The notes: a model not told the origin generated them from the sequence alone. 64,000 nucleotides of DNA from an uncultured delta proteobacterium (GCA_963706575.1 CAVPNL010000006.1:800001-864000); one strand, 5' to 3'. Positions 1-64,000 are shown, counted from the first letter of the stretch. Numbers and translations are program-made.

Positions 1-288
1 GCTGCGGTCAATCTGAAAATTGGCAAATTGGCCGCGGTCGTGCCTGAAAGTCTGCGATTTTGTTTCGATGTGGCCGTCAAAGACACGCCGCTTGCGGGTG
101 CCAAACTGGTCATTGACGAAGTGCCGGTTGTCGCTAGTTGTAACGACTGCCATGCACGCTGGACGATTGACGAGCCTGTTTTTATCTGTAAAACATGTCA
201 GAGCGGTTCGCTGGAAATTCTTTCCGGACGTGAACTCGACATTGAATCCATAGAGGTCGTTGAAGAGGAAGAACATGATTCCGGGTGA
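1..288 (+). CDS. hypA: Hydrogenase maturation nickel metallochaperone HypA (5' end outside window)
   Basis: Frame is open from base 1. Has VVPESLRFCF, two CxxC zinc motifs (CNDC, CKTC) and the GRELDIESIEV C-terminus; overlaps hypB. Confidence 0.93.
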   Translation, partial: AAVNLKIGKLAAVVPESLRFCFDVAVKDTPLAGAKLVIDEVPVVASCNDCHARWTIDEPVFICKTCQSGSLEILSGRELDIESIEVVEEEEHDSG

Positions 289-1081
289 TGCCTTTAAAAT
301 AAAACGCTATTTTCATCATAAAGATTTTCACAAACCTCACCATTCCCGTGCAAACCACGCCCAGACCGATGTAAGCACCCAAAAGAGCGGAACGCGAGAG
401 ATCAAGGTCGTCCGCCGGGTTCTGGATGTAAACGAGAAGATGGCCGAACAAAACCGCCGGCTTTTTGCCGAAAAAGGCCTATTCGTGCTCAATGTCATGA
501 GTTCCCCGGGCTCGGGCAAAACCACCACCCTGCAAAAAACCCTTGCGCGGATTATGCCGGAAATAAAATGCGCGGTGATCGTCGGCGATATCTGCACCAC
601 CCACGATGCCGACCGCCTGGCGGAAACAGGCGCACCGGTGGTACAGATCAATACCGACGAGTTTGGCGGGGATTGTCACCTGGTTGCGCATGTGATTGAA
701 AAAGCAGCCGTCACACTGGATCTGGATGATATCGACTTTCTGGTGATTGAAAATGTGGGCAATCTCGTCTGCCCGGCCGAGTTTGATATCGGTGAGGATT
801 CACGCGTGGTGGTATTAAGTGTGACCGAGGGCGAAGACAAGCCGGTAAAATACCCGCTGATGTTTCGGGAATGTGAAGCGGCGCTTTTAAATAAGGTTGA
901 TTTGCTGCCCTATCTGGATTTCGAAAAAGAAAAAGCGCTCGATTACATCCACCAGGTTCATCCGGGCATGCCGGTTTTTGAAATTTCCGCCAAAACCGAA
1001 GAAGGCTTCGAGCCCTGGATCGAGTGGCTAAAAGGCAAGATTAAAGAAAAACAAAAAAAAATAGGTATTGGCTGCTGGTAA
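275..1081 (+). CDS. hypB: Hydrogenase nickel incorporation GTPase HypB
   Basis: His-rich N-terminus, Walker A SSPGSGKTT, CH motif, ENVGNLVCPAEF, SVTEGEDKPVKYP and NKVDL. Confidence 0.96.
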   Translation: MIPGDAFKIKRYFHHKDFHKPHHSRANHAQTDVSTQKSGTREIKVVRRVLDVNEKMAEQNRRLFAEKGLFVLNVMSSPGSGKTTTLQKTLARIMPEIKCAVIVGDICTTHDADRLAETGAPVVQINTDEFGGDCHLVAHVIEKAAVTLDLDDIDFLVIENVGNLVCPAEFDIGEDSRVVVLSVTEGEDKPVKYPLMFRECEAALLNKVDLLPYLDFEKEKALDYIHQVHPGMPVFEISAKTEEGFEPWIEWLKGKIKEKQKKIGIGCW

Positions 1082-1244
1082 TTAGGTATCGGGTATTAGT
1101 GCAGAATGGTTTTGAACTTTGGGTGGCATTTTTTCACCGGATATCAAAATAGTAATTCAGTCTAAGGCGTTTAATCTCAAATGCTGCCCTTATAAATAAC
1201 GAATACCCAATACCCAATACCTAATACCCAATCTCCAATACCCA
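1063..1244. repeat. Heptamer-periodic inverted repeat array (GGTATTG / CAATACC)
   Basis: Left arm ggtattg-gctgctg-gtaatta-ggtatcg-ggtatta; right arm aataccc-aataccc-aatacct-aataccc; lies between convergent hypB and nifS. Confidence 0.75.
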
Positions 1245-1250
1245 GCCAAG

Positions 1251-2426
1251 CTATCCTTCCATAGCTTGCTTCCAGAACGGCGACAGCTCTCTCAAGCGCT
1301 CGATAATGGGCGGCAATTTTTCCAGGATCACATCAATTTCATCTTCCGTACTATAACGGCTGAGGCTGAAGCGAATTGAGCCATGGGCCGCGGTAAAGGG
1401 GACTCCCATGGCACGCAAAACATGGGAGGGTTCCAGCGAGCCGCTGGTACAGGCGGAACCCGAAGACGCACAGATACCATATTCATTCATCATCAACAGG
1501 ATCGCTTCTCCTTCCACATATTCAAAGGCAACACTGGTGGTGTTCGGCAAACGGTTGGCCGGGTCGCCATTGATCAATGCATTGGACACCTTTTCCAGCA
1601 GGGTTTGCTCGAGTCGGTCCCGCAGTTGGCTGATGCGCTCATAACCATTTTCCGCCAGATGCGCAGCCGCCAATTCGGCGGCCTTGCCCAGGCCGACAAT
1701 TGATGCCGTATTTTCAGTGCCGCCGCGGCGGCCCTTTTCCTGATGACCGCCGATCATAAACGGTGAAAATTTGGTGCCTTTGCGGATGTACAGGGCGCCG
1801 ATTCCCTTGGGCGAATGAAACTTGTGGCCGGAAAGTGAGAGCATATCCACACCGGTTTCGCCGACATTGATGGGAAGTTTACCCACGGCCTGAACGGCAT
1901 CGGTATGAAACAAAATTCCCCGGCTTTTGACCTCCCGGGAGATTTCTTCGATGGGAAAAAGCACCCCGGTTTCGTTGTTGCCCCACATGAGGCTGACAAT
2001 TGCCGTATCATCGCTGAGGCTATCATATAGATAATCCATATCGAGCCGGCCGCTATGGTCAACCGGAACAAAGGTGGCCCGGTAGCCCTTTTTCGACAGG
2101 GCTTCATAAAGATTTTTTATCGCCGGGTGCTCGACTCTGGAAGTTACCAGATGCTTTTTAGCCGGATATGATTCGATGGCGGCGCGTATGGCGGTACCGT
2201 CACTTTCCGTACCGCAGCTGGTGAAAACAATCTCCTGAGGCGCGGCGCCAATCAGATTTGCCACATTTTCTCTGGCGATCTCAATTGCCCCGCCAACGTT
2301 TCCGCCAAAGGAATGCATACTGGATGGATTGCCGTAATTGGTGCTGAAATAGGGCAGCATGGCATCCAGCACTTCCGGCGCGACCATGGTCGTAGCGTTG
2401 TTATCGACATAAATCACTTTCATCAC
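1251..2426 (-). CDS. nifS: Cysteine desulfurase NifS/IscS (PLP-dependent)
   Basis: YVDNNATT, GNPSSMH, HTDAVQ, SGHKFH (PLP lysine) and SSGSACTSGSLEPSHVL (catalytic Cys). Confidence 0.96.
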   Translation of the reverse strand: MMKVIYVDNNATTMVAPEVLDAMLPYFSTNYGNPSSMHSFGGNVGGAIEIARENVANLIGAAPQEIVFTSCGTESDGTAIRAAIESYPAKKHLVTSRVEHPAIKNLYEALSKKGYRATFVPVDHSGRLDMDYLYDSLSDDTAIVSLMWGNNETGVLFPIEEISREVKSRGILFHTDAVQAVGKLPINVGETGVDMLSLSGHKFHSPKGIGALYIRKGTKFSPFMIGGHQEKGRRGGTENTASIVGLGKAAELAAAHLAENGYERISQLRDRLEQTLLEKVSNALINGDPANRLPNTTSVAFEYVEGEAILLMMNEYGICASSGSACTSGSLEPSHVLRAMGVPFTAAHGSIRFSLSRYSTEDEIDVILEKLPPIIERLRELSPFWKQAMEG

Positions 2427-3250
2427 TGTACCTCCTCGACCACCAGTTCCGGCGAAACCAGTTCGCGCAGGCGGGATTCGACATAATGTTTAAGCGTAAC
2501 CGGCGATTTGGCACATGCCGCACAGGAGCCGCCCAAACGCACCAGGACCCGATTGCCGTCGACGTCGATTAATTCAAGTCGGCCGGCATCCTTTTTCAGG
2601 GTCGGATTGATCTCGCGCTCGATACTTTCTTCAATCAATTTAATTTTTTGCAGATTGGTTAAAGCCGGGGTTTTTTTCTTAACCGGGCGGTCGGCGCCCA
2701 GGATCTCGTCGATGATCTCCTGGATGCGGTCATGGCAGTTGCCGCAGCCGCCGCCGGCTTTGACGTAGTCAGTAACATCATCAATGGTTGTCAGGTGATT
2801 CTCACGAACCACGCGTTCGATTTCTCGGTCGGTGATACCGAAGCATTCGCACACGATTTCTCCCTCGATCTTTTTTTCAGGTTCGTCGAGGTAACAGCTA
2901 ATGGCCTTTTCCAGCGCGTCACGGCCCATGACCGAGCAATGCATCTTTTCTTTCGGCAGACCGCCCAGAAAATCGGCGATGTCTTCATTGGTGATTTTTT
3001 GCGCTTCCTCCAGAGTCAGGCCTTTGACCATTTCGGTCAGCGCCGATGAAGACGCGATGGCGCTGGCACAGCCAAACGTCTGGAAGGTGGCGTCCTTAAT
3101 TTTTCCGTTTTCATCGAGCTTGAAATAAAACGTCAGCGCATCGCCGCAGGCGATGGATCCGACTTCTCCCACCCCATCCGCATCTTCCAATACGCCGACA
3201 TTGCGCGGGTTGAGAAAATGATCTTTTACTTTATCGGTGTACTCCCACAT
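2423..3250 (-). CDS. nifU: Fe-S cluster scaffold NifU (IscU + BFD-like [2Fe-2S] + Nfu domains)
   Basis: MWEYTDKVKDHFLNPRNVG, CGD, FGCASAIAS, KMHC, CECF, GGGCGNC and C-terminal CAAC; overlaps nifS. Confidence 0.96.
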   Translation of the reverse strand: MWEYTDKVKDHFLNPRNVGVLEDADGVGEVGSIACGDALTFYFKLDENGKIKDATFQTFGCASAIASSSALTEMVKGLTLEEAQKITNEDIADFLGGLPKEKMHCSVMGRDALEKAISCYLDEPEKKIEGEIVCECFGITDREIERVVRENHLTTIDDVTDYVKAGGGCGNCHDRIQEIIDEILGADRPVKKKTPALTNLQKIKLIEESIEREINPTLKKDAGRLELIDVDGNRVLVRLGGSCAACAKSPVTLKHYVESRLRELVSPELVVEEVQ

Positions 3251-3505
3251 GGTATCCTCCTGTTTGCTGTAAAACCACTTCTACAATAATTCGGCCAAAC
3301 ACATCCGGTCCGAAAAATGTTCACAACAATAATAATCATCTTTTTTTAAAAAAAAAGTCAACCGTTCAAAACAACAATCGCTTTTTGGGTACCGGTATAT
3401 GTAAATCGACATAGACAACCGCTTTTATTTTCTTTATACTCAAACCCAATACTCATCATCAATTAAGAGACCGATACAGGGTGCACAAAGCACAATCCAA
3501 ATTTG

Positions 3506-3652
3506 AGCGTCCCCTTTCAGGGGACTCGAGGAGCGGCTCTTCGAGCCTTGAAGACCGGCCTTGCGGCCTCGAGATTGGAAACAATCAACACTTCTTCTCA
3601 AGCGAAGCGCTCCTAAAGTGAAACACTCATCAAGCGCCAGCGCTCCTCACGC
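3506..3652. repeat. REP-like composite repeat (CGTCCC...GGACTCGAGGAGCG family), copy 1
   Basis: GGACTCGAGGAGCG at 3522-3535 is identical to 48041-48054. 3597-3628 is the reverse complement (30/32) of 48050-48081. Confidence 0.7.
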
Positions 3653-3678
3653 TTAGTTCTTTTTACGGGAGGTGAACC

Positions 3679-4539
3679 ATGAAATCCACAAAGCTCAGAA
3701 GAGCCGCTTTTGCGGGCAGCTGGTACCCTTCAAGTGCGGCTGAATGCGAAAAAGAAATCGAAGGGTTTCTGGCCGAGGGCAAAAAGATGGATTTTCCGGC
3801 CGGAGAGCGGGTGGGGGGCATCGTTCCGCATGCCGGCTGGTTTTTTTCGGGTAGTATCGCCTGCAATGTGATCCGCTGCTTGAAATCAGATGACCCCCCT
3901 GATGTATTCGTTGTTTTCGGGATGCATCTTCACCCGGATTCCCCTTGTGTAATGATGGCCGAAGGCGCATGGGAGACACCTTTCGGCGAAATTTGTGTTG
4001 ATGAGCAACTGGCCGGGGAACTGATAAAGCAATTTACCTTCACCCTCGAATCCCCGAACAGCTTTAGCCAGGACAATACCATCGAGCTGCAGCTCCCCTT
4101 TATCAAATATTTTTTCAACGAGGTGAAGATCGTTGCCATGGGTGTGCCGCCCGCCAAAAGCTCATTGGAAATCGGCCGGGCGGTCGTTGATATTGCCAAT
4201 CGTTTGAATTTACGAATTAAAGTGATTGGATCTACAGATTTGACGCATTATGGTCGTAATTATGGATTCGTATCTGAAGGAACAGGTCCACAGGCACTTG
4301 ATTGGGTGCGCAATCAAAACGATCGTCGTATAATCGATTTGATGCTGGACATGGATGCTGGAAAAGTGATCAGTGAAGCTTTGGCGAGCCAAAACGCGTG
4401 CTGTGCCGGCGCTGCGGCGACGGCAATCGAATCCGCGAAACACCTGGGGGCAGATCGGGCCGAATCCATTGCCTATGCCACAAGCCATGATAAAAGCCCG
4501 GGAGATAGTTTTGTGGGATACGTGGGGATTGTTTTTTAG
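3679..4539 (+). CDS. amrB: AmmeMemoRadiSam system protein B (MEMO1 family)
   Basis: RRAAFAGSWYP, IVPHAGWFFSG, WETPFG, ELQLPF, STDLTHYG and VGYVGIVF. Confidence 0.9.
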   Translation: MKSTKLRRAAFAGSWYPSSAAECEKEIEGFLAEGKKMDFPAGERVGGIVPHAGWFFSGSIACNVIRCLKSDDPPDVFVVFGMHLHPDSPCVMMAEGAWETPFGEICVDEQLAGELIKQFTFTLESPNSFSQDNTIELQLPFIKYFFNEVKIVAMGVPPAKSSLEIGRAVVDIANRLNLRIKVIGSTDLTHYGRNYGFVSEGTGPQALDWVRNQNDRRIIDLMLDMDAGKVISEALASQNACCAGAAATAIESAKHLGADRAESIAYATSHDKSPGDSFVGYVGIVF

Positions 4540-4554
4540 TTCAAATTCTAATGC

Positions 4555-4599
4555 AAAAGTGGCTTTTAAACCTTTGATGAGGGTATAAAAGCCACTTTT
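4555..4599. terminator. Terminator-like hairpin after amrB
   Basis: Perfect 14-bp stem AAAAGTGGCTTTTA / TAAAAGCCACTTTT. Confidence 0.55.
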
Positions 4600-5146
4600 A
4601 AAAATCATCGAGGTGGCAGCCGTTTAGACGCTTGAAACCTTCCCCCTTATTGGTCCACAATGTTAATTGAATCCGAGATCACCCCTATTTAGAAAACCAG
4701 ATCTGCTCTCCTCCTGTCGTTGCCGGTAATTCATTCCATGGTAATTGGAATGCAGCAAAGCACGACAATATTTCCAAGCTGAACGTCATGCACCACGGTT
4801 TCCGTCCTCTTGACCGAAAAAGACATGGCGCCGGTGATCTCGAAATGGACGATGGCAAGCAGACAGTGCCGGGAATTAAATGCGGTCTAGATCAAATCTT
4901 AACAGGCTGCCACCCCGAAATCGGATTATCAGGATTTGAGTTTATTGTATAGGGAATCACCCCCTCATCAGGCTAAATGGGTACCATAATTTAGTATTTA
5001 TTTCAATTTTTTGTTGAAAAAATCTATATAAAATATTCTGTAAATTTTAATTATCTGATTTAATTATAAAATATGGCCACGCCCTTCAGGTTTCACTCGC
5101 TAAATGATTACCCATTAAGACGAATCCAGATATGAAAAGCGATCCG

Positions 5147-6877
5147 TTACGTTTTGTGCTGCTGGGCCTTGAGTATTTTTGCCCAGGTATCCCGTAAGGT
5201 TACCGTGCGATTGAACACCAGGGACCCCTCTGTGGAATCCTTCGTATCCACACAAAAATATCCCAGACGTTCAAACTGATAGCGATTTCCGGGTCCGGAT
5301 GTGGCCAGGCTGGGTTCAACCATGCAATTTGTTAATTTTTTCAGTGAATTAGGGTTAATAACATCGGTAAAATCTTTTCCGTCTTCCACCTCGTTGGGAT
5401 TTTCTTTTAAAAAGAGATGCTCATAGAGGCGCACTTCAGCCGCTTGCGCATGAGATGCTGAAACCCAATGCAGCGTCCCTTTTACCTTGCGGCCGTCAGG
5501 CGCATCACCACCGCGGGTTTGGGGATCATAGGTACAGTGCAGCTCGATCACCTCTCCGGTTGCGGGGTCTTTGACGACATCGACACAGGTAATAAAGTAA
5601 GCATAGCGCAGCCGGACTTCCCGGCCCGGGGCTAACCGGAAAAACTTTTTGGGCGGTTCTTCCATAAAATCATCCTGTTCGATGTACAGCTCCCGGGAAA
5701 AGGGAATTTTGCGGGTGCCCATAGCCGGATCTTCCGGATTGTTTATGGCATCCAATTCTTCCACCTGCCCCTCGGGGTAATTGTCAATGATGACCTTCAA
5801 GGGCCTCAGCACACCCATTACCCGGGGGGTAATTTTGTTCAGATGTTCCCGGATGCAATATTCCAACAGGGCAATGTCCACCATGCTGTCGGCTTTGGCC
5901 ACCCCGATCCGTTCGCAGAAATTACGAATGGATTCAGGGGTATATCCCCGTCGCCGCAAGCCGGATATCGTCGGCATGCGCGGATCATCCCAGCTGTCTA
6001 AGTGGCCTTCTTCCACCAGGCGGATCAGCTTGCGCTTGCTGAGCACCGTATAGTTGAGATTGAGGCGCGCAAACTCGATTTGCTGTGGATGGTAGACTTC
6101 CAGCTGGTCCAGGACCCAGTCATAGAGTTCTCGATTGATTTCAAATTCCAGGGTACAAATCGAATGGGTGATTCCTTCGATCGAATCCGAGAGGCAGTGG
6201 GTAAAATCATACATGGGATAAATCACCCACATACCCGCGGTGCGATAATGGGGGACTTTCTTGATCCGATACAGGGTGGGATCGCGCATCAGCATATTGG
6301 GGGACGCCATGTCGATTTTGGCCCGCAGCACATGCTCGCCCTCTTTATATTCACCGGCCCGCATGCGTTCAAACAGATCCAGGTTTTCTTCGATCGTGCG
6401 CTTACGATAGGGACTGTTTTTACCGGGTTGCGTCAGGGTGCCGCGATATTCCCTGATCTGATCAGAGCTCAGGCTGTCTACGTAGGCCTTGCCTTTTTTG
6501 ATGAGCTGAACGGCAAATTCAAATAGTTGCTCAAAATAATCGGAGGCATAGTACTGGCGATCCTGCCAGTCAAATCCCAGCCAGCGAACGTCCCCCTTGA
6601 TGGATTCGACATATTCCACCTCTTCTTTGGCCGGGTCGGTATCATCAAAGCGCAGATTGCAAAGGCCGCCGTATTCTTTGGCCAGCCCGAAATTTAAGCA
6701 GATGGATTTCGCATGCCCGATGTGCAGATACCCGTTGGGTTCCGGCGGAAAGCGCGTATGGACCCGCCCGTCGTTTTTACCATTTTTAATGTCTTCATCG
6801 ATGATGTGCTTGATAAAATTCGGCGGCGGTGAAAATTCGCCTGCCGTCTTTGAGGATTTGGTGCTGGCTGATTTCAT
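5147..6877 (-). CDS. glnS: Glutamine--tRNA ligase
   Basis: [45 protein letters not shown] and YQFERLGYF. Confidence 0.97.
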
Positions 6878-7331
6878 AATGCTTCTTCCTTAATAAGGAC
6901 AGTGGCTCATATTCGATAACAAATTAGAATGATTTTTTTATAAAATCAAACTATTTGAGAAATATCAACGGGTTTGACGCTAAAACGATCGTTTGTCCGA
7001 AAAAATAAGGGTAAAATTGGAGTGGTGGGCGCCATCTACGACGTTCATAACGACAGGGTGACATTCATTCAAAATGGGAAATGGCGTCGGTTCGCTATTT
7101 CAAGAAAATCTTCTGGCCTCTGGAAAGGCTGAGGTTGCCAAAGCCTTCAGGTCATGCCATAAATACCGCATCCATATATAATTGAGATCTCAGCGCAACG
7201 GTTCCGATATTTTGAGTTCACCGGTTGAGGGTTTATGCTTGCGATTATCCTGCACGGTAAGGTTTTAATCTTTAATCCTATATGCCAATGATTGATCTGA
7301 CTAACTTGGGAAGTTGATTCCGGAGGGTATT

Positions 7332-8615
7332 ATGAAAAAGTGGCTGACACTTCTTCTGGCTATCATTGTTTTCTTTACAGGGCAGACCGTTTTTGCTCAA
7401 GGCGTTCGGGTGGGTCCGGATGGTGAATTTTCACAGCAAACCCTCAAGCTGCCGTACGCTTTTTACAACGAAAATTTCGGGTTCGCCGGAGGATTCGTTT
7501 ATGGTAAAGTCGGCAGCCTTCAGAAGCAGGCCACCATTCTGACCACGGCCATGGTTGGCACCAAAGGGGGTATGGGTTTTCTGGTGGGCAAAGATATCCA
7601 GATGCCGCGCATCGAGCGCCTGTTTTTGGATCCCATCGTTTCTGTGGGCTACTTTAGCGACAGTAAGTCCTTTGTTAACGGCAACCCTGATTTTGCGAAT
7701 GAACGCGCCGGCAGCAATGACTCGGACGAGGACAACTATGTTGAAGGCGACGGCTGGGACAATTTTTTCCGACTCAAGTTCAAATATCTGCTTCCGGTCG
7801 GCAACGGCCGGGATGACATCATCACCACTATTAAAATGAAGGACGGACTCCCGATATCCGAACCCAAAGGCGGAACCTCCTTGAATCCATTCAAAAGCGG
7901 CCGGAGCTACCTGGAGATGCGGCCCTTTTACCGCTCCCAGGAGATCGACGGCGACGATGTCGATGAAACGGTAAAAACCAACGGCCTTGATTTATCACTG
8001 TTCTGGGACAACCGTGACTTTGACGCCAATCCTTCCAAGGGATTCGGCTTCCGGGGCAAGATGTCGCGTGATTTTGGCTGGCTTAACAGCTCGGATTCAT
8101 GGACCAACCTGGAAGGTGAGCTGGACGTCTACTTTCCGTTAAAAATGGGGAACTGGCTGCGCCAGGGGGTGCTGGCCCTCAATCACTGGACCTCCTATTC
8201 GCCGACCTGGAATAAGGAATCAGGCGGGGAGGTTACCAACCGGCCGCCGGCTTACACCGGCTCGACCCTGGGCGGTCTCTGGCGCATGCGCGGCTTCCCC
8301 TCACAACGCTTCAACGACAGGGCCGCCACCTATTACGCGGCGGAGCTGCGCTTGATTCCCGAATGGAATCCGTTTAACAACTGGCCGCGCGTTCAGAAAT
8401 ATGTGGGCATCAAATGGCTGCAGTTCGTGCCCTTTGTGGAAATCGGGCGGGTGGCTCCCGAGTGGAGTTTTTCACGGCTGCACTCGGACATGAAATGGGA
8501 TGCCGGTCTGGGAATCCGGGCCTTGGCGCAAGGCATCGTGATCCGCATCGACTCGGCCTATTCCAATGAAGGCGTCGGTGTCCAGATGATGATCTCCCAG
8601 CCCTTTCAATTCTAA
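7332..8615 (+). CDS. Omp85/BamA-TamA family outer-membrane beta-barrel without obvious POTRA domains
   Basis: Signal peptide, LGGLWRMRGF (variant of the VRGY lid motif), DAGLGIR and C-terminal QPFQF; GGAGG RBS. Confidence 0.75.
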   Translation: MKKWLTLLLAIIVFFTGQTVFAQGVRVGPDGEFSQQTLKLPYAFYNENFGFAGGFVYGKVGSLQKQATILTTAMVGTKGGMGFLVGKDIQMPRIERLFLDPIVSVGYFSDSKSFVNGNPDFANERAGSNDSDEDNYVEGDGWDNFFRLKFKYLLPVGNGRDDIITTIKMKDGLPISEPKGGTSLNPFKSGRSYLEMRPFYRSQEIDGDDVDETVKTNGLDLSLFWDNRDFDANPSKGFGFRGKMSRDFGWLNSSDSWTNLEGELDVYFPLKMGNWLRQGVLALNHWTSYSPTWNKESGGEVTNRPPAYTGSTLGGLWRMRGFPSQRFNDRAATYYAAELRLIPEWNPFNNWPRVQKYVGIKWLQFVPFVEIGRVAPEWSFSRLHSDMKWDAGLGIRALAQGIVIRIDSAYSNEGVGVQMMISQPFQF

Positions 8616-8717
8616 TTCTGTCAGAACTTTCCACAGCGCTTGATAAAGTATAGCGAAAACGTCCAGACACTTTTTGATTCTTATACGTTAACTGGAAAAT
8701 GGATTCGAAAGTGATAT

Positions 8718-10565
8718 ATGCTTTTTGTTCAATACCGCAGCGCACTTGAACGACTCCGATTCGTTTTGAAACCGGCCATCGCTTTTGATATCTGGACCAC
8801 CCTGATATTCATGGTTTCTTTTGTGCCGGCATCCGGATGGTTGTTGAACCGGCTGGTGGCCGTCAGCGGGCAATTTGCGGTCTCCGATAACGACTTGTTG
8901 GCATTTTTCCTATCACCTCAGGGCATTCTTTTCCTCATCCTCAGTGTTGGCTTCGTCCTTGCCTTCTGGTTTGCAGAACAGGCGGGATTGTTGATTATTG
9001 CTCTTAAGGCGGTTTTCGGGAAGGAGGTTCCCGTCAGCCTTGTTCTATGGGAACAAATTACGCGTTTGCCGGCATTGATTCGTCTCGGGTTGCTCCAGGC
9101 TGCAGGCTATTTAGCGGTAAGTATCCCATTCCTTTTGGGAATTGGGCTGGTCTACTGGCTGCTGCTGCGCGAATGGGATATCTACTATTACGTTAACGTC
9201 CAGCCTTTGAGTTGGTGGATTGCGCTGATCATCGCGGGGACGATATCAGCTGCCTACCTCGTGTTGGCTGCCTGGTTGTATATACGATGGCTGTTTTCTA
9301 TTCCCATCCTTGTCTTTGAGAACGCCACGCCTTACGGAGCGTTGAGAAAAAGCTGGCGGCAGACGCGGGGACGGTTTTGGGAATTCGCGGTGCCATTGGC
9401 GGCCTGGTGGGCGGCTGTATTCCTATTGTCTCTGGCCATGACGTGGCTGTTGAGATCTGCTGCCGCCCAACTGCTTGATCATATCGGCCTGACCCTGAAA
9501 ATTGTGGTCCCAGTTGTGGTCGGGACCCTGGCGCTTATGGCCTTCCTGGATATCATGTGGCTGATCATCGGTAAAATTGTGCACGTTATGCTGATGGCGA
9601 ACTTTTACCTCGAAACAACGGAAGGGAAGCAAAAGACGAGCACATCGACCCCTTCAGTTGGAATACTTTCACCCAGGGCCTTAAAAAGAATCGGCTGGCT
9701 GATTGCCGGTGTGGTGCTGATTATGGGGATCGCCACCGGAGCCGCTTTTATTCATGGCCTCAAGATCAATCGCGCAATTGAGATCACGGGCCACCGCGGC
9801 AGCAAAGTCAGCGCCCCGGAAAATACCTTGAGTGCACTGCGCCAGGCGATTGCCGAAGGCGCCGACTATGCTGAAATCGATGTGCAGACCACCGCGGACG
9901 GTGTGGTGGTGCTCTTGCATGATGCCGATCTCATGCGGGTGGCATCAATTCGCCGAAGGCTGAGGGACATCAACTATCGCGAATTGAAAGACATCGATGT
10001 CGGCAGCTGGTTTGCACCGGAATTCAGCAGCGAACGCATACCCACACTTCAGGAAGCCATCGATCTTGCCCGGGGTCGCATCAAGCTGAACATTGAACTG
10101 AAATTCACCTGGCCGGATCCGGCGCTTACCCAGGAAGTCGCAAACATTATCCGGCAAAATGGATTTTCTGGTGATTGTGTGGTCAGTTCACTGAATTTTC
10201 AGGCGTTGACGGAAATCAAACAGGCATTTCCGGAACTCATCACCGGTTTCATCGTATTCAAAGTCGCCGGGAACCTGCTTAGGATGGAAGCGGATTTTCT
10301 GAGCCTCAATGCTGCCAGAGCCAAACCCAGGCTCGTGAGGCAATTGCACCGCCGCGGTAGAGCGGTTCACGTCTGGACGGTCAATGATTTCAACAACGTC
10401 ATTTCGATGATTGAGGTGGGGGTGGACAACATCATAACGGATTCCCCTCGGGAGGTGCGGCGTTATTTGGAAACATGGAATACGCTATCCGGTGGTGAGA
10501 AAATCGTACTGATGCTGAGAAACCTCATCGTGGGGCTTGAAAACCCCCAGCCATCGGAGCTTTGA
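8718..10565 (+). CDS. Glycerophosphodiester phosphodiesterase with N-terminal multi-TM membrane domain
   Basis: About 7 hydrophobic segments, then GHRG, PENT, EIDVQ, HD, NIELK, VWTVN and GVDNIITD. Confidence 0.9.
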   Translation: MLFVQYRSALERLRFVLKPAIAFDIWTTLIFMVSFVPASGWLLNRLVAVSGQFAVSDNDLLAFFLSPQGILFLILSVGFVLAFWFAEQAGLLIIALKAVFGKEVPVSLVLWEQITRLPALIRLGLLQAAGYLAVSIPFLLGIGLVYWLLLREWDIYYYVNVQPLSWWIALIIAGTISAAYLVLAAWLYIRWLFSIPILVFENATPYGALRKSWRQTRGRFWEFAVPLAAWWAAVFLLSLAMTWLLRSAAAQLLDHIGLTLKIVVPVVVGTLALMAFLDIMWLIIGKIVHVMLMANFYLETTEGKQKTSTSTPSVGILSPRALKRIGWLIAGVVLIMGIATGAAFIHGLKINRAIEITGHRGSKVSAPENTLSALRQAIAEGADYAEIDVQTTADGVVVLLHDADLMRVASIRRRLRDINYRELKDIDVGSWFAPEFSSERIPTLQEAIDLARGRIKLNIELKFTWPDPALTQEVANIIRQNGFSGDCVVSSLNFQALTEIKQAFPELITGFIVFKVAGNLLRMEADFLSLNAARAKPRLVRQLHRRGRAVHVWTVNDFNNVISMIEVGVDNIITDSPREVRRYLETWNTLSGGEKIVLMLRNLIVGLENPQPSEL

Positions 10566-10582
10566 CAAACCGGGAGGCCAAA

Positions 10583-10756
10583 ATGAGCGAGAATATGAAT
10601 AAAACAAGTACTACCAATGAGCTGGCCTGCGAACGCAACCGGCCAGCCGCCGACCGAACGCTGATGGCCTGGCTTCGCACGGCCCTCGCCATGCTCGGCT
10701 TTGGCTTTGGCATCCGAACATTTCCTGAGAAGAACAAACTCTGCAGCGGAACCTGA
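10583..10756 (+). pseudogene. Truncated YidH/DUF202 membrane protein
   Basis: NELACERNRPAADRTLMAWLRTALAMLGFGFGI matches the DUF202 N-terminus, but the frame stops after one TM segment. Confidence 0.7.
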
Positions 10757-10895
10757 TCTGAGATTTTGAAACCACTTCTATTCAACTAATCAACTATTTA
10801 ACTTATACCCTCTGACACCTAAGATAAAATCGTGTTTTGCAAATTATTTGCAGGAGGCAGCACCATATCCCGGCTTCTTGATAACCTTTTTGACC

Positions 10896-13800
10896 TCATT
10901 GCGAGTCAACCCCGGCAGCTTCCCGGACCTTTTCGACGGCCGCATCACAGGGGTTGGCGTCACCGGTGCCGGTGTCGCTTAAGGCAAAGATCAAGAAAAC
11001 GGGATTGATCAGTCCCGCAAGCAAGCTGGCACCTGCGCCCGCGGCGAGCCGACTTCCCTTGGGAATCCGGGTGACCGATACCTTGGGCTCGGATAGCGTG
11101 CCTCCAATTCGGACGGGATTGGCAAGACTGACCAGGCTCGCCCGCTTGGGCCTGGGCGCTATAAGCACATCGAGCGCTTCAGTTTCCAGGTTGAGTAATC
11201 CGCTGGCCGCAACCGTAACGCGCTGGGTGTCGAGCAGTAAATCCTCAATCTCCGCCTGCCCCTCTTTCAACTCGATGTGCGCTACCATACAATTCGTTTC
11301 GGTCACATCATCTCTTTGCCAGCTATTAGAGAGCATGGTGGGTATCAGGTCGGCCGCCCAGAGATCGATCTGCCGGCCCGTAATCTTTCCGGGTCCGCCA
11401 ATGATGGTGATGCGGCCGGCAGCATTCCCGAGAAAGCTGTAACGTGTGGCACCGGAGCCGGATAAATCGACAAGCAGATCGACTTGCCCCTCAACAAGGT
11501 CGGTCACGTCCATTCTGCTCAGCAAAAATCCGGAGTTAAGATCTTTGGCGTTGATATGGATCCGTTTCCGAGGTGGATCGGCCGCGGCGTCGACGTCAAA
11601 CTCGCTGATGATTTGCGCCCCCTTAAATCCTGTAATTCTGAGAGAAGACGTGAACCGGCCGTCTTTAAGACTGACTTTCGAGACGAATTCACCGAGATCT
11701 CCTAATGGAGCACGAATCCGATCGGCTTTGATATCCAGATCCAGGTCCGCCGCTAAAAGGATATCAACCGGAAGCGTGTAGTCAGGAATGACGCGGGGTT
11801 TTACCTGGGTTGCGCTGGCCGCTTTGTCCGCATCAAATAGATCCACGTCATCCATATGAATCTGGCTTGCCGATATACGACCCGTAATTTTATTGTGTGG
11901 CGGATCACGCAATACCGTTATATCCGCTTTAAGGTCACTCTTCCCGATGCGCAGATCCTCTTCAAATATGAATCGGTTGCCGCGACCCGTGATGCGGCCG
12001 CTGGCATGGAATTCGCCCCGCAGCGGCACTGCAAAATCAACCAGGCGGCCAAGCCTTTCGATTTCGGTGCCCGCCAGTTCATACTGAAGCTCAAACTCAT
12101 TATTTTCAAATGGCCTGGAAATGGTACCTTCGGCCTTAAACTGCAGATCTTCGGTCTGAAGCGTCCCCTGCACCGGCAGAGGGATATCGGCTTTCTGGAT
12201 TTCCATGAGATTTGCGGTGCTGATTTCCGCCTTAAAAGCAGCACCCTGCACCGTTCCGTTGAAAGCACCTGTTAACGGCTGGTCTTTGCGCGCGATGAGC
12301 TTTGCACTTTCGACCCGAATATCGACTGCCTGGTTGGCAATTTCAGCAGTATAGCTCAAATTGGCCGGTTTGATTTGCAAATTGAAGGCCGCTTTTTCGC
12401 CCAAGGCGCGCAGTGTCTTGCCGGTACTGCTGCCATCCAAATCAACCGCATCGGCCGTACCGGCAACGATATCAGAAATTTTCAGCTCCTTAAGGGTATG
12501 TCCGACATCAATGTTTCCGATCGTCATTTTGAGCGCAACGACAGGAACGTTTTTAGGCTGGTTCAACTGAACTTGACCGTCCAGGGGTGCGCCCGCCAGG
12601 CTTGCACGAAAGGGAGCACTCAGTTCGCCGTTTGCCAGCGTCACTATAGATCTGATATCCGCGACGGGAATTGGACTGTCCGCCACACGTTTCACCGTAA
12701 AGTCTAGCATAGCGTCAAAGTCCTTTAAACTGTCAAGCTTAATTGGACGATCCAGCAGCCCGGCCTCCCAGGTTTTAGACGAAGGTTTTGATGCTGTATC
12801 CAAAAGCTGGCCTAGCGTTAGGTGGTCTGAAAACAGTTTACCCTTCAGAAAGGGCCGCGGTGCTTTGTCCTCCCAGCGAACATTGCCGGTTAAGCGGTTA
12901 TCTCCCATCTGAATCTTAAGGTTATTGGCTTCGTGCACAGTACCATCGCTGCTGATGTCAGCACTCAGATTGAATTTGCCAATTGCCGGAAAAGAGCTGC
13001 CAATCGGGGGTCCCAGGGATTCAAAGCGGTTGCCTTTAATTTGTGTTGCGAGCTGCAACACCGTCCGCTTCTCGTTGGTGACGACGGACCCCTCGCCTGT
13101 CAATTTTGCCCCGGATGCTGATGCCTCGAGCTTAAGCGGCCAGGTCGCCGCACCGGATTTGCCGGAGGCTGCGGGGTCGCCCTGAAAAGACAGCGATAAG
13201 GGGACGTTGTCGAGCTCAGCGTTTATTGACGCTTTGACCGATCCTTTGTCATGCGCGGAGCCGTTGCCTTCAACAATTCGAAGCGTTTTCCAAGGCCCGG
13301 CATTTTCTATGGTGCCTTTAAGTTCGGTGAGCGTGTAACTTGCCTTTGCAACTTGTGTATGAAATGAGAACTGATAGGGTCCGGTCTTCGGGAGGTCGGT
13401 GTCCATAAGCTGGGCCAGCGTGTTAAGGGTTTCGCCCTGGAGTTGGGCGTCGAACTCAAAACCCTCAGCGACAGTCGCCGGGATCATCTCACCATCAATC
13501 TTCAGTTTCATGTCCGCAAGATTCAGCTGGGCCTCAATGGGCCAGGGCGTGGTCTGAGAGATGCCCTCTAACGGTTGCGCCGACGCGAATCTGAACGAAA
13601 GGGACGCATCGCCCAACCGACCCTGCAACGCTATCTGGAGTGGTTCGTCCAGCCCGCCGGACGCCTCTCCCTGTGAGATTTTGATCGCAGGTGTTTCCGG
13701 CGGCCCGTGGACCAGGGCGGCAATGTCCTTCGCGCTGAATAACCCATCTTTTGCGTTCACGTTTGCTGATAATTCAAAAGGACCGATGGTTGGAAATTCA

Positions 13801-14573
13801 ATGTCAAATAGTGTTTCGAGAGAATCCGCCTGGCTGCCGCTGAGCTTGATGCGGTAATCGCCCCGCTCCCATTTGAATGCTTCATCCATCCTCCCGGCAA
13901 GGGTCAGCGACATATCCGCTCCCTTGATGTCCAGCTCCAGGGACCAGGGATTTTGCGGGCCGGATAATTCCGCTGCACTTTCGGCGGCGAGCCGGATGGT
14001 GAAGGCTTTTCCTTTTGCCGTACCCCGGCCCTCAATCCGCTCCGGTTCCCCGGGGATGTTCCAGAGCCGGGCCTCGTTTATCTCGAAGCGATTGCTGTTG
14101 CCATCCACCGATCTATAATTAATGGTGGTTTCTTTGACCAAAAGTCGCTCAATGGGCGGAAGCACCCCGGGTGTTTCGCTGTCACCGAAAGTGTAATTGT
14201 TGGCACCGCCGGGACCTTCCTCAATGAGCAGGTTTAGACCGCTAAACGCAACGTCCAGAATCCTCAAATTGCCGCGCAGCAGCGGAAAAAGCGCCACCTG
14301 AAGACTGACTTTTTCAGCGGTGGCAAAATGCGCACCTGCGGCCCAATCCGGATTGCCGATGGTAATATCTTCGAGGATGATTCGCGGGCGCAGGGATCTT
14401 TCCAGACGGATGGGACCGTCGATCTGGACCTGCCGCCCGAAGGCGGCACTGGCCCGGGTTTCCAGTTGATTTCGATAAATAGAAGGATCCACAAAAACCA
14501 AAGCGGCAATCGCCGCAACGGCGAGCAGCACTAGCCCGATAAAGATAAAAAAAAAGATTTTATAGCTGCGCAT
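10896..14573 (-). CDS. AsmA-like family protein (1225 aa)
   Basis: N-terminal TM anchor, AsmA_N pattern (ASAAFGRQVQIDG, IGNPDWA, NNYTFG), repeated beta segments and a C-terminal LANPVRIGGTLSEP. Confidence 0.85.
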   Translation of the reverse strand: MRSYKIFFFIFIGLVLLAVAAIAALVFVDPSIYRNQLETRASAAFGRQVQIDGPIRLERSLRPRIILEDITIGNPDWAAGAHFATAEKVSLQVALFPLLRGNLRILDVAFSGLNLLIEEGPGGANNYTFGDSETPGVLPPIERLLVKETTINYRSVDGNSNRFEINEARLWNIPGEPERIEGRGTAKGKAFTIRLAAESAAELSGPQNPWSLELDIKGADMSLTLAGRMDEAFKWERGDYRIKLSGSQADSLETLFDIEFPTIGPFELSANVNAKDGLFSAKDIAALVHGPPETPAIKISQGEASGGLDEPLQIALQGRLGDASLSFRFASAQPLEGISQTTPWPIEAQLNLADMKLKIDGEMIPATVAEGFEFDAQLQGETLNTLAQLMDTDLPKTGPYQFSFHTQVAKASYTLTELKGTIENAGPWKTLRIVEGNGSAHDKGSVKASINAELDNVPLSLSFQGDPAASGKSGAATWPLKLEASASGAKLTGEGSVVTNEKRTVLQLATQIKGNRFESLGPPIGSSFPAIGKFNLSADISSDGTVHEANNLKIQMGDNRLTGNVRWEDKAPRPFLKGKLFSDHLTLGQLLDTASKPSSKTWEAGLLDRPIKLDSLKDFDAMLDFTVKRVADSPIPVADIRSIVTLANGELSAPFRASLAGAPLDGQVQLNQPKNVPVVALKMTIGNIDVGHTLKELKISDIVAGTADAVDLDGSSTGKTLRALGEKAAFNLQIKPANLSYTAEIANQAVDIRVESAKLIARKDQPLTGAFNGTVQGAAFKAEISTANLMEIQKADIPLPVQGTLQTEDLQFKAEGTISRPFENNEFELQYELAGTEIERLGRLVDFAVPLRGEFHASGRITGRGNRFIFEEDLRIGKSDLKADITVLRDPPHNKITGRISASQIHMDDVDLFDADKAASATQVKPRVIPDYTLPVDILLAADLDLDIKADRIRAPLGDLGEFVSKVSLKDGRFTSSLRITGFKGAQIISEFDVDAAADPPRKRIHINAKDLNSGFLLSRMDVTDLVEGQVDLLVDLSGSGATRYSFLGNAAGRITIIGGPGKITGRQIDLWAADLIPTMLSNSWQRDDVTETNCMVAHIELKEGQAEIEDLLLDTQRVTVAASGLLNLETEALDVLIAPRPKRASLVSLANPVRIGGTLSEPKVSVTRIPKGSRLAAGAGASLLAGLINPVFLIFALSDTGTGDANPCDAAVEKVREAAGVDSQ

Positions 14574-14658
14574 TATTTAATGTCTATTCTGTGGACAGTT
14601 GATATGGATCAGAACTTGCTTTTCCGGCTGTTTAAATTAGAATGCATTTTTTTAAAAA

Positions 14659-14898
14659 TCAAACGAATAAGGCCTCTTTCTTCGCCCGAGACCAACGTTT
14701 AACCTGTGCTTCTCGTTGCCTCTCCTCAGAAAAAGAATCGTGTTCTTCAGAGTAGAAGAGTGAAAGGGGAGGGTTTAAGGAGGTGGTTCTGCCTGCGGAA
14801 CCAGCACGATGCGCTGCATAGCGTTTTTCTAGATTTTTTGTCGCACCAATATATAGAGTACCGGATTGAAGTCTCAGAATATAAAACCAGGCGGTCAT
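14659..14898 (-). pseudogene. Small GIY-YIG nuclease (YhbQ/UPF0213-like), C-terminally truncated copy
   Basis: FYILRL..LYIGAT..KRY..H..E.QVKRWSRAKKEAL; 65/77 aa identical to 19603-19887 but lacks that copy's C-terminal helix. Confidence 0.8.
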
Positions 14899-14949
14899 AG
14901 ATTAGCTAAACAAAAAGCAATGGATTCAAAGCCATTCGAACCTCAGATA

Positions 14950-15100
14950 GGCCCTTCGACAAGCTCAGGGCCATTTCTCCGCTTTCATAAACAATCAGTA
15001 ATCTCACCGTGGCCGAAGGCCTTGAGCAAGAAAAGGGCATACATTGGTGTAGGCCCTTTTGGCGTCGAAATGGCTGGCCGAACCAGTCGATACACGAACC
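14950..15100 (-). repeat. Degenerate tRNA 3'-end (att-like scar) plus structured trailer, copy 1
   Basis: GCGTCGAAATGGCTG at 15062-15076 is identical to 20064-20078 and is followed by a degenerate acceptor/T-arm-like stretch. The CTTCGAC.AGCTCAGGGCC / GGCCTTGAGC arms are shared with 19945-20076. Confidence 0.65.
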
Positions 15101-15369
15101 CTGAAGCCATTATTGAAATCCCCTTTGATCCTGTCTTGTACCTTAAAATCATAACTGAACGTCGTGCTTATATTTCTTTTGATAATTATTTTGAGAAGGC
15201 CAAGTTGTATCAGAATTTGTTGGAATCTGGCAAGGTTAAAAACTTAGGTGAACTTGCACGAATGAAAAAGGTCTCTAAAGCGAGGATTTTTAAAATCTTA
15301 GACCACTATGATAATAAAGTTAAATCAGAATTGAACAAAGATAAAAATTCGAATAGGGCAGGTTTTTAA
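15070..15369 (+). CDS. Hypothetical helix-turn-helix protein, possibly a fragment
   Basis: LLESGKVKNLGELARMKKVSKARIFKIL is HTH-like; the ATG lies inside the tRNA-like scar. Confidence 0.4.
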   Translation: MAGRTSRYTNPEAIIEIPFDPVLYLKIITERRAYISFDNYFEKAKLYQNLLESGKVKNLGELARMKKVSKARIFKILDHYDNKVKSELNKDKNSNRAGF

Positions 15370-15702
15370 TACTGGTAAATCTACAAAATCCCAAAATTTC
15401 ATATTGCGTCAGCACATCCTAAAAATATTCGTCCCTTCAAAATTTCAACATCAGGCACGAAACCCAAACTTTTAGGCAAGCGAAATTTGATTGCCTTTCC
15501 TGATGTAATATCCAGTCAGACTCCTCTGCGGTCTACAGTTCACCGGTGATGCTTGAATTTACCGAAATTTGAATTCCTGGTTGATTGCACATTTTGTTTC
15601 GAGTGTCCGGATATTGTATGAAATATTCTCGTTTAATTTGATATTTGGACATCTCTCAATGTATAAATGTTTCAATAAAATTAGAAATTAGGTGGTGATT
15701 TA

Positions 15703-16197
15703 ATGAAAAAAGAATTTGGATCAAATTATGCGTCGATTTCTGATGTAAATTTTAAAGCCAAATACCGGGCAAGTTGTTACTGCAATGCGGTACAATACGA
15801 AGTATGCTCGGATCCTGTAGATGCAAAAATATGTCATTGCTTGGCATGTCAAAAACTGCATGGGGCTCCTATGCAATGGGCAGCTATATTTCATAAACAT
15901 GATGTCAGAATTACGGAAGGCATTGATCATCTTAACTTTTACAACAATGAACTCAACAAACACGAGAGAATTCTTCCTTGCAAAGTCAGTTGTGCTTTGT
16001 GTGGCACCCTTATTGCCGATGAAGGACGCAATATGTGGCTTGCGTTTCCATCACTTTTTAATTTTGGGGGTGTAGCAAAGGTTCCGACGAAATTCAAACC
16101 AACGTGCCATATTTTCTATGGTATGCGAGTTATTGATATAAATGATGATCTGCCTAAGTGGTTAGGTCACAAAAATCAAAGCCCAAAATTCGATTAA
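15703..16197 (+). CDS. GFA / CENP-V family Zn-binding protein
   Basis: CYC, CHCLACQKLHG, CALCGT and PTCHIFY. Confidence 0.9.
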   Translation: MKKEFGSNYASISDVNFKAKYRASCYCNAVQYEVCSDPVDAKICHCLACQKLHGAPMQWAAIFHKHDVRITEGIDHLNFYNNELNKHERILPCKVSCALCGTLIADEGRNMWLAFPSLFNFGGVAKVPTKFKPTCHIFYGMRVIDINDDLPKWLGHKNQSPKFD

Positions 16198-16304
16198 TGG
16201 GGGTGTGAAATCATCTATCCGACACCTTTGATTCTGAAGTTAAAAAAACTATCATTGGCATGATTTATTTCGTGATAGGGACTAATAATTTAATGGGGGC
16301 CATT

Positions 16305-16682
16305 ATGGATTACGCTTTCGATAAACTAACAGGAAGGCTCATCATCCATGTCGATGGGTCTGATAGTCTCAGAAATAGAACAGTTAAATATCAAAAGGCT
16401 TTTGAATCCGAAAGGTGGTGGCCTGGGAGTGATGTATTGTTTTTTGTAAGTGATACCTATTCACCACCGGCGTTGCAGGAAATTGATGATTTGTACAAAC
16501 TATTTGATAGACACAGTGTTCGCAAGGTTGCTATTATGTCCGGAGATGTCTTAGCAAAAGCGACGGCTGATACCGCAAAGCGAATTGCGAAAATGTACCG
16601 AATCCCCTTAAAATACTTTACTGATTTGCAAGAGATGTTTGATTGGATTAACGATGATATCAGAATGGGCCATCAGGTATGA
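16305..16682 (+). CDS. Hypothetical protein, possibly STAS/SEC14 (SpoIIAA-like) fold
   Basis: 125 aa; RKVAIM and C-terminal KYFTDLQEMFDWI resemble the family's 'F.d.eeA..Wl' ending. Confidence 0.45.
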   Translation: MDYAFDKLTGRLIIHVDGSDSLRNRTVKYQKAFESERWWPGSDVLFFVSDTYSPPALQEIDDLYKLFDRHSVRKVAIMSGDVLAKATADTAKRIAKMYRIPLKYFTDLQEMFDWINDDIRMGHQV

Positions 16683-16889
16683 AAGACAGAGATACGATAG
16701 AAAAGGGGAGCATCTCTGCTGAATGTAAAAGAGGAGTTCAAGATCTATTCTGAAAATCTTAGGATTGGCAAATGAAATGCACAATAAATTGAAGGGAATT
16801 CTAAAGATTCGATACAGGCACGAAAGATAAAACCAGACAGATTGCAAAATGTTGCAGAATTGCATATGCAATATGCAAATCTATAACTG

Positions 16890-17133
16890 ATGGACTATGG
16901 TAAATTGTAATGCTCACATGGAGCGTTTCTTTGGTAGTTTGAAGTCAGAGCGTTTGGTATCCTGTCGCTTTGCAACTCGCCAAACAACAAAAATCAAGAT
17001 ACTTGAATACATCATTGATTTCAACTTTGCTCGTCTTCATTCGGCGCTGGGATATAAAAGCTCAAGGCAATATGAAAAATAACAATTTTTGAACGTAGCT
17101 TATGGACGTATCCATTTTTACTTGACCATTACA
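16890..17133 (+). mobile_element. IS3-family remnant: transposase C-terminus plus right end
   Basis: NCNAHMERFFGSLKSE...YI.DFN.RLHSALGYKS is the IS3 integrase-core tail; ends in TATCCATTTTTACTTGACCATTACA, an IS3-like IR finishing in CA. Confidence 0.85.
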
Positions 17134-17489
17134 TTGTGTTCTGTTCCAGTTAGTCTTGGCCATAAAAGATGATTAAACATCCACTTTTAGGTTTATTTGT
17201 ACACCCTTCCTGCGCCAGTAACGGTTAACAAAGATCCCTGCCCTTGGCTTAAAGGGTTTAGCCTATTTATCTTCATTGCTTACGTTTAATGTGTTCTCGT
17301 CAATTACAACTTATATTTAACTGTAAGAATTTATTCGCCTGTACGACAAACTAAAAGATGAAACTAATTTAGAATATAATACGTAATGCAAGCACATGTA
17401 GCGTTGTATACTTGCAAGCGGCAATTTTTTTATTTAGCAACGACAATTCAAATTAGCAGAATCAAAAAAGTACAATATAATAATAATTT

Positions 17490-19043
17490 GTGACGATTAT
17501 GGACTATAATAAATCAATCCCAATTTCGGATCATGTTTTTTGGGTCGGCACATTTGATACACAGGATAATTTTCAGTGCAACACTTATCTGATTATCGTC
17601 GATGGGAAAGGAGTAATTATTGATCCCGGTTCGGTGCTTTATTTTGATTCATTAATGAAAAAAATTTCAGAGCGAATCGAATTGAAAAATATTTCCCATA
17701 TCATTCTTCAACACCAGGATCCGGATGTATGCGGCAACATTGCGATGTTGGTTGACGCCATTGTGGCTGCCGGCAACAAAAGTTTTAAGATACTAACCCA
17801 TTCAAGAACCTCCGCACTGGTGCGCCATTATGGGGCCAATATGAACTTTGAATTTACCAATAAGATTCCGGAGGAGAAAATATTCTTAGGTCTTGACCAT
17901 GAACTGGAGTTTATTCATACGCCTTATTTACATGCGCCAGGTGCCATTGCTACCTATTTTAATACCGATAAAATCCTTTTCTCCAGCGATATTTTCGGCG
18001 GGATGACGGATAAATGGAATCTTTTTGCCGGAGAGACGTATTTTGACGATATCTCAACCTTTCATAAAGAGTATATGCCTGCCAAGGAATTGCTTTTTTT
18101 TGCTATGACCAAGTTTGAACGCTACGATATTAATAAAATCGCCCCTCAACATGGCTCTGTCATTAACAAAGAACAAGCCAAAACTTTGATTGAGACTTTT
18201 AAAGATTTCGAATGCGGATTATTTATAGATAAGGCTTTCCGGGAAGAACTTCAGGAGGCCCGCAAAAAGATCGAGGAACAAAACCAGATTATGAGTAAGG
18301 ATTTATCCATGGCGGGCCATTTCCAGCAGACATTGCTTCCGGACAAAAAAAAGATAGCCTGGAAAAACGGCGTGGATTTAGCGTATTATTATAAACCCTA
18401 CAGCCAGGTTTCAGGCGACTTTCTCATCATCGATAAAATTGATGCGCACCATCTGGGGATTATGGTGGTGGATGTAGTCGATCACGGTGTAATGTCCGGT
18501 CTGGCAACTATCCAAATCAAAACCCTTTTTGATGAGTACAAAAGTACTACTCTAAACCCGGCCGATGTGCTGAGAACAATAAATGATAAAGCCTTTAGTA
18601 TCGCTGAAAATGATATTTTTTTTACCGCCTTTTATGCGATATATGATCTTGAGAATTCAAAGATTGAACTTGCTTCTGCAGGGGGCATTCCAGCAATATA
18701 TTTTAACGCCGCCAGAAATGAAAAGGAGCTTATTTCTTTAGCCGGCACTTCTTTAGGAGTGACAAGAGGTGATGATTGCCGCATCGATATAAAAAGCTTG
18801 TCAGTCAGTCAAGGCGACATATTAATTCTGCAAACAGACGGTTTAATGGATTCGACCAATGAAAGCAATATTCCCTTTGATCATGCGAGATCCCAAAAGA
18901 AATTTATGGCTGAAATCAAAAAAGAAAGAAGTGCCCAACAGATTCTTGATGCCGTCATAGAAAAAGCTGAAATTCATAAAGGCCTGGATAAATCTTTTGA
19001 TGATGATGTCACTATTGCCATATTAAAAATAGCCAAAGATTAA
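17490..19043 (+). CDS. ODP/FprA-like metallo-beta-lactamase di-iron domain fused via a coiled coil to a SpoIIE/RsbU-type PP2C phosphatase
   Basis: N-terminal: CNTYL, IIDPG, QHQDPD, YLHAPG, FSSDIFGG, APQHG. C-terminal: QQTLLP, VSGDF, DVVDHG, FFTAFY, QTDGL, DDVT. Confidence 0.88.
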   Translation: MTIMDYNKSIPISDHVFWVGTFDTQDNFQCNTYLIIVDGKGVIIDPGSVLYFDSLMKKISERIELKNISHIILQHQDPDVCGNIAMLVDAIVAAGNKSFKILTHSRTSALVRHYGANMNFEFTNKIPEEKIFLGLDHELEFIHTPYLHAPGAIATYFNTDKILFSSDIFGGMTDKWNLFAGETYFDDISTFHKEYMPAKELLFFAMTKFERYDINKIAPQHGSVINKEQAKTLIETFKDFECGLFIDKAFREELQEARKKIEEQNQIMSKDLSMAGHFQQTLLPDKKKIAWKNGVDLAYYYKPYSQVSGDFLIIDKIDAHHLGIMVVDVVDHGVMSGLATIQIKTLFDEYKSTTLNPADVLRTINDKAFSIAENDIFFTAFYAIYDLENSKIELASAGGIPAIYFNAARNEKELISLAGTSLGVTRGDDCRIDIKSLSVSQGDILILQTDGLMDSTNESNIPFDHARSQKKFMAEIKKERSAQQILDAVIEKAEIHKGLDKSFDDDVTIAILKIAKD

Positions 19044-19391
19044 TTTGTCTCTCTAATTTCAGCAAATTTAAGTTTATCGCTATAACTGGGCCAATACGAT
19101 ACGGAGAATCTGGATCTAATTAAACTTTACATCCTCTGCGAAACCAATTCCCTTGATCCCCCCTCTTTGGTATCAATGACATATCTGCAATCCCATTGTT
19201 TGAAATTCCCCAGCCAACAGTTTTTTCAGAAAATTTTATATTAGGTATACAAATCCTAAAAACATCGAAAGATGCGATTACGGCTGATGAACCCATCATC
19301 ACAATAATTTGCACCTTATATCAGACCGTCTAAAAGGATGGTCCATTATATTTTTCTTTATTTATCTGAGCTAAAAAGAAAGGAGTTTATA

Positions 19392-19565
19392 ATGGGTCGT
19401 CGTTGTAAGTTGGATGGTTTGGAGGTGACCGTTGAAGAAGGTGATATGCTGCCTTATCATGAGCTTTTTGCATTGAAGGCGATAATTAAGAAGGTAGCTT
19501 TGCGAATGATGAAAGAAATGGAAGAACAGTTCGAATCTGAAAAAGCTATCATTGAGGCTACTTAA
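19392..19565 (+). CDS. Small hypothetical protein (57 aa)
   Basis: AGGAG RBS upstream of the ATG; helical C-terminus; no recognised motif. Confidence 0.45.
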   Translation: MGRRCKLDGLEVTVEEGDMLPYHELFALKAIIKKVALRMMKEMEEQFESEKAIIEAT

Positions 19566-19602
19566 CAAAGAGTCGAACCGTCCTTACGAACTCACACAAA
19601 TT

Positions 19603-19887
19603 CTAATTTTTCTGGGATTTTGAGAGCGCTCGCAATTTATCCTTATCTCCAGCCACTAAAGCTTCTTTTTTAGCGCGAGACCAACGCTTAACCTGTGCTT
19701 CTCGTTGCCGAGCTTTAGAAAAAGATTCTTGTTCCTCAGAATAGACGAGCGAAACGGGAGGGTCTATGGCGGTTGTTCTGCCGGCGGAACCGGCACAATG
19801 CTCTGCATAGCGTTTTTCTAAATTTTTTGTTGCGCCAATATATAGAGAACCGGATTGAAGTCGCAGAATGTAAAACCAGGCGGTCAT
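19603..19887 (-). CDS. Small GIY-YIG nuclease (YhbQ/UPF0213-like)
   Basis: WFYILRLQSGSLYIGATKNLEKRYAEH and ARQREAQVKRWSRAKKEAL. Confidence 0.9.
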   Translation of the reverse strand: MTAWFYILRLQSGSLYIGATKNLEKRYAEHCAGSAGRTTAIDPPVSLVYSEEQESFSKARQREAQVKRWSRAKKEALVAGDKDKLRALSKSQKN

Positions 19888-19944
19888 TTAATAAATGAGA
19901 AAATTCAGGTAATGGACAGATAAGAAGTTATTGAAATATTGAAG

Positions 19945-20076
19945 GGCCTTTCGACAGGCTCAAGGCCATTTCGACGCGCTCATATGATTATTGAGTATTT
20001 AACCCTGGCCAAAGGCCTTGAGCAAGTGAAGGGAGCACCCACTTTGTGGCGTACCCCCTGAGCGCGTCGAAATGGC
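19945..20076 (-). repeat. Structured tRNA trailer, copy 2
   Basis: Perfect 18-bp inverted repeat 19965-19982 / 20059-20076, plus a 10-bp pair 19958-19967 / 20014-20023. Confidence 0.75.
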
Positions 20077-20146
20077 TGAGGGACCAGGATTCGAACCTGG
20101 GTTAACGGGGCCAGAACCCGTCGTCCTGCCGCTAGACGATCCCTCA
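20073..20146 (-). tRNA. tRNA-Gln (anticodon CTG)
   Basis: Minus strand: acceptor stem TGAGGGA...TCCCTCA-G-CCA, anticodon arm ACGGG-TTCTGGC-CCCGT and T-arm CCAGG-TTCGAAT-CCTGG. Confidence 0.96.
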
Positions 20147-20209
20147 GCGTGTTGTAATTATAACAAAATATATAAGATTCGCATACTCGTCAAGTCAATT
20201 TTTTACATG

Positions 20210-20289
20210 AGGTTCAGGGTTCAGAGGTTCTGGGTTAAAACAACCTTGAACGCTGAACCTGGAACCTTTGAACCCGGTGACTGACACCT
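20210..20289. repeat. Heptamer-periodic inverted repeat (GGTTCAG / CTGAACC)
   Basis: ggttcagggttcagaggttctgggtt ... ttgaacgctgaacctggaacctttgaacc. Confidence 0.7.
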
Positions 20290-20290
20290 T

Positions 20291-21727
20291 TTATGAAGGC
20301 CTTGCCTTGATGAACCGGATAGCCTTCTTAAGCCTTGAAACGACCTTGTCCTTGCCCAGGATGGCGGTTACTTCAAAGATACCGGGGCTGGCGGTTTTAC
20401 CGGTCAGGGCCACGCGCACCGGTTGCGCGATTTTGCCCAGCTTGAGGCCGGTTTGGCCCATAACGGTCTTAAAGGCGGTTTCCAAATTTTTTTCGGAAAA
20501 ATCTTCCATTTTTTCAAACTGGTCGATCAACAGCTGCAAGGCTTCGACCGCCATCGGTTTTAAAAATTTTTTGGCCGCCTTTTCTTCATAGTCGATATCA
20601 TTTGCAAAATAAAACAAAGAAATTTCAGCCATTTCATCCAGGGTTTTGCTGCGGGCGTGCAGGGTCTCGATTACCTTTATCAGGAGGCCGTTGTCATAAA
20701 TCTCTATGCCGCGGCGCTTTAAAAAGGGCTGAAGGGGCCCCACGAGTTTTTCAGGAGGCATGGCCCGAATATGTTCGGCACTCAGCGATAAAAGCTTTTC
20801 CAGGTCAAAAACTCCGGCTGAACGCCCGATGTGCTCCAGATCAAACACCTCTATCAGCTCCTGGCGGGTAAAAAATTCCTGATCGCCATGGGACCAGCCC
20901 AGTCTGACCAGGTAGTTGAGCATGGCATCCGGCAGTATCCCCATATCGCGGTAGGCGGAAACCGATACGGCGCCATGGCGTTTGCTGAAGCGGCTTTTGT
21001 CTGTTCCCAGCACCATGGGCACATGGCCGAAAATCGGCAGCGGGCAATCCAGCGCATTATAGAGAAGGATTTGCTTGGGGGTATTCATCACGTGATCATC
21101 GCCGCGGATAACGGTGTTCACCTGCATGGTCATATCGTCGATCACCACGGCATAATTATAGGTGGGAATACCGTCGCTGCGGCACAGAATAAAATCATCC
21201 AGTTCATCATTTTGAAATACGATGTTGCCTTTGATCACATCTTCAATAACGGTTGTCCCGCTTAAAGGCGCTTTAAACCGTATCACCGCCCCGGGCGTTT
21301 TCGATAGTTCTTTATCGCGACAGGTGCCGTCATATTTCGGTTTGCCGCCGGTGGCCATGGCTTTTTGGCGCATGGCCTCAATCTCATCGGGCGAACAGGT
21401 GCAATAGTAGGCCCGGCCGGAATCGATGAGGCGTTCCAGATAGTCGCTGTAAATATCGAGGCGTTTGGTTTGATAGTAAGGACCTTCATCCCAGTCGATA
21501 CCCAGCCATTCAAGCGCTTCAAAAATAACGTCTATGGCCTCCTGGGTCGAGCGTTCGGTGTCGGTATCTTCGATACGCAAAATAAATTTTCCTTTCATGC
21601 GGCGGGCGTACAACCAGTTAAAGATAGCGGTACGCGCATTGCCGACATGCATGAAGCCGGTGGGGCTGGGTGGAAATCGTGTCACAACTGAATCATTTTT
21701 TATTTCCGCAATCATTTTAGCATTCAC
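20291..21727 (-). CDS. gltX: Glutamate--tRNA ligase
   Basis: TRFPPSPTGFMHVG, LRIEDTD, YYCTC, IRGDDH, FSKRHG and AQPVRVALTG. Confidence 0.97.
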   Translation of the reverse strand: MNAKMIAEIKNDSVVTRFPPSPTGFMHVGNARTAIFNWLYARRMKGKFILRIEDTDTERSTQEAIDVIFEALEWLGIDWDEGPYYQTKRLDIYSDYLERLIDSGRAYYCTCSPDEIEAMRQKAMATGGKPKYDGTCRDKELSKTPGAVIRFKAPLSGTTVIEDVIKGNIVFQNDELDDFILCRSDGIPTYNYAVVIDDMTMQVNTVIRGDDHVMNTPKQILLYNALDCPLPIFGHVPMVLGTDKSRFSKRHGAVSVSAYRDMGILPDAMLNYLVRLGWSHGDQEFFTRQELIEVFDLEHIGRSAGVFDLEKLLSLSAEHIRAMPPEKLVGPLQPFLKRRGIEIYDNGLLIKVIETLHARSKTLDEMAEISLFYFANDIDYEEKAAKKFLKPMAVEALQLLIDQFEKMEDFSEKNLETAFKTVMGQTGLKLGKIAQPVRVALTGKTASPGIFEVTAILGKDKVVSRLKKAIRFIKARPS

Positions 21728-22211
21728 CTTTGTTTTGCCTACAAGCGTTTAATGAGTAAACTGTTAAGTAATTTTTAAAGCGCCGATTATCTGATCATCA
21801 ATATAAGATCTTGATTTGTTGATAAATTAATAATATAAATGAATTTACGAATCAATATCTAAGCCCTGTGCTGAGTAAGTAAATCAAACTTGTCAAGGAT
21901 TCTAATAATTTAGGTTGTTCGGCCGCTGGGATCTGCCGCTGAAAAACGATCGTGCTGTAACTTGGCTTCCGGAGATCGCCGTATTTTAGTATAAATTTAA
22001 TAAAATTAGATAGTTGTTTAGAATCAACAGCCATTTTGGGGGTGGTGCATTTCAATAACACAGAAGATTGTCAAGCACAAGAGAACAAATGGCAAAAAAC
22101 CGATGAAAACACTTGACAATCGTTTCAAGATAAATTACTAGAAGCGCAACCTTAAATCTAGGTCGATTAAATTAAAATAAATATAGAATTCAGATTGTTA
22201 GGAGATTACTT

Positions 22212-22394
22212 ATGGCAGTTCCGAAACGGAAGAAATCAAAATCGAAGCGCGATAAGCGACGAACTCACCAAAAACTTACCGCAGTAAATACAGCCACTTG
22301 CCCGGAGTGTGGCGAAGCCACCCTGCCGCACCATGCATGCCCCAACTGTGGGTATTACAAGGGCCGTAAGGTCGTCGAAACCGAAGAAGACTAG
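22212..22394 (+). CDS. rpmF: 50S ribosomal protein L32
   Basis: [24 protein letters not shown] and [12 protein letters not shown]. Confidence 0.97.
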
Positions 22395-22442
22395 TCTTTT
22401 ATTCCACAGTTAACAATTCAAATTTCAAAAGGACAGAATTCA

Positions 22443-24110
22443 ATGACCTCAGACAGGATGCCGACGGAAGGTGAACTTTACGGGTTGGATCCGGAATCCA
22501 GGCAGATGGTTCTGGATACGGTGGCACAGCTAAAAAAGCGTCTGCTGACACCGGAAAAAATTTTTGAATTTGATCGTGAAGAGATATTTCCTGAAGATAC
22601 CATTCGTGAAATGCTGGGCCCTGAAATTGGACTGCAGCTTTTGATGATCCCTGAAGAATATGGCGGTCTGGGTGGCGGTGCCCGTGACAGCTGCGCCATC
22701 ACCCGGGACATGGCCAAAATATGCCTGGGCATTACGACCGCGTTTTTTGCGATTCAACTGGGTGCGGATCCGATCATCGTCGGCGGCACCGAAGAGCAAA
22801 AACACAAATGGCTCGGGAAAATCGCCGCTGGAGAAGCACTTGTGGCTTACGCGGTAACCGAACCGGATGCCGGCAGCAATGTGGCTTCCATAAAAACCAA
22901 AGCCGATCCGGTTTTAAATGATGCCGGAGAAATCACCGGATATAAGATAAACGGCGCCAAGCAATTTATTTCCACCGGCGGATACGCTGAATTCATCACG
23001 CTGCTGGCCAACACCCCCGAGGGGGCCACCTTTTTTATCGTTGAAAAAGACACCGAGGGTTATATTCGCGGAAAAGGTGAAGAAAAGCATGGAATCCGGG
23101 CTTCAAATACGTCGCCGCTGACATTTACCGATGCTTTTGTGCCGGTGGAAAACATCATTGGCGGTGTAACCGGGCAGGGGCTCAAACAGGCCAGCAAGGT
23201 ATTCGGGTATACCCGGCTGATGGTGGCTTCGATGGCGCTGGGCGGCGGCGAATCCGCCCTGGATATCGTCATTCCGTATGCCAAGGAACGGATTCAATTT
23301 AAAACGCCGCTGTCGGAAAAACAGGGCTACACCCACAAGCTGGTTGTACCGCATGCCGTTCGGCTGGCGGCGGCCGCAAATTACATTGATGAGGTGGCCA
23401 TAAGATTGGATGCCCGCGAGCATGACCTCGAAGTCGAGGGTTCCATCGCCAAGCTGTTTGCAACCGAAACCGCCAACAAGGCTGCCGATGATGCCATGCA
23501 GGCTTTAGGCGGATACGGCTATATCACCGAATATGGCATTGAAAAAATAAAAAGAGATGTCAAAATTACCTGTATTTACGAGGGTACCAGTGAAATCCAG
23601 CAAAACATCATCAGTACCTTTCGCTGGAAAAAAACGCGGAAAACAAAAGGGGCCTTTTACGAAAGTCTGGCCGATGAAATGGATAAGCTCGAAGCCCAGT
23701 GCGGCGAGGCCGGATGCCGCTATATCGCCCTGGCGGCCCGTGCGTTAAACAAAACCGTTTTTTTGGTGAATGATAATCGACTGACCCGGGAACAGTATGT
23801 CATGTTTGCCCTGGCCGACATGATGATGCATGTGGAGGTGGCAGCCAGTCTGGTGCGGCAGGCAGCTGCAGTTAGCAGTGAAAATAATCCGGAGGCCGAG
23901 AAAACATGCCTTTTCTCACGCCTGTTCGCCCATGAAGCTGCCGAACTGGTATCCGCTAATATATTAAAAATATTGAGGGGTTCCGGCGTTTTTGAACCCG
24001 AGCAGGTATCGGCCTTTCTGGCGGAAACCTCGCACGCAGCCCTGGCGGATAGCTACCAGAACATCATTCCGGACATGAACCGCGCAGCTGACATTATATT
24101 TGATCGTTAA
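22443..24110 (+). CDS. Acyl-CoA dehydrogenase family protein with C-terminal extension
   Basis: IPEEYGGLG, YAVTEPDAGS, INGAKQFIS, KHGIRAS, MQALGGYGY and IYEGTSEIQ. Confidence 0.92.
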   Translation: MTSDRMPTEGELYGLDPESRQMVLDTVAQLKKRLLTPEKIFEFDREEIFPEDTIREMLGPEIGLQLLMIPEEYGGLGGGARDSCAITRDMAKICLGITTAFFAIQLGADPIIVGGTEEQKHKWLGKIAAGEALVAYAVTEPDAGSNVASIKTKADPVLNDAGEITGYKINGAKQFISTGGYAEFITLLANTPEGATFFIVEKDTEGYIRGKGEEKHGIRASNTSPLTFTDAFVPVENIIGGVTGQGLKQASKVFGYTRLMVASMALGGGESALDIVIPYAKERIQFKTPLSEKQGYTHKLVVPHAVRLAAAANYIDEVAIRLDAREHDLEVEGSIAKLFATETANKAADDAMQALGGYGYITEYGIEKIKRDVKITCIYEGTSEIQQNIISTFRWKKTRKTKGAFYESLADEMDKLEAQCGEAGCRYIALAARALNKTVFLVNDNRLTREQYVMFALADMMMHVEVAASLVRQAAAVSSENNPEAEKTCLFSRLFAHEAAELVSANILKILRGSGVFEPEQVSAFLAETSHAALADSYQNIIPDMNRAADIIFDR

Positions 24111-24198
24111 CCATTGCCCCAATTGAGTAAAAACCGAATTGGGCGTTATCGTTTTTTCGTTTTTCGTTATTTGTTAATCGTTTAAAAGGGAGGCAAAA

Positions 24199-24930
24199 TT
24201 GCGATTCGAAAACAAAGTGGTGATGGTTACCGGAGGAGCCGCTGGAATCGGTCTGGTCACGGCTGAAAACTTTGCCAACGAGGGCGCCAGGGTTGCGATT
24301 TGCGACGTCAACCCGGAAGCGGGAGAAGCTGCAGCAAAGGCACTGGGCTCCGAAGCCTCTTTCGAACAGGTCGACGTTGCCAGCAGTGCGGCCGTATCCG
24401 GCTGGATAGAGGGCGTTTTTGAAAAATACGGGCAAATTGATGTGATGGTTAACAATGCCGGGATCACGCGCGACGGTCTCATCATGCGCATGAAGGAGGA
24501 AGACTGGGATGCGGTGATCAGCGTCAACCTCAAAAGCGCATTTAACTGCATCAAGGCTGTTTCCAAGATAATGGTCAAGCAGCGTTCGGGCAGGATTATC
24601 AATCTGGCTTCGGTCGTAGGGGTGATGGGCAATCCCGGTCAGGCCAATTATGTGGCCTCAAAGGCCGGTATGATTGGTCTTACCAAAACGGTGGCCAAGG
24701 AACTTGGCGCCAGAGGCATTACCGTAAACGCCGTTGCACCGGGTTTTATCGAAACCGATATGACAGCTGTGCTGTCTGACAAAGTCAAAGAGGCCATGCT
24801 GGCTACGATACCTTTACAAAGAGCCGGCAGCCCCCAGGATGTGGCTGATGCCATTACATTTCTGGCTTCAGACCAGGCGGCTTATATTACCGGTCAGGTC
24901 ATACACGTCACCGGAGGGATGTACATGTAA
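24199..24930 (+). CDS. fabG: 3-oxoacyl-ACP reductase
   Basis: TGGAAGIG, NNAGITRD, GNPGQANYVASKAG and APGFIETDMT; TTG start with GGAGG RBS. Confidence 0.95.
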   Translation: MRFENKVVMVTGGAAGIGLVTAENFANEGARVAICDVNPEAGEAAAKALGSEASFEQVDVASSAAVSGWIEGVFEKYGQIDVMVNNAGITRDGLIMRMKEEDWDAVISVNLKSAFNCIKAVSKIMVKQRSGRIINLASVVGVMGNPGQANYVASKAGMIGLTKTVAKELGARGITVNAVAPGFIETDMTAVLSDKVKEAMLATIPLQRAGSPQDVADAITFLASDQAAYITGQVIHVTGGMYM

Positions 24931-25208
24931 AAGCGGATTCAAAAATTCATCTCGCACCAAATAGCCGCGTTCCGCTCCGGCAAAAAATGCTCACGTACTG
25001 CCGTGTACGCTCCGCTTTTTTTCCGGAGCGCGCCTTGCTCTTTGGCACGATCTAAAATTTTGAATCCGCTTTTAGAAGTTTTAAAACGGCCATCTTTTGA
25101 CCGAATACGGCGTTGCGCGAAGGAGAAAACCGCTAACGTACCAAATGTACGCGGCGCGATTTTCTCCTTCCCGCGCCTTGTCTTCGGCCAAAACCTGACC
25201 GTTTAAAA
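24929..25208. repeat. Two tandem long imperfect palindromes of one family
   Basis: Units 24929-25073 and 25079-25208 share GCGTT...GCTnACGTAC-loop-GTACGC...GCGCCTTG but have different complementary arms. Confidence 0.75.
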
Positions 25209-25296
25209 GCCAATTCACATTGATTAACAGTTTTTTAAACTGAACTTGCAATTACAATTATTTTTGACCGGCTTTGGCCGGTAAGGAGGAAATGAG

Positions 25297-25524
25297 ATGT
25301 CTGTTGAGGAGAAAGTAAAAAAGATCATTGCTGAAAAACTGAGCGTTGAATTGGAAGAAGTTGTTCCTGAAGCCTCATTCGTGGATGATTTGGGGGCAGA
25401 TTCACTTGATCTCGTCGAGTTGATTATGTCCATGGAAGAGGAATTTGATACGGAAATTTCTGACGAAGATGCCGAGCAAATTACCACGGTTCAGGACGCC
25501 ATCGATTACGTTAATAAACAGTAG
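25297..25524 (+). CDS. acpP: Acyl carrier protein
   Basis: [13 protein letters not shown] phosphopantetheine site. Confidence 0.97.
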
Positions 25525-25599
25525 GCATCCATTTTTATATCAAATTTTGTGTAAGTATCGGCTAACAGCATCGTTCTGCTGCTCAAACAAGGAGGTCTT

Positions 25600-26845
25600 T
25601 TGAACAGGCGGGTCGTCGTTACAGGTATGGGATTAATTACCCCGGTTGGGATTGGAGTCGAGGACAGCTGGTCGGCTATCTGCGCCGGTAAATCGGGCGT
25701 ATCTGAAATAACTCAATTCGACGCATCGGCGTATCAGACCCGAATTGCCGCTGAGGTAAAGGGGTTTAATGCCGAAGATTTCATGCCCAAAAAAGATGCC
25801 AAACGCAACGAGCTGTTTATATCGTATGCAATGGCAGCAACGCGTATGGCACTGGAAGATTCCGGTCTGAAGATCAACAGCGCCAATGCAAACCGTATCG
25901 GTGTGGTTACCGGCTGCGGCCTTGGCGGCCTTGGAATTATGGAAGATACGATTCTCAATGTTGCCACCAAAGGTCCCCGGCGGGTGAGCCCGTTTTTTAT
26001 TCCCATGATGATCGGCAATATGGCACCGGGAATGATTTCCATCCACTTTGGAGCCAAAGGCCCGAATTTGTCCCTTGCCACTGCTTGTGCGGCCGGCGCA
26101 CATGCGATTGGCGACTCCTTTCAAATGATTCAAAACGGTCGCGTCGATGCCATGATTACCGGCGGAACCGAGGCGGTGGTTTCACCGACCGCTATTGCCG
26201 GTTTCAACGCCATGAAAGCGCTCTCGACCCGCAACGATGAACCGCCAAAAAGCCTCACGGCCTTTTGAGCGGGATCGCGACGGTTTTGTGATTGGTGAAG
26301 GCAGCGGGATTTTGATCCTCGAAGCCCTTGATCATGCCCTGGAAAGAGGTGCCCATATCTATGCCGAGCTGGTGGGCTTCGGGCTGACCGGCGACGGTTA
26401 CCACATGACTTCGCCGTGTCCGGATGGCGACGGTGCGGTGCGCTGCATGCAGGCGGCCCTGGATGACGCCGGTATTGCTGCCGGGCAGGTGGATTACATC
26501 AATGCCCATGGCACTTCCACCGAGCTCAACGATCTGTACGAAACCCGGGCGGTGAAAACCGTATTTAAAGACCATGCCTATAAAGTGGCGATCAGCTCCA
26601 CCAAATCGATGACCGGTCATGTGCTGGGCGGCGCCGGCGGTATAGAGACGGTGTTCAGTGCCTTGAGTATCTATCACGATATGATCCCGCCCACCATTAA
26701 TTATGAGAATCCGGCGGAAGAATGCGATCTGGACTACGTGCCCAATGTTGCCCGCCAGAAGACGGTCAACGTGGCCATGACCAATTCTTTCGGTTTCGGC
26801 GGAACCAACGCCACGCTGATTTTGAGAAAATACACCGATCAATAG
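25600..26845 (+). CDS. fabF: Beta-ketoacyl-ACP synthase II, frameshifted in this sequence near 26244
   Basis: [26 protein letters not shown] and NSFGFGG lie in two frames; removing one C from ccgccaaaaagcc restores NDEPQKASRPF. Confidence 0.92.
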
Positions 26846-26921
26846 CCGCTCGTACGGCCTTTGATATTCACTCAAAAGCATCATATAAGGGATGTGGCAC
26901 AGAGCACACATAGAATTAATG

Positions 26922-27044
26922 GGTTTCAGGTGTCAGTGTTCAGGTGTCAGCAAAAAGATGACGGGAGACGAAAAAAGAATTAAGATTTGACGCTTCTTCT
27001 TCCAGTTTTTTCCATCTGTTTTCTGACACCTGACACCTGAAACC
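26922..27044. repeat. Heptamer-periodic inverted repeat (GGTGTCA / TGACACC)
   Basis: ggtttcaggtgtcagtgttcaggtgtcag ... ctgacacctgacacctgaaacc. Confidence 0.75.
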
Positions 27045-27116
27045 TACTTATTGCAGAAACCTCATACCTGGAATTTGTTGCCTTACTCAGTTGGCAATAT
27101 CTATGAATGTATCTTT

Positions 27117-27149
27117 AATGGCAAGGCACTTTCGGCCTTGCCATTTTTT
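27117..27149 (+). terminator. Rho-independent terminator after the fab genes
   Basis: ATGGCAAGGC-actttcg-GCCTTGCCAT followed by a T-run. Confidence 0.7.
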
Positions 27150-27237
27150 CGCTTGCGGTAATATGGTTTGACCTATATTATCAAAGTTAATCTTTTTATC
27201 AGACCTTCGGATGAAGTAAAAGGAGAAAATTAATTTA

Positions 27238-27717
27238 ATGGTACCGGATAATCCTCGACCTTCCTGGGAAGATTATTTTATGGATATTGCGATGCTCGTC
27301 GCCAGGCGTTCGACCTGTCTCAGGCGAGCAGTTGGGGCGATTATTGTAAAAGATAAACGGATACTATCAACCGGCTATAATGGGGCGCCCACCGGTGTGC
27401 GCCACTGTGCTGAAGTGGGGTGTTTGCGCGAAAAATTAGGGATTGAATCCGGCAAAATGCATGAATTGTGCCGCGGCATTCATGCGGAACAAAATGCTAT
27501 TATCCAGGCGGCTTATCATGGCGTATCTTTGAAAGGCGCCAGTGTATTTTGCACCAACTTGCCCTGTTCAATATGCGCAAAGATGATCATTAATGCAGGA
27601 ATTGATAAAATTTATTATCGTTCGGGTTATGCAGACGAATTATCGAAGGACATGTTGCAAGAAGCCCATATCGAGCTGATCCATCTTGAAACCAAACAGC
27701 AGGGAGAAGACTCATGA
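27238..27717 (+). CDS. dCMP deaminase (ComEB-like)
   Basis: [31 protein letters not shown] and PCSIC. Confidence 0.92.
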
Positions 27718-28172
27718 AGTGTCCGTACTGCGGGGAGATCGACAATAAGGTCATTGATTCCAGATTGAGTAAAGATGCCAGCGTTATCCGCCGCCGCCGG
27801 GAATGTATCGTATGCAGCCGCCGATTTACAACCTACGAGCATATTGAAGAAATTCCGATTATGATTGTTAAAAAGGACGGCCGGCGCGAAGTGTTCAACC
27901 GGGAAAAAGTGCGCTCCGGGCTGAAAAAAGCATGTCAAAAGCGGAATATCAGCGTCAATGTGATTGAAGAATTTATTGATGATCTGGAGCGGGATCTCAG
28001 AGAGACGGGCGAAAAAGAAATACCGGCCTCTTTTCTTGGGGAAAAGATCATGACAATGCTGCATGAACTCGATGACGTGGCCTATGTTCGTTTTGCCTCG
28101 GTTTACCGGGAATTTAAGGATGTCAACGACTTTGTCTCCGAGCTCAAAACCCTGCTCAGTAAACAGGAGTGA
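27714..28172 (+). CDS. nrdR: Transcriptional repressor NrdR
   Basis: MKCPYC, VIDSR, RRRREC, RFTTYE, ATP cone and [13 protein letters not shown]. Confidence 0.97.
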
Positions 28173-28178
28173 TTTTTA

Positions 28179-28272
28179 ACAGAAAACAGATGTCAGAAAA
28201 CAGAAGACAGAAAGTGAAAATTTATTCATCGTGTTCTGTCATCTGACTTCTGCCGTCTGTCATCTGACATCT
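28179..28272. repeat. Heptamer-periodic inverted repeat (CAGAnnn / nnnTCTG)
   Basis: acagaaaacagatgtcagaaaacagaagacaga ... tctgtcatctgacttctgccgtctgtcatctgacatctg. Confidence 0.7.
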
Positions 28273-28279
28273 GGAGCTT

Positions 28280-29379
28280 ATGGATCACGAATTTTTTATG
28301 AAAAAGGCCTTGGCCCTTGCAAAAAAGGGGCAAGGCTATACTTCGCCCAACCCGATGGTCGGAGCCGTCATTGTCAAAGACGGCGAAGTGAAAGGCAAGG
28401 GATATCATCAAGTTGTCGGTCAGGCGCATGCTGAGGTTAATGCCATTGCGGATGCCGGCACCCGAGGCCAAAGGCGCCACGCTGTATGTAAATTTGGAGC
28501 CCTGCAATCACACAGGCAGAACGCCTCCCTGCACCCGCAAAATTACTTGAAGCGGGTATTAAGCGCGTCGTGGTGGCCCTGAACGACCCGAACACCATCG
28601 CCGGTGGCGGCTCCGTTTTTTTAAAGCAGAACGGCATTGATGTTATAACAGGTGTATGTGAAAACCAGGCTGCGAGGCTCAACGAGGCCTTCCTAAAATA
28701 TGTGAATACAAAAGGCCCGTTTGTTACGATCAAATGCGCGGCTACCCTGGATGGGCGCATCGCTACCCGCAGCGGTGATTCCAAGTGGGTGACCGGGGAA
28801 AAAGCGCGCAGATACGTGCACCGGCTGCGACATGCCGTTGATGCTATTTTGGTGGGCATCGGAACGATCCATGCCGACAATCCGAACCTGACCACGCGTT
28901 TGGATTCGAATAAGGGGGCAGATCCGGTTCGAATTGTTCTTGATACACGTCTATCCATCTCACCGGATGCCAGAATATTGAAGCTGGACTCCAATTCTGA
29001 TACGATCCTCGTCACCGGCAATACGGTATCTGAAGCGAAGAAGAAAAAGGTTGCGAAAAAAGGGGTGCGCCTAATCGCGCAGCCGCTTAAAAATGGTCAA
29101 ATTGAGATGAAACCCCTGATGGTTCAGCTGGGTTCAATGGGTATCACCAGCCTTTTAGTTGAAGGTGGCAGCCGCGTGATTGCTTCGGCATTTCGCAGCG
29201 GTATTGTCGATAAGGCACTCTTTTTTTATGCGCCAAAAATTTTGGGAGGCGATGACGGCATACCCATTTGCCGGGGACCGGGACCGCAGCTGATGAAAGA
29301 CTGTATCCGGGCTACAAATATCCGTGTCCGCAGATTTGACGATGATGTTATGATTGAAGCATACATTGAAAAACAGTGA
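28280..29379 (+). CDS. ribD: Bifunctional deaminase/reductase RibD, with two apparent +1 insertions near 28462 and 28543
   Basis: [10 protein letters not shown] and [17 protein letters not shown] in an intermediate frame; then ATLDG, SKWVT and LLVEGG. Confidence 0.92.
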
Positions 29380-29492
29380 TTCGGACTTATATTTTAGCAC
29401 TGAAAACAGGGGGTCGCCTGAAATACCACCTTGCGATGTAATTAAGTTCGTTTCGAAAAACGACACTTAATGGATAATGGTTAGTGGATATT

Positions 29493-30157
29493 ATGTTTAC
29501 TGGAATTATTGAAGGTCTGGGAACCATTGGCGCCATACGGCCTGACGGTCAGGGAAAACGCCTGACGATTGAGGCGGATTATGCCCTGGATCAAACTAAA
29601 ATCGGCGATAGCATTGCGGTAAACGGTGCCTGTCTGACGGTTGTAAAAATTAACGGTTCAAGGTTTGAAGTGGATCTTTCGCCCGAGACACTGGCAACGT
29701 CCACTTTTGGCAAGGCCAAGCAGGGCGACCGCTTAAACCTTGAACGCGCAATGCGATTGTCCGATCGCATTGACGGGCATTTGGTCTTGGGTCACGTCGA
29801 TGGTATCGGCATCATTCAGCAGCAGGAGAAACTGGGAAATGCCATTGGCGTTACCATTGCCGTGCCGGAGGCCGTTTCGCGATATATGATCCACAAAGGC
29901 TCGGTTGCCGTAGATGGCATCAGTTTGACCATCAACGCGTGGCGCCCAAAAGCGTTACGGTCAGCATTATTCCGCATACCGGCCGATTAACGACCATTGG
30001 AATGAAGCAAAAGGGGCCGCCGGTTAATATCGAAACCGATATGATCGGCAAATATGTCGAACGATTTATGCGGGGCGAATCGATGCCTGACAGCGAAAAA
30101 TCGACGATATCCCCCGGTATTGATATGGAATTTTTAGCCAAGTCCGGGTTTTTATAA
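29493..30157 (+). CDS. ribE: Riboflavin synthase alpha chain, frameshifted near 29940
   Basis: MFTGIIE, SIAVNGACLT, GHVD and VDGISLT, then IIPHT...VNIETDMIGKY in another frame. Confidence 0.92.
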
Positions 30158-30268
30158 GATTTTTTGGGAGAGAAGCAGAATTCGAAGCGATAATTTTAGC
30201 ATAATTTTCTTGCGCCTTTGAACCTTTGGATGAATTGTAAAAAAGAAAACTTAGGAGATCAATAACCC

Positions 30269-31483
30269 ATGCCACATCTGACAATTGAACAAGCGATTCG
30301 AGATATCAAAGATGGCAAGATGGTCATCTTGGTGGATGATGAAGATCGTGAAAACGAGGGCGATCTTTGTATGGCGGCTGAAAAGGTGACACCGGAAGCC
30401 ATCAACTTTATGGCAACTTATGGCAGAGGTCTTGTCTGCCTGGCGATGACCGCGCAGAAATGCGATTCGCTGGATTTGCCCCCGATGGTCGACAATAATA
30501 CCTCACCCTTTGGGACCGGTTTCACGGTGTCGATAGAAGCCCGTTGCGGCGTGAGCACCGGTATTTCAGCGCATGACCGTGCGACCACTATTTTGACGGC
30601 CGTTGCCGATGATTGCCAACCCAGGGACCTGGTGCGGCCGGGGCATATATTTCCGTTAAGAGCGAAAAGCGGCGGGGTGATTGTGCGGGCCGGTCAGACG
30701 GAAGGCTCGGTGGATCTCGCCCGTTTAGCCGGGTTGACATCCGCCGGAGTGATTTGTGAAGTGATGGACGAAGACGGGACGATGGCCCGCATGCCGGCGC
30801 TGGAAAAGTTCAGTGAAAAACACGGGGTCGGTATCTGTACCATCGAAGATTTAATTGAATACCGCATGCGGACGGAGTCCTTTGTTCGCCGTTCCGCAGA
30901 AACGGTTATCCCCACCGCGATCGGTGGTGAATTTAAAGCCATTGTGTATGAAAATGATGTCGATAATCTATTACACATTGCGATGGTCAAAGGCGAGATT
31001 GATTCTGAAAAACCGGTATTGGTGCGGGTGCATTCCGAGTGCCTGACCGGAGACATTTTCGGTTCCCTGCGATGCGACTGCGGGCCACAGCTGTACCGGG
31101 CTCTGCAAATGATTGAAGCGGATCAAAGCGGCGTTCTGCTTTACATTCGGCAGGAGGGCCGTGGCATCGGGCTTGTCAACAAAATCAAGGCCTACGCCTT
31201 GCAGGACCAGGGGTTGGATACCGTCGAGGCCAACGAAGAGCTCGGATTTAACCCGGATATGCGCAATTACGGTATCGGGGCGCAAATCCTGGTCGATCTG
31301 GGTGTTCGCAAAATGAGGCTGATGACCAACAACCCTAAAAAAATGGTGGGCCTTGACGGGTACGGGCTCAGTATTGTTGAGCAGGTTCCGATTGAAGTCC
31401 CGCCCAATGAGTACAATAAGTGTTATCTGGAATGTAAGAAATTAAAAATGGGGCATCTGTTGAATATTGATGCGGCACCTTAA
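30269..31483 (+). CDS. ribBA: Bifunctional DHBP synthase / GTP cyclohydrolase II
   Basis: [41 protein letters not shown] and TNNP. Confidence 0.97.
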
Positions 31484-31590
31484 GGAACCCCGGTAAAATC
31501 CCGGTTCATAAAATAGTGAAGGGTAATTTTGCTTGTAAAAAGTGAATTTTATGCCCTTGGTGGCTAAACTCTATTCTGAAAGGAGTTTTT

Positions 31591-32058
31591 ATGGCTAAGA
31601 CGCTTGAAGCTCATTTAAGTGCAAAAGGTAAAAAGTTTGCGATTGTGGTGAGCCGATTTAATGATTTTATTACCGACAAACTTTTAAGTGGCGCCCTGGA
31701 CGCCCTGGTGCGCTCCGGCGCTAAAGACAGTGACATCCAGGTTGTCAAGGTACCCGGCTCATTTGAGATTCCATTAGTCGCCAAAAAAATAGCAAAAAAG
31801 AAAGGGCTGGGCGCTATTATTTGCCTGGGTGCGATTATCCGCGGCGCAACCCCCCATTTTGATTATGTCAGTGCCGAGGTATCCAAGGGTATTGCCCAGG
31901 TCAGCCTGGAATCTGAAGTGCCGATTATTTTTGGCGTCATCACCACCGATACCATCGAGCAGGCCATCGAACGCGCCGGTACCAAAGCCGGCAACAAAGG
32001 CTGGAGCGCAGCTATGGCTGCTGTTGAAATGGCGAATCTGCTTGAAGTAGTGGGCTAG
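31591..32058 (+). CDS. ribH: 6,7-dimethyl-8-ribityllumazine synthase
   Basis: [24 protein letters not shown] and GNKG. Confidence 0.97.
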
Positions 32059-32066
32059 TATTAGTC

Positions 32067-32513
32067 ATGGGGATCCGTCGCAGAGCGCGAGAGTTGGCTA
32101 TGCAGGCGCTCTTTTATATGGATGCCAGTCAGAACGTATCGCCGCAGATGCTGGAACGCTTTTGTGAGAATTTTACCCCGCCCCAAAAGGCGCGGCCATT
32201 TTTCGTGAAACTGGTGAACGGGGTTTTAAAGGCCAAGCCTCAAATCGATACCCTTATAGAGCGCTTTTCCAAAAACTGGAGCGTGAAGCGCATGTCCTGT
32301 GTGGACCGTAATGTCATACGGATCGCAGTATTTGAAATGCTGTTTTGCTCAGACATTCCGCCCAAGGTTTCCATCAACGAAGCCATTGATATTGGTAAAA
32401 AGTTTGGCAGCGAAGATTCCGGGGCGTTCATTAACGGAATTGTTGACAGCATCCGCATGGCTATTGAAAAGGGAGAGGTACAGGTTCAACCGCCGGAAAT
32501 TAACACTGAATAA
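32067..32513 (+). CDS. nusB: Transcription antitermination factor NusB
   Basis: RRRARELAMQAL, DRNVIR, INEAIDIGKKFG and FINGIVD. Confidence 0.96.
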   Translation: MGIRRRARELAMQALFYMDASQNVSPQMLERFCENFTPPQKARPFFVKLVNGVLKAKPQIDTLIERFSKNWSVKRMSCVDRNVIRIAVFEMLFCSDIPPKVSINEAIDIGKKFGSEDSGAFINGIVDSIRMAIEKGEVQVQPPEINTE

Positions 32514-32553
32514 TATCGGTTGGGCATTGCTTAAAAGTTATTGGGTGCATTAA

Positions 32554-32655
32554 ATTTCGGATTTCGGATTTCGGATTGTAATAAGCTGGCCCGAGAGGTG
32601 CACCTGCGCAAAAATAAAATCCGCAATCCGCAATCCGCAATCCACAATCTGAAAT
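32554..32655. repeat. Heptamer-periodic inverted repeat (ATTTCGG / AATCCGC)
   Basis: (atttcgg)3 ... (aatccgc)3-aatccac-aatctga. Confidence 0.75.
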
Positions 32656-32679
32656 CAAAATATACTGGAGGCTGATTCG

Positions 32680-33315
32680 ATGATCATCAAGACCTTACCT
32701 GTTGGGCCGATTATGGCAAATTGTTTTATTGTGGGCTGCAAAGAAACTTTGGAAGCAGCCGTTATTGATCCGGGCGATGAGGCGGAAAAGATACTCGCGT
32801 CGCTGGCTGAGTCGGATTTAACAGTTAAATTTATCATCAACACCCATGGTCATTTTGATCATGTCAGTGCCAATAAAGGTATCAATGTGGCTACAAAAGC
32901 GCCGATTTTAATCCATGCGCTGGATGCGCCGATGCTGGAACAAATATCGGCGAGTGCTGCCAACTGGGGCCTTTCAGGAGAAAACTCGCCTTCCCCTGAC
33001 CGCACCATCGATGAGGGCGATACCATAACCTTCGGTAAAATTACGTTCAAAGTGCTCCACACCCCCGGGCACACCCCGGGCGGGATTTCTCTTTTTTCCG
33101 ATGGTCATGTTTTTGTAGGGGATACACTGTTTGCCGGCTCCATCGGGCGTACCGATTTTCCGGGGGGGGATTTCGGGACCTTGAAATCCAGTATTCAGGA
33201 TAAATTGTTTGTGCTGGGAGATGATGTCCGGGTCTATACCGGGCACGGGCCGGAAACCACCATCGGCCGGGAAAAACAGCATAATCCGTTTGTGGGCGTG
33301 AATGCCATGTATTAA
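32680..33315 (+). CDS. MBL-fold metallo-hydrolase (glyoxalase II / YcbL-like)
   Basis: NTHGHFDH, HTPGHTPG, GDTLFAGSIGRTD and GHG. Confidence 0.9.
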   Translation: MIIKTLPVGPIMANCFIVGCKETLEAAVIDPGDEAEKILASLAESDLTVKFIINTHGHFDHVSANKGINVATKAPILIHALDAPMLEQISASAANWGLSGENSPSPDRTIDEGDTITFGKITFKVLHTPGHTPGGISLFSDGHVFVGDTLFAGSIGRTDFPGGDFGTLKSSIQDKLFVLGDDVRVYTGHGPETTIGREKQHNPFVGVNAMY

Positions 33316-33344
33316 GTGAAACCTGGGAGTGATGGAGCAAACAA

Positions 33345-33435
33345 AATTTCGGATTGCAGATTGCAGATTTCGGATTTTAAATGCGCGGAATATATGATAT
33401 TACAATCTGCAATCCGCAATCGAAAATCCGCAAAT
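33345..33435. repeat. Heptamer-periodic inverted repeat (ATTGCAG / AATCCGC)
   Basis: atttcggattgcagattgcagatttcgg ... aatctgcaatccgcaatcgaaaatccgc. Confidence 0.75.
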
Positions 33436-33440
33436 TGATT

Positions 33441-34853
33441 TTAGGCCTGCGCTGTTTTGTATTCGAAACCCTGACGCTTGAGCACATCAAAATAAATCAT
33501 AATCTGCTTGATGTAGCGGATCGGTTCGGTGCCCCGGCAAAAGCCGTATTTGGCGTGCTTATAGTATTTTTTGTATTGCAGCAACGGTAAGGTTTTAGAA
33601 AGGGACTCCCATTTGTTGGGGTCGAGTCCCTTTTTTTTGGCGAGTTTGCGGGCATCATCGATATGCCCCTGTCCGATATTATAGGCTGCCAGAGAGATCA
33701 GTAACCGGTCTTGGCCATTGACCGTTTCAAAATGCTCGAATAAATTTTTAAGGTGTTGCACGCCGGCATTAATGTTTTGTACCGGATCGAATAGATCGCG
33801 AACGCCCAGGCTCTTGCCGGTGGAGGGCAGAATTTGCATCAATCCCCTGGCACCGGCCTGGCTTTTCGCCCAGGGATTGAGGTGCGACTCCTGATAGATC
33901 TGAGCGGCAATCAGGCGCCAGTCAAATCCATGTATTTTGGCGGCGTTCTTGATAAACGGGCTGTAGCGGGAAAGCCTGGCTTTAACGCGTTGGTGAAAAG
34001 CCTTTAAATCCACATAATCAAAATCTTTGGTGTCGCCATAGTATTTATCGTAGATCGAAGCGAATTTGCCGCTCTTTTTGGCCACGCTTAAAAACGAATT
34101 AATGCGCTCGAGCAGTTCGATAGATTTCGGATACACCGCCCAGCTGAGCTGCATGGGGTTGTTGATCGATCCCGTGGGAACGACTCCCGGAAAGTTGCGA
34201 CGATTGATTGAAATGATGTTGCTGTTGGCAATCGTAAAATCGATTTCTTCATCGGCTACTTTCTGGATGAGTTCTTCGGTTGGCATGTCATCGTGCAGCC
34301 GGATCGCCAGATCGATTCCCTGATCTCTCAATTCCATCAGCCGCTGCTGATAGGCAGTTCCTTTTCTGACATCAACGGTTTTGCCGGAAAGATCCGCTGC
34401 TTTTTTTATCCTCGAATTTTTGCGATGCGCAATAATTTGCTGGGCCACTTCCATGTATCCGTCTGAAAACGCGACCTCAGTTTGCCATTTCGGTATAATC
34501 GGTGTGCTGGCGGCGATAAACGCTGCCGACCCCTTATTTAGGGCGGCAACCATTTGTTTCCAGCTGTCAACAACCTTTACCTGCAGGCGCACACCCAGAT
34601 ATTCGGCAAAGGCCTGAGCCATTTCGTACTCAAAACCCATGGGCTGATCCCGGTAAAGATAGTAACAATGAGCGTTATTGCGGGTGACAACCGTTATTTC
34701 TCCGGTCTTTTGGATTCTTTGCAGGGTCACAAATTTGTATGCAGCCATAACCGGACTGAACAAATAGTAGCCCAAAACGATCCAAACGATGAGGATCGTT
34801 ATCTGAAAACCGGTTTTTTCCCTTAAGATATTATTAACTGCCGATTTGACCAC
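33441..34853 (-). CDS. mltF: Membrane-bound lytic murein transglycosylase MltF
   Basis: N-terminal substrate-binding domain (GFEYE), then an SLT domain with YQESH, GARGLMQ, AAYNIG and YGFCRGTEP. Confidence 0.88.
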   Translation of the reverse strand: MVKSAVNNILREKTGFQITILIVWIVLGYYLFSPVMAAYKFVTLQRIQKTGEITVVTRNNAHCYYLYRDQPMGFEYEMAQAFAEYLGVRLQVKVVDSWKQMVAALNKGSAAFIAASTPIIPKWQTEVAFSDGYMEVAQQIIAHRKNSRIKKAADLSGKTVDVRKGTAYQQRLMELRDQGIDLAIRLHDDMPTEELIQKVADEEIDFTIANSNIISINRRNFPGVVPTGSINNPMQLSWAVYPKSIELLERINSFLSVAKKSGKFASIYDKYYGDTKDFDYVDLKAFHQRVKARLSRYSPFIKNAAKIHGFDWRLIAAQIYQESHLNPWAKSQAGARGLMQILPSTGKSLGVRDLFDPVQNINAGVQHLKNLFEHFETVNGQDRLLISLAAYNIGQGHIDDARKLAKKKGLDPNKWESLSKTLPLLQYKKYYKHAKYGFCRGTEPIRYIKQIMIYFDVLKRQGFEYKTAQA

Positions 34854-35079
34854 AGCACAGCGCCCTATTTTTATAATCGTTAGCGGAAGGAAATCCCTAA
34901 AATGGCAAATTCACTAGAAATTCAGAGGCTTATTCCCAACATTGCATGTATGCATCGTTCTGGAAGAATCGCAACAGTCTGCTATTTAAACATATTTTAG
35001 AAATTCCGGGATTTTTGTCATCAGCTTCCCTATGTAAACATTATCGACTCAAATGCAAACAATCTTAAGTGCCAATGGG

Positions 35080-35514
35080 TTAAAATGCGCCTATCTGGCA
35101 GGGTTTTACTTTGATTTTTAACTGCTCACAAATTGAACTGACCTTCATTTTAGAAACATCGAAGCGGCGCGCAATTTCCCAGGCCTTTTCGCAGGAAAGA
35201 TTACCGTCGACGCGTGCATCCTGAATGGCGCTTGCCAAATCCGGATTTTTAGCTGCTTTGGGTTTGACAATCTTTTTTTCAGGCGTATAACCAAATAAAC
35301 CCAGCTGGCATTTGACCAGCATCATTTCCAACAAATCAGCCGTTTTCCCGACTTCAGCCGGTGAAACATTCAGCTCGGCAGCGATTTTAAATGCCACCGC
35401 GCAGGGGAGTTCATTATTTTTAGTCTGGCGGATAATATGGTCTTTGATTTCTTCATTTAGTTGGGCGTTGGGTTCATGTTTTTCGGCAAATTTATTACCT
35501 TTTTGTTGCTTCAT
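35080..35514 (-). CDS. Conserved hypothetical protein with two tandem Cys-containing repeats
   Basis: LPCAVAFKIA...CQLGLF and LSCEKAWEIA...CQIGAF; AGGAG RBS upstream of 35514. Confidence 0.75.
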   Translation of the reverse strand: MKQQKGNKFAEKHEPNAQLNEEIKDHIIRQTKNNELPCAVAFKIAAELNVSPAEVGKTADLLEMMLVKCQLGLFGYTPEKKIVKPKAAKNPDLASAIQDARVDGNLSCEKAWEIARRFDVSKMKVSSICEQLKIKVKPCQIGAF

Positions 35515-35933
35515 TTTACAACTCCTAATGGATAATGGGTAATGGGTAAACGGATATCGATATTCAGCACCCGCTGCCGGTGATTCAGCGCAGGGGATCC
35601 AGTTTAACAGGAACTCGGGGACCGACCGGCCCTTACGGCAACTCATACGGCGCTATTTTGCTTGAATAATCTCCGTTCGTCTGTTAGTGTAAGATGTCTA
35701 AACCACTCGGGATTTGATTGTAGATGTCGTGCAATTGGGCGGTGATCGCAAGCCGTTTTCTGTTTTGGGCGCAGATTCCCGATTTTAATGATGAATAGAT
35801 ATTGGGCCACTTTACAGATCATTTGATACGCATTAGCTTTGCAATAAAAGACAGATCATAACCTGGATTCAGCGGCAGCTGAAGTCTTCAAGCACTATAC
35901 CATAATTTGATTTATGGAAAAATAAGCATTTTT

Positions 35934-37031
35934 ATGAAAATTTCAAAGATCAAGCGTAAAAAAACGCGCCAAATAGCAGTCGGCCAGGTAAAAATCGGTG
36001 GAGCGGCACCGATTACGGTGCAATCCATGACCAATACGCCAACTGAGGATGTTGCCGCCACAGTGGCCCAGATTGTGCGTCTGCAGGAAGCCGGCTGTGA
36101 AATTGTACGCGTCGCTGTGCCGGACCAGGAAGCCGCTGCAGCGATATCGGCGATCAAAAAGCAGATCGATATCCCGCTGATTGCCGACATCCATTTCAAC
36201 TACCGGCTGGCCATAGCCGCCGCGAAAGCCGGCGCCGACGGGCTTCGATTAAACCCCGGCAATATTGGCGGTATTAAAAAGGTTAAAGCGGTGGTGGACT
36301 GTGCCAAAGATTTTAATCTCCCCATTCGCATCGGGGTTAATTCCGGCTCTCTTGAAAAAGATATCCTTAAAAAATATAACGGGGTTACAGCGGCCGGTAT
36401 GGTGGAAAGCGGGCTGCGCCATGTGGAATTGCTAAAATCTTTAGACTTTCACCAGATAAAAATTTCCCTTAAAGCTTCCGATGTCCCGCGTACCCTGGAA
36501 GCCTATCGGCTCCTGTCTGCAAAAACCGACCTGCCGCTGCATGTCGGCGTAACCGAGGCCGGCGCGCTTTATTCGGGAATTGTTAAATCGGCCTTGGGAA
36601 TCGGAATGCTGTTAGCCGAAGGCATTGGCGACACCATCAGGGTTTCTCTGACCCGTGACCCGGTTGAAGAGGTGCGCGTCGGATTCGAAATTCTCAAAGC
36701 GCTTGATATTCGCCGTCGTGGCCCGGAAATTATCGCCTGTCCCACCTGCGGGCGCTGCAACATTGAGCTTTTTGACATTGTCGAGCGGGTTGAAAAAGCA
36801 CTGATGACCACTGCCGAGCCGCTTAAGATCGCCATAATGGGATGTGTGGTCAACGGACCGGGAGAAGCCCGGGAGGTGGATATCGGCATCGCCGGTGGGG
36901 ACGGCAATGGCGTGCTGTTCAGAAAGGGAAAAGTGGTTAAAAAATTTGCGCAGGAAAAATTGGTGGATGTCCTGTTGCATGAAGTGCGGGAATATGTAAA
37001 AGATCTCAATACGGAAAACCGGGAGACTTAA
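35934..37031 (+). CDS. ispG: (E)-4-hydroxy-3-methylbut-2-enyl-diphosphate synthase
   Basis: VQSMTNT, ADIHF, RLNPGNIG, RIGVNSGSL, CPTCGR and MGCVVNGPGE. Confidence 0.97.
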   Translation: MKISKIKRKKTRQIAVGQVKIGGAAPITVQSMTNTPTEDVAATVAQIVRLQEAGCEIVRVAVPDQEAAAAISAIKKQIDIPLIADIHFNYRLAIAAAKAGADGLRLNPGNIGGIKKVKAVVDCAKDFNLPIRIGVNSGSLEKDILKKYNGVTAAGMVESGLRHVELLKSLDFHQIKISLKASDVPRTLEAYRLLSAKTDLPLHVGVTEAGALYSGIVKSALGIGMLLAEGIGDTIRVSLTRDPVEEVRVGFEILKALDIRRRGPEIIACPTCGRCNIELFDIVERVEKALMTTAEPLKIAIMGCVVNGPGEAREVDIGIAGGDGNGVLFRKGKVVKKFAQEKLVDVLLHEVREYVKDLNTENRET

Positions 37032-37042
37032 TATTGGATTTG

Positions 37043-37181
37043 ATTTGGCTTTCCAAACCGGGTGCGAAGCACGCGTATCCACGGTTTCACCCGCAACGAT
37101 TGGGGCACTTCGCGCCCCTGTCTTTTACCGCCTTTGGCGGTAAAATCCAAGCCACCCGCTGTGCGGGTGGTCGTTGACTCC
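37043..37181 (+). mobile_element. Possible IS200/IS605-type end remnant (hairpin cluster)
   Basis: Hairpins TTTTACCGCC-ttt-GGCGGTAAAA (37123-37145) and CCACCCGC-tgt-GCGGGTGG (37152-37170), followed by TTGACT. Confidence 0.5.
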
Positions 37182-37196
37182 AGCGAAAGGCAAGGC

Positions 37197-38717
37197 ATGA
37201 CAAAGCAAGAGAAGACAGCGATCTCACCGACACGTAATGAGGATTATCCGGAATGGTACCAACAGGTCATTAAAGCCTCTGACCTGGCCGAGCGTTCACC
37301 GGTCAGGGGCTGTATGGTCATTAAACCCTGGGGATATGCCCTGTGGGAAAATATTGTGCAGGCGATGGATAATCTGTTCAAAGCCACTGGGGTTAAAAAC
37401 GCCTATTTCCCCCTTTTTATTCCTTTAAGCTTTCTTGAAAAAGAGGCTGAGCACGTTGAGGGTTTTGCGAAAGAATGTGCGGTGGTGACCCACCACCGGC
37501 TGGAAAAGGGTGACGACGGGGGACTTGTGCCCGCCGGCCCCTTGGCCGAGCCCCTGGTGGTGCGTCCGACCTCAGAGACCATCATTGGAGATTCATTTTC
37601 CAGGTGGGTGAGCAGTTATCGTGATTTGCCGATACTAATCAACCAGTGGGCCAATGTGGTGCGCTGGGAAATGCGGACCCGCATCTTTTTAAGAACCAGT
37701 GAATTTTTATGGCAGGAAGGACACACGGTGCACGCCACTGCCGAAGAGGCCCTTGAGCGTACCCGTATGATGCTGGATGTTTATACGACCTGTGTTGAGG
37801 ATTATTTGGCGATGCCGGTTATCCAGGGTCACAAATCGCCTGCTGAACGCTTCCCCGGGGCGGTGGATACGCTCTGCATTGAAACCATGATGCAGGATCG
37901 CAAAGCATTGCAGTCCGGGACTTCGCATTTTCTGGGTCAAAATTTTTCGCGGGCTTCTGAGATCAAATTTCAATCAGCCGCTGAAACCGAAGAATATGCC
38001 TGGACCACTTCGTGGGGCTCATCCACCCGAATGATCGGCGGACTCATCATGACCCACGGTGATGATGACGGTATTATTTTACCGCCCAAAGTTGCATCTG
38101 CCCATGTCGTGCTTCTGCCCATCATTCGGAAATCTGAGGATCGCCAAACGGTGATGGATTTTACTGACAAGCTGGCCCGCGAATTAAAGGCTAAAACATA
38201 CCACCATAGAAAAGTGGTTGTCGAAATTGATGACCGTGAAATCGGCGGCACCCGCGGCTGGGATTGGATTAAAAAAGGGATCCCTTTGCGAGTGGAGATC
38301 GGCCCCAGAGATATCGCCCAGAATTCGCTCTTTGTCGGCCGTCGGGATCAGGCACCGAATGAAAAGAAAGCCTTAGACCGGGATCAATTTGTGGCCGAAA
38401 TAACCGATATCCTGGATGAAATCCAGCAGAATCTGTTCCAGCGAGCCCAGGCATATCGCAAGGAACACACCGTTACCATTGAAGATAAAAAAACGTTTTA
38501 CGAATTTTTTACCCCTCAAAATGAGGAAAAACCTGAGATCCATGGCGGCTTTGCCCTCTCCGGCTGGTGCGGCTCAGATGAATGCGAATCAAAGATAAAG
38601 GAAGATCTCGCCGTGACCATTCGCTGTATTCCCTTTGAAAGCGATAACGTTAAAGGACGCTGCATTTGCTGCGGCAAAGACAGCGATCGTCAGGTTGTAT
38701 ACGCAAAAGCCTATTAG
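37197..38717 (+). CDS. proS: Proline--tRNA ligase, archaeal/eukaryotic type
   Basis: KEAEHVEGF, RPTSET, NQWANVVRWE, FLWQEGHT, TSHFLGQNF, C-terminal Zn-type Cys and AKAY end; no INS editing domain. Confidence 0.95.
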   Translation: MTKQEKTAISPTRNEDYPEWYQQVIKASDLAERSPVRGCMVIKPWGYALWENIVQAMDNLFKATGVKNAYFPLFIPLSFLEKEAEHVEGFAKECAVVTHHRLEKGDDGGLVPAGPLAEPLVVRPTSETIIGDSFSRWVSSYRDLPILINQWANVVRWEMRTRIFLRTSEFLWQEGHTVHATAEEALERTRMMLDVYTTCVEDYLAMPVIQGHKSPAERFPGAVDTLCIETMMQDRKALQSGTSHFLGQNFSRASEIKFQSAAETEEYAWTTSWGSSTRMIGGLIMTHGDDDGIILPPKVASAHVVLLPIIRKSEDRQTVMDFTDKLARELKAKTYHHRKVVVEIDDREIGGTRGWDWIKKGIPLRVEIGPRDIAQNSLFVGRRDQAPNEKKALDRDQFVAEITDILDEIQQNLFQRAQAYRKEHTVTIEDKKTFYEFFTPQNEEKPEIHGGFALSGWCGSDECESKIKEDLAVTIRCIPFESDNVKGRCICCGKDSDRQVVYAKAY

Positions 38718-38761
38718 AACCTATCTCTAAAATAGCAGTTTATCTTCGAAGACAGAGATAA

Positions 38762-39038
38762 AAAGTTCCAAAGGTGCTCTAAAGTTAGAAGTGCCTAAAA
38801 TGCCTAAAATGATCTAAAATGCCTAAAGTTATGGTGTCGCTCGCGCAGCGCAGGCGCTTGCGCCGCGTGGCGCTCCATCTTTTTATTATAAATATGATCG
38901 ATCGACCCAGTCGTTAGACCTTGAGGCTTTCGAAGGGAGGCTCTGGACGGGTTGAGTTCCTCAACTTTAGGCATTTTAGATCATTTTTAATTTTAGCTCA
39001 TTTTTAACAATAACGAATAACCAATAACCAGTAACGAA
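38762..39038. repeat. 8/9-mer periodic inverted array (AAAATGCCT / AGGCATTTT) followed by an AATAACC heptamer run
   Basis: aagtgcctaaaatgcctaaaatgatctaaaatgcctaaagtt ... aactttaggcattttagatcatttt; then aataacgaataaccaataacc. Confidence 0.7.
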
Positions 39039-39046
39039 CCTCTGCA

Positions 39047-41185
39047 TTGATCCGGATTAACGATATAGTCGATAAGGTCAGCGATTACCTTCCAGATGCC
39101 GACCTGGATATCATTGAGCGCGCCTATATTTATTCGGCCCGGGTTCACGAAGGCCAGGTGCGGCTTTCCGGAGAACCTTACCTGTCCCATCCTCTCGAGG
39201 TAGCCGGCATCCTCGCAGATATGAAACTGGATCCCGAAAGCGTGACCGCCGCGCTTCTGCATGACGTCATCGAAGACACTTCCGCCACGCCTGAAGAAAT
39301 CAAAGCGCTGTTTGGTCCGGAAGTATTGCATATTGTATCCGGTGTTTCAAAGCTCAGCAGCCTGTCTTTTGGCACTTCCCAGGCCCGTCAGGCCGAAAGC
39401 ATTCGCAAGATGTTTTTGGCCATGGCTGACGATATTCGGGTCATTCTCATTAAACTGGCGGATCGGGTGCACAATATGCGCACCCTGCAATTTCACAGTG
39501 CCGACAAAAGAAGGAAGATTGCCCAGGAAACGATTGATATCTATGCGCCCATCGCCGCCCGCCTGGGAATTTATTGGATTAAAAATGAGCTCGAAGAATC
39601 ATCATTCAAATTCATCCAGCCGGAGGAATTTGCTCGAATAGAAAACCTTTTGAGCAATTCTAAGACCGACCGTGAAAATTATATTGAACAGGTAGAAGGC
39701 CACATCAAAAAAGCAATGGATGCCGCCAATTTGCAATGCGAGTTGCTGGGCCGCAACAAAAATGTTTACAGCATCTATAATAAAATGATTTCCCAGAACC
39801 TTCCTTTTGAGGAAATTTATGACATCATTGCGTTTCGAATTATTTTACAAACCGTACCCCAGTGCTACGAGGCTCTGGGCCTGATCCATTCATTGTGGAA
39901 ACCAATCGATCATAAATTTAAAGATTATATCGGACGTCCCAAAACCAATATGTACCAGTCGCTTCACACCACCGTAATTGGACCGGTCGGAGAACGCATT
40001 GAAATTCAGATCCGCACCTGGGAAATGGACCGGGTGGCTTCATCCGGTATTGCTGCCCACTGGGGCTACAAAGAAGGTAAGCGCCTTGATGAAAATGTGA
40101 GCCGAAAATTTGCATGGATACAGAATCTGGTAGAAAACCAGGAGAATTTTCTGGATCCCGGTGAATTTTTAGAGAATGTGCGCATCGATCTTTTCCCCGA
40201 TGAAGTCTATGTTTTCAGCCCTCGCGGCGAGGTGAAAACACTGCCGCGCGGCGCTACACCGGTTGATTTTGCCTATCTGATCCACTCCGAGGTGGGCAAC
40301 CAGTGTACCGGTGCCAAGGTCAACGGGCGGATGGTGTCGCTGCCTTATGAGCTGAAAACCGGTGATATCGTAGAAATCGTTACCTCCAAAAATCACCACC
40401 CGAGCAAAGATTGGCTCAACTTTGTCAAAACGGTTAAGGCCCGTTCAAAAATCAGACACTGGATCAAAGTCCAGGAAAAAGAACGCAGCCTCACGTTGGG
40501 CAGGGAAATGTGTGAAAAGGCTTTTCGCAAGGAGCGCCTGAATTTTAATACCCTGGTCAAATCTGAAAAGATGATGCAGATTGTCGAGCAATTTGGTTTC
40601 AAGGCCGTTGATGACCTGGTTGCCAATGTGGGTTATGGCAAGATTACACCGCTGCAGGTACTGCGAAAGTTCGCTCCTAAAGATGAAGAGGAAGTCGACG
40701 AATCGATCTTTAACAAATTAATGGGGCGGGTCAGAAAGAAAAAGCCCAAAGCCGGGGTGCTGGTAAAAGGAGTGGATGACATTCTGATCAAGTTTGGCAA
40801 ATGCTGCCAGCCCGTACCCGGAGACTCGATTGTGGGCTACATCACGCGGGGCTTCGGCGTAACCGTTCACCGCACCAACTGTGTCAACGCCCTGAGGATG
40901 AATCCCGAAAGGCAAATCGAGGTGGCGTGGAGTGAGCATGTCAGCGAAACCTATCCGGTAAAAATCAGAATCATTTCTCAGGACCGCATGGGCCTGCTGG
41001 CCGATTTAGTGGGCAATATCACGAAGTTCGGTGCTAATATTCTTAACGCAAAAACCGAGACACGGGAAAACAAAGTGGTTGACAGCTTTTTTACAATCGG
41101 GGTCGAGGATACCACTCATTTAGAGAAAATTTTGGCTGCCGTCAAAAAGGTCAAACACGTGCAGGAGGTAAAGCGGGTCGGTTAG
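39047..41185 (+). CDS. spoT: Bifunctional (p)ppGpp synthetase/hydrolase (HD, SYN, TGS, ACT domains)
   Basis: [46 protein letters not shown] and CCQPVPGD. Confidence 0.93.
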
Positions 41186-41373
41186 GGTGCTTTGACAACG
41201 TTGCCGGATTTTATACAACTGGTGCAAACCATCATTTTTTTGACTCGGCCGTTGGACACATTGCGCACGCGCTGCAAATTAGGATTAAATCGGCGTTTGG
41301 TCACATTATGTGCATGGCTGACATTGTTGCCCACCATTGGTTTTTTGCCACATATTTCACATACTTTTGACAT
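41182..41373 (-). CDS. rpmB: 50S ribosomal protein L28
   Basis: [25 protein letters not shown] and CTSC. Confidence 0.96.
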
Positions 41374-41519
41374 TTCTAGCTCTCCTTATGCTTCAAGCAG
41401 TTGCCTGCCAATTAGCATTTTAGAATTTGTTTTCAAATTAAAGTCTCGCTAAGTACACCAAATCAAGGCGCCTGTAAAGCTTTTTTTATTCCTCCTGGCG
41501 TCCAGTCTCCAGTCTGATG

Positions 41520-42200
41520 CTACTCTGATTCTTCCCTGGCAATGGAGGCTTCACACTTGGCAATGTATTCAAGCGCTTTTTGATGATATCCGACATCCGG
41601 GTAATCAGAAATAATAGACATGAACCGGTGCAATGCGGCTTTGTAGTGTTTGGTGTTATAATAAAAAACGCCGACGACATATGCCTGGCCCGCCAAACTT
41701 TTTTGGGCCGTTTTGATGTGCCCGGCGGCGCGGGTCGAATATTGATCCCGGGGAAATTGCTTTACCAAGCGCTGAAACGCTTCCAGTGCTTTTTGGGCTG
41801 ATGTCTGCTCTCGGTCCGGCGTATTGATTCGGTCGTAATAACATCGACCGATCTGGTATATGACATAGGGGATCGCCTCGTTGCGTGGGTGGAGCTGTTC
41901 AAAATTTTCATAGGCAAATATAGCGTCTTCATATTCCTCACGCCGATAATGCGCATCTGCGATCTTTAATTCAGCCAGGATGGCATATTTTGAAAACGGA
42001 TAATAATCTTTAAGGTTTTGAAATTTATCAATCGCTTTTTTATAGTCCCCATTTTCATAAGCATCCATCCCGTCCCAGGCCAATTCCTGGGCGGTACCCG
42101 CTTCCTCGACCCCAAAAATTTTATTATACTGGTCTTTTAATGTCGTACATCCGGTTGCAGCCAGCAGGGCAACCAGGCATATGATAGAGATGTGTCGCAA
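41520..42200 (-). CDS. bamD: Outer membrane protein assembly lipoprotein BamD
   Basis: Lipobox ATGC, TPR helices, YPFSKYA, FEQLHP, DREQ and YPD. Confidence 0.9.
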   Translation of the reverse strand: MRHISIICLVALLAATGCTTLKDQYNKIFGVEEAGTAQELAWDGMDAYENGDYKKAIDKFQNLKDYYPFSKYAILAELKIADAHYRREEYEDAIFAYENFEQLHPRNEAIPYVIYQIGRCYYDRINTPDREQTSAQKALEAFQRLVKQFPRDQYSTRAAGHIKTAQKSLAGQAYVVGVFYYNTKHYKAALHRFMSIISDYPDVGYHQKALEYIAKCEASIAREESE

Positions 42201-42254
42201 GAGTCTTAAGTTTTCTTCAAATATCCGAACTCAAGGGGTTCGTGTGTTTATTTA

Positions 42255-42581
42255 TCAGGTAATTTTGTTTAAGGCTTCTTCCAATTTTGTTTTGGCCACC
42301 ATTCCGGTGATTTGCTCCACGACATCGCCGTTTTTAAAGAATATAAGCGTGGGAATCGCTTTAATGCCGTATTTGCTGGGAGTAACCGGACTGTTGTCAA
42401 CATTGCATTTTGCGAATTTGACTTTATCGCCGAAGGCGCCCGCTAGATCTTCCACCATAGGTCCAATTGCTTTGCAGGGGCCGCACCAGGGTGCCCAAAA
42501 GTCGACCATTACCGGTTTATCGGCCTGCAGCACTTCTGCTTCAAAATTTCCATCATCTATTTCCATGATACCTTCTGCCAT
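42255..42581 (-). CDS. trxA: Thioredoxin
   Basis: DFWAPWCGPCK and IPTL. Confidence 0.96.
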   Translation of the reverse strand: MAEGIMEIDDGNFEAEVLQADKPVMVDFWAPWCGPCKAIGPMVEDLAGAFGDKVKFAKCNVDNSPVTPSKYGIKAIPTLIFFKNGDVVEQITGMVAKTKLEEALNKIT

Positions 42582-42785
42582 GATTTTTCATCCTTTCCTT
42601 GTCGAAATTATACAATTGTTCCATAATAGTGATACACGGTTATATTGTCAACCTTGGCCAATTTTCTGGCAAGCCACCATGCCCGCGAAACCATGGCGTC
42701 AAGTTCGCCGGTTAGTTCCATGCCTATCCGTTTTTAAAAATGAAAGCCGGTTATAGTGAAAGTTGGAGCCAGTGTCAAATGAAAC

Positions 42786-42843
42786 TAGAACCCATCTCAA
42801 AAATGTCTTTTGGCCCAAAATCCGATTTTTGAGATGGGTTCTA
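42786..42843. mobile_element. 58-bp miniature inverted-repeat element with TA ends
   Basis: Perfect 19-bp IR TAGAACCCATCTCAAAAAT / ATTTTTGAGATGGGTTCTA; a 17/19 solo half lies at 38715-38733. Confidence 0.6.
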
Positions 42844-42950
42844 ATATAGATCTAAAACTTTCAAATTGAATTAAATCACGATTTTTGGCAACCTTAACCT
42901 TTTTGGTATTCAACAATCATTGATAATCCATAACCGGAAAGGGTTTAAGA

Positions 42951-43754
42951 ATGGAAAACAAGATTCGAATCGGGGCTCTTATTTCAGGGGGCGGATCAAA
43001 CCTGCAGGCCATTATTGATTCATGCGAAAATGGCAAAATTAACGCAGAACTGGCGTTTGTTGGATCCGATAACCCCCGGGCTGATGGCCTTAAGAGAACC
43101 GCAAATTACAAAATCCCATCATTTGTCGTTGATTATGCTTCGATAATTAGCAAGTTTAAAGCGGGCCCATCGCGGGCACAGCTGCCGGGTGATTTTGACT
43201 ATGATGATATTCTTGCCAAACAATCCCTTGCCCGGGGGCAGGATGATTCCGAAAAAATTAAATTCTTTTTATTCACCCGGGCGATTGCTGAGGAAAAGCT
43301 GCTAACTGAAATAGAACATTATCCCTTTGACCTGCTGGTGTTAGCGGGATTTATGAGAAATTTGACGCCCTATTTTATTGATCGGGTAAACCGGGATCGT
43401 AAAACTCCTCGAATCATGAACATTCATCCGGCATTGCTTCCTGCATTTCCCGGCGTAGATGGATACGGCGATACGTTCCGTTACGGTTGCAAGGTCGCTG
43501 GGTGTACGGTGCATTTTATCGATTACGGTGAAGACACCGGACCGATAATCGGGCAGCGGGCCTTTCCCATTACCCCTGGCGATACCATTGATTCCATCCG
43601 CAAAAGAGGTTTAAAACTGGAATGGGAGCTTTATCCGGAATGCATCCGGATGTTTGCGGAGGGCCGCTTAAAAACGGTTAAAAAGATATTTACCCTGGGT
43701 AGTGGAAAAAAGGTGCAACGCACCATCGTTGAGATTTTACCGCCGGCTAAGTAA
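42951..43754 (+). CDS. purN: Phosphoribosylglycinamide formyltransferase
   Basis: ISGGGSNLQAI, VLAGFMR, NIHPALLPAFPG, GCTVHF and DTGPII. Confidence 0.9.
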   Translation: MENKIRIGALISGGGSNLQAIIDSCENGKINAELAFVGSDNPRADGLKRTANYKIPSFVVDYASIISKFKAGPSRAQLPGDFDYDDILAKQSLARGQDDSEKIKFFLFTRAIAEEKLLTEIEHYPFDLLVLAGFMRNLTPYFIDRVNRDRKTPRIMNIHPALLPAFPGVDGYGDTFRYGCKVAGCTVHFIDYGEDTGPIIGQRAFPITPGDTIDSIRKRGLKLEWELYPECIRMFAEGRLKTVKKIFTLGSGKKVQRTIVEILPPAK

Positions 43755-43771
43755 TCTGTTTGTCGTCACCA

Positions 43772-43942
43772 GATTTCAGTGTTCAGGTGTCAGGTGTCAA
43801 AAACTGTGAACCGCAGAATATCGAATATCGAATGTAGAATGTCGAAGGCTAACAATTATTCGTCATTCGAAATTCCTGCCCATAGGTCACGTCTTTAGCG
43901 TGATTCGATGTTCGATATTCAAAAACGAATAACAAATAACAT
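43772..43942. repeat. Composite heptamer arrays (GGTGTCA; AATATCG / CGATATT; AATAAC)
   Basis: ttcagtgttcaggtgtcaggtgtca; aatatcgaatatcgaatgtagaatgtcgaa ... ttcgatgttcgatattc. Confidence 0.7.
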
Positions 43943-43944
43943 CC

Positions 43945-44712
43945 CTATAGGTAGGATCTGGCACCCACATAGCGGGTTCTGAAATATTTACTGGATAGGG
44001 AAGATGTTTTAATGCGACTGCCTCTGCGCGGAGCGTGCAAAAATTTATTTTCGCCCGTATAGATACCGACATGCGAAACTCGGTTGCCGCCCCTTGTTGC
44101 AAAAAACACCAGATCGCCTTTTTGTAACCGGCTGCGATCAATCGGTCTTCCGACTTTCCATTGTTGTCTGGATGAGCGCGGCAGGTCCAATCCGTTAAGG
44201 CGATAGACAACCATTGTCAATCCGCTGCAATCAAACCCGGTCCGGGGTGATTCGCCGCCCCAGCGATACGGCACGCCGACATACTGCCCTGCGGTTCTAA
44301 TGATTTCTTCCCTGAGCCGCACATCCCCATTGCGGGAGTCTGCTGCATACGCATGCGGCTCAACGATATAAAAACCATCGATAATACCCCTGCGTTGCAG
44401 ATCAAGTGCTCGGCTGCGGGCGGCCTGTTTGCTTCTGAAGTTTTCAAACCGTACTTTATACAGCCCCGAGCTGTGAAGAAAATGATAGGCATCCAGGCCC
44501 TGTCGTTCCAGTGACGCCGTCAGGCGCACCGCATTATTGATATTTGAGAAGGCGCCCACCTGGATGGTATAGCGCATGCGCAGCAGAACAGATCCTCTTG
44601 CCGCCGAAGAATCATCGGATCGGATGACCGACTCACCACCACATCCGACCAATAGAAGGAGACATGCGGAGATGAGTGCGAATATTGCGTTAAGAGATGT
44701 TCGATGGTTCAT
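43945..44712 (-). CDS. SPOR + NlpC/P60 peptidoglycan endopeptidase lipoprotein
   Basis: Lipobox LVGC, YTIQVGAF (SPOR), PYRWGG, GFDCSG, GDLVFF and HVGIY. Confidence 0.92.
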   Translation of the reverse strand: MNHRTSLNAIFALISACLLLLVGCGGESVIRSDDSSAARGSVLLRMRYTIQVGAFSNINNAVRLTASLERQGLDAYHFLHSSGLYKVRFENFRSKQAARSRALDLQRRGIIDGFYIVEPHAYAADSRNGDVRLREEIIRTAGQYVGVPYRWGGESPRTGFDCSGLTMVVYRLNGLDLPRSSRQQWKVGRPIDRSRLQKGDLVFFATRGGNRVSHVGIYTGENKFLHAPRRGSRIKTSSLSSKYFRTRYVGARSYL

Positions 44713-44723
44713 CTTAAATAACT

Positions 44724-44947
44724 TCCGGTTCAAGGGTTCAGGGTTCTGGGTTCAGAGGTTGGATAACAGAAAGTAGAGGCCGTAGGATTTAGTTAAATAG
44801 TTGATTAGTTGAATGGTTAATTCGTCAGAGGATTCAACCCAATCTAAACTATTTGACCATTCAACCAATTAACGAATCAACTAAACTAACGGGTGAGCGA
44901 CTAAAGGGAAGAACCCCTGAACCTTTGAACCCTTGAACCCTGAAACC
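44724..44947. repeat. Nested periodic inverted arrays (outer GGTTCAG / TGAACC, inner AGTTGAnT / AnTCAACT)
   Basis: Outer arms 44724-44760 and 44912-44947; inner arms 44791-44822 and 44847-44890. Confidence 0.75.
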
Positions 44948-44953
44948 TGCTTC

Positions 44954-46126
44954 TTATGAGGCTCCCAGCAGTACTTTGACAATAACCGGGAAGGCGATAA
45001 AGGTTCCCAGAGAGCTTCCGAGATTCGTAAAAACCACCACCAGCAGAATGCGTGTGACATTATTTTTCCAAAACCCCCGAACAGACTGGATATCTTCCGG
45101 CAGTCGCTCCAAATCCCTTACTTTGGGCTTTCGCGAAAAAGCCTCCACCAGCCCCGATACCCACCCGGCAGCGATCATGGGGTTCAGGGAAGTCAACGGT
45201 GCCGCCACAATGGATGATATAATCGTGGCTGGGTGGGCCAACGCGATGATTGCCCCCACTCCGGCTAAAATGCCATTGGCTAAAATCCACCAGATGATCA
45301 TGTCGGTGCCTGCCTCTTTACCGCCGTAAAAAAATCCGGCAATAAACAGCACAACGATTGCCACGGGGATCAACCATTTGAGAATCCCAATGGATTTGCC
45401 TTTGGGGGGAAGTTGCTCAAGTGCCCGGGTGTCGATGTCGCTATTCCAGTATTTTTGGATGCCAGGAACATGGCCGGCGCCCACTACGGCCACGATCCTG
45501 TTGCCGGGTGCCGTCCGAATTTTTTCAGCCAGATACTGGTCCCGTTCATCAATGAGGATGGACTTCAAAGCCGGGAGTGATTTGCCGACTTCAGCCAGCA
45601 GGGTTTCCAGAACGTCCTGCTGTTTCATCTTTTCAATATCTTCTTCTTTGATTTCATCAAGTTGCCCCAAAGACAGCGTCAATTGAAAGATCAGTTTAAT
45701 TTTGCTCCAAAATCCCATTACGCGCCAGGTCCTGGAAAGGGTGGTACGGATCTCCCGGTCGGCAAGATGAATTTGGGCGCCCGTGGATTCAGCGGTATTT
45801 ATGGCCGTTATCATTTCCTCGCCAGGCTGAACATCAAACTGTTTTGCAATTCGTTTTTGAAATGATGCCAGCAAAAGATTCGACAGGAGCAAAAATGATT
45901 TTTTTTCCTTGATCACTTTGACGATATCGGTATCCTGCCATCGATCCTTTTGTTGGATAGCCTGGAATCGGGGTTGGCAGAGTTCGACACAGACGGTATC
46001 CGGCTTTTCCTCCTCAATTACCGATTGTACCAGCCGGGCGCTCTCTTTTGAAACGTGAGCCGTCCCGACCAGGATGATTTCTTTTTCGTTAAACTTGAGG
46101 TGGGTCAAATTAGGGTTGTTTGCCAT
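44954..46126 (-). CDS. TraB/PrgY/GumN family protein with C-terminal TM segments
   Basis: LVGTAHVS, VCVELC, PGEEM, LIDERD, VVGAGH and APLTSLNP. Confidence 0.9.
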   Translation of the reverse strand: MANNPNLTHLKFNEKEIILVGTAHVSKESARLVQSVIEEEKPDTVCVELCQPRFQAIQQKDRWQDTDIVKVIKEKKSFLLLSNLLLASFQKRIAKQFDVQPGEEMITAINTAESTGAQIHLADREIRTTLSRTWRVMGFWSKIKLIFQLTLSLGQLDEIKEEDIEKMKQQDVLETLLAEVGKSLPALKSILIDERDQYLAEKIRTAPGNRIVAVVGAGHVPGIQKYWNSDIDTRALEQLPPKGKSIGILKWLIPVAIVVLFIAGFFYGGKEAGTDMIIWWILANGILAGVGAIIALAHPATIISSIVAAPLTSLNPMIAAGWVSGLVEAFSRKPKVRDLERLPEDIQSVRGFWKNNVTRILLVVVFTNLGSSLGTFIAFPVIVKVLLGAS

Positions 46127-46277
46127 GGGTATCCAGTATATATTGCGGTCAGCACCGTTTGCCAATTCTGTTGATGATAAACCTGACTATAGTATATTAC
46201 ACCCGGCAAGGCAACAACCCTGCAGTTTTTCAACGATCAGCTGACCGAGCAATCAGCATCGCATTGGAAATTCTACC

Positions 46278-46709
46278 ATGATGATTTATGATGATATTTT
46301 TTCCTGGGAAGGATGGGGCGGTCAGCTGCGCCTGGCAAGCGGTGAATGCCGGTTGCGCATATTTGATCTTCAAAAGAAAAAAATCGGCGGCCCGGCTCAT
46401 CTTAGACCGATTATCGTTTTGGTTTCAGATGTTCCGGAAAGTCGAATGTCGGTACGCAGTTGCACCGGCCATATTGCCACCAATGTCACCCGGAGGTTTA
46501 AAATCGAACCGGACCGGATGCTGTACATCGAATACTATCCCGAAACAGCATATGGCGAAAATAACGAACATATCATTCCTGAAAAATATGACGTTGTGGA
46601 TTTTACCTGGCATGAAGGTCGGGCCATTGAGCCCAAATGGCGGGCGCTCAAGCCACCGCTGCTGGATGTGATAAAGGAGATTGTAAAAGCGCAATCAGCG
46701 CCAGGATAA
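46278..46709 (+). CDS. Hypothetical protein
   Basis: 143-aa ORF filling the intergenic space; Trp/Gly-rich pattern; no recognised family. Confidence 0.65.
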   Translation: MMIYDDIFSWEGWGGQLRLASGECRLRIFDLQKKKIGGPAHLRPIIVLVSDVPESRMSVRSCTGHIATNVTRRFKIEPDRMLYIEYYPETAYGENNEHIIPEKYDVVDFTWHEGRAIEPKWRALKPPLLDVIKEIVKAQSAPG

Positions 46710-46816
46710 ATCAGTGCATCGGAAAAAGCGCAAAGATCACCGTACTCCAGACGAAATGTGAGATGTAGGGACATGGCCGGCTGGCCAGAAACCAGTAGCG
46801 GTATAAATTCATTGTT

Positions 46817-47350
46817 TTATTGACTCTGGGCTTCGAGGGCTTCGACTTCTTTTGCGGCGGATCTGGCATCCTCTTGTGCCTGTCGGGCATTTTCGGCCAC
46901 TTCAGCTGCGCGGGCTTGAGCGGCTTCCGCCTGGTCAAAGGCCCTTCTTATCCGCTTTTTGAACTTTTTTCTTTTATCTTTGGTTTTGCCATATAGGTCA
47001 TAAGTTCGCATGGCATTTTCGTATGCTTCAGCGGCTTTTTGGCCGGCTTCCTGTGCCTCTTGATCGGCTTCTGCGGCCCTTTTTGCAGCCGCATCGGCTT
47101 GCCGGCGAACTGATTCCGTGTGCGTTTGATCTTGCCGGATGCTTTGTTGTCGTTTTAACTTCTGAATTTCTACGACGGCCTTTTCCTGATACTCTAAGGT
47201 ATCTTTAACTTTGGATTTTGGAGGCGGCGGGGTATCGGTAACATGCAAGTTTCCGTTTTCATCCGTCCAGGTATAGACCTGCCCGGCCATTAAACCGGAA
47301 CTTAGAAAGCCGGTCAGCAGGATGCCGATGATGATCGCCAAGAATTTCAT
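46817..47350 (-). CDS. DUF4124 domain secreted protein with coiled-coil tail
   Basis: Signal peptide then VYTWTDENGNLHVTDTPPP; GGAGG RBS. Confidence 0.85.
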   Translation of the reverse strand: MKFLAIIIGILLTGFLSSGLMAGQVYTWTDENGNLHVTDTPPPPKSKVKDTLEYQEKAVVEIQKLKRQQSIRQDQTHTESVRRQADAAAKRAAEADQEAQEAGQKAAEAYENAMRTYDLYGKTKDKRKKFKKRIRRAFDQAEAAQARAAEVAENARQAQEDARSAAKEVEALEAQSQ

Positions 47351-47475
47351 TTGCCCTCCAGTAAATTTAAGTATATTCTTTATTCCACTTAGTGTCAAAC
47401 CTTCCCGGGCAGCAGATAACTGTCCGGATACACATTGTTTCTTTGCAACCAACCGTTGGCCGTAGGAGGTAAATC

Positions 47476-47934
47476 ATGACACTTGAAATAACCAGTTCGG
47501 CATTTTCGGAAGGCGAAATGATACCGACCCGTTATACCTGTGACGGGCCGGACGTTTCCCCGGATTTAGCATGGAGCGGCGTCCCTGAAACCGCCCATAG
47601 CCTGGCGCTGATTTGTGATGACCCGGATGCGCCCATGGGTACCTGGGTGCACTGGGTGCTGTTTAATATTCCGGCCGGTGCCAGCGGATTGCCGAGCGAG
47701 ATATCGTCCGATGCCACCCTTGAAAACGGCGCGTGCCATGGCACAAATGATTTTGGCAGACTGGGATACGGCGGGCCCTGCCCACCGGGCGGCACCCACC
47801 GGTATTTTTTCAAGCTTTATGCGCTCGACAGCGAACTCAATCTGGCAAGCGGCATTACCAAGGCCCAGTTGATCGAAGCCATGGAAGGTCATGTCCTGGC
47901 CGAAGCGCAGTTGATGGGAAAATACAAACGTTAG
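47476..47934 (+). CDS. YbhB/YbcL (PEBP/RKIP-like) protein
   Basis: YTCDG, DDPDAP, WVHWV, GYGGPCPP and HRYFFKLYALD. Confidence 0.93.
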   Translation: MTLEITSSAFSEGEMIPTRYTCDGPDVSPDLAWSGVPETAHSLALICDDPDAPMGTWVHWVLFNIPAGASGLPSEISSDATLENGACHGTNDFGRLGYGGPCPPGGTHRYFFKLYALDSELNLASGITKAQLIEAMEGHVLAEAQLMGKYKR

Positions 47935-48024
47935 CGCCGGTTTGATGATTTGGGCGATAGATTTTTAGTCGATACAAAAACTAGCATGTCAAATGTTGTT
48001 ATTTATTCGCTAACGTTTGTAGAT

Positions 48025-48215
48025 CGTCCCACCATAGGTAGGACTCGAGGAGCGTTTCACTTTAGGAGCGCTGCGCTTGAGGTGTCAGCTTAATGAAATT
48101 TTCTCGCATATGTGTTTAGCATCCATCTAAAGTTCCGAAGGAACGCTCCTCAAGCCCCGCGGGGGCGCTCCTAAAAGCCCACGGGGCTGCTCCTCGAGGC
48201 CTGAAGGGCCGCTCT
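48025..48215. repeat. REP-like composite repeat (CGTCCC...GGACTCGAGGAGCG family), copy 2
   Basis: Shares direct and inverted blocks with 3506-3652; repeated GCTCCT units separated by short hairpins. Confidence 0.7.
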
Positions 48216-50552
48216 TTACTGATTCCAGAACCTCTGCAGACCATCTGCCAGCTGCCGGGGGTCCCGCACCCAGACCGGATCCCATTCTTCACGCAGCAAG
48301 GATTTATACTGATAGCGGGCATAGCGTTGATCAATTAAGAGCACCACACCGCGGTCCTTTTCCGCCCGGATCACACGGCCGGCAGCCTGCAGCACCCGGT
48401 TTATGCCCGGGTAAAGATAGGCATACTCAAAACCACCGTTCAAAGTACGGGTAAAATATTCCTTGATTAATTCCCTTTCCAGACTGATGCCGGGCAGGCC
48501 CACTCCGACGATCACCGCTCCTACCAGACGGTCACCGATCAGATCGATACCCTCACCAAAAATACCGCCCATCACCGCAAAACCGACCAATGTTTGCGGG
48601 CTGCCATTCGTAAATCGCTGTAAAAACGCTTCTCTTTCAGGTTCCGACATCCCGGAGGTTTGCAGGATGGTTTGAATTTGCGGGTTGCGGTTAGTAAATG
48701 AATGATAGATTTTGCGCATGTATTCATAAGAAGGAAAATACAGTAGATAATTTCCCTTCTTTTGTTCTACCAGGGCGGATATGGCCTGGGATACCTGGGG
48801 TACGGTTTGGTCCCGCTGACGATAGTAGGTCGAAATCTGATCGGAGATAAACAGGCCCAGGTTTTCACCGGGAAAAGGTGAATGCAGAATCAGGTGGCGA
48901 GCCGCGGCGTCACAGCCCAGGATTTTTTTAAAATAATCCATCGGTGTCATGGTGGCCGAAAATAATACGGCTGTCTGACAGCGGCTCAGCGCATTTGTAA
49001 GATGGACCGAAGGATCGATACAGAACAGTTTGAGTTTCAGATTCTTGCCGATTTTTTCATAACAGCTGGTGTAGCATTCATCATATTGGTCGGCAACTCT
49101 GGTAAATCCGGATATTGCAAAATACAGTTCCAGTAAGCTTTCGCGAAACGCTGTTTTGATGTTGTTGGAAAGCCAGCGCTCGGTAATGAAAAGAAATCCT
49201 CGCAGGAGCGGAATCAGGTCATCCGGTAGGGTTGTTTCCGCCAGCGGATTGCCAGATTCTTCACATTTTTTTCTGGCTTTTACGAGCCAGGCGTTGATCC
49301 GCCCCAGACTTTTGAAAATATGCGGCAGCTCATTTTTTAGCTGCCGTCGAACGTCCAAAACCGGTTGTTTGAATATCTCCGCCGAAAACATTTCCCGGGA
49401 GCGGTCGACCAGATTATGGGCTTCATCGATTAAAAAGATATAGTCGCCATTTTCTTCCTGGAAAAATCGACGCAAATATACCCGTGGATCAAAGACGTAA
49501 TTGTAATCACAGATGATGCAGTCGGCCCACAGAGTGAGGTCCAGGGAAAGCTCAAAGGGGCACACGCGATGCGTGCTAGCCGCCTCAACAATCTGTTCGC
49601 GTGTAAAGGCATCCCCGGCAAAGATGGCTTTGACAGCGTCGTTGATGCGGTCATAGTGGCCCCGGGCATATTCACACTCTTCGGGATTGCAGGCACTATC
49701 GGGGCAAAAACAGATTTTGTCCTTCGCAGTCAGGGTGACTGATTTCAATCGGAGGCCTTTGGCTCGCAATTCATCCAGGGCCTTTTCTGCCGCTATCCGT
49801 CCGGTGGTTCGGGCGGTAAGGTAAAAAATCTTTTGACTCACGCTTTCAGCAATGCATTTTACGGCCGGGTAGAGCACGGCGATCGTTTTGCCAATACCGG
49901 TCGCCGCCTCAACTATCAATTGGCTATTATCGCGCATCGCACGGTATGCTTCAACGGCCATTTGGCGCTGACCGGGCCGGTAGGTTGCAAAAGGAAATTT
50001 CAAATCCTGTATGGATTCATCGCGCCTGCGGGACCAGTCGATGACCGTTCCCGCCCATTCCAGATAACGCGCAACGAGATCCTCAAAAAAAGTCTCCAGT
50101 TCTGATATGGCAAAAGAGAGTTGATACTCACGGACTTCGCCGGTATCGATCTGGTAATAGGTCAGCCGGGTTATAATTTCTTCCAGACCCTGCTGGTGCC
50201 CATAAATATAGGCATATGTTTTGACCTGGGCCCAGTGAACCGGTTGCTGATTTTTTTCAAAATAATTCGGATTTCGGGTGGTGGTTTTAATTTCTTCAAT
50301 GATGGTTCGATCCGGTTCGGCATAAACACCGTCAATGCGGCCGCCGATAATGAGGCGAAGTCGATCCGTTTCAACCTGGTGGGAAATCGAAACCTCGGGC
50401 TGATAGGTATCGGGACGTGAATTTTGAATTTTTTGATGTGCCCGGATCGCTTCGACCGGGCGGCTGGAACCCAGGAACTCAAATACCAGGTCTCCTGACC
50501 GGAAAACATGTTCGATGAGTTCCCGCACCGCAATTTTTAGTTCGCTTTTCAA
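48216..50552 (-). CDS. DinG/XPD-family Fe-S DNA helicase with N-terminal PD-(D/E)XK nuclease domain
   Basis: GRIDG...EEIKT...QVKTY nuclease motifs; RPGQ, ATGIGKT, Fe-S Cys (ICFC, CNPEEC, CPFE), DEAH, SAT, FPSY, EGID and QAAGRVIR. Confidence 0.9.
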   Translation of the reverse strand: MKSELKIAVRELIEHVFRSGDLVFEFLGSSRPVEAIRAHQKIQNSRPDTYQPEVSISHQVETDRLRLIIGGRIDGVYAEPDRTIIEEIKTTTRNPNYFEKNQQPVHWAQVKTYAYIYGHQQGLEEIITRLTYYQIDTGEVREYQLSFAISELETFFEDLVARYLEWAGTVIDWSRRRDESIQDLKFPFATYRPGQRQMAVEAYRAMRDNSQLIVEAATGIGKTIAVLYPAVKCIAESVSQKIFYLTARTTGRIAAEKALDELRAKGLRLKSVTLTAKDKICFCPDSACNPEECEYARGHYDRINDAVKAIFAGDAFTREQIVEAASTHRVCPFELSLDLTLWADCIICDYNYVFDPRVYLRRFFQEENGDYIFLIDEAHNLVDRSREMFSAEIFKQPVLDVRRQLKNELPHIFKSLGRINAWLVKARKKCEESGNPLAETTLPDDLIPLLRGFLFITERWLSNNIKTAFRESLLELYFAISGFTRVADQYDECYTSCYEKIGKNLKLKLFCIDPSVHLTNALSRCQTAVLFSATMTPMDYFKKILGCDAAARHLILHSPFPGENLGLFISDQISTYYRQRDQTVPQVSQAISALVEQKKGNYLLYFPSYEYMRKIYHSFTNRNPQIQTILQTSGMSEPEREAFLQRFTNGSPQTLVGFAVMGGIFGEGIDLIGDRLVGAVIVGVGLPGISLERELIKEYFTRTLNGGFEYAYLYPGINRVLQAAGRVIRAEKDRGVVLLIDQRYARYQYKSLLREEWDPVWVRDPRQLADGLQRFWNQ

Positions 50553-50821
50553 TCGATTTCTAACTCAACCCTCGAAAAAAAATTCTCCATTTTTAAAAAT
50601 TTGAAACGCTTAATTTAAATTATCCGATGATGGGATATTAATTTACTCTGTGGGCTTATCTGAAGATTGTCAACAAATCAAGGAAGAATCAATTTAATCT
50701 GGGAAGGAGACTGAAGGGATGTATGGTGTTGCGCCTTCCGGCTTGCGGGTCAAGAGCGAAGGCAAAGAAAACGCGCAACCCGTAACCCGCAACTCGTAAC
50801 TTAAGAGTTTGACAAAGGAAC

Positions 50822-51364
50822 CTATTCCTGAACGACAAAATGGACCCTTCTGTTTTTTGCGCGGGTCTTTTCGTTCCCGCCGGTGTCGACGGGACGCTCC
50901 TTGCCGAAACTGACCGCAATGAGCCGGGACCTGTCGATGCCTTCTTTAATTAAAAATGATTTTACAGCACCGGCGCGCCGATCTCCAAAAGCAATATTGG
51001 TTTCCCTGGAACCGCGTTCATTGGTATGTCCTTCGATAATAACCGAGACATCCGGGTATTTTTTTAGAAATTCAGCTTTGCGATATAAAATCGTACGGGC
51101 TTCCGGCTGCAGACGATAGCTCCCTTTCTGAAAATAGATATCTTCCTGCATCACCTGAGTTTTGGCCGCCAGAAACCGACGCTGCTCGGCTTCTTTTCTT
51201 TGACGCTCTGCCTCCAATTCCTTCTGGCGTTCTAACTCGGCCGTTTCTGTCTCTATTTTCGATTCCTCTTTGACAGTCACCGTTTTTTTTGCGCAGGCTG
51301 ATAAAATAGCCAGACCCGGGATTATCAGTAAGAGAATTAAGCCCGTTTGCAATGTCTTGTGCAT
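50822..51364 (-). CDS. OmpA/Pal-like peptidoglycan-associated lipoprotein
   Basis: Lipobox LSAC, IEGHTNERG, RRAGAVK, SFGKERP and KNRRVHF. Confidence 0.88.
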   Translation of the reverse strand: MHKTLQTGLILLLIIPGLAILSACAKKTVTVKEESKIETETAELERQKELEAERQRKEAEQRRFLAAKTQVMQEDIYFQKGSYRLQPEARTILYRKAEFLKKYPDVSVIIEGHTNERGSRETNIAFGDRRAGAVKSFLIKEGIDRSRLIAVSFGKERPVDTGGNEKTRAKNRRVHFVVQE

Positions 51365-51556
51365 GTTCTTCTCCTTGATATAATCGGCAACTTACCTCTT
51401 CTAATCAAAGTTCTATGATCGTTTTTGCTTCTAAATTACTTAGATTATAGTATAAAAACAGATGAAAGTAAAATATATTCCTTAGCCGTGTGCAGTGGTC
51501 CGTTTGTGCGTTAATTCAAAACGTTCTTAAAAAGGAAAAAAAATTGCAAAAAGCAC

Positions 51557-51597
51557 TTGACACGCCTCTTTTTTCTGTTATAGTTCATGCCATGAAC
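51557..51597 (+). promoter_or_regulatory. Sigma70 promoter of marR overlapped by a palindromic operator
   Basis: TTGACA (51557-62), 16-nt spacer, TGn-TATAGT (51579-84); GTTCATG-C-CATGAAC at 51583-51597. Confidence 0.7.
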
Positions 51598-51618
51598 CAT
51601 ATTGCAAATAGAAATTCA

Positions 51619-52083
51619 ATGGACGATACGGTCGATGTTCCGGAATATCAATTGAAACAATTTCAAGAGCTTATACTTAAATTATTTCAATGCTGCCAGG
51701 AACGGATGCAGTATCAATGCGAGCGTTTCGGTTTACCGGACGCCGAATTCAGGTGCCTGATGCTGTTTGGCGAAGAGCGTTATCTTACGGCCAAAGGAAT
51801 TGCGCTGAAAATGAACGTGGTCAAAAGCCGCGTATCAAAAATTATCGAAGGATTGCTCAAAAAGAAGTTGGTTCAACGCATCAAAGATCCCGAGGACTCC
51901 AGGGTCAGCCTGCTCAGCCTGACATCCCAGGGGCATGAAAAAGTAAATCATATCAATGAATTTCTAAATGATGTCCACCACCAGGCCCTGCTTCAGATCG
52001 CGCCGGACCAGCGCAAAACCGTCCTGACCAACCTGGACATTCTCAAGGCCTCGATGGAAGCGATAAAGGAAATGATGGTGTGA
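51619..52083 (+). CDS. MarR family transcriptional regulator (Cys-rich N-terminus); start could be 51592
   Basis: Winged HTH KGIALKMNVVKSRVSKIIEGL and DPEDSRVSLLSLT. Confidence 0.9.
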   Translation: MDDTVDVPEYQLKQFQELILKLFQCCQERMQYQCERFGLPDAEFRCLMLFGEERYLTAKGIALKMNVVKSRVSKIIEGLLKKKLVQRIKDPEDSRVSLLSLTSQGHEKVNHINEFLNDVHHQALLQIAPDQRKTVLTNLDILKASMEAIKEMMV

Positions 52084-52138
52084 TTTATTTTTCATAGTCG
52101 CTTTAATCGTCAAAAGGAATATATCTTTTAGGAAAAAG

Positions 52139-52153
52139 GTTCATAGTATCAAC
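52139..52153. promoter_or_regulatory. Second candidate MarR operator
   Basis: GTTCAT-agt-ATCAAC has one mismatch to GTTCAT-N3-ATGAAC and lies upstream of the DsrE2-like gene. Confidence 0.55.
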
Positions 52154-52232
52154 TAAATACAACTAAAATGTCATTTAAGTTTCATAATTAACTGGAAAAC
52201 AGGGTTAACACCATAACTAAAGGAGGCAAATT

Positions 52233-52784
52233 ATGGATATGCAAAATATCGAAACCGAATTCACAGAACTTAAATCCCAGCTGGCGGCTCTGGATAAAAA
52301 AATCGCCGAAGACAAGCTTTCAATGGTGGTTTTCAGCGGCGATCTTGACAAAATCATCGCCGCTTTTGTTATTGCCACCGGTGCAGTTGCCATGGGGATG
52401 GACGCCGTCATGTTTTTCACTTTCTGGGGAACCCCGGTTCTCAGAGACGCAAAGAAGAGCGTGGGCGGTAAGGACACATTCGGTAAAATGTTCGGCGCCA
52501 TGCTGCCCAAAGGGCTGGGCCAGGTCAAGCTTTCCCAGATGAATATGGGGGGCATGGGTACGGCCATGATGAAATCTTTGATGAAAAAGAAGAACGTGGC
52601 GTCACTGGAGCAATTTTTGGAAATGGCGGAAGAACTCGGCGTGCGGATCTTTGTCTGTGAAATGTCTATGGATCTGATGGGATTTAAAAGAGAAGAAATG
52701 ATCGATTATAAAAATTTGACGTTTTGCGGGGTTGCTAAATTTTTAGAAGAAGCCGCTAACAGCAAGGTTCAGCTTTTTATTTAG
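52233..52784 (+). CDS. DsrE2-like (DsrE/DsrF/DrsH family) sulfur carrier
   Basis: MVVFSGDLDK, FFTFWG, LSQMNMGGMG and VCEMSMDLMG (conserved Cys). Confidence 0.9.
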   Translation: MDMQNIETEFTELKSQLAALDKKIAEDKLSMVVFSGDLDKIIAAFVIATGAVAMGMDAVMFFTFWGTPVLRDAKKSVGGKDTFGKMFGAMLPKGLGQVKLSQMNMGGMGTAMMKSLMKKKNVASLEQFLEMAEELGVRIFVCEMSMDLMGFKREEMIDYKNLTFCGVAKFLEEAANSKVQLFI

Positions 52785-52873
52785 TAGCGATGCTATTTGA
52801 GTCATTTTTATCCTTTTAGGAAGAATTTTAAAAACCACGAAACCCCCGGTTAATCCGGAATAGGAGGAACAAA

Positions 52874-53119
52874 ATGAGTGATGATATCAAAGTTGATAAG
52901 GTATTTGATTTGAAAGGTTTACCGTGCCCGATGCCGGTTGTGAAAGTCAGCAAAGGGATCAAAGAGGTTGAGATCGGTCAGGTAATTGAGGCTCAGTCAA
53001 CAGATCCCGGCTCATTGACGGACTTTCCGGCCTGGGCCAGGACCAGCGGAAACGAAATATTAAAAACTGAACAAGATGATGGTGATGTTATAAAGTTTTA
53101 TATCAAACGTAACGTATAG
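52874..53119 (+). CDS. tusA: Sulfurtransferase TusA family protein
   Basis: DLKGLPCPMPVV (CPxP) and TDPGSLTDFPAW. Confidence 0.9.
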   Translation: MSDDIKVDKVFDLKGLPCPMPVVKVSKGIKEVEIGQVIEAQSTDPGSLTDFPAWARTSGNEILKTEQDDGDVIKFYIKRNV

Positions 53120-53167
53120 AACACGCATGCTAATCTTTTTTTAATTTGAAACTAAGGGGAGGTCGTT

Positions 53168-53878
53168 TTGCAGACGCTGTATTATATCATCTTGGTGCCG
53201 ATGGTCTATGTGGCCTTTGCCACTTTCTTTATCGGCACCGCGGTCCGGTTGATAAAGATTTTTAAAGAACCCAGCCATCCGGCCACGCTTCAGATTTATC
53301 CTGAGAAAAAACCCAGATGGCTATGGGCCTTGCATGACACGTTTCTGTTTCCCACCGTCCGCAGACACAAACCGCTGCTGTGGGTATTTTTGATGGCCTT
53401 TCACATTTGCATATTATTACTGATTATCGGTCATCTGGAGTTGTTTGGTGAAATCGAGACGCTCCAATTAATTCCCCATGAGATTTTTCTGGGACAGGGG
53501 CTTGTTGGATTGATTGCATCGATTGCCTTACTCTATTTCCTATTTCGCCGCTTTATTTCACCGGTGCGCGAACTTTCGGTTCCGGAAGATTATTATCTTT
53601 TAATCTTGCTATTTCTGGTGGTTCTTTTTGGCAGCCAGATGGATTGGGCCCGAAGATGGTACTTTTATGAGGAGCTAGGCGTTGATCATTACCGGGAATA
53701 CCTTTCCAGCCTCTTATATTTTAGGCCCTATTTACCGGGAGAGGTGACCGATACGGGTCATTCTTTTATGCTGGTGTTGCATGTATTTTTCGCGAATTTA
53801 TTTTTGATGTTTTTCCCGTTCAGCCAGCTGATGCATTCGTTCTTATCGTTGCCGATGAACAAGCTCAGGCGCGGTTAG
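53168..53878 (+). CDS. NarI/DsrM-like membrane di-heme cytochrome b
   Basis: About 5 TM helices; His pairs FH...GH and LH...FPFSQLMH; LFRR and EDY motifs. Confidence 0.85.
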   Translation: MQTLYYIILVPMVYVAFATFFIGTAVRLIKIFKEPSHPATLQIYPEKKPRWLWALHDTFLFPTVRRHKPLLWVFLMAFHICILLLIIGHLELFGEIETLQLIPHEIFLGQGLVGLIASIALLYFLFRRFISPVRELSVPEDYYLLILLFLVVLFGSQMDWARRWYFYEELGVDHYREYLSSLLYFRPYLPGEVTDTGHSFMLVLHVFFANLFLMFFPFSQLMHSFLSLPMNKLRRG

Positions 53879-53963
53879 CGGTTCAAAGTTCTGGGTTCAG
53901 AGGTTCAGGGTTCTTGCCTCTGACTTTTGTTGTCTAACCTTTGAACCTTGAACCGTTGAACCA
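53879..53963. repeat. Heptamer-periodic inverted repeat (GGTTCAG / TGAACC)
   Basis: ggttcaaagttctgggttcagaggttcagggttc ... aacctttgaaccttgaaccgttgaacc. Confidence 0.75.
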
Positions 53964-54029
53964 GGGGACTGACACCATAAATAGTAATAATTAACACCTA
54001 ATAAGACAATTATATATCAGAGGGATTTG

Positions 54030-55301
54030 ATGATGGATCAAAAAACACGTGATGATTTGCTTAAACTTTTTCAAGGCAAATTAAATGAAGCCATGCGGTT
54101 TTATCTGGAAACCTGCACCCGCTGCGGTGTATGCACCGAGGCCTGTCATGTACATGCTTCTATGGGGCAGGTCAAATATATTGCAGCATACCGCGGAGAA
54201 ATTGTGCGACGACTTTATAAAAAGTATTTCAAAGGTCGCGGAAAAGCTTGGCCGTCAGTGGGTGAGGCCAAAGAGCTCAGCGACATGGCCCTCGAGGAGC
54301 TGTATGACGCGGCTTACTCGTGCACGGGCTGCCGGCGCTGCATGGTGTATTGCCCGTTTGGGATTGACACCCAGATGCTGATGTCCATTGCCAAGTTGCT
54401 GCTGGTTGGCGCCGAATCCGAACCTGAAATCCTTACGCTGCTGGCGGACACCTCTATTGAGAAGGGTAAATCCATAGACTTGTTCAAAGAAAATTTTATG
54501 AAAGGCATCAAAAGGCTTGAGGCTGAAGTCGTTGAAAAATGGAAAATGGAAGCAGAAGAGACCGCCATTCCGGTGGATGTTGAGGGCGCGGATCTGCTCT
54601 ATGTTGCTCTGGCCGGAGCCCATTCGATCATTCCGGCGGCCGCTATTTTCAATGCAGCCGGCGAAAACTGGACCCTGAGCTTCTTTGAGGCCGTTAACTT
54701 CGGTGCCTTTGTGGGAGATCCCACCAAGACGAAGCTGATCTTGGATCGAATTGTCAATGAAGCCAAACGACTCAAGGTTAAAGAGGTCTGTATCTGTGAA
54801 TGCGGGACGGCTTATCGGGTAATGAAACAGCTTACCGGGAAACAGCCGTTTAAGGTCAGCTCGATTACCGAAGTCCATGCCAGATATATCCGGGACGGCC
54901 GCATCAAACTGGATAAAACCAAACTGGACGGGGCCGTCACCTACCATGATCCCTGTCAAATCGCGCGCAACGCCGGCGTGATGGATGAACCGCGCTATAT
55001 TTTGAAACATCTGACGGATGATTTCAGAGAACTTACTGATGATCCGCGCTACAACTGGTGCTGTGGCGGTGGTGGTGGACTGGTTGCCATGGGGGAAGAT
55101 ACCCTGGATTTTCGCATGAAATCCGCTAAGGTCAAGGTTGATCAGGTCAACGACACCGGCGCCCGCATTTTGGCCACTGCATGTGAGAACTGCCACGCCC
55201 AGCTGGACGATTTAAACAAGCATTACGAAATGGGTGTTGAGGTCAGATTTTTGAGTTCCATGATTGCCGATGCTTTAATACAGGACGCACAGGAGGTATA
55301 G
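54030..55301 (+). CDS. DsrK/HdrD/TmcB-like Fe-S oxidoreductase (2x[4Fe-4S] plus CCG domain)
   Basis: CTRCGVCTEAC, CTGCRRCMVYCP, CECG, YHDPC, CCGGGGG and ACENC. Confidence 0.9.
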   Translation: MMDQKTRDDLLKLFQGKLNEAMRFYLETCTRCGVCTEACHVHASMGQVKYIAAYRGEIVRRLYKKYFKGRGKAWPSVGEAKELSDMALEELYDAAYSCTGCRRCMVYCPFGIDTQMLMSIAKLLLVGAESEPEILTLLADTSIEKGKSIDLFKENFMKGIKRLEAEVVEKWKMEAEETAIPVDVEGADLLYVALAGAHSIIPAAAIFNAAGENWTLSFFEAVNFGAFVGDPTKTKLILDRIVNEAKRLKVKEVCICECGTAYRVMKQLTGKQPFKVSSITEVHARYIRDGRIKLDKTKLDGAVTYHDPCQIARNAGVMDEPRYILKHLTDDFRELTDDPRYNWCCGGGGGLVAMGEDTLDFRMKSAKVKVDQVNDTGARILATACENCHAQLDDLNKHYEMGVEVRFLSSMIADALIQDAQEV

Positions 55302-55467
55302 CCCTAAAATATCCGGCCTCGGGTTAAAAGCGCTACGTTTTTGCCAACCTGAAGACAACTATTTTCCATCCGACGCAAACAAAGTCCAAGCCAGATTTTT
55401 AATTGACCAAATCAAGATAGGGTGTCTGGATTTAAAAACAAGCATCTTATTTTCGCGTATTTTTTTA

Positions 55468-55518
55468 TTGACAATATATACTACAAAGTGGGATATAAAT
55501 ATATCACAATGTGATATA
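55468..55518 (+). promoter_or_regulatory. Candidate promoter with a 19-bp palindrome
   Basis: TTGACA at 55468-73; TATATCACA-A-TGTGATATA at 55500-55518. Confidence 0.5.
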
Positions 55519-55594
55519 ATAACGGTTCACAACTTTATATTTTTATTTTATGGGGCAACTTAAGAACAGTTCATTTATTCAAAGGGGACCAAAA

Positions 55595-55882
55595 ATGAAA
55601 ACCGTTGCTGTGCTTATTAACGATAAGGAGAAGCAATATGAAGGGCTGCGCTCGAGTCTGGGCATGCTGCTTTATAATACCTGGGTGCAGATGTTCGTGG
55701 TGAATGATGAAATTGCCAACATGGATGAAGCCTATCACGATAATATGGAGTTCCTCGATGAGATGGAGGGGGAACGCTTTTCAAACAACAAAACCAATGT
55801 TGAAAAATACGGTTTCAAATACGCATCCATTGAAGAGATCGGAGAAATGCTGCAAAAAGCCGACCTTGTTATTCCTTTTTAA
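55595..55882 (+). CDS. Small DsrE/DsrF-like protein
   Basis: MKTVAVLI..YEGLRSSLG and C-terminal EMLQKADLVIPF resemble the DsrE/F fold; contains no Cys. Confidence 0.65.
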   Translation: MKTVAVLINDKEKQYEGLRSSLGMLLYNTWVQMFVVNDEIANMDEAYHDNMEFLDEMEGERFSNNKTNVEKYGFKYASIEEIGEMLQKADLVIPF

Positions 55883-55895
55883 GGAGGCATCTAAA

Positions 55896-56075
55896 ATGAA
55901 AATACTTCATATTCTTAGAACCCGGCCTGAGGCTACTGTTGAAAAATTAATGCAATCGGCGACCAACGGAGACCGATCAAAGGTGACCGAGCTTTATGAA
56001 TTCAAAGACGACCGAGATTGGGCGCAGCTCGTGGATGAAATTTTTTCCAACGACAAGGTAATAAGCTGGTGGTAA
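55896..56075 (+). CDS. Small DsrH/TusB-like protein (59 aa)
   Basis: MKILHILR...DWAQLVDEIFSNDKVISWW resembles a shortened TusB/DsrH; AAGGAGG RBS. Confidence 0.65.
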   Translation: MKILHILRTRPEATVEKLMQSATNGDRSKVTELYEFKDDRDWAQLVDEIFSNDKVISWW

Positions 56076-56133
56076 CCCGCTCGCCATAGATACAGATTCA
56101 GGACTCAGAAACGAGAAGAAGGGAAGACACGTT

Positions 56134-56439
56134 ATGGCTGAAAAATTAGGTATCCTGGTCAGCTCAGATAAACACCTCGATTATGTGATCAATTTGACTG
56201 AGGCCGCGCATAAAAAAGACAAAGCGGTTGAAATATTTTTTACCGGGAAAGGTGTGCTTCTGACTCAGGCTTCGGATTTTAAAAAACTGATCGGCAAAGC
56301 CAAGATGACCCTGTGTGATGTGAGCTTCAGGGCTTTGAAGCTTGAGGGCGATGTCCCTGGACTCGGATTTAAAGATTTTGCCACCCAGGCAAAGAATGCG
56401 GATCTCATTGAAAAAAGTGACCGTTATTTGGTGTTCTAA
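56134..56439 (+). CDS. DsrE-family protein
   Basis: IFFTGKGV, conserved-position Cys (TLCDVS) and LIEKSDRYLVF. Confidence 0.8.
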   Translation: MAEKLGILVSSDKHLDYVINLTEAAHKKDKAVEIFFTGKGVLLTQASDFKKLIGKAKMTLCDVSFRALKLEGDVPGLGFKDFATQAKNADLIEKSDRYLVF

Positions 56440-56491
56440 CTTGCCCCCGGGATCAATAGCATCCAGCTGTCGGCATCAATAGGAAAAAACA

Positions 56492-56839
56492 ATGGATGTG
56501 AGCTGGAAAAGAAAAAAGACCATAAATGGAACAAATGGTGGCGGGGTTAATCTTGTCGCTGAGCTGGTTGACCATTATCATACGGCTGGCAACGCCAGTG
56601 GTAATTTTAATACCCAACTCGGCACCATCGGTGAGAAATTTCTAAATTCAAAAGCGCGCGACATGAGAGCATTCCACCAGGGGTTGTTTTGGGAGCATGT
56701 CGATCGGGAATTAAATCGCCTCATCTTGAAACCGCAGGAGAGGCAAAAAATAGAGTCTACTATTTCAGAAACGGTTCCGAGGCCCGATAGGGACTGGGCT
56801 CTTTGGAGTGTGACCTGTATTCCGCGCTATGATCCTTAG
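56492..56839 (+). CDS. Hypothetical protein
   Basis: 115-aa ORF filling the space before the terminator; no recognised motif. Confidence 0.5.
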   Translation: MDVSWKRKKTINGTNGGGVNLVAELVDHYHTAGNASGNFNTQLGTIGEKFLNSKARDMRAFHQGLFWEHVDRELNRLILKPQERQKIESTISETVPRPDRDWALWSVTCIPRYDP

Positions 56840-56853
56840 AATTCCAATTGCAT

Positions 56854-56898
56854 AAAAAAACGGCCTGGCTGCCCTTTTACAAGGGACAGTCAGGCCGC
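56854..56898 (-). terminator. Rho-independent terminator
   Basis: Minus strand CGGCCTGACTG...CAGCCAGGCCG followed by T7. Confidence 0.7.
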
Positions 56899-56936
56899 TT
56901 CCTTAAAAGCTTCCCTCTTTCCTATATTTTAATCAA

Positions 56937-57788
56937 TTATTTACAGTGACCATCCTGTATTGCCCACTGCAACCCGTCACAATCACCCAGGTCGCAGGCC
57001 CTCCTGAAATCCGCACAGGAGTCTTTGATTTTTTTCATCTGGAAATAAACCAGAGCCCGATTCAGGTGCGCCTTTGCGTATCTGGGTTTGATCTGAAGGC
57101 ATTTATTGAAATCTGCTTCGGCTTGTTGGTATTGATCCAGGGCGTAGTAGGCATTGCCGCGATTGTTAAGCGCCTCGGCATATTGCGGTTTTATCCGGAT
57201 GGCCTGGCTGAAGTCATTGATGGCCTGCTGATGAAGCTCTAAATTGTAAAATGCCAGGCCCCTGTTGTTGTAGGATTCGGCCATTTTAGGGTTGGCCGCT
57301 ATGGCCTTATCCAAGTAGGTTTTGGCCTTGCCGGGATCCGTGTATTGCCCGTTTTGCCACAGGGTCTGTGCGGCCGCATTCCAGTCCGTATCTTTTGCGT
57401 CAGGGGCTTTTTTAATTCTGCGTTGCGGAAGTTTTATCGGTGCATCTCCCTTTTTAAGGCTCGGGTCCTGTTTCATCAGCGATGCAGGATCCCCTGCTAT
57501 ATCACTGACGAATTTGTACATCTGGCCCATCATTGCAGCGCCAAATACCCCCACGAGTACAAGCGGCGTCAGCTGAATGATCGTCCACAAGATCATTATT
57601 TTAGTGATTGCCAGGCTTTTGTGCTTGATCCAGCCCCAGATAAATGTCCATAAACCACAGGTAATAATCCCGATAATGCCTTGCAGCACCCCGCCGTGTT
57701 TAAATTGCTTAATCAGAACAATGATAAAAACGATCAAACTGATGAGCGCCAACACCGGGAACAAAAGACCGATACCCATTTCAAACAT
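56937..57788 (-). CDS. Membrane-anchored TPR protein
   Basis: Three N-terminal TM segments and YNNRG-type TPR repeats. Confidence 0.85.
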   Translation of the reverse strand: MFEMGIGLLFPVLALISLIVFIIVLIKQFKHGGVLQGIIGIITCGLWTFIWGWIKHKSLAITKIMILWTIIQLTPLVLVGVFGAAMMGQMYKFVSDIAGDPASLMKQDPSLKKGDAPIKLPQRRIKKAPDAKDTDWNAAAQTLWQNGQYTDPGKAKTYLDKAIAANPKMAESYNNRGLAFYNLELHQQAINDFSQAIRIKPQYAEALNNRGNAYYALDQYQQAEADFNKCLQIKPRYAKAHLNRALVYFQMKKIKDSCADFRRACDLGDCDGLQWAIQDGHCK

Positions 57789-57835
57789 AGTTTACCTCAT
57801 TTTCGTTTTTATTTAATGAAATGTTCTATCTATAT

Positions 57836-58279
57836 TTAAATCAGATTTATTATTCGTAAAATCCAGTAGGCCAGGATACTTAGCATTAGCAGACAGACGA
57901 TTCCGCTGAGCCTTTCAAAAGTCGCTATCTGATCAGCGATTTTTTGTTGAATCCCGGCCGGCAGGATGCTGGCGACGACCAGGAGAATACCGGCGCCTAA
58001 AAATAGGGGCGCAAATGCGTGCAAATCAATGGCGGCTTTCCAGTGCCCCTGGGCGAACAGCACCATCGCCCTTGTCAGGCCGCATGCGGGGCAGGCCACA
58101 CCCAGTGCTGATTTTAGCGGGCATTGCCATGCAATAGTGCCTGCCGTGGTTAATGCAACTTGCACAACTGTTGCTGCAGCCAGCAGAACGGTGGCCTGGC
58201 GGTTTCGCACCAGAGGTCCCAGGACAGGTGAAAAAAATTCGCTCCTGATTCGTGTGATTTTGATGCGATCGGATTTCAT
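57836..58279 (-). CDS. DUF2752 membrane protein
   Basis: CPLKSALGVACPACGLTRA. Confidence 0.85.
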   Translation of the reverse strand: MKSDRIKITRIRSEFFSPVLGPLVRNRQATVLLAAATVVQVALTTAGTIAWQCPLKSALGVACPACGLTRAMVLFAQGHWKAAIDLHAFAPLFLGAGILLVVASILPAGIQQKIADQIATFERLSGIVCLLMLSILAYWILRIINLI

Positions 58280-58636
58280 AGGGATTCTTACAATGCCAAT
58301 TAAGCTGTTTGCGGCAAAAATCCGTTTCGAAAGATTGGTGCAAAACGGTGTTGCCTACACATTCTGAATTATCGGCAAATATCTGAAAATCTTTATTTTT
58401 TATTGAATGCTGAGGCGAGAAGCCCTTATAAAACCATGGATTATCAAAGATCCAGCGTTCACCGTCCTATTTTTGAAAGGATCGGCGAATTGGCTGCTGG
58501 CTGGCTGATGTCGTTAAAATATTTTTTTTAGCCGACACATTAATTTTAGCAGATAATGCCGGTATTTAGCAAATTTTTCTAATAGATGGTGGTTTTATTT
58601 GGGTGTTAGGCTGTCGATCGCCGCGCTAAAGGGGTT

Positions 58637-59602
58637 CTAATAAAAGATGGTTCGGGTGCGATGGCGCGGGATGGATTTGTAGGCGGGCTGCTGGCCGCGA
58701 TTCCAGAGCAAAAAATCAAGTTCCATGGAGGTGATCGCCTGCCCGGATGCGTTGAGCGCATCCTTTAATCGCTCGACGGCATGCAGGGCACAGGCCCTGA
58801 TTTCGATTTCCTCCGCCGAGCCGGCTGGTATCAGCTTTCCCGCTTCGATGTGTTGGATCAACGCTTGCGGGTAAACTAAAATATGATCCACCCGCAGGAC
58901 ATGTGGTACCAGATTATCCGCGAAAATGGTTAGATTCTGCAGATCGTCAAAGCGTCCCAGCTCCCGACCCTCAAATGCCAGCGACAGGTCTGCAGCGGCC
59001 AACTGGGCGCGTTTATAAAATGGCACCTTGACTGCATCGTATAATTCAACATCGCAAAAGTAGGGCATCCGAATAAGCAGTTGAATCAGGCGTTCAGCCG
59101 ATGCACCGGCAGCCTCGATCAAGGCTGTAAAACCGCCGTCGAAATCTCCCAGCACATACCTGCCCAGGGCGTTTAAGGCTGTGGCAAAAAGCTGCATGAG
59201 TTCACCCATGTGCCGGCTATGCGAATCCTGGCCGAAAATCCGGCTGCAGTCTTGCGCAGTCAGTCGGGTTAATTCCCGTGCGCTAAGGGGCCCCTCATTT
59301 TTAAAACGGTCATTGAGGCAACTGGCCACCGTAAAATACCCGGACATGCCCGGGCGTTTCTTCATATGCGGAAAATATCCCGATCCGAAATTAATGCTGT
59401 CAAGGATCAAGAAAAAAGCGGCTGTGTCGTCACCCATGTTCAGGTAGTGGCTTGCGGCGTCATGTTCAGGCATGCTGGGCTTTATGTCCAACAACGAAGC
59501 AGCATATGAAGGGATCAAATCATAGTTGATTTGGATGTGGGCGGCACGCTCGGCCACGGTTTTGCAACCTGCCCGAACCTGTTCCAAGAGACTGCTTTGC
59601 AT
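58637..59602 (-). CDS. Queuosine salvage family protein (DUF2419/Qng1-like N-glycosylase)
   Basis: LDSINFGSG, FYKRAQL, LTIFADNLVPHVLR, EIEIRA, LDFLLW and HRTRTIFY. Confidence 0.88.
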   Translation of the reverse strand: MQSSLLEQVRAGCKTVAERAAHIQINYDLIPSYAASLLDIKPSMPEHDAASHYLNMGDDTAAFFLILDSINFGSGYFPHMKKRPGMSGYFTVASCLNDRFKNEGPLSARELTRLTAQDCSRIFGQDSHSRHMGELMQLFATALNALGRYVLGDFDGGFTALIEAAGASAERLIQLLIRMPYFCDVELYDAVKVPFYKRAQLAAADLSLAFEGRELGRFDDLQNLTIFADNLVPHVLRVDHILVYPQALIQHIEAGKLIPAGSAEEIEIRACALHAVERLKDALNASGQAITSMELDFLLWNRGQQPAYKSIPRHRTRTIFY

Positions 59603-59700
59603 CGATAGGTACCTGTTCTAGATTATTTTGCGACTGCGACGATTCAGACCGAAGGCTCTGTTTGTGGACGCGGTTTAATATCGACCGAAGAAAAAATATC

Positions 59701-60300
59701 TCACGGTTTTAGTTTTCGGATAATAATTTCCAGGTCTTTTGTTACGATAATTCGGCTGTCGTCCAATCCAGGCATGGTGGCATAACCCGTGATGGTCGCC
59801 TCTTTAACCTGATTTTTTGAAACGATCTGAATCTTGACATCCGACTCTTGTCTAGGATGGTGATAGATCTCGATCTTTTCTCCCGGGGCCAGTTCACCCA
59901 GATCCTGATCTTGTGCGGTGGATATGATAACGACCTGATTTAAGCGGTAAGGGCTTTCATTGACGATCTCAAGATAAATTTTACTTGCGAGATGACCGCC
60001 GACAAAGACGTAAACCAGGGCCAGGGGTATATTCAGAAGAATAAGCGTAATGGCGTTAATACTTATTCGTCTGCCCTCGCGCCGCTCGGGTTCGGCTGTC
60101 TGCATATTTAGTAACAAAAACAGCAAAACACATCCGATGCCAACGAGGCCCAGAATAAATCCGGCCACCAGCAACAGGAAGCCGATGTCCAACAGAAAAT
60201 AGGCGTGGGTCTGCCAGTATGCAAAAAGGACAATTGTCGCCACCAGCAGCGGAGCCCCCCAGCAGATAAACCCGGATATCAATAAAACCCTATATTTCAT
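59701..60300 (-). CDS. Hypothetical membrane protein
   Basis: Three TM segments plus a beta-rich C-terminal domain. Confidence 0.7.
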   Translation of the reverse strand: MKYRVLLISGFICWGAPLLVATIVLFAYWQTHAYFLLDIGFLLLVAGFILGLVGIGCVLLFLLLNMQTAEPERREGRRISINAITLILLNIPLALVYVFVGGHLASKIYLEIVNESPYRLNQVVIISTAQDQDLGELAPGEKIEIYHHPRQESDVKIQIVSKNQVKEATITGYATMPGLDDSRIIVTKDLEIIIRKLKP

Positions 60301-60841
60301 TTCACCATGCCATTTCAGCTGGTTCTGAGCTTGCTCAAATTCTTAACATTATGATGACGAACGCATTTCCTTCTGTAAATTTTGCACATCTATTTTTATT
60401 ATTACCGGAGCGTCAACAGGGCAGAGCCGATTCTTCCTTTTTACCCGTATCATTCGGATCTGACCGGTTTCATCTGCACGATAACTGGGCACCGCTGTTA
60501 GGTGGTTATACGGAAAAATCGGAACAAAATCCGGTGGCATAACCACTATAAAATGATCTGTTGTCGCTTCATCTTCAGTTCACCTTCCATGAAAAATACC
60601 AGTCATCCTGTGGCATAAAGTTTTGACGCTGGAATATAAAATTGTCGTGATCCCCAGCTTCAAGCGCATAATTTGACCGGGTGATATTCACATCCTGTGG
60701 GAATAAGCGATACATGCCCTTTTGAAGCGGGTGTTTCCAGGGCGCTGTCGTGGTTAGGAGGTATCTGGCGTTCCTTTTTGGCGCCTGTTGTCGGTACTCA
60801 ACGGCGATGTGAATCTCCTCATCCGTTTGTTGCATTCCATG

Positions 60842-61411
60842 CTACGATCGCGGTTTGCCAAACCTTTGTCTGAAGGTGTCTACAAACACTCGATTCGCCC
60901 TTTTGGAAATTACCTCAAGGGGCGAGAAGCCTTTTCTCCAGGCAAGATAAAAGGTTATCATCATTAAAATGAAGGTGAGCACAATGTTCGGCCATGCGTT
61001 TAGGGCCCACTGGCCTGACCAGCTAAGTTCTATATTCCGGAGATAAGGATAAAAATACGGGATCGGCCACTGGTAGCCTTCGGGGCCACGGGAGCCGATG
61101 AGATCGCAAAACAGATGCAGATGAAAAACAAAAAACGCCAATAGGGCTGTTAATAATCGCCGTTTTGCTACTGCCAGCGCTGTAAGAAATATGACTATTG
61201 CGAGAGTTAGATTATGCCCGATGACATGATGATATTTGCTATACCAAAGCAATGGTTGTTCGGTATGTTGTGTGACCAGTTCGACCAGTATGCCCACTCC
61301 GTCAACATCCGGAGAGATACCCGCCAAAGTGATGATAACCCGATCACGGATTTCAAGCCTGGGTATGCTGGCGGCTGTCCAGCTTGCCAGAAGGTGTGTT
61401 ATTGGCTGCAT
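60842..61411 (-). CDS. Inner-membrane metal-dependent hydrolase (YdjM-like)
   Basis: PITH, PDVDG, HHVIGHN and HLHLFCD. Confidence 0.85.
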   Translation of the reverse strand: MQPITHLLASWTAASIPRLEIRDRVIITLAGISPDVDGVGILVELVTQHTEQPLLWYSKYHHVIGHNLTLAIVIFLTALAVAKRRLLTALLAFFVFHLHLFCDLIGSRGPEGYQWPIPYFYPYLRNIELSWSGQWALNAWPNIVLTFILMMITFYLAWRKGFSPLEVISKRANRVFVDTFRQRFGKPRS

Positions 61412-61654
61412 ACCGTCACCCTTTGTGCGAAATTGAGGTTCAGCGGGCCCTGAAAACAGGAGTTCGCTGTGTAAAATCCCTGCTAAAGAAATCATATCGC
61501 AATTGGTCGGAAACCGCAAAAATTTGGCAGGAGAATATCCCATAAGCTATTCGTATGAAATAATATATAGATTCTAGCGCCTTATTAAAAATGCATCTTA
61601 AATCTTATAAATGGAGGGATATTAAACAGGGGATCATGCGGAAATATGTTAAAA

Positions 61655-62146
61655 TCACATCTTAATCAATTTTGTAAACTGCACCTTGTGGTCACCGGGC
61701 CGATTGTAATCGCTTGTTACCGGGAGACCGTCGATTTGGTCATCACCCGGTTCGAGCTGAAAGCCAATTCGTTTGTGAAATTCAACCGAGCCCCGGTTCA
61801 CCGGAGATGTGCATGCCCGTATGATATTGCGGCCATGGGTTCGACAGATTTCAAAAAAGCGCTCATACAATGTCGTGCCGAGACCCTTTTTGCGAAAATC
61901 CGGATGGACTCCCATGAAATGAACATATGCTTCATTTTTAAGCGCTGGTGAAATAAAGCCGATTAAAAAGCCGATCATCTCATCCTCTTTTTCGATCACA
62001 AAAGATGTATTGTTAAAGTGATTCAAAAACAGCCTCGGCAGCATGGCGGTAAGGTCGCGGCCGCCCCACCAGTACTGCAGGGCGGCAATAATTTTATCAT
62101 GATCGGCAGGTTCGGCCTTTCTGATCAATATATCTTTTGCGATCAT
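61655..62146 (-). CDS. GNAT family N-acetyltransferase
   Basis: YVHFMGVHPDFRKKGLG and NRGSVEFHKRIGF; ATGA overlap with the upstream gene. Confidence 0.9.
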   Translation of the reverse strand: MIAKDILIRKAEPADHDKIIAALQYWWGGRDLTAMLPRLFLNHFNNTSFVIEKEDEMIGFLIGFISPALKNEAYVHFMGVHPDFRKKGLGTTLYERFFEICRTHGRNIIRACTSPVNRGSVEFHKRIGFQLEPGDDQIDGLPVTSDYNRPGDHKVQFTKLIKM

Positions 62147-62811
62147 CTCGTCATCCTCTCGGGGAAATGATGACGGCACAACTTGTCCAATCGCGCCATT
62201 GACCGGTCGTGAAACCGGTAAAAAAGGGGTACGGCAGCCATGGCGCCCACCAGTGCCAGAAACATATCCCACTGCGCGTCCCAGATATCGCCCTGTGAAC
62301 CTAAAAAGGCGGTGCCGACATCAGATGCCACGATCAGGGCGATCCACCACTCCAGCAGTTCCCAGAAAGCTGCGATGGCCAGAATGATGCTAAAGACAAT
62401 AAAATAAAACCAGCCGCCCCTTTGCAGCGGTGTGACCCGCAAAAGAACTTCACGGATAATAAAAACAGGGAACACACCCAGAGCGACATGCCCCACGCGG
62501 TCGTAGTGGTTGCGACTGAAGCCGAAAACCTCCATGGCCCAGTTTCCCAGGGGCGTTTTGGCATAGGTATAATAACCGCCGTAGATCAGGATGAACATAT
62601 GAAAAAACACACACCAGTAAGCCATGTGCGACATCGGGAACCGGCGATAAAGTGCCATGAGCACGGCGATACCGGCAAGGCCGGGGCCCACCTCCAGCAG
62701 CCAGCTGAATCGTCCCGCCGGGGGTGCCATCACGGTCGCAATGCAGACGAGAACGACGATACCCAGGAGGATCAACGGAGTGCGGTAATATGAAAACGGT
62801 ACTGCTGCCAT
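62143..62811 (-). CDS. DUF2238 (YjdF-like) membrane protein
   Basis: WLLE, GGYYTYA, RNHYDRVGH and FLGSQGDIWDAQWDM. Confidence 0.92.
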   Translation of the reverse strand: MAAVPFSYYRTPLILLGIVVLVCIATVMAPPAGRFSWLLEVGPGLAGIAVLMALYRRFPMSHMAYWCVFFHMFILIYGGYYTYAKTPLGNWAMEVFGFSRNHYDRVGHVALGVFPVFIIREVLLRVTPLQRGGWFYFIVFSIILAIAAFWELLEWWIALIVASDVGTAFLGSQGDIWDAQWDMFLALVGAMAAVPLFYRFHDRSMARLDKLCRHHFPERMTR

Positions 62812-63351
62812 TTATTTCCCCTTTTTGTCAGATTCATATTTTAGCCAATGCTCGGGATCGGATTGGGTAAGCGCTTTGCCGGTCTCCAGATAATGGTTCA
62901 TGGTGGCTTCCCAGAATTTCATATCTTTTACAAAATTATCCTCGCTAAAATTTTCGATGAATCGATTGCCCGCTTCGGTCAGCGCGGTGATGGTGTAGGT
63001 GATGTGAACGCGCGAGGTTTGCTGACCGCCGTCCTCGGCGCGAACCATTACTTCGGCCACTCTTGAATCCGGGGTGATGCGGGCAAAATTCGTCTCGCAG
63101 GCGGCATCATCTCTTTTGGTGATCAGCCAGATGGTGTCTTTTTCACCGGCACTTTTGGAGGTAAATACACACCCTTTTTCCGCGAAGCCGGATTCCGAAA
63201 AAGTCAGATGATACTCCCAGCCATCCAGCCATTCAGCCTCTTTGACCGGACAGATCAAAGAATGAACCACTGAAGGCGGCGCCTGAATGGACTGAACATA
63301 ATTTCGGGTGACTCTTTTTGCTTTAAAATTTGAATGATTGGTAGGATTCAT
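62812..63351 (-). CDS. Hypothetical protein, SRPBCC/polyketide cyclase-like
   Basis: APPSVVHSLICPVKEAEWLDGW and C-terminal helix WEATMNHYL. Confidence 0.65.
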   Translation of the reverse strand: MNPTNHSNFKAKRVTRNYVQSIQAPPSVVHSLICPVKEAEWLDGWEYHLTFSESGFAEKGCVFTSKSAGEKDTIWLITKRDDAACETNFARITPDSRVAEVMVRAEDGGQQTSRVHITYTITALTEAGNRFIENFSEDNFVKDMKFWEATMNHYLETGKALTQSDPEHWLKYESDKKGK

Positions 63352-63384
63352 GGGTTTCTCCGTGTGTAGCGCGCTTTTCGCATC

Positions 63385-64000
63385 TTAGCGGTTTATTATA
63401 TCCAAAACTTCCTGCAGGCTCGAAATCACTGTAACCTCATTTCCCCAAGAGCGGTTTTCGAAAAGATTTTCGTTGGGATACACTACCTGGAAATCCAAAG
63501 CATCGCTGTCTGTGAGGTTAACCGGCCTGGCAATGAATATTGGATGGATTCCGGCTGCGGTGGCCCCGGCAACATCCGTTTTGGTATCCCCGACATAGAC
63601 TGCATTCGCCGCTGAAATTCCGGTTTGTTGAAGCGCCAGCGCAAAGATGCCAGGGTCGGGTTTTTTAACACCCACCTCACTGGAGATGATGGTGGCGTCA
63701 AAGATGTTTTCCAATCCATTATGGGACAAAATTCGGCGAACATGCGGCGGATGGTCGAAATTGCTTACCAGACCGACCGTTTTGTTGTTTTGTTTTAGTG
63801 CCGTTAGAACCGGCATTGCCTCAGGATCGATAGAGATTTGCGTTTGCCATGCGTTGGCGATCGTATCGGCGATATGGCCAAGCTCTCCCTTGGGCAGCTG
63901 ATGGTTGAGTTTCTGGCATAAACGCTGAATACGATGCTCAAGAACGGTTAAATGATCTTCATTGCCGGACGGCGCCGTCGCGCTGAAAAATCCATCGCAT
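63385..64000 (-). CDS. HAD-family hydrolase (5' end outside window)
   Basis: Frame is open to the window edge; LVSNF, VGVKKPDPGIF and YVGD...DVAGA. Confidence 0.88.
   Translation of the reverse strand, partial: CDGFFSATAPSGNEDHLTVLEHRIQRLCQKLNHQLPKGELGHIADTIANAWQTQISIDPEAMPVLTALKQNNKTVGLVSNFDHPPHVRRILSHNGLENIFDATIISSEVGVKKPDPGIFALALQQTGISAANAVYVGDTKTDVAGATAAGIHPIFIARPVNLTDSDALDFQVVYPNENLFENRSWGNEVTVISSLQEVLDIINR

Follow-up and report, generated by a model that had tools for sequence, protein, structure and literature searches.

The window, that is, the whole stretch of 64,000 nucleotides analysed here (GCA_963706575.1 CAVPNL010000006.1:800001-864000), comes from an uncultured delta proteobacterium. 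ORF calling together with Pfam searches placed eight ORFs on the + strand, from 51592 or 51619 to 56439, and all eight co-oriented genes claimed by an earlier sequence-only reading proved to be real. The features of the locus are as follows.

51557..51584, + strand: sigma-70-type promoter-like site of marR (TTGACA, 16 nt, TATAGT, with TG); 51557 is the start of the -35 hexamer
51583..51597, no strand: candidate operator 1 (GTTCAT-N3-ATGAAC palindrome); it overlaps both the -10 box and an ATG (51592) that could serve as a leaderless start
51619..52083, + strand: MarR-family repressor (PF12802, E 3e-10); the start may be 51592
52139..52153, no strand: candidate operator 2 (one mismatch), ahead of dsrE2
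52233..52784, + strand: DsrE2-type sulfur carrier (PF13686, 171.9 bits; Cys142)
52874..53119, + strand: TusA sulfur carrier (PF01206; CPMP at 18-21), predicted partner of K
53168..53878, + strand: M, NarI/DsrM-type di-haem cytochrome b (PF02665; start codon TTG)
54030..55301, + strand: K, DsrK/HdrD-like catalytic subunit (two Fer4 motifs, one complete C-terminal CCG; PF02754)
55468..55518, + strand: the second unit's own promoter-like region, with TTGACA, two short palindromes after it and a non-canonical -10 spacing
55500-55518: second palindrome of that region, TATATCACA-A-TGTGATATA
55595..55882, + strand: DsrF type II homolog (95 aa, 11.1 kDa), with profile matches beside DsrE type II and tusA at related loci
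55896..56075, + strand: DsrH type II homolog (59 aa, 7.1 kDa; published DsrH, 6.8 kDa)
56134..56439, + strand: DsrE type II homolog (101 aa); Cys61 aligns with the Cys conserved in DsrE proteins linked to yeeE-tusA

The intergenic gaps measure, in order, 149, 89, 48, 151, 293, 13 and 58 bp. Because of these gaps, the promoter-like region before the small genes and the synteny given below, the locus is divided into two units, and the single eight-gene cluster originally proposed was abandoned. On these grounds, the conserved unit is marR-dsrE2-tusA-M-K (the cassette), and the three small genes are a second unit. The absences reported from the window were borne out. The genome's dsrAB sits on contig C9, its dsrC on C4, and, beyond the window, a canonical dsrMKJOP occupies C6:200-205 kb; PF04143 (YedE/YeeE) had no match in the entire genome, which is 91.8% complete, and none of the 150 window ORFs of at least 80 aa has the two or more CxxCH motifs of a multiheme cytochrome. 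The genome also encodes its own Tmc and Hmc. Since a separate dsrMKJOP is present, the M-K pair is not the sole copy.

In M, His79, His89, His205 and His223 align with the genome's DsrM, TmcC and HmcE, and the four His are found in 87/87 alignment rows; G88-H89-L90-E91 replaces the R-H-L-R of the genome's DsrM, and M has no long loop insertion. K is 423 aa long, compared with about 545 aa for DsrK, to which it is 26-29% identical. Its CCG site comprises five Cys (C309, C344, C345, C385 and C388), and the relay Cys258 lies within a C256-E-C258-G-T260 motif. The two [4Fe-4S] motifs, the complete CCG and the relay Cys were present in all 97/97 rows. The best NCBIfam match of K was DsrK, with 262.6 bits against a cut-off of 400, while M reached 45.1 of the 300 needed for DsrM; the Tmc and Hmc models gave 224 (cut-off 735) and 210 (cut-off 750). 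In the tree, cassette K formed a clade (support 100/98*) apart from DsrK and from Tmc/Hmc. Both the scores and the clade indicate that M-K is not canonical DsrMK, TmcBC or HmcEF.

The alignment with DsrK, in which A. fulgidus residue numbers were placed via an offset in the genome's DsrK and the A. fulgidus sequence was left out, revealed what K has kept and what it has lost. The relay Cys and the Glu before NFG are kept. The Phe258 loop falls in a 7-residue deletion, His331 (GECGH) is Thr260 in 97/97 rows, the Asp500 ligand is Cys388, His210 is Ser, and Cys256 is extra. The roles of the DsrK active-site residues, including the Phe loop that opens DsrC, are described in a cryo-EM preprint (10.64898/2026.08.25.746951), and the Asp ligand is not universal among DsrK homologs (PMC10861901). 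PDB searches with K returned neither a DsrK structure nor a K-TusA structure among the results.

The cassette is widely conserved. Among the 80 best GTDB loci, which formed the main synteny set and were counted where they had room, tusA was present in 70/71, dsrE2 in 65/66 and marR in 55/57. A FadL-type outer-membrane channel gene accompanied the cassette in 37/78 loci, and was absent from the window's locus. In the fetched phylum-sample regions, dsrE2 and tusA lay beside M-K in 18 of 20, with K identity down to 59%; M-K copies with no adjacent dsrE2/tusA were those of L117 and L118. A sister clade (44-48% identity) carried dsrE2-tusA-M-K in 15/15 metagenome loci long enough for tusA, with ArsR in 8/8 of the sister-clade loci listed. 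Hence the suggested linkage of M-K to tusA/dsrE2 is conserved in relatives from all three sources. Neither outcome that would have refuted the sequence-only reading was seen: the pair has a clade of its own and a canonical counterpart elsewhere in the genome, and its linkage is conserved. In the literature searched, we found no description of a marR-dsrE2-tusA-M-K cassette.

dsrA was detected in 58/73 K-carrying genomes and had no match in the other 15. Nine of these 15 also lacked a match to aprA and a DsrK above the cut-off; among the nine, DsrC had no match in seven, and in the other two the matches were weak, partial and interrupted by stops. These Dsr-less carriers are mutually related MAGs, 90-100% complete where a value is given (not for G413, G414, G420 and G430). 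The claim that the pair can be used without DsrC gains from its occurrence in genomes where DsrC was not found. These genomes also bear on whether M-K is a spare, stress-induced DsrMK of the DsrM-1 type that reduces DsrC-bound sulfur, with tusA and dsrE2 merely co-regulated. The best match of K and the frequency of dsrA among carriers would suit such a role, as would the extra dsrMK copies of A. fulgidus, in which Cys replaces Asp (PMC10861901). We hold it to be very improbable, given the carriers with no DsrC, the deletion of the loop that opens the DsrC trisulfide, the replaced His, and the position of K in a separate clade under the DsrK cut-off.

The two carriers keep their thiols throughout. 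Cys142 of the DsrE2-type protein is found in 88/88 alignment rows (Cys165 in 49/88), and Cys18 of the TusA CPMP motif in 89/89. The DsrE2-type protein passed the PF13686 cut-off and scored 83.9 bits on the NCBIfam DsrE2 model, whose cut-off is 210; it has one hydrophobic stretch (residues 29-64), compared with two transmembrane helices in the A. vinosum type. TusA scored 42.8 bits on the YedF model and 39.9 on the TusA model, both under the cut-off.

Co-folding of the CCG protein K with TusA, a check put forward with the sequence-only reading, gave a score of 0.73, against 0.00 for the best of three controls; these were unrelated proteins, as opposed to a paralogous TusA or a canonical DsrK, and a protein closely akin to the genuine partner can also score above the mark. 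The mark applied is reached by 116/157 solved complexes and by 2/215 mismatched pairs. Contact agreement between runs was at least 97%, and partner pLDDT at least 85. The model places the CPMP motif at the mouth of the K active site, with an interface that includes TusA 17-20 and K 194-198, 220, 386 and 390. The 32 predicted interface residues of K are no better conserved than K as a whole (0.86 vs 0.85). The prediction supports binding of TusA to K via the Cys18 motif at the catalytic mouth. A co-fold carries no information on the direction of the reaction.

The three small genes proved to be of another kind. With Pfam, only the last (101 aa) had a match, PF02635, below cut-off. Their assignment to DsrEFH type II was made by iterated profiles, with published reference sequences left out of the alignment: the S3, S1 and S2 profiles found all three genes in 41/45 loci fetched around S3 matches, a set in which three repeat shorter loci and which includes the yeeE-linked L216, L225 and L226. 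By eye, the A-I-C-A-D-S context of the Cys in YTD-type DsrE rows is that encoded by the mutagenesis primers of PMC13293266. In DsrEFH type II, a 1:1:1 heterotrimer that its authors recognise by more than 80 bits on their HMMs, the active Cys of DsrE is Cys67, and the system takes sulfur from TusA and hands it to DsrC in vitro (PMC13293266). The same paper (ISME J 2026) reports archaea in which dsrMK neighbours dsrEFH type II and, for two isolates, gives the contexts 'DsrK-TusA-DsrEFH' and 'DsrK-DsrK-', the cassette not being described.

If all eight genes served one dedicated pathway, with DsrEFH type II as the substrate of K or as a fixed relay, they should stay together. They are co-oriented and adjacent here and in 6/52 loci with room, L017, L024 and L027 have a FadL gene interposed between K and the small genes, and DsrE type II matched in 11/23 K-carrying phylum-sample genomes vs 80/400 overall (kin not being independent). 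However, the small genes are missing from 46/52 loci and have their own promoter-like region; TTGACA with similar palindromes recurs, by eye, in 5/7 relatives with an S1 gene. Moreover, of the 80 genomes matching DsrE type II, 69 had no match to K, and DsrE type II had no match in four of five cassette-carrying genomes tested. We therefore give a single pathway hardly any credence, and the small genes were dropped as a fixed part of the system. By profile and synteny, they are a separate, already published DsrEFH type II module. Here the yeeE-tusA that normally goes with it is missing, and it may use the operon's TusA jointly with the cassette.

The promoter-like site of marR has 11/12 consensus matches, and is called on consensus match alone. 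With an operator pattern chosen from this window, the best site upstream of marR had at most two mismatches in 66/74 loci, compared with 20/1480 shuffles; dsrE2 upstream regions held such a site in 42/74. In MarR, Cys25-Cys26 was found in 75/75 alignment rows, Cys46 in 70/75 and His120 in 64/75. Judged from sequence, the operon is self-regulated through a putative MarR-linked operator. Cys-bearing regulators recur among cassette loci, as MarR or, in the sister clade, as ArsR with its own Cys.

Taken together, we give slightly better than even credence to the reading of the five-gene unit as a membrane-bound quinol:TusA-persulfide oxidoreductase that is induced by sulfane sulfur, works mainly in the reductive direction and releases sulfide. 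The quinol:protein-persulfide oxidoreductase of the sequence-only reading is thus supported in part, by the K clade, the conserved tusA/dsrE2 and the TusA co-fold, without the small genes. The M-K enzyme appears to take its sulfur from TusA instead of DsrC, and probably converts zero-valent reactive sulfur to sulfide. In the proposed process, polysulfide or S0 would modify the MarR cysteines and lift repression. Where present, the FadL-type channel would pass hydrophobic S8 or polysulfane across the outer membrane. Cys142 of DsrE2 would gather sulfane sulfur and load Cys18 of TusA, and TusA-SSH would place its sulfur on Cys258 of K, the relay position of DsrK Cys329; Cys256 may be the resolving thiol. 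Quinol would supply the electrons, which would pass through the M haems and the two [4Fe-4S] clusters to the five-Cys noncubane cluster, where two of them would release the sulfur as HS-. Zero-valent sulfur would be removed, and perhaps used in respiration.

The menaquinone markers MqnC and MenB gave no match over cut-off in 5/5 genomes tested, source genome included. The S0/HS- potential is about -270 mV. That of menaquinol is about -70 mV (PMC10861901), which makes it a weak donor for S0/HS-, so on standard potentials sulfide oxidation is the easier direction. In the reverse direction, M-K would oxidise cytoplasmic sulfide with quinone and load TusA, an SQR-like entry leading to DsrEFH type II, DsrC and DsrAB in sulfate reducers, or to cofactor sulfur supply. 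DsrEFH type II does lie right behind K, in a genome with dsrAB and dsrC and no yeeE match, and the co-fold, blind to direction, is equally compatible. We nevertheless consider reversal unlikely: carriers in which dsrA, dsrC, aprA and DsrE type II were not detected (for DsrE type II, 0/5 in one set, and no match in G096, G239, G254, G300 and G368) would have no dissimilatory sink for loaded TusA, and an operon that combines a repressor with a FadL-type channel seems better suited to taking up and disposing of S0 than to making it.

Alternatively, the substrate might be no TusA persulfide but some other compound dealt with under stress, whether a thiosulfonate (TusA-S-SSO3), a persulfide or disulfide of low molecular weight, selenium, or an adduct of a thiol with a metal or metalloid that the Cys-Cys...Cys MarR would sense. 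Methyltransferase homologs occur in 4/98 loci and permeases in one or two; from its start, we take the methyltransferase to resemble ArsM, and an arsenic-responsive MarR with a CC plus C set exists. The sub-cut-off TusA scores would also fit. According to PMC4175335, archaeal DsrE3A and TusA carry thiosulfonates, not persulfides, and DsrE2B was unreactive with everything tested. Such a substrate is distinctly improbable in our view, as sulfur-related neighbours are commoner (rhodanese-MBL fusion 10, sat 7 and qmoB 8 of 98 loci), the regulator of the sister clade comes from another family and has Cys of its own, and S-S chemistry accords with both the relay Cys and the five-Cys cluster.

Returning to reduction of TusA-SSH by K, a wider role is rather doubtful but can be sketched: a route of S0 respiration without Psr/Sre molybdoenzymes or DsrC, in which the FadL channel would admit S8, DsrE2 open it, TusA carry the sulfur and M-K reduce it in a quinol redox loop. 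With DsrEFH type II behind, TusA-SSH would be a branch point, leading through K to sulfide and through DsrEFH to DsrC/DsrAB oxidation. If true, this branch point would amount to a full mechanism of S0 disproportionation within the cytoplasm.

The cassette belongs to anaerobic bacteria, and its enzyme is a relative of the one that completes sulfate respiration. DsrMK, the core of DsrMKJOP, a menaquinol:DsrC-trisulfide oxidoreductase (PMC10861901; preprint 10.64898/2026.08.25.746951), likewise pairs a NarI-type di-haem subunit with a second one that has two [4Fe-4S] clusters, a single noncubane CCG site and a relay Cys that is no cluster ligand. In contrast, cassette M-K is encoded with tusA/dsrE2 under MarR or ArsR, its K is shorter, in its own clade, altered at the His, Asp and Phe-loop positions and endowed with Cys256, and it is found in genomes where DsrC and DsrAB were not found. 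TmcBC/HmcEF of sulfate reducers share the M-K architecture, the single five-Cys CCG site and a similar length, whereas the cassette operon has no cytochrome c partner, scores below both cut-offs and lies in a separate clade.

The small genes correspond to the DsrF, DsrH and DsrE, active Cys included, of DsrEFH type II, the former YTD cluster (PMC13293266), and the F-H-E order is also that of the yeeE-tusA-linked L225 and L226; here, however, no yeeE-tusA precedes them and the upstream gene is K. In sHdr systems with dsrE-tusA, TusA and DsrE carriers also lie beside an Hdr-related enzyme, but sHdr is soluble, HdrABC-like, lipoate-dependent and oxidative (PMC11094781, PMC4175335), whereas the cassette encodes an HdrED-like membrane pair, in an operon with no HdrA or LbpA gene. 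The cst/yrk operons (yrkD-yrkE/dsrE-yrkI/tusA with SQR and PDO; PMC9918477) also set a thiol-bearing repressor over DsrE2-type and TusA carriers. The window operon has no PDO or SQR gene, with rhodanese-MBL nearby in 10/98 loci; across cassette loci the regulator is MarR or ArsR, not CsoR/CstR, and where cst/yrk end in an O2-dependent dioxygenase, the cassette ends in a quinone-linked membrane complex of Hdr type. If our proposal holds, the cassette would be an anaerobic counterpart of the cst/yrk operons, with a reductase replacing the persulfide dioxygenase.

All eight plus-strand open reading frames (ORFs) named in the sequence-only reading are present, with the domains it assigned to them. 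That reading had joined them into one self-contained quinol:protein-persulfide oxidoreductase, with TusA- or DsrE-bound sulfur and not DsrC as its substrate. Herein, marR-dsrE2-tusA-M-K is termed the cassette, and the features discussed are as follows.

48216-51364 and 56937-57788 (minus strand): flanks, encoding a DinG/XPD-type helicase with a nuclease domain, an OmpA/Pal lipoprotein and a TPR membrane protein
53168-53878 (plus strand): M, NarI/DsrM-type di-haem cytochrome b
53880-53960: M-K gap with GGTTCA-type short repeats
54030-55301 (plus strand): K, DsrK/HdrD-like subunit
55479-55518: two short palindromes of type RCCAC-N3-GTGGY, following a TTGACA
55595-55882, 55896-56075 and 56134-56439 (plus strand): small ORFs S1, S2 and S3
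56492-56839 (plus strand): 115-aa ORF with no Pfam match

The flanks are syntenic in close relatives only and have no relation to the sulfur module. The repeats recur as loose ends in other assemblies and are probably a dispersed intergenic repeat. By record title, the closest relatives are Desulfobacterales.

The host genome (5.67 Mb, 91.8% complete, 6.4% contamination) is, judged by gene content, a sulfate reducer, with dsrAB, aprA, a DsrC bearing two terminal cysteines and a canonical dsrMKJOP. M-K is thus not its sole copy, and Tmc, Hmc (both labelled from gene context and tree position) and another M-K pair are also present. The DsrK model scored 729.6 bits against the canonical DsrK and 263 bits against the window K, with a cut-off of 400. 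Two CCG-type proteins of the host (contig C11, 51466-52461; contig C6, 898561-899589) have one in-frame TGA within the DsrK-model match, possibly selenocysteine; comparable matches occur in genomes G166, G376, G414, G421 and G433.

In a K tree of 37 rows (IQ-TREE, LG+G4; a subset of a 94-row FastTree), cassette K proteins formed a clade of their own (100/98), with DsrK (100/100) and Tmc/Hmc (100/100) separate. M-K is therefore distinct from canonical DsrMK, TmcBC and HmcEF, and the explanation that it is a spare DsrMK is very improbable. Protein P0125 is sister to the cassette clade; it and P0137 are M-K fusions, while other K-type proteins are fused to a C-terminal DsrC domain (P0130, 549 aa) or a response-regulator receiver (P0139).

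The gene neighborhood divides the eight genes into two units. In the best 80 of 222 qualifying GTDB stretches (77–96% K identity), M always precedes K, and wherever there was room upstream, tusA was found in 70 of 71 loci, dsrE2 in 65 of 66 and marR in 55 of 57. The small genes followed K in 6 of the 52 loci with room. These loci, like those from the phylum sample and sister clade described below, are mutually related and do not count as independent observations. Hence the linkage of tusA, dsrE2 and marR to M-K stands but the single cluster does not, and an eight-gene pathway is scarcely credible.

The small genes match a known system instead of forming a fixed part of M-K. In PMC13293266, the DsrE of the YTD cluster is identified, together with two hypothetical proteins, as DsrEFH type II, which transfers sulfur from TusA to DsrC and has Cys67. 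In 80 of 400 phylum genomes a match to S3 was found, flanked by S1 and S2 homologs, mostly by tusA too and in loci L216, L225 and L226 by yeeE; S3 Cys61 aligned with the conserved Cys of DsrE in these three loci. On these flanks and this alignment, S1, S2 and S3 are assigned by homology to DsrF, DsrH and DsrE type II. No YeeE match was found in the host, which has two further TusA-domain genes elsewhere, one adjoining a cysteine desulfurase-like ORF. It is plausible that DsrEFH type II shares the cassette TusA there. In three genomes (L191, L195, L205), a DsrE2-type gene lies directly behind tusA-dsrEFH type II.

The upstream signals differ as well. The palindrome GTTCAY-N3-ATGAAC overlaps the marR -10 box. 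First picked out in this window, it was recovered with at most two mismatches (best site) in 66 of 74 marR upstream regions; shuffled sequences reached this in 20 of 1480 cases. Upstream of dsrE2, a weaker copy is seen in 42 of 74. All 75 MarR rows have Cys25-Cys26, 70 have Cys46 and 64 have His120. MarR putatively binds the palindrome and senses persulfide. A scan of the whole host genome gave 17 sites with at most one mismatch, from which no regulon could be read; the window's first site was the only perfect match. The small genes have a different signal, common by eye to five of seven relatives: the palindromes at 55479-55518 after TTGACA, lying ahead of dsrF type II.

Neighboring ORFs were clustered over 98 loci, comprising the best 80 GTDB loci and 18 of 20 phylum-sample regions (two duplicates dropped). 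The sole frequent extra neighbor was a FadL/TodX outer-membrane channel (PF03349 confirmed on two members), found in 37 of the 78 loci that reach 1.7 kb downstream (following K in 36, divergent upstream in one) and absent at the window locus. FadL is known to prefer hydrophobic solutes; by analogy, the channel might carry S8 or polysulfane. Rarer neighbors were a rhodanese-MBL fusion (10), qmoB (8) and sat (7). The ORF at 56492-56839 may belong to the sulfur module. Its best Atlas score of 0.80 is a lead only; its homologs lie behind DsrEFH type II genes or K in eight loci and divergently upstream of marR in L058, L063 and L066, and His62 is conserved in 11 of 11 aligned rows and Cys109 in 10.

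Among 400 other genomes drawn evenly from the phylum, 23 had K (E 1e-100 or better), and none of the 14 carriers listed was from the same order; the distribution is therefore patchy. Of 20 regions retrieved from these carriers, 18 had dsrE2 and tusA beside M-K. The two solo M-K pairs are L117 and L118, the latter preceded by a TauE-family gene. In the sister clade (44–48% K identity), the order dsrE2-tusA-M-K is found in L180 and in all 15 of 26 metagenome loci, which carry no taxonomy, long enough to include tusA; ArsR lies upstream in all eight listed. Outside the phylum, only G430 among 101 genomes of its own phylum carries the cassette, implying transfer or misbinning. One cultured carrier, Desulfacinum infernum DSM 9756 (by record title; L053), includes the FadL gene. 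In L112 (genome G368, 5594-8656) the order is rearranged to dsrE2-M-tusA-K, and upstream of marR lies what we take to be an ArsM-like methyltransferase. The cassette in L079, from a long-read MAG, is apparently duplicated in tandem, which could be an artefact of assembly. Four RNA-library assemblies held relatives of all eight genes at no less than 85% identity, with contigs spanning dsrE2-tusA in two from one study (X1, X2) and none spanning K to the small genes among the pieces listed (842 more exist); these contigs are from other strains, possibly of DNA origin, with depths that cannot rank genes, and were not counted as evidence.

If the substrate carrier is not DsrC, the cassette could occur without Dsr genes. 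The dsrA survey covered 73 K-carrying genomes: the 23 sample carriers and the genomes of 50 of the 80 loci, picked for longer contigs. In 15, dsrA was not found. Four of these have DsrK over the cut-off and probably simply miss dsrA; G308 has aprA, and the aprA search did not take in G423. The other nine (G096, G239, G254, G300, G368, G413, G414, G420, G430) had neither DsrK over the cut-off nor aprA, and seven had no DsrC match, with only weak partial matches containing stops in G096 and G239. In G239 the K gene carries a frameshift, and in G254 a contig end truncates it. The joint absence of four unlinked loci argues against assembly gaps, although these genomes are MAGs. The occurrence of K in seven genomes with no DsrC match supports a sulfur carrier other than DsrC. 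G423 also has a different M-K pair (L181, 2127-5282, minus strand) with a DsrC-like gene directly behind.

A co-fold of K with TusA points to that carrier. Using ESMFold2 with alignments of 35 (K) and 20 (TusA) rows, the pair scored 0.73, while the best of three controls, all unrelated proteins, scored 0.00; at least 97% of contacts agreed between runs, with partner pLDDT of at least 85. Among solved complexes, 116 of 157 come up to the mark applied, as do 2 of 215 mismatched pairs; with our own alignments these rates are only approximate. The predicted interface joins TusA 17-20 (CPMP motif) to K 148, 194-198, 220, 386 and 390, namely the shortened loop, a conserved Glu and residues neighboring cluster ligands; it is no more conserved than the remaining K. 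The model supports binding of TusA by K, and TusA-bound sulfane sulfur is probably the substrate. A different substrate is quite unlikely; an arsenic or metal role, with linked genes in 1–4 of 98 loci, was rejected as the main reading.

We lean towards M-K working reductively, from TusA-persulfide to sulfide. In carriers without Dsr, no sink is known for loaded TusA; the layout parallels repressor-carrier detoxification operons (PMC9918477), and menadiol serves as in vitro electron donor for DsrMKJOP (PMC10861901). Standard potentials and the DsrEFH type II neighbor at the window locus favor the opposite direction, in which M-K oxidatively loads TusA; lacking that sink in Dsr-less carriers, it is unlikely.

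If this reading is true, a sulfide-forming step becomes testable with four small-to-medium proteins and the existing DsrMKJOP assay, and DsrK-like matches in MAGs without dsrAB are not leftovers of sulfate reduction. On elemental sulfur metabolism in anaerobes, the sulfur reductase predicted for Desulfurella amilsii escaped detection in the proteome of that organism (PMC6378623), and disproportionation lacks a marker that accounts for it (PMC12998232, PMC13293266).

The cassette parts are known families, while their combination, the active-site variant and TusA docking are without description in the searchable literature. None was found in literature open without subscription, nor in the accessible parts of PMC8528874, PMC13490349, PMC12998232, PMC11094781, PMC6378623, PMC4175335 and PMC10504309. 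The closest mentions there are of D. amilsii, whose dsrABC-MK operon includes dsrE-like genes (PMC6378623), and of dsrEFH type II with dsrMK or DsrK next to it (PMC13293266).

In PDB sequence searches, EtfD (9ojn) was the only K match and M had none; a fold search with the K model (pLDDT 88.6) returned EtfD, LutA and HdrB and not DsrK. With no DsrK structure in either search, K residues were mapped by alignment only. A cryo-EM preprint (10.64898/2026.08.25.746951) names DsrK Cys329 as the sulfur relay that becomes persulfidated, Asp500 as a replaced ligand, His331 as a candidate proton donor, Phe258 as the wedge opening the DsrC trisulfide, and His210 and Glu292 as contacts. In the host DsrK, the positions of F, E and H relative to the relay Cys (-71, -37, -119) are unchanged. 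In comparison, the window K keeps the relay Cys258 and Glu220, whereas the Phe loop is deleted, Asp500 is replaced by Cys388, His331 by Thr (97/97) and His210 by Ser (92/97), and an extra Cys256 is present (97/97). Sister-clade K retains ECGH and likewise misses the Phe loop. Unlike DsrM, M has G-H-L-E in place of R-H-L-R and no loop insertion, which suggests an open quinol site by the preprint's criteria, given our inference of which arginines are meant; the menaquinone markers MqnC and MenB were not over cut-off in the five genomes searched. In conclusion, the cassette enzyme is a variant of the HdrED/DsrMK kind, a family that, if the reading is true, gains a new protein carrier in TusA.
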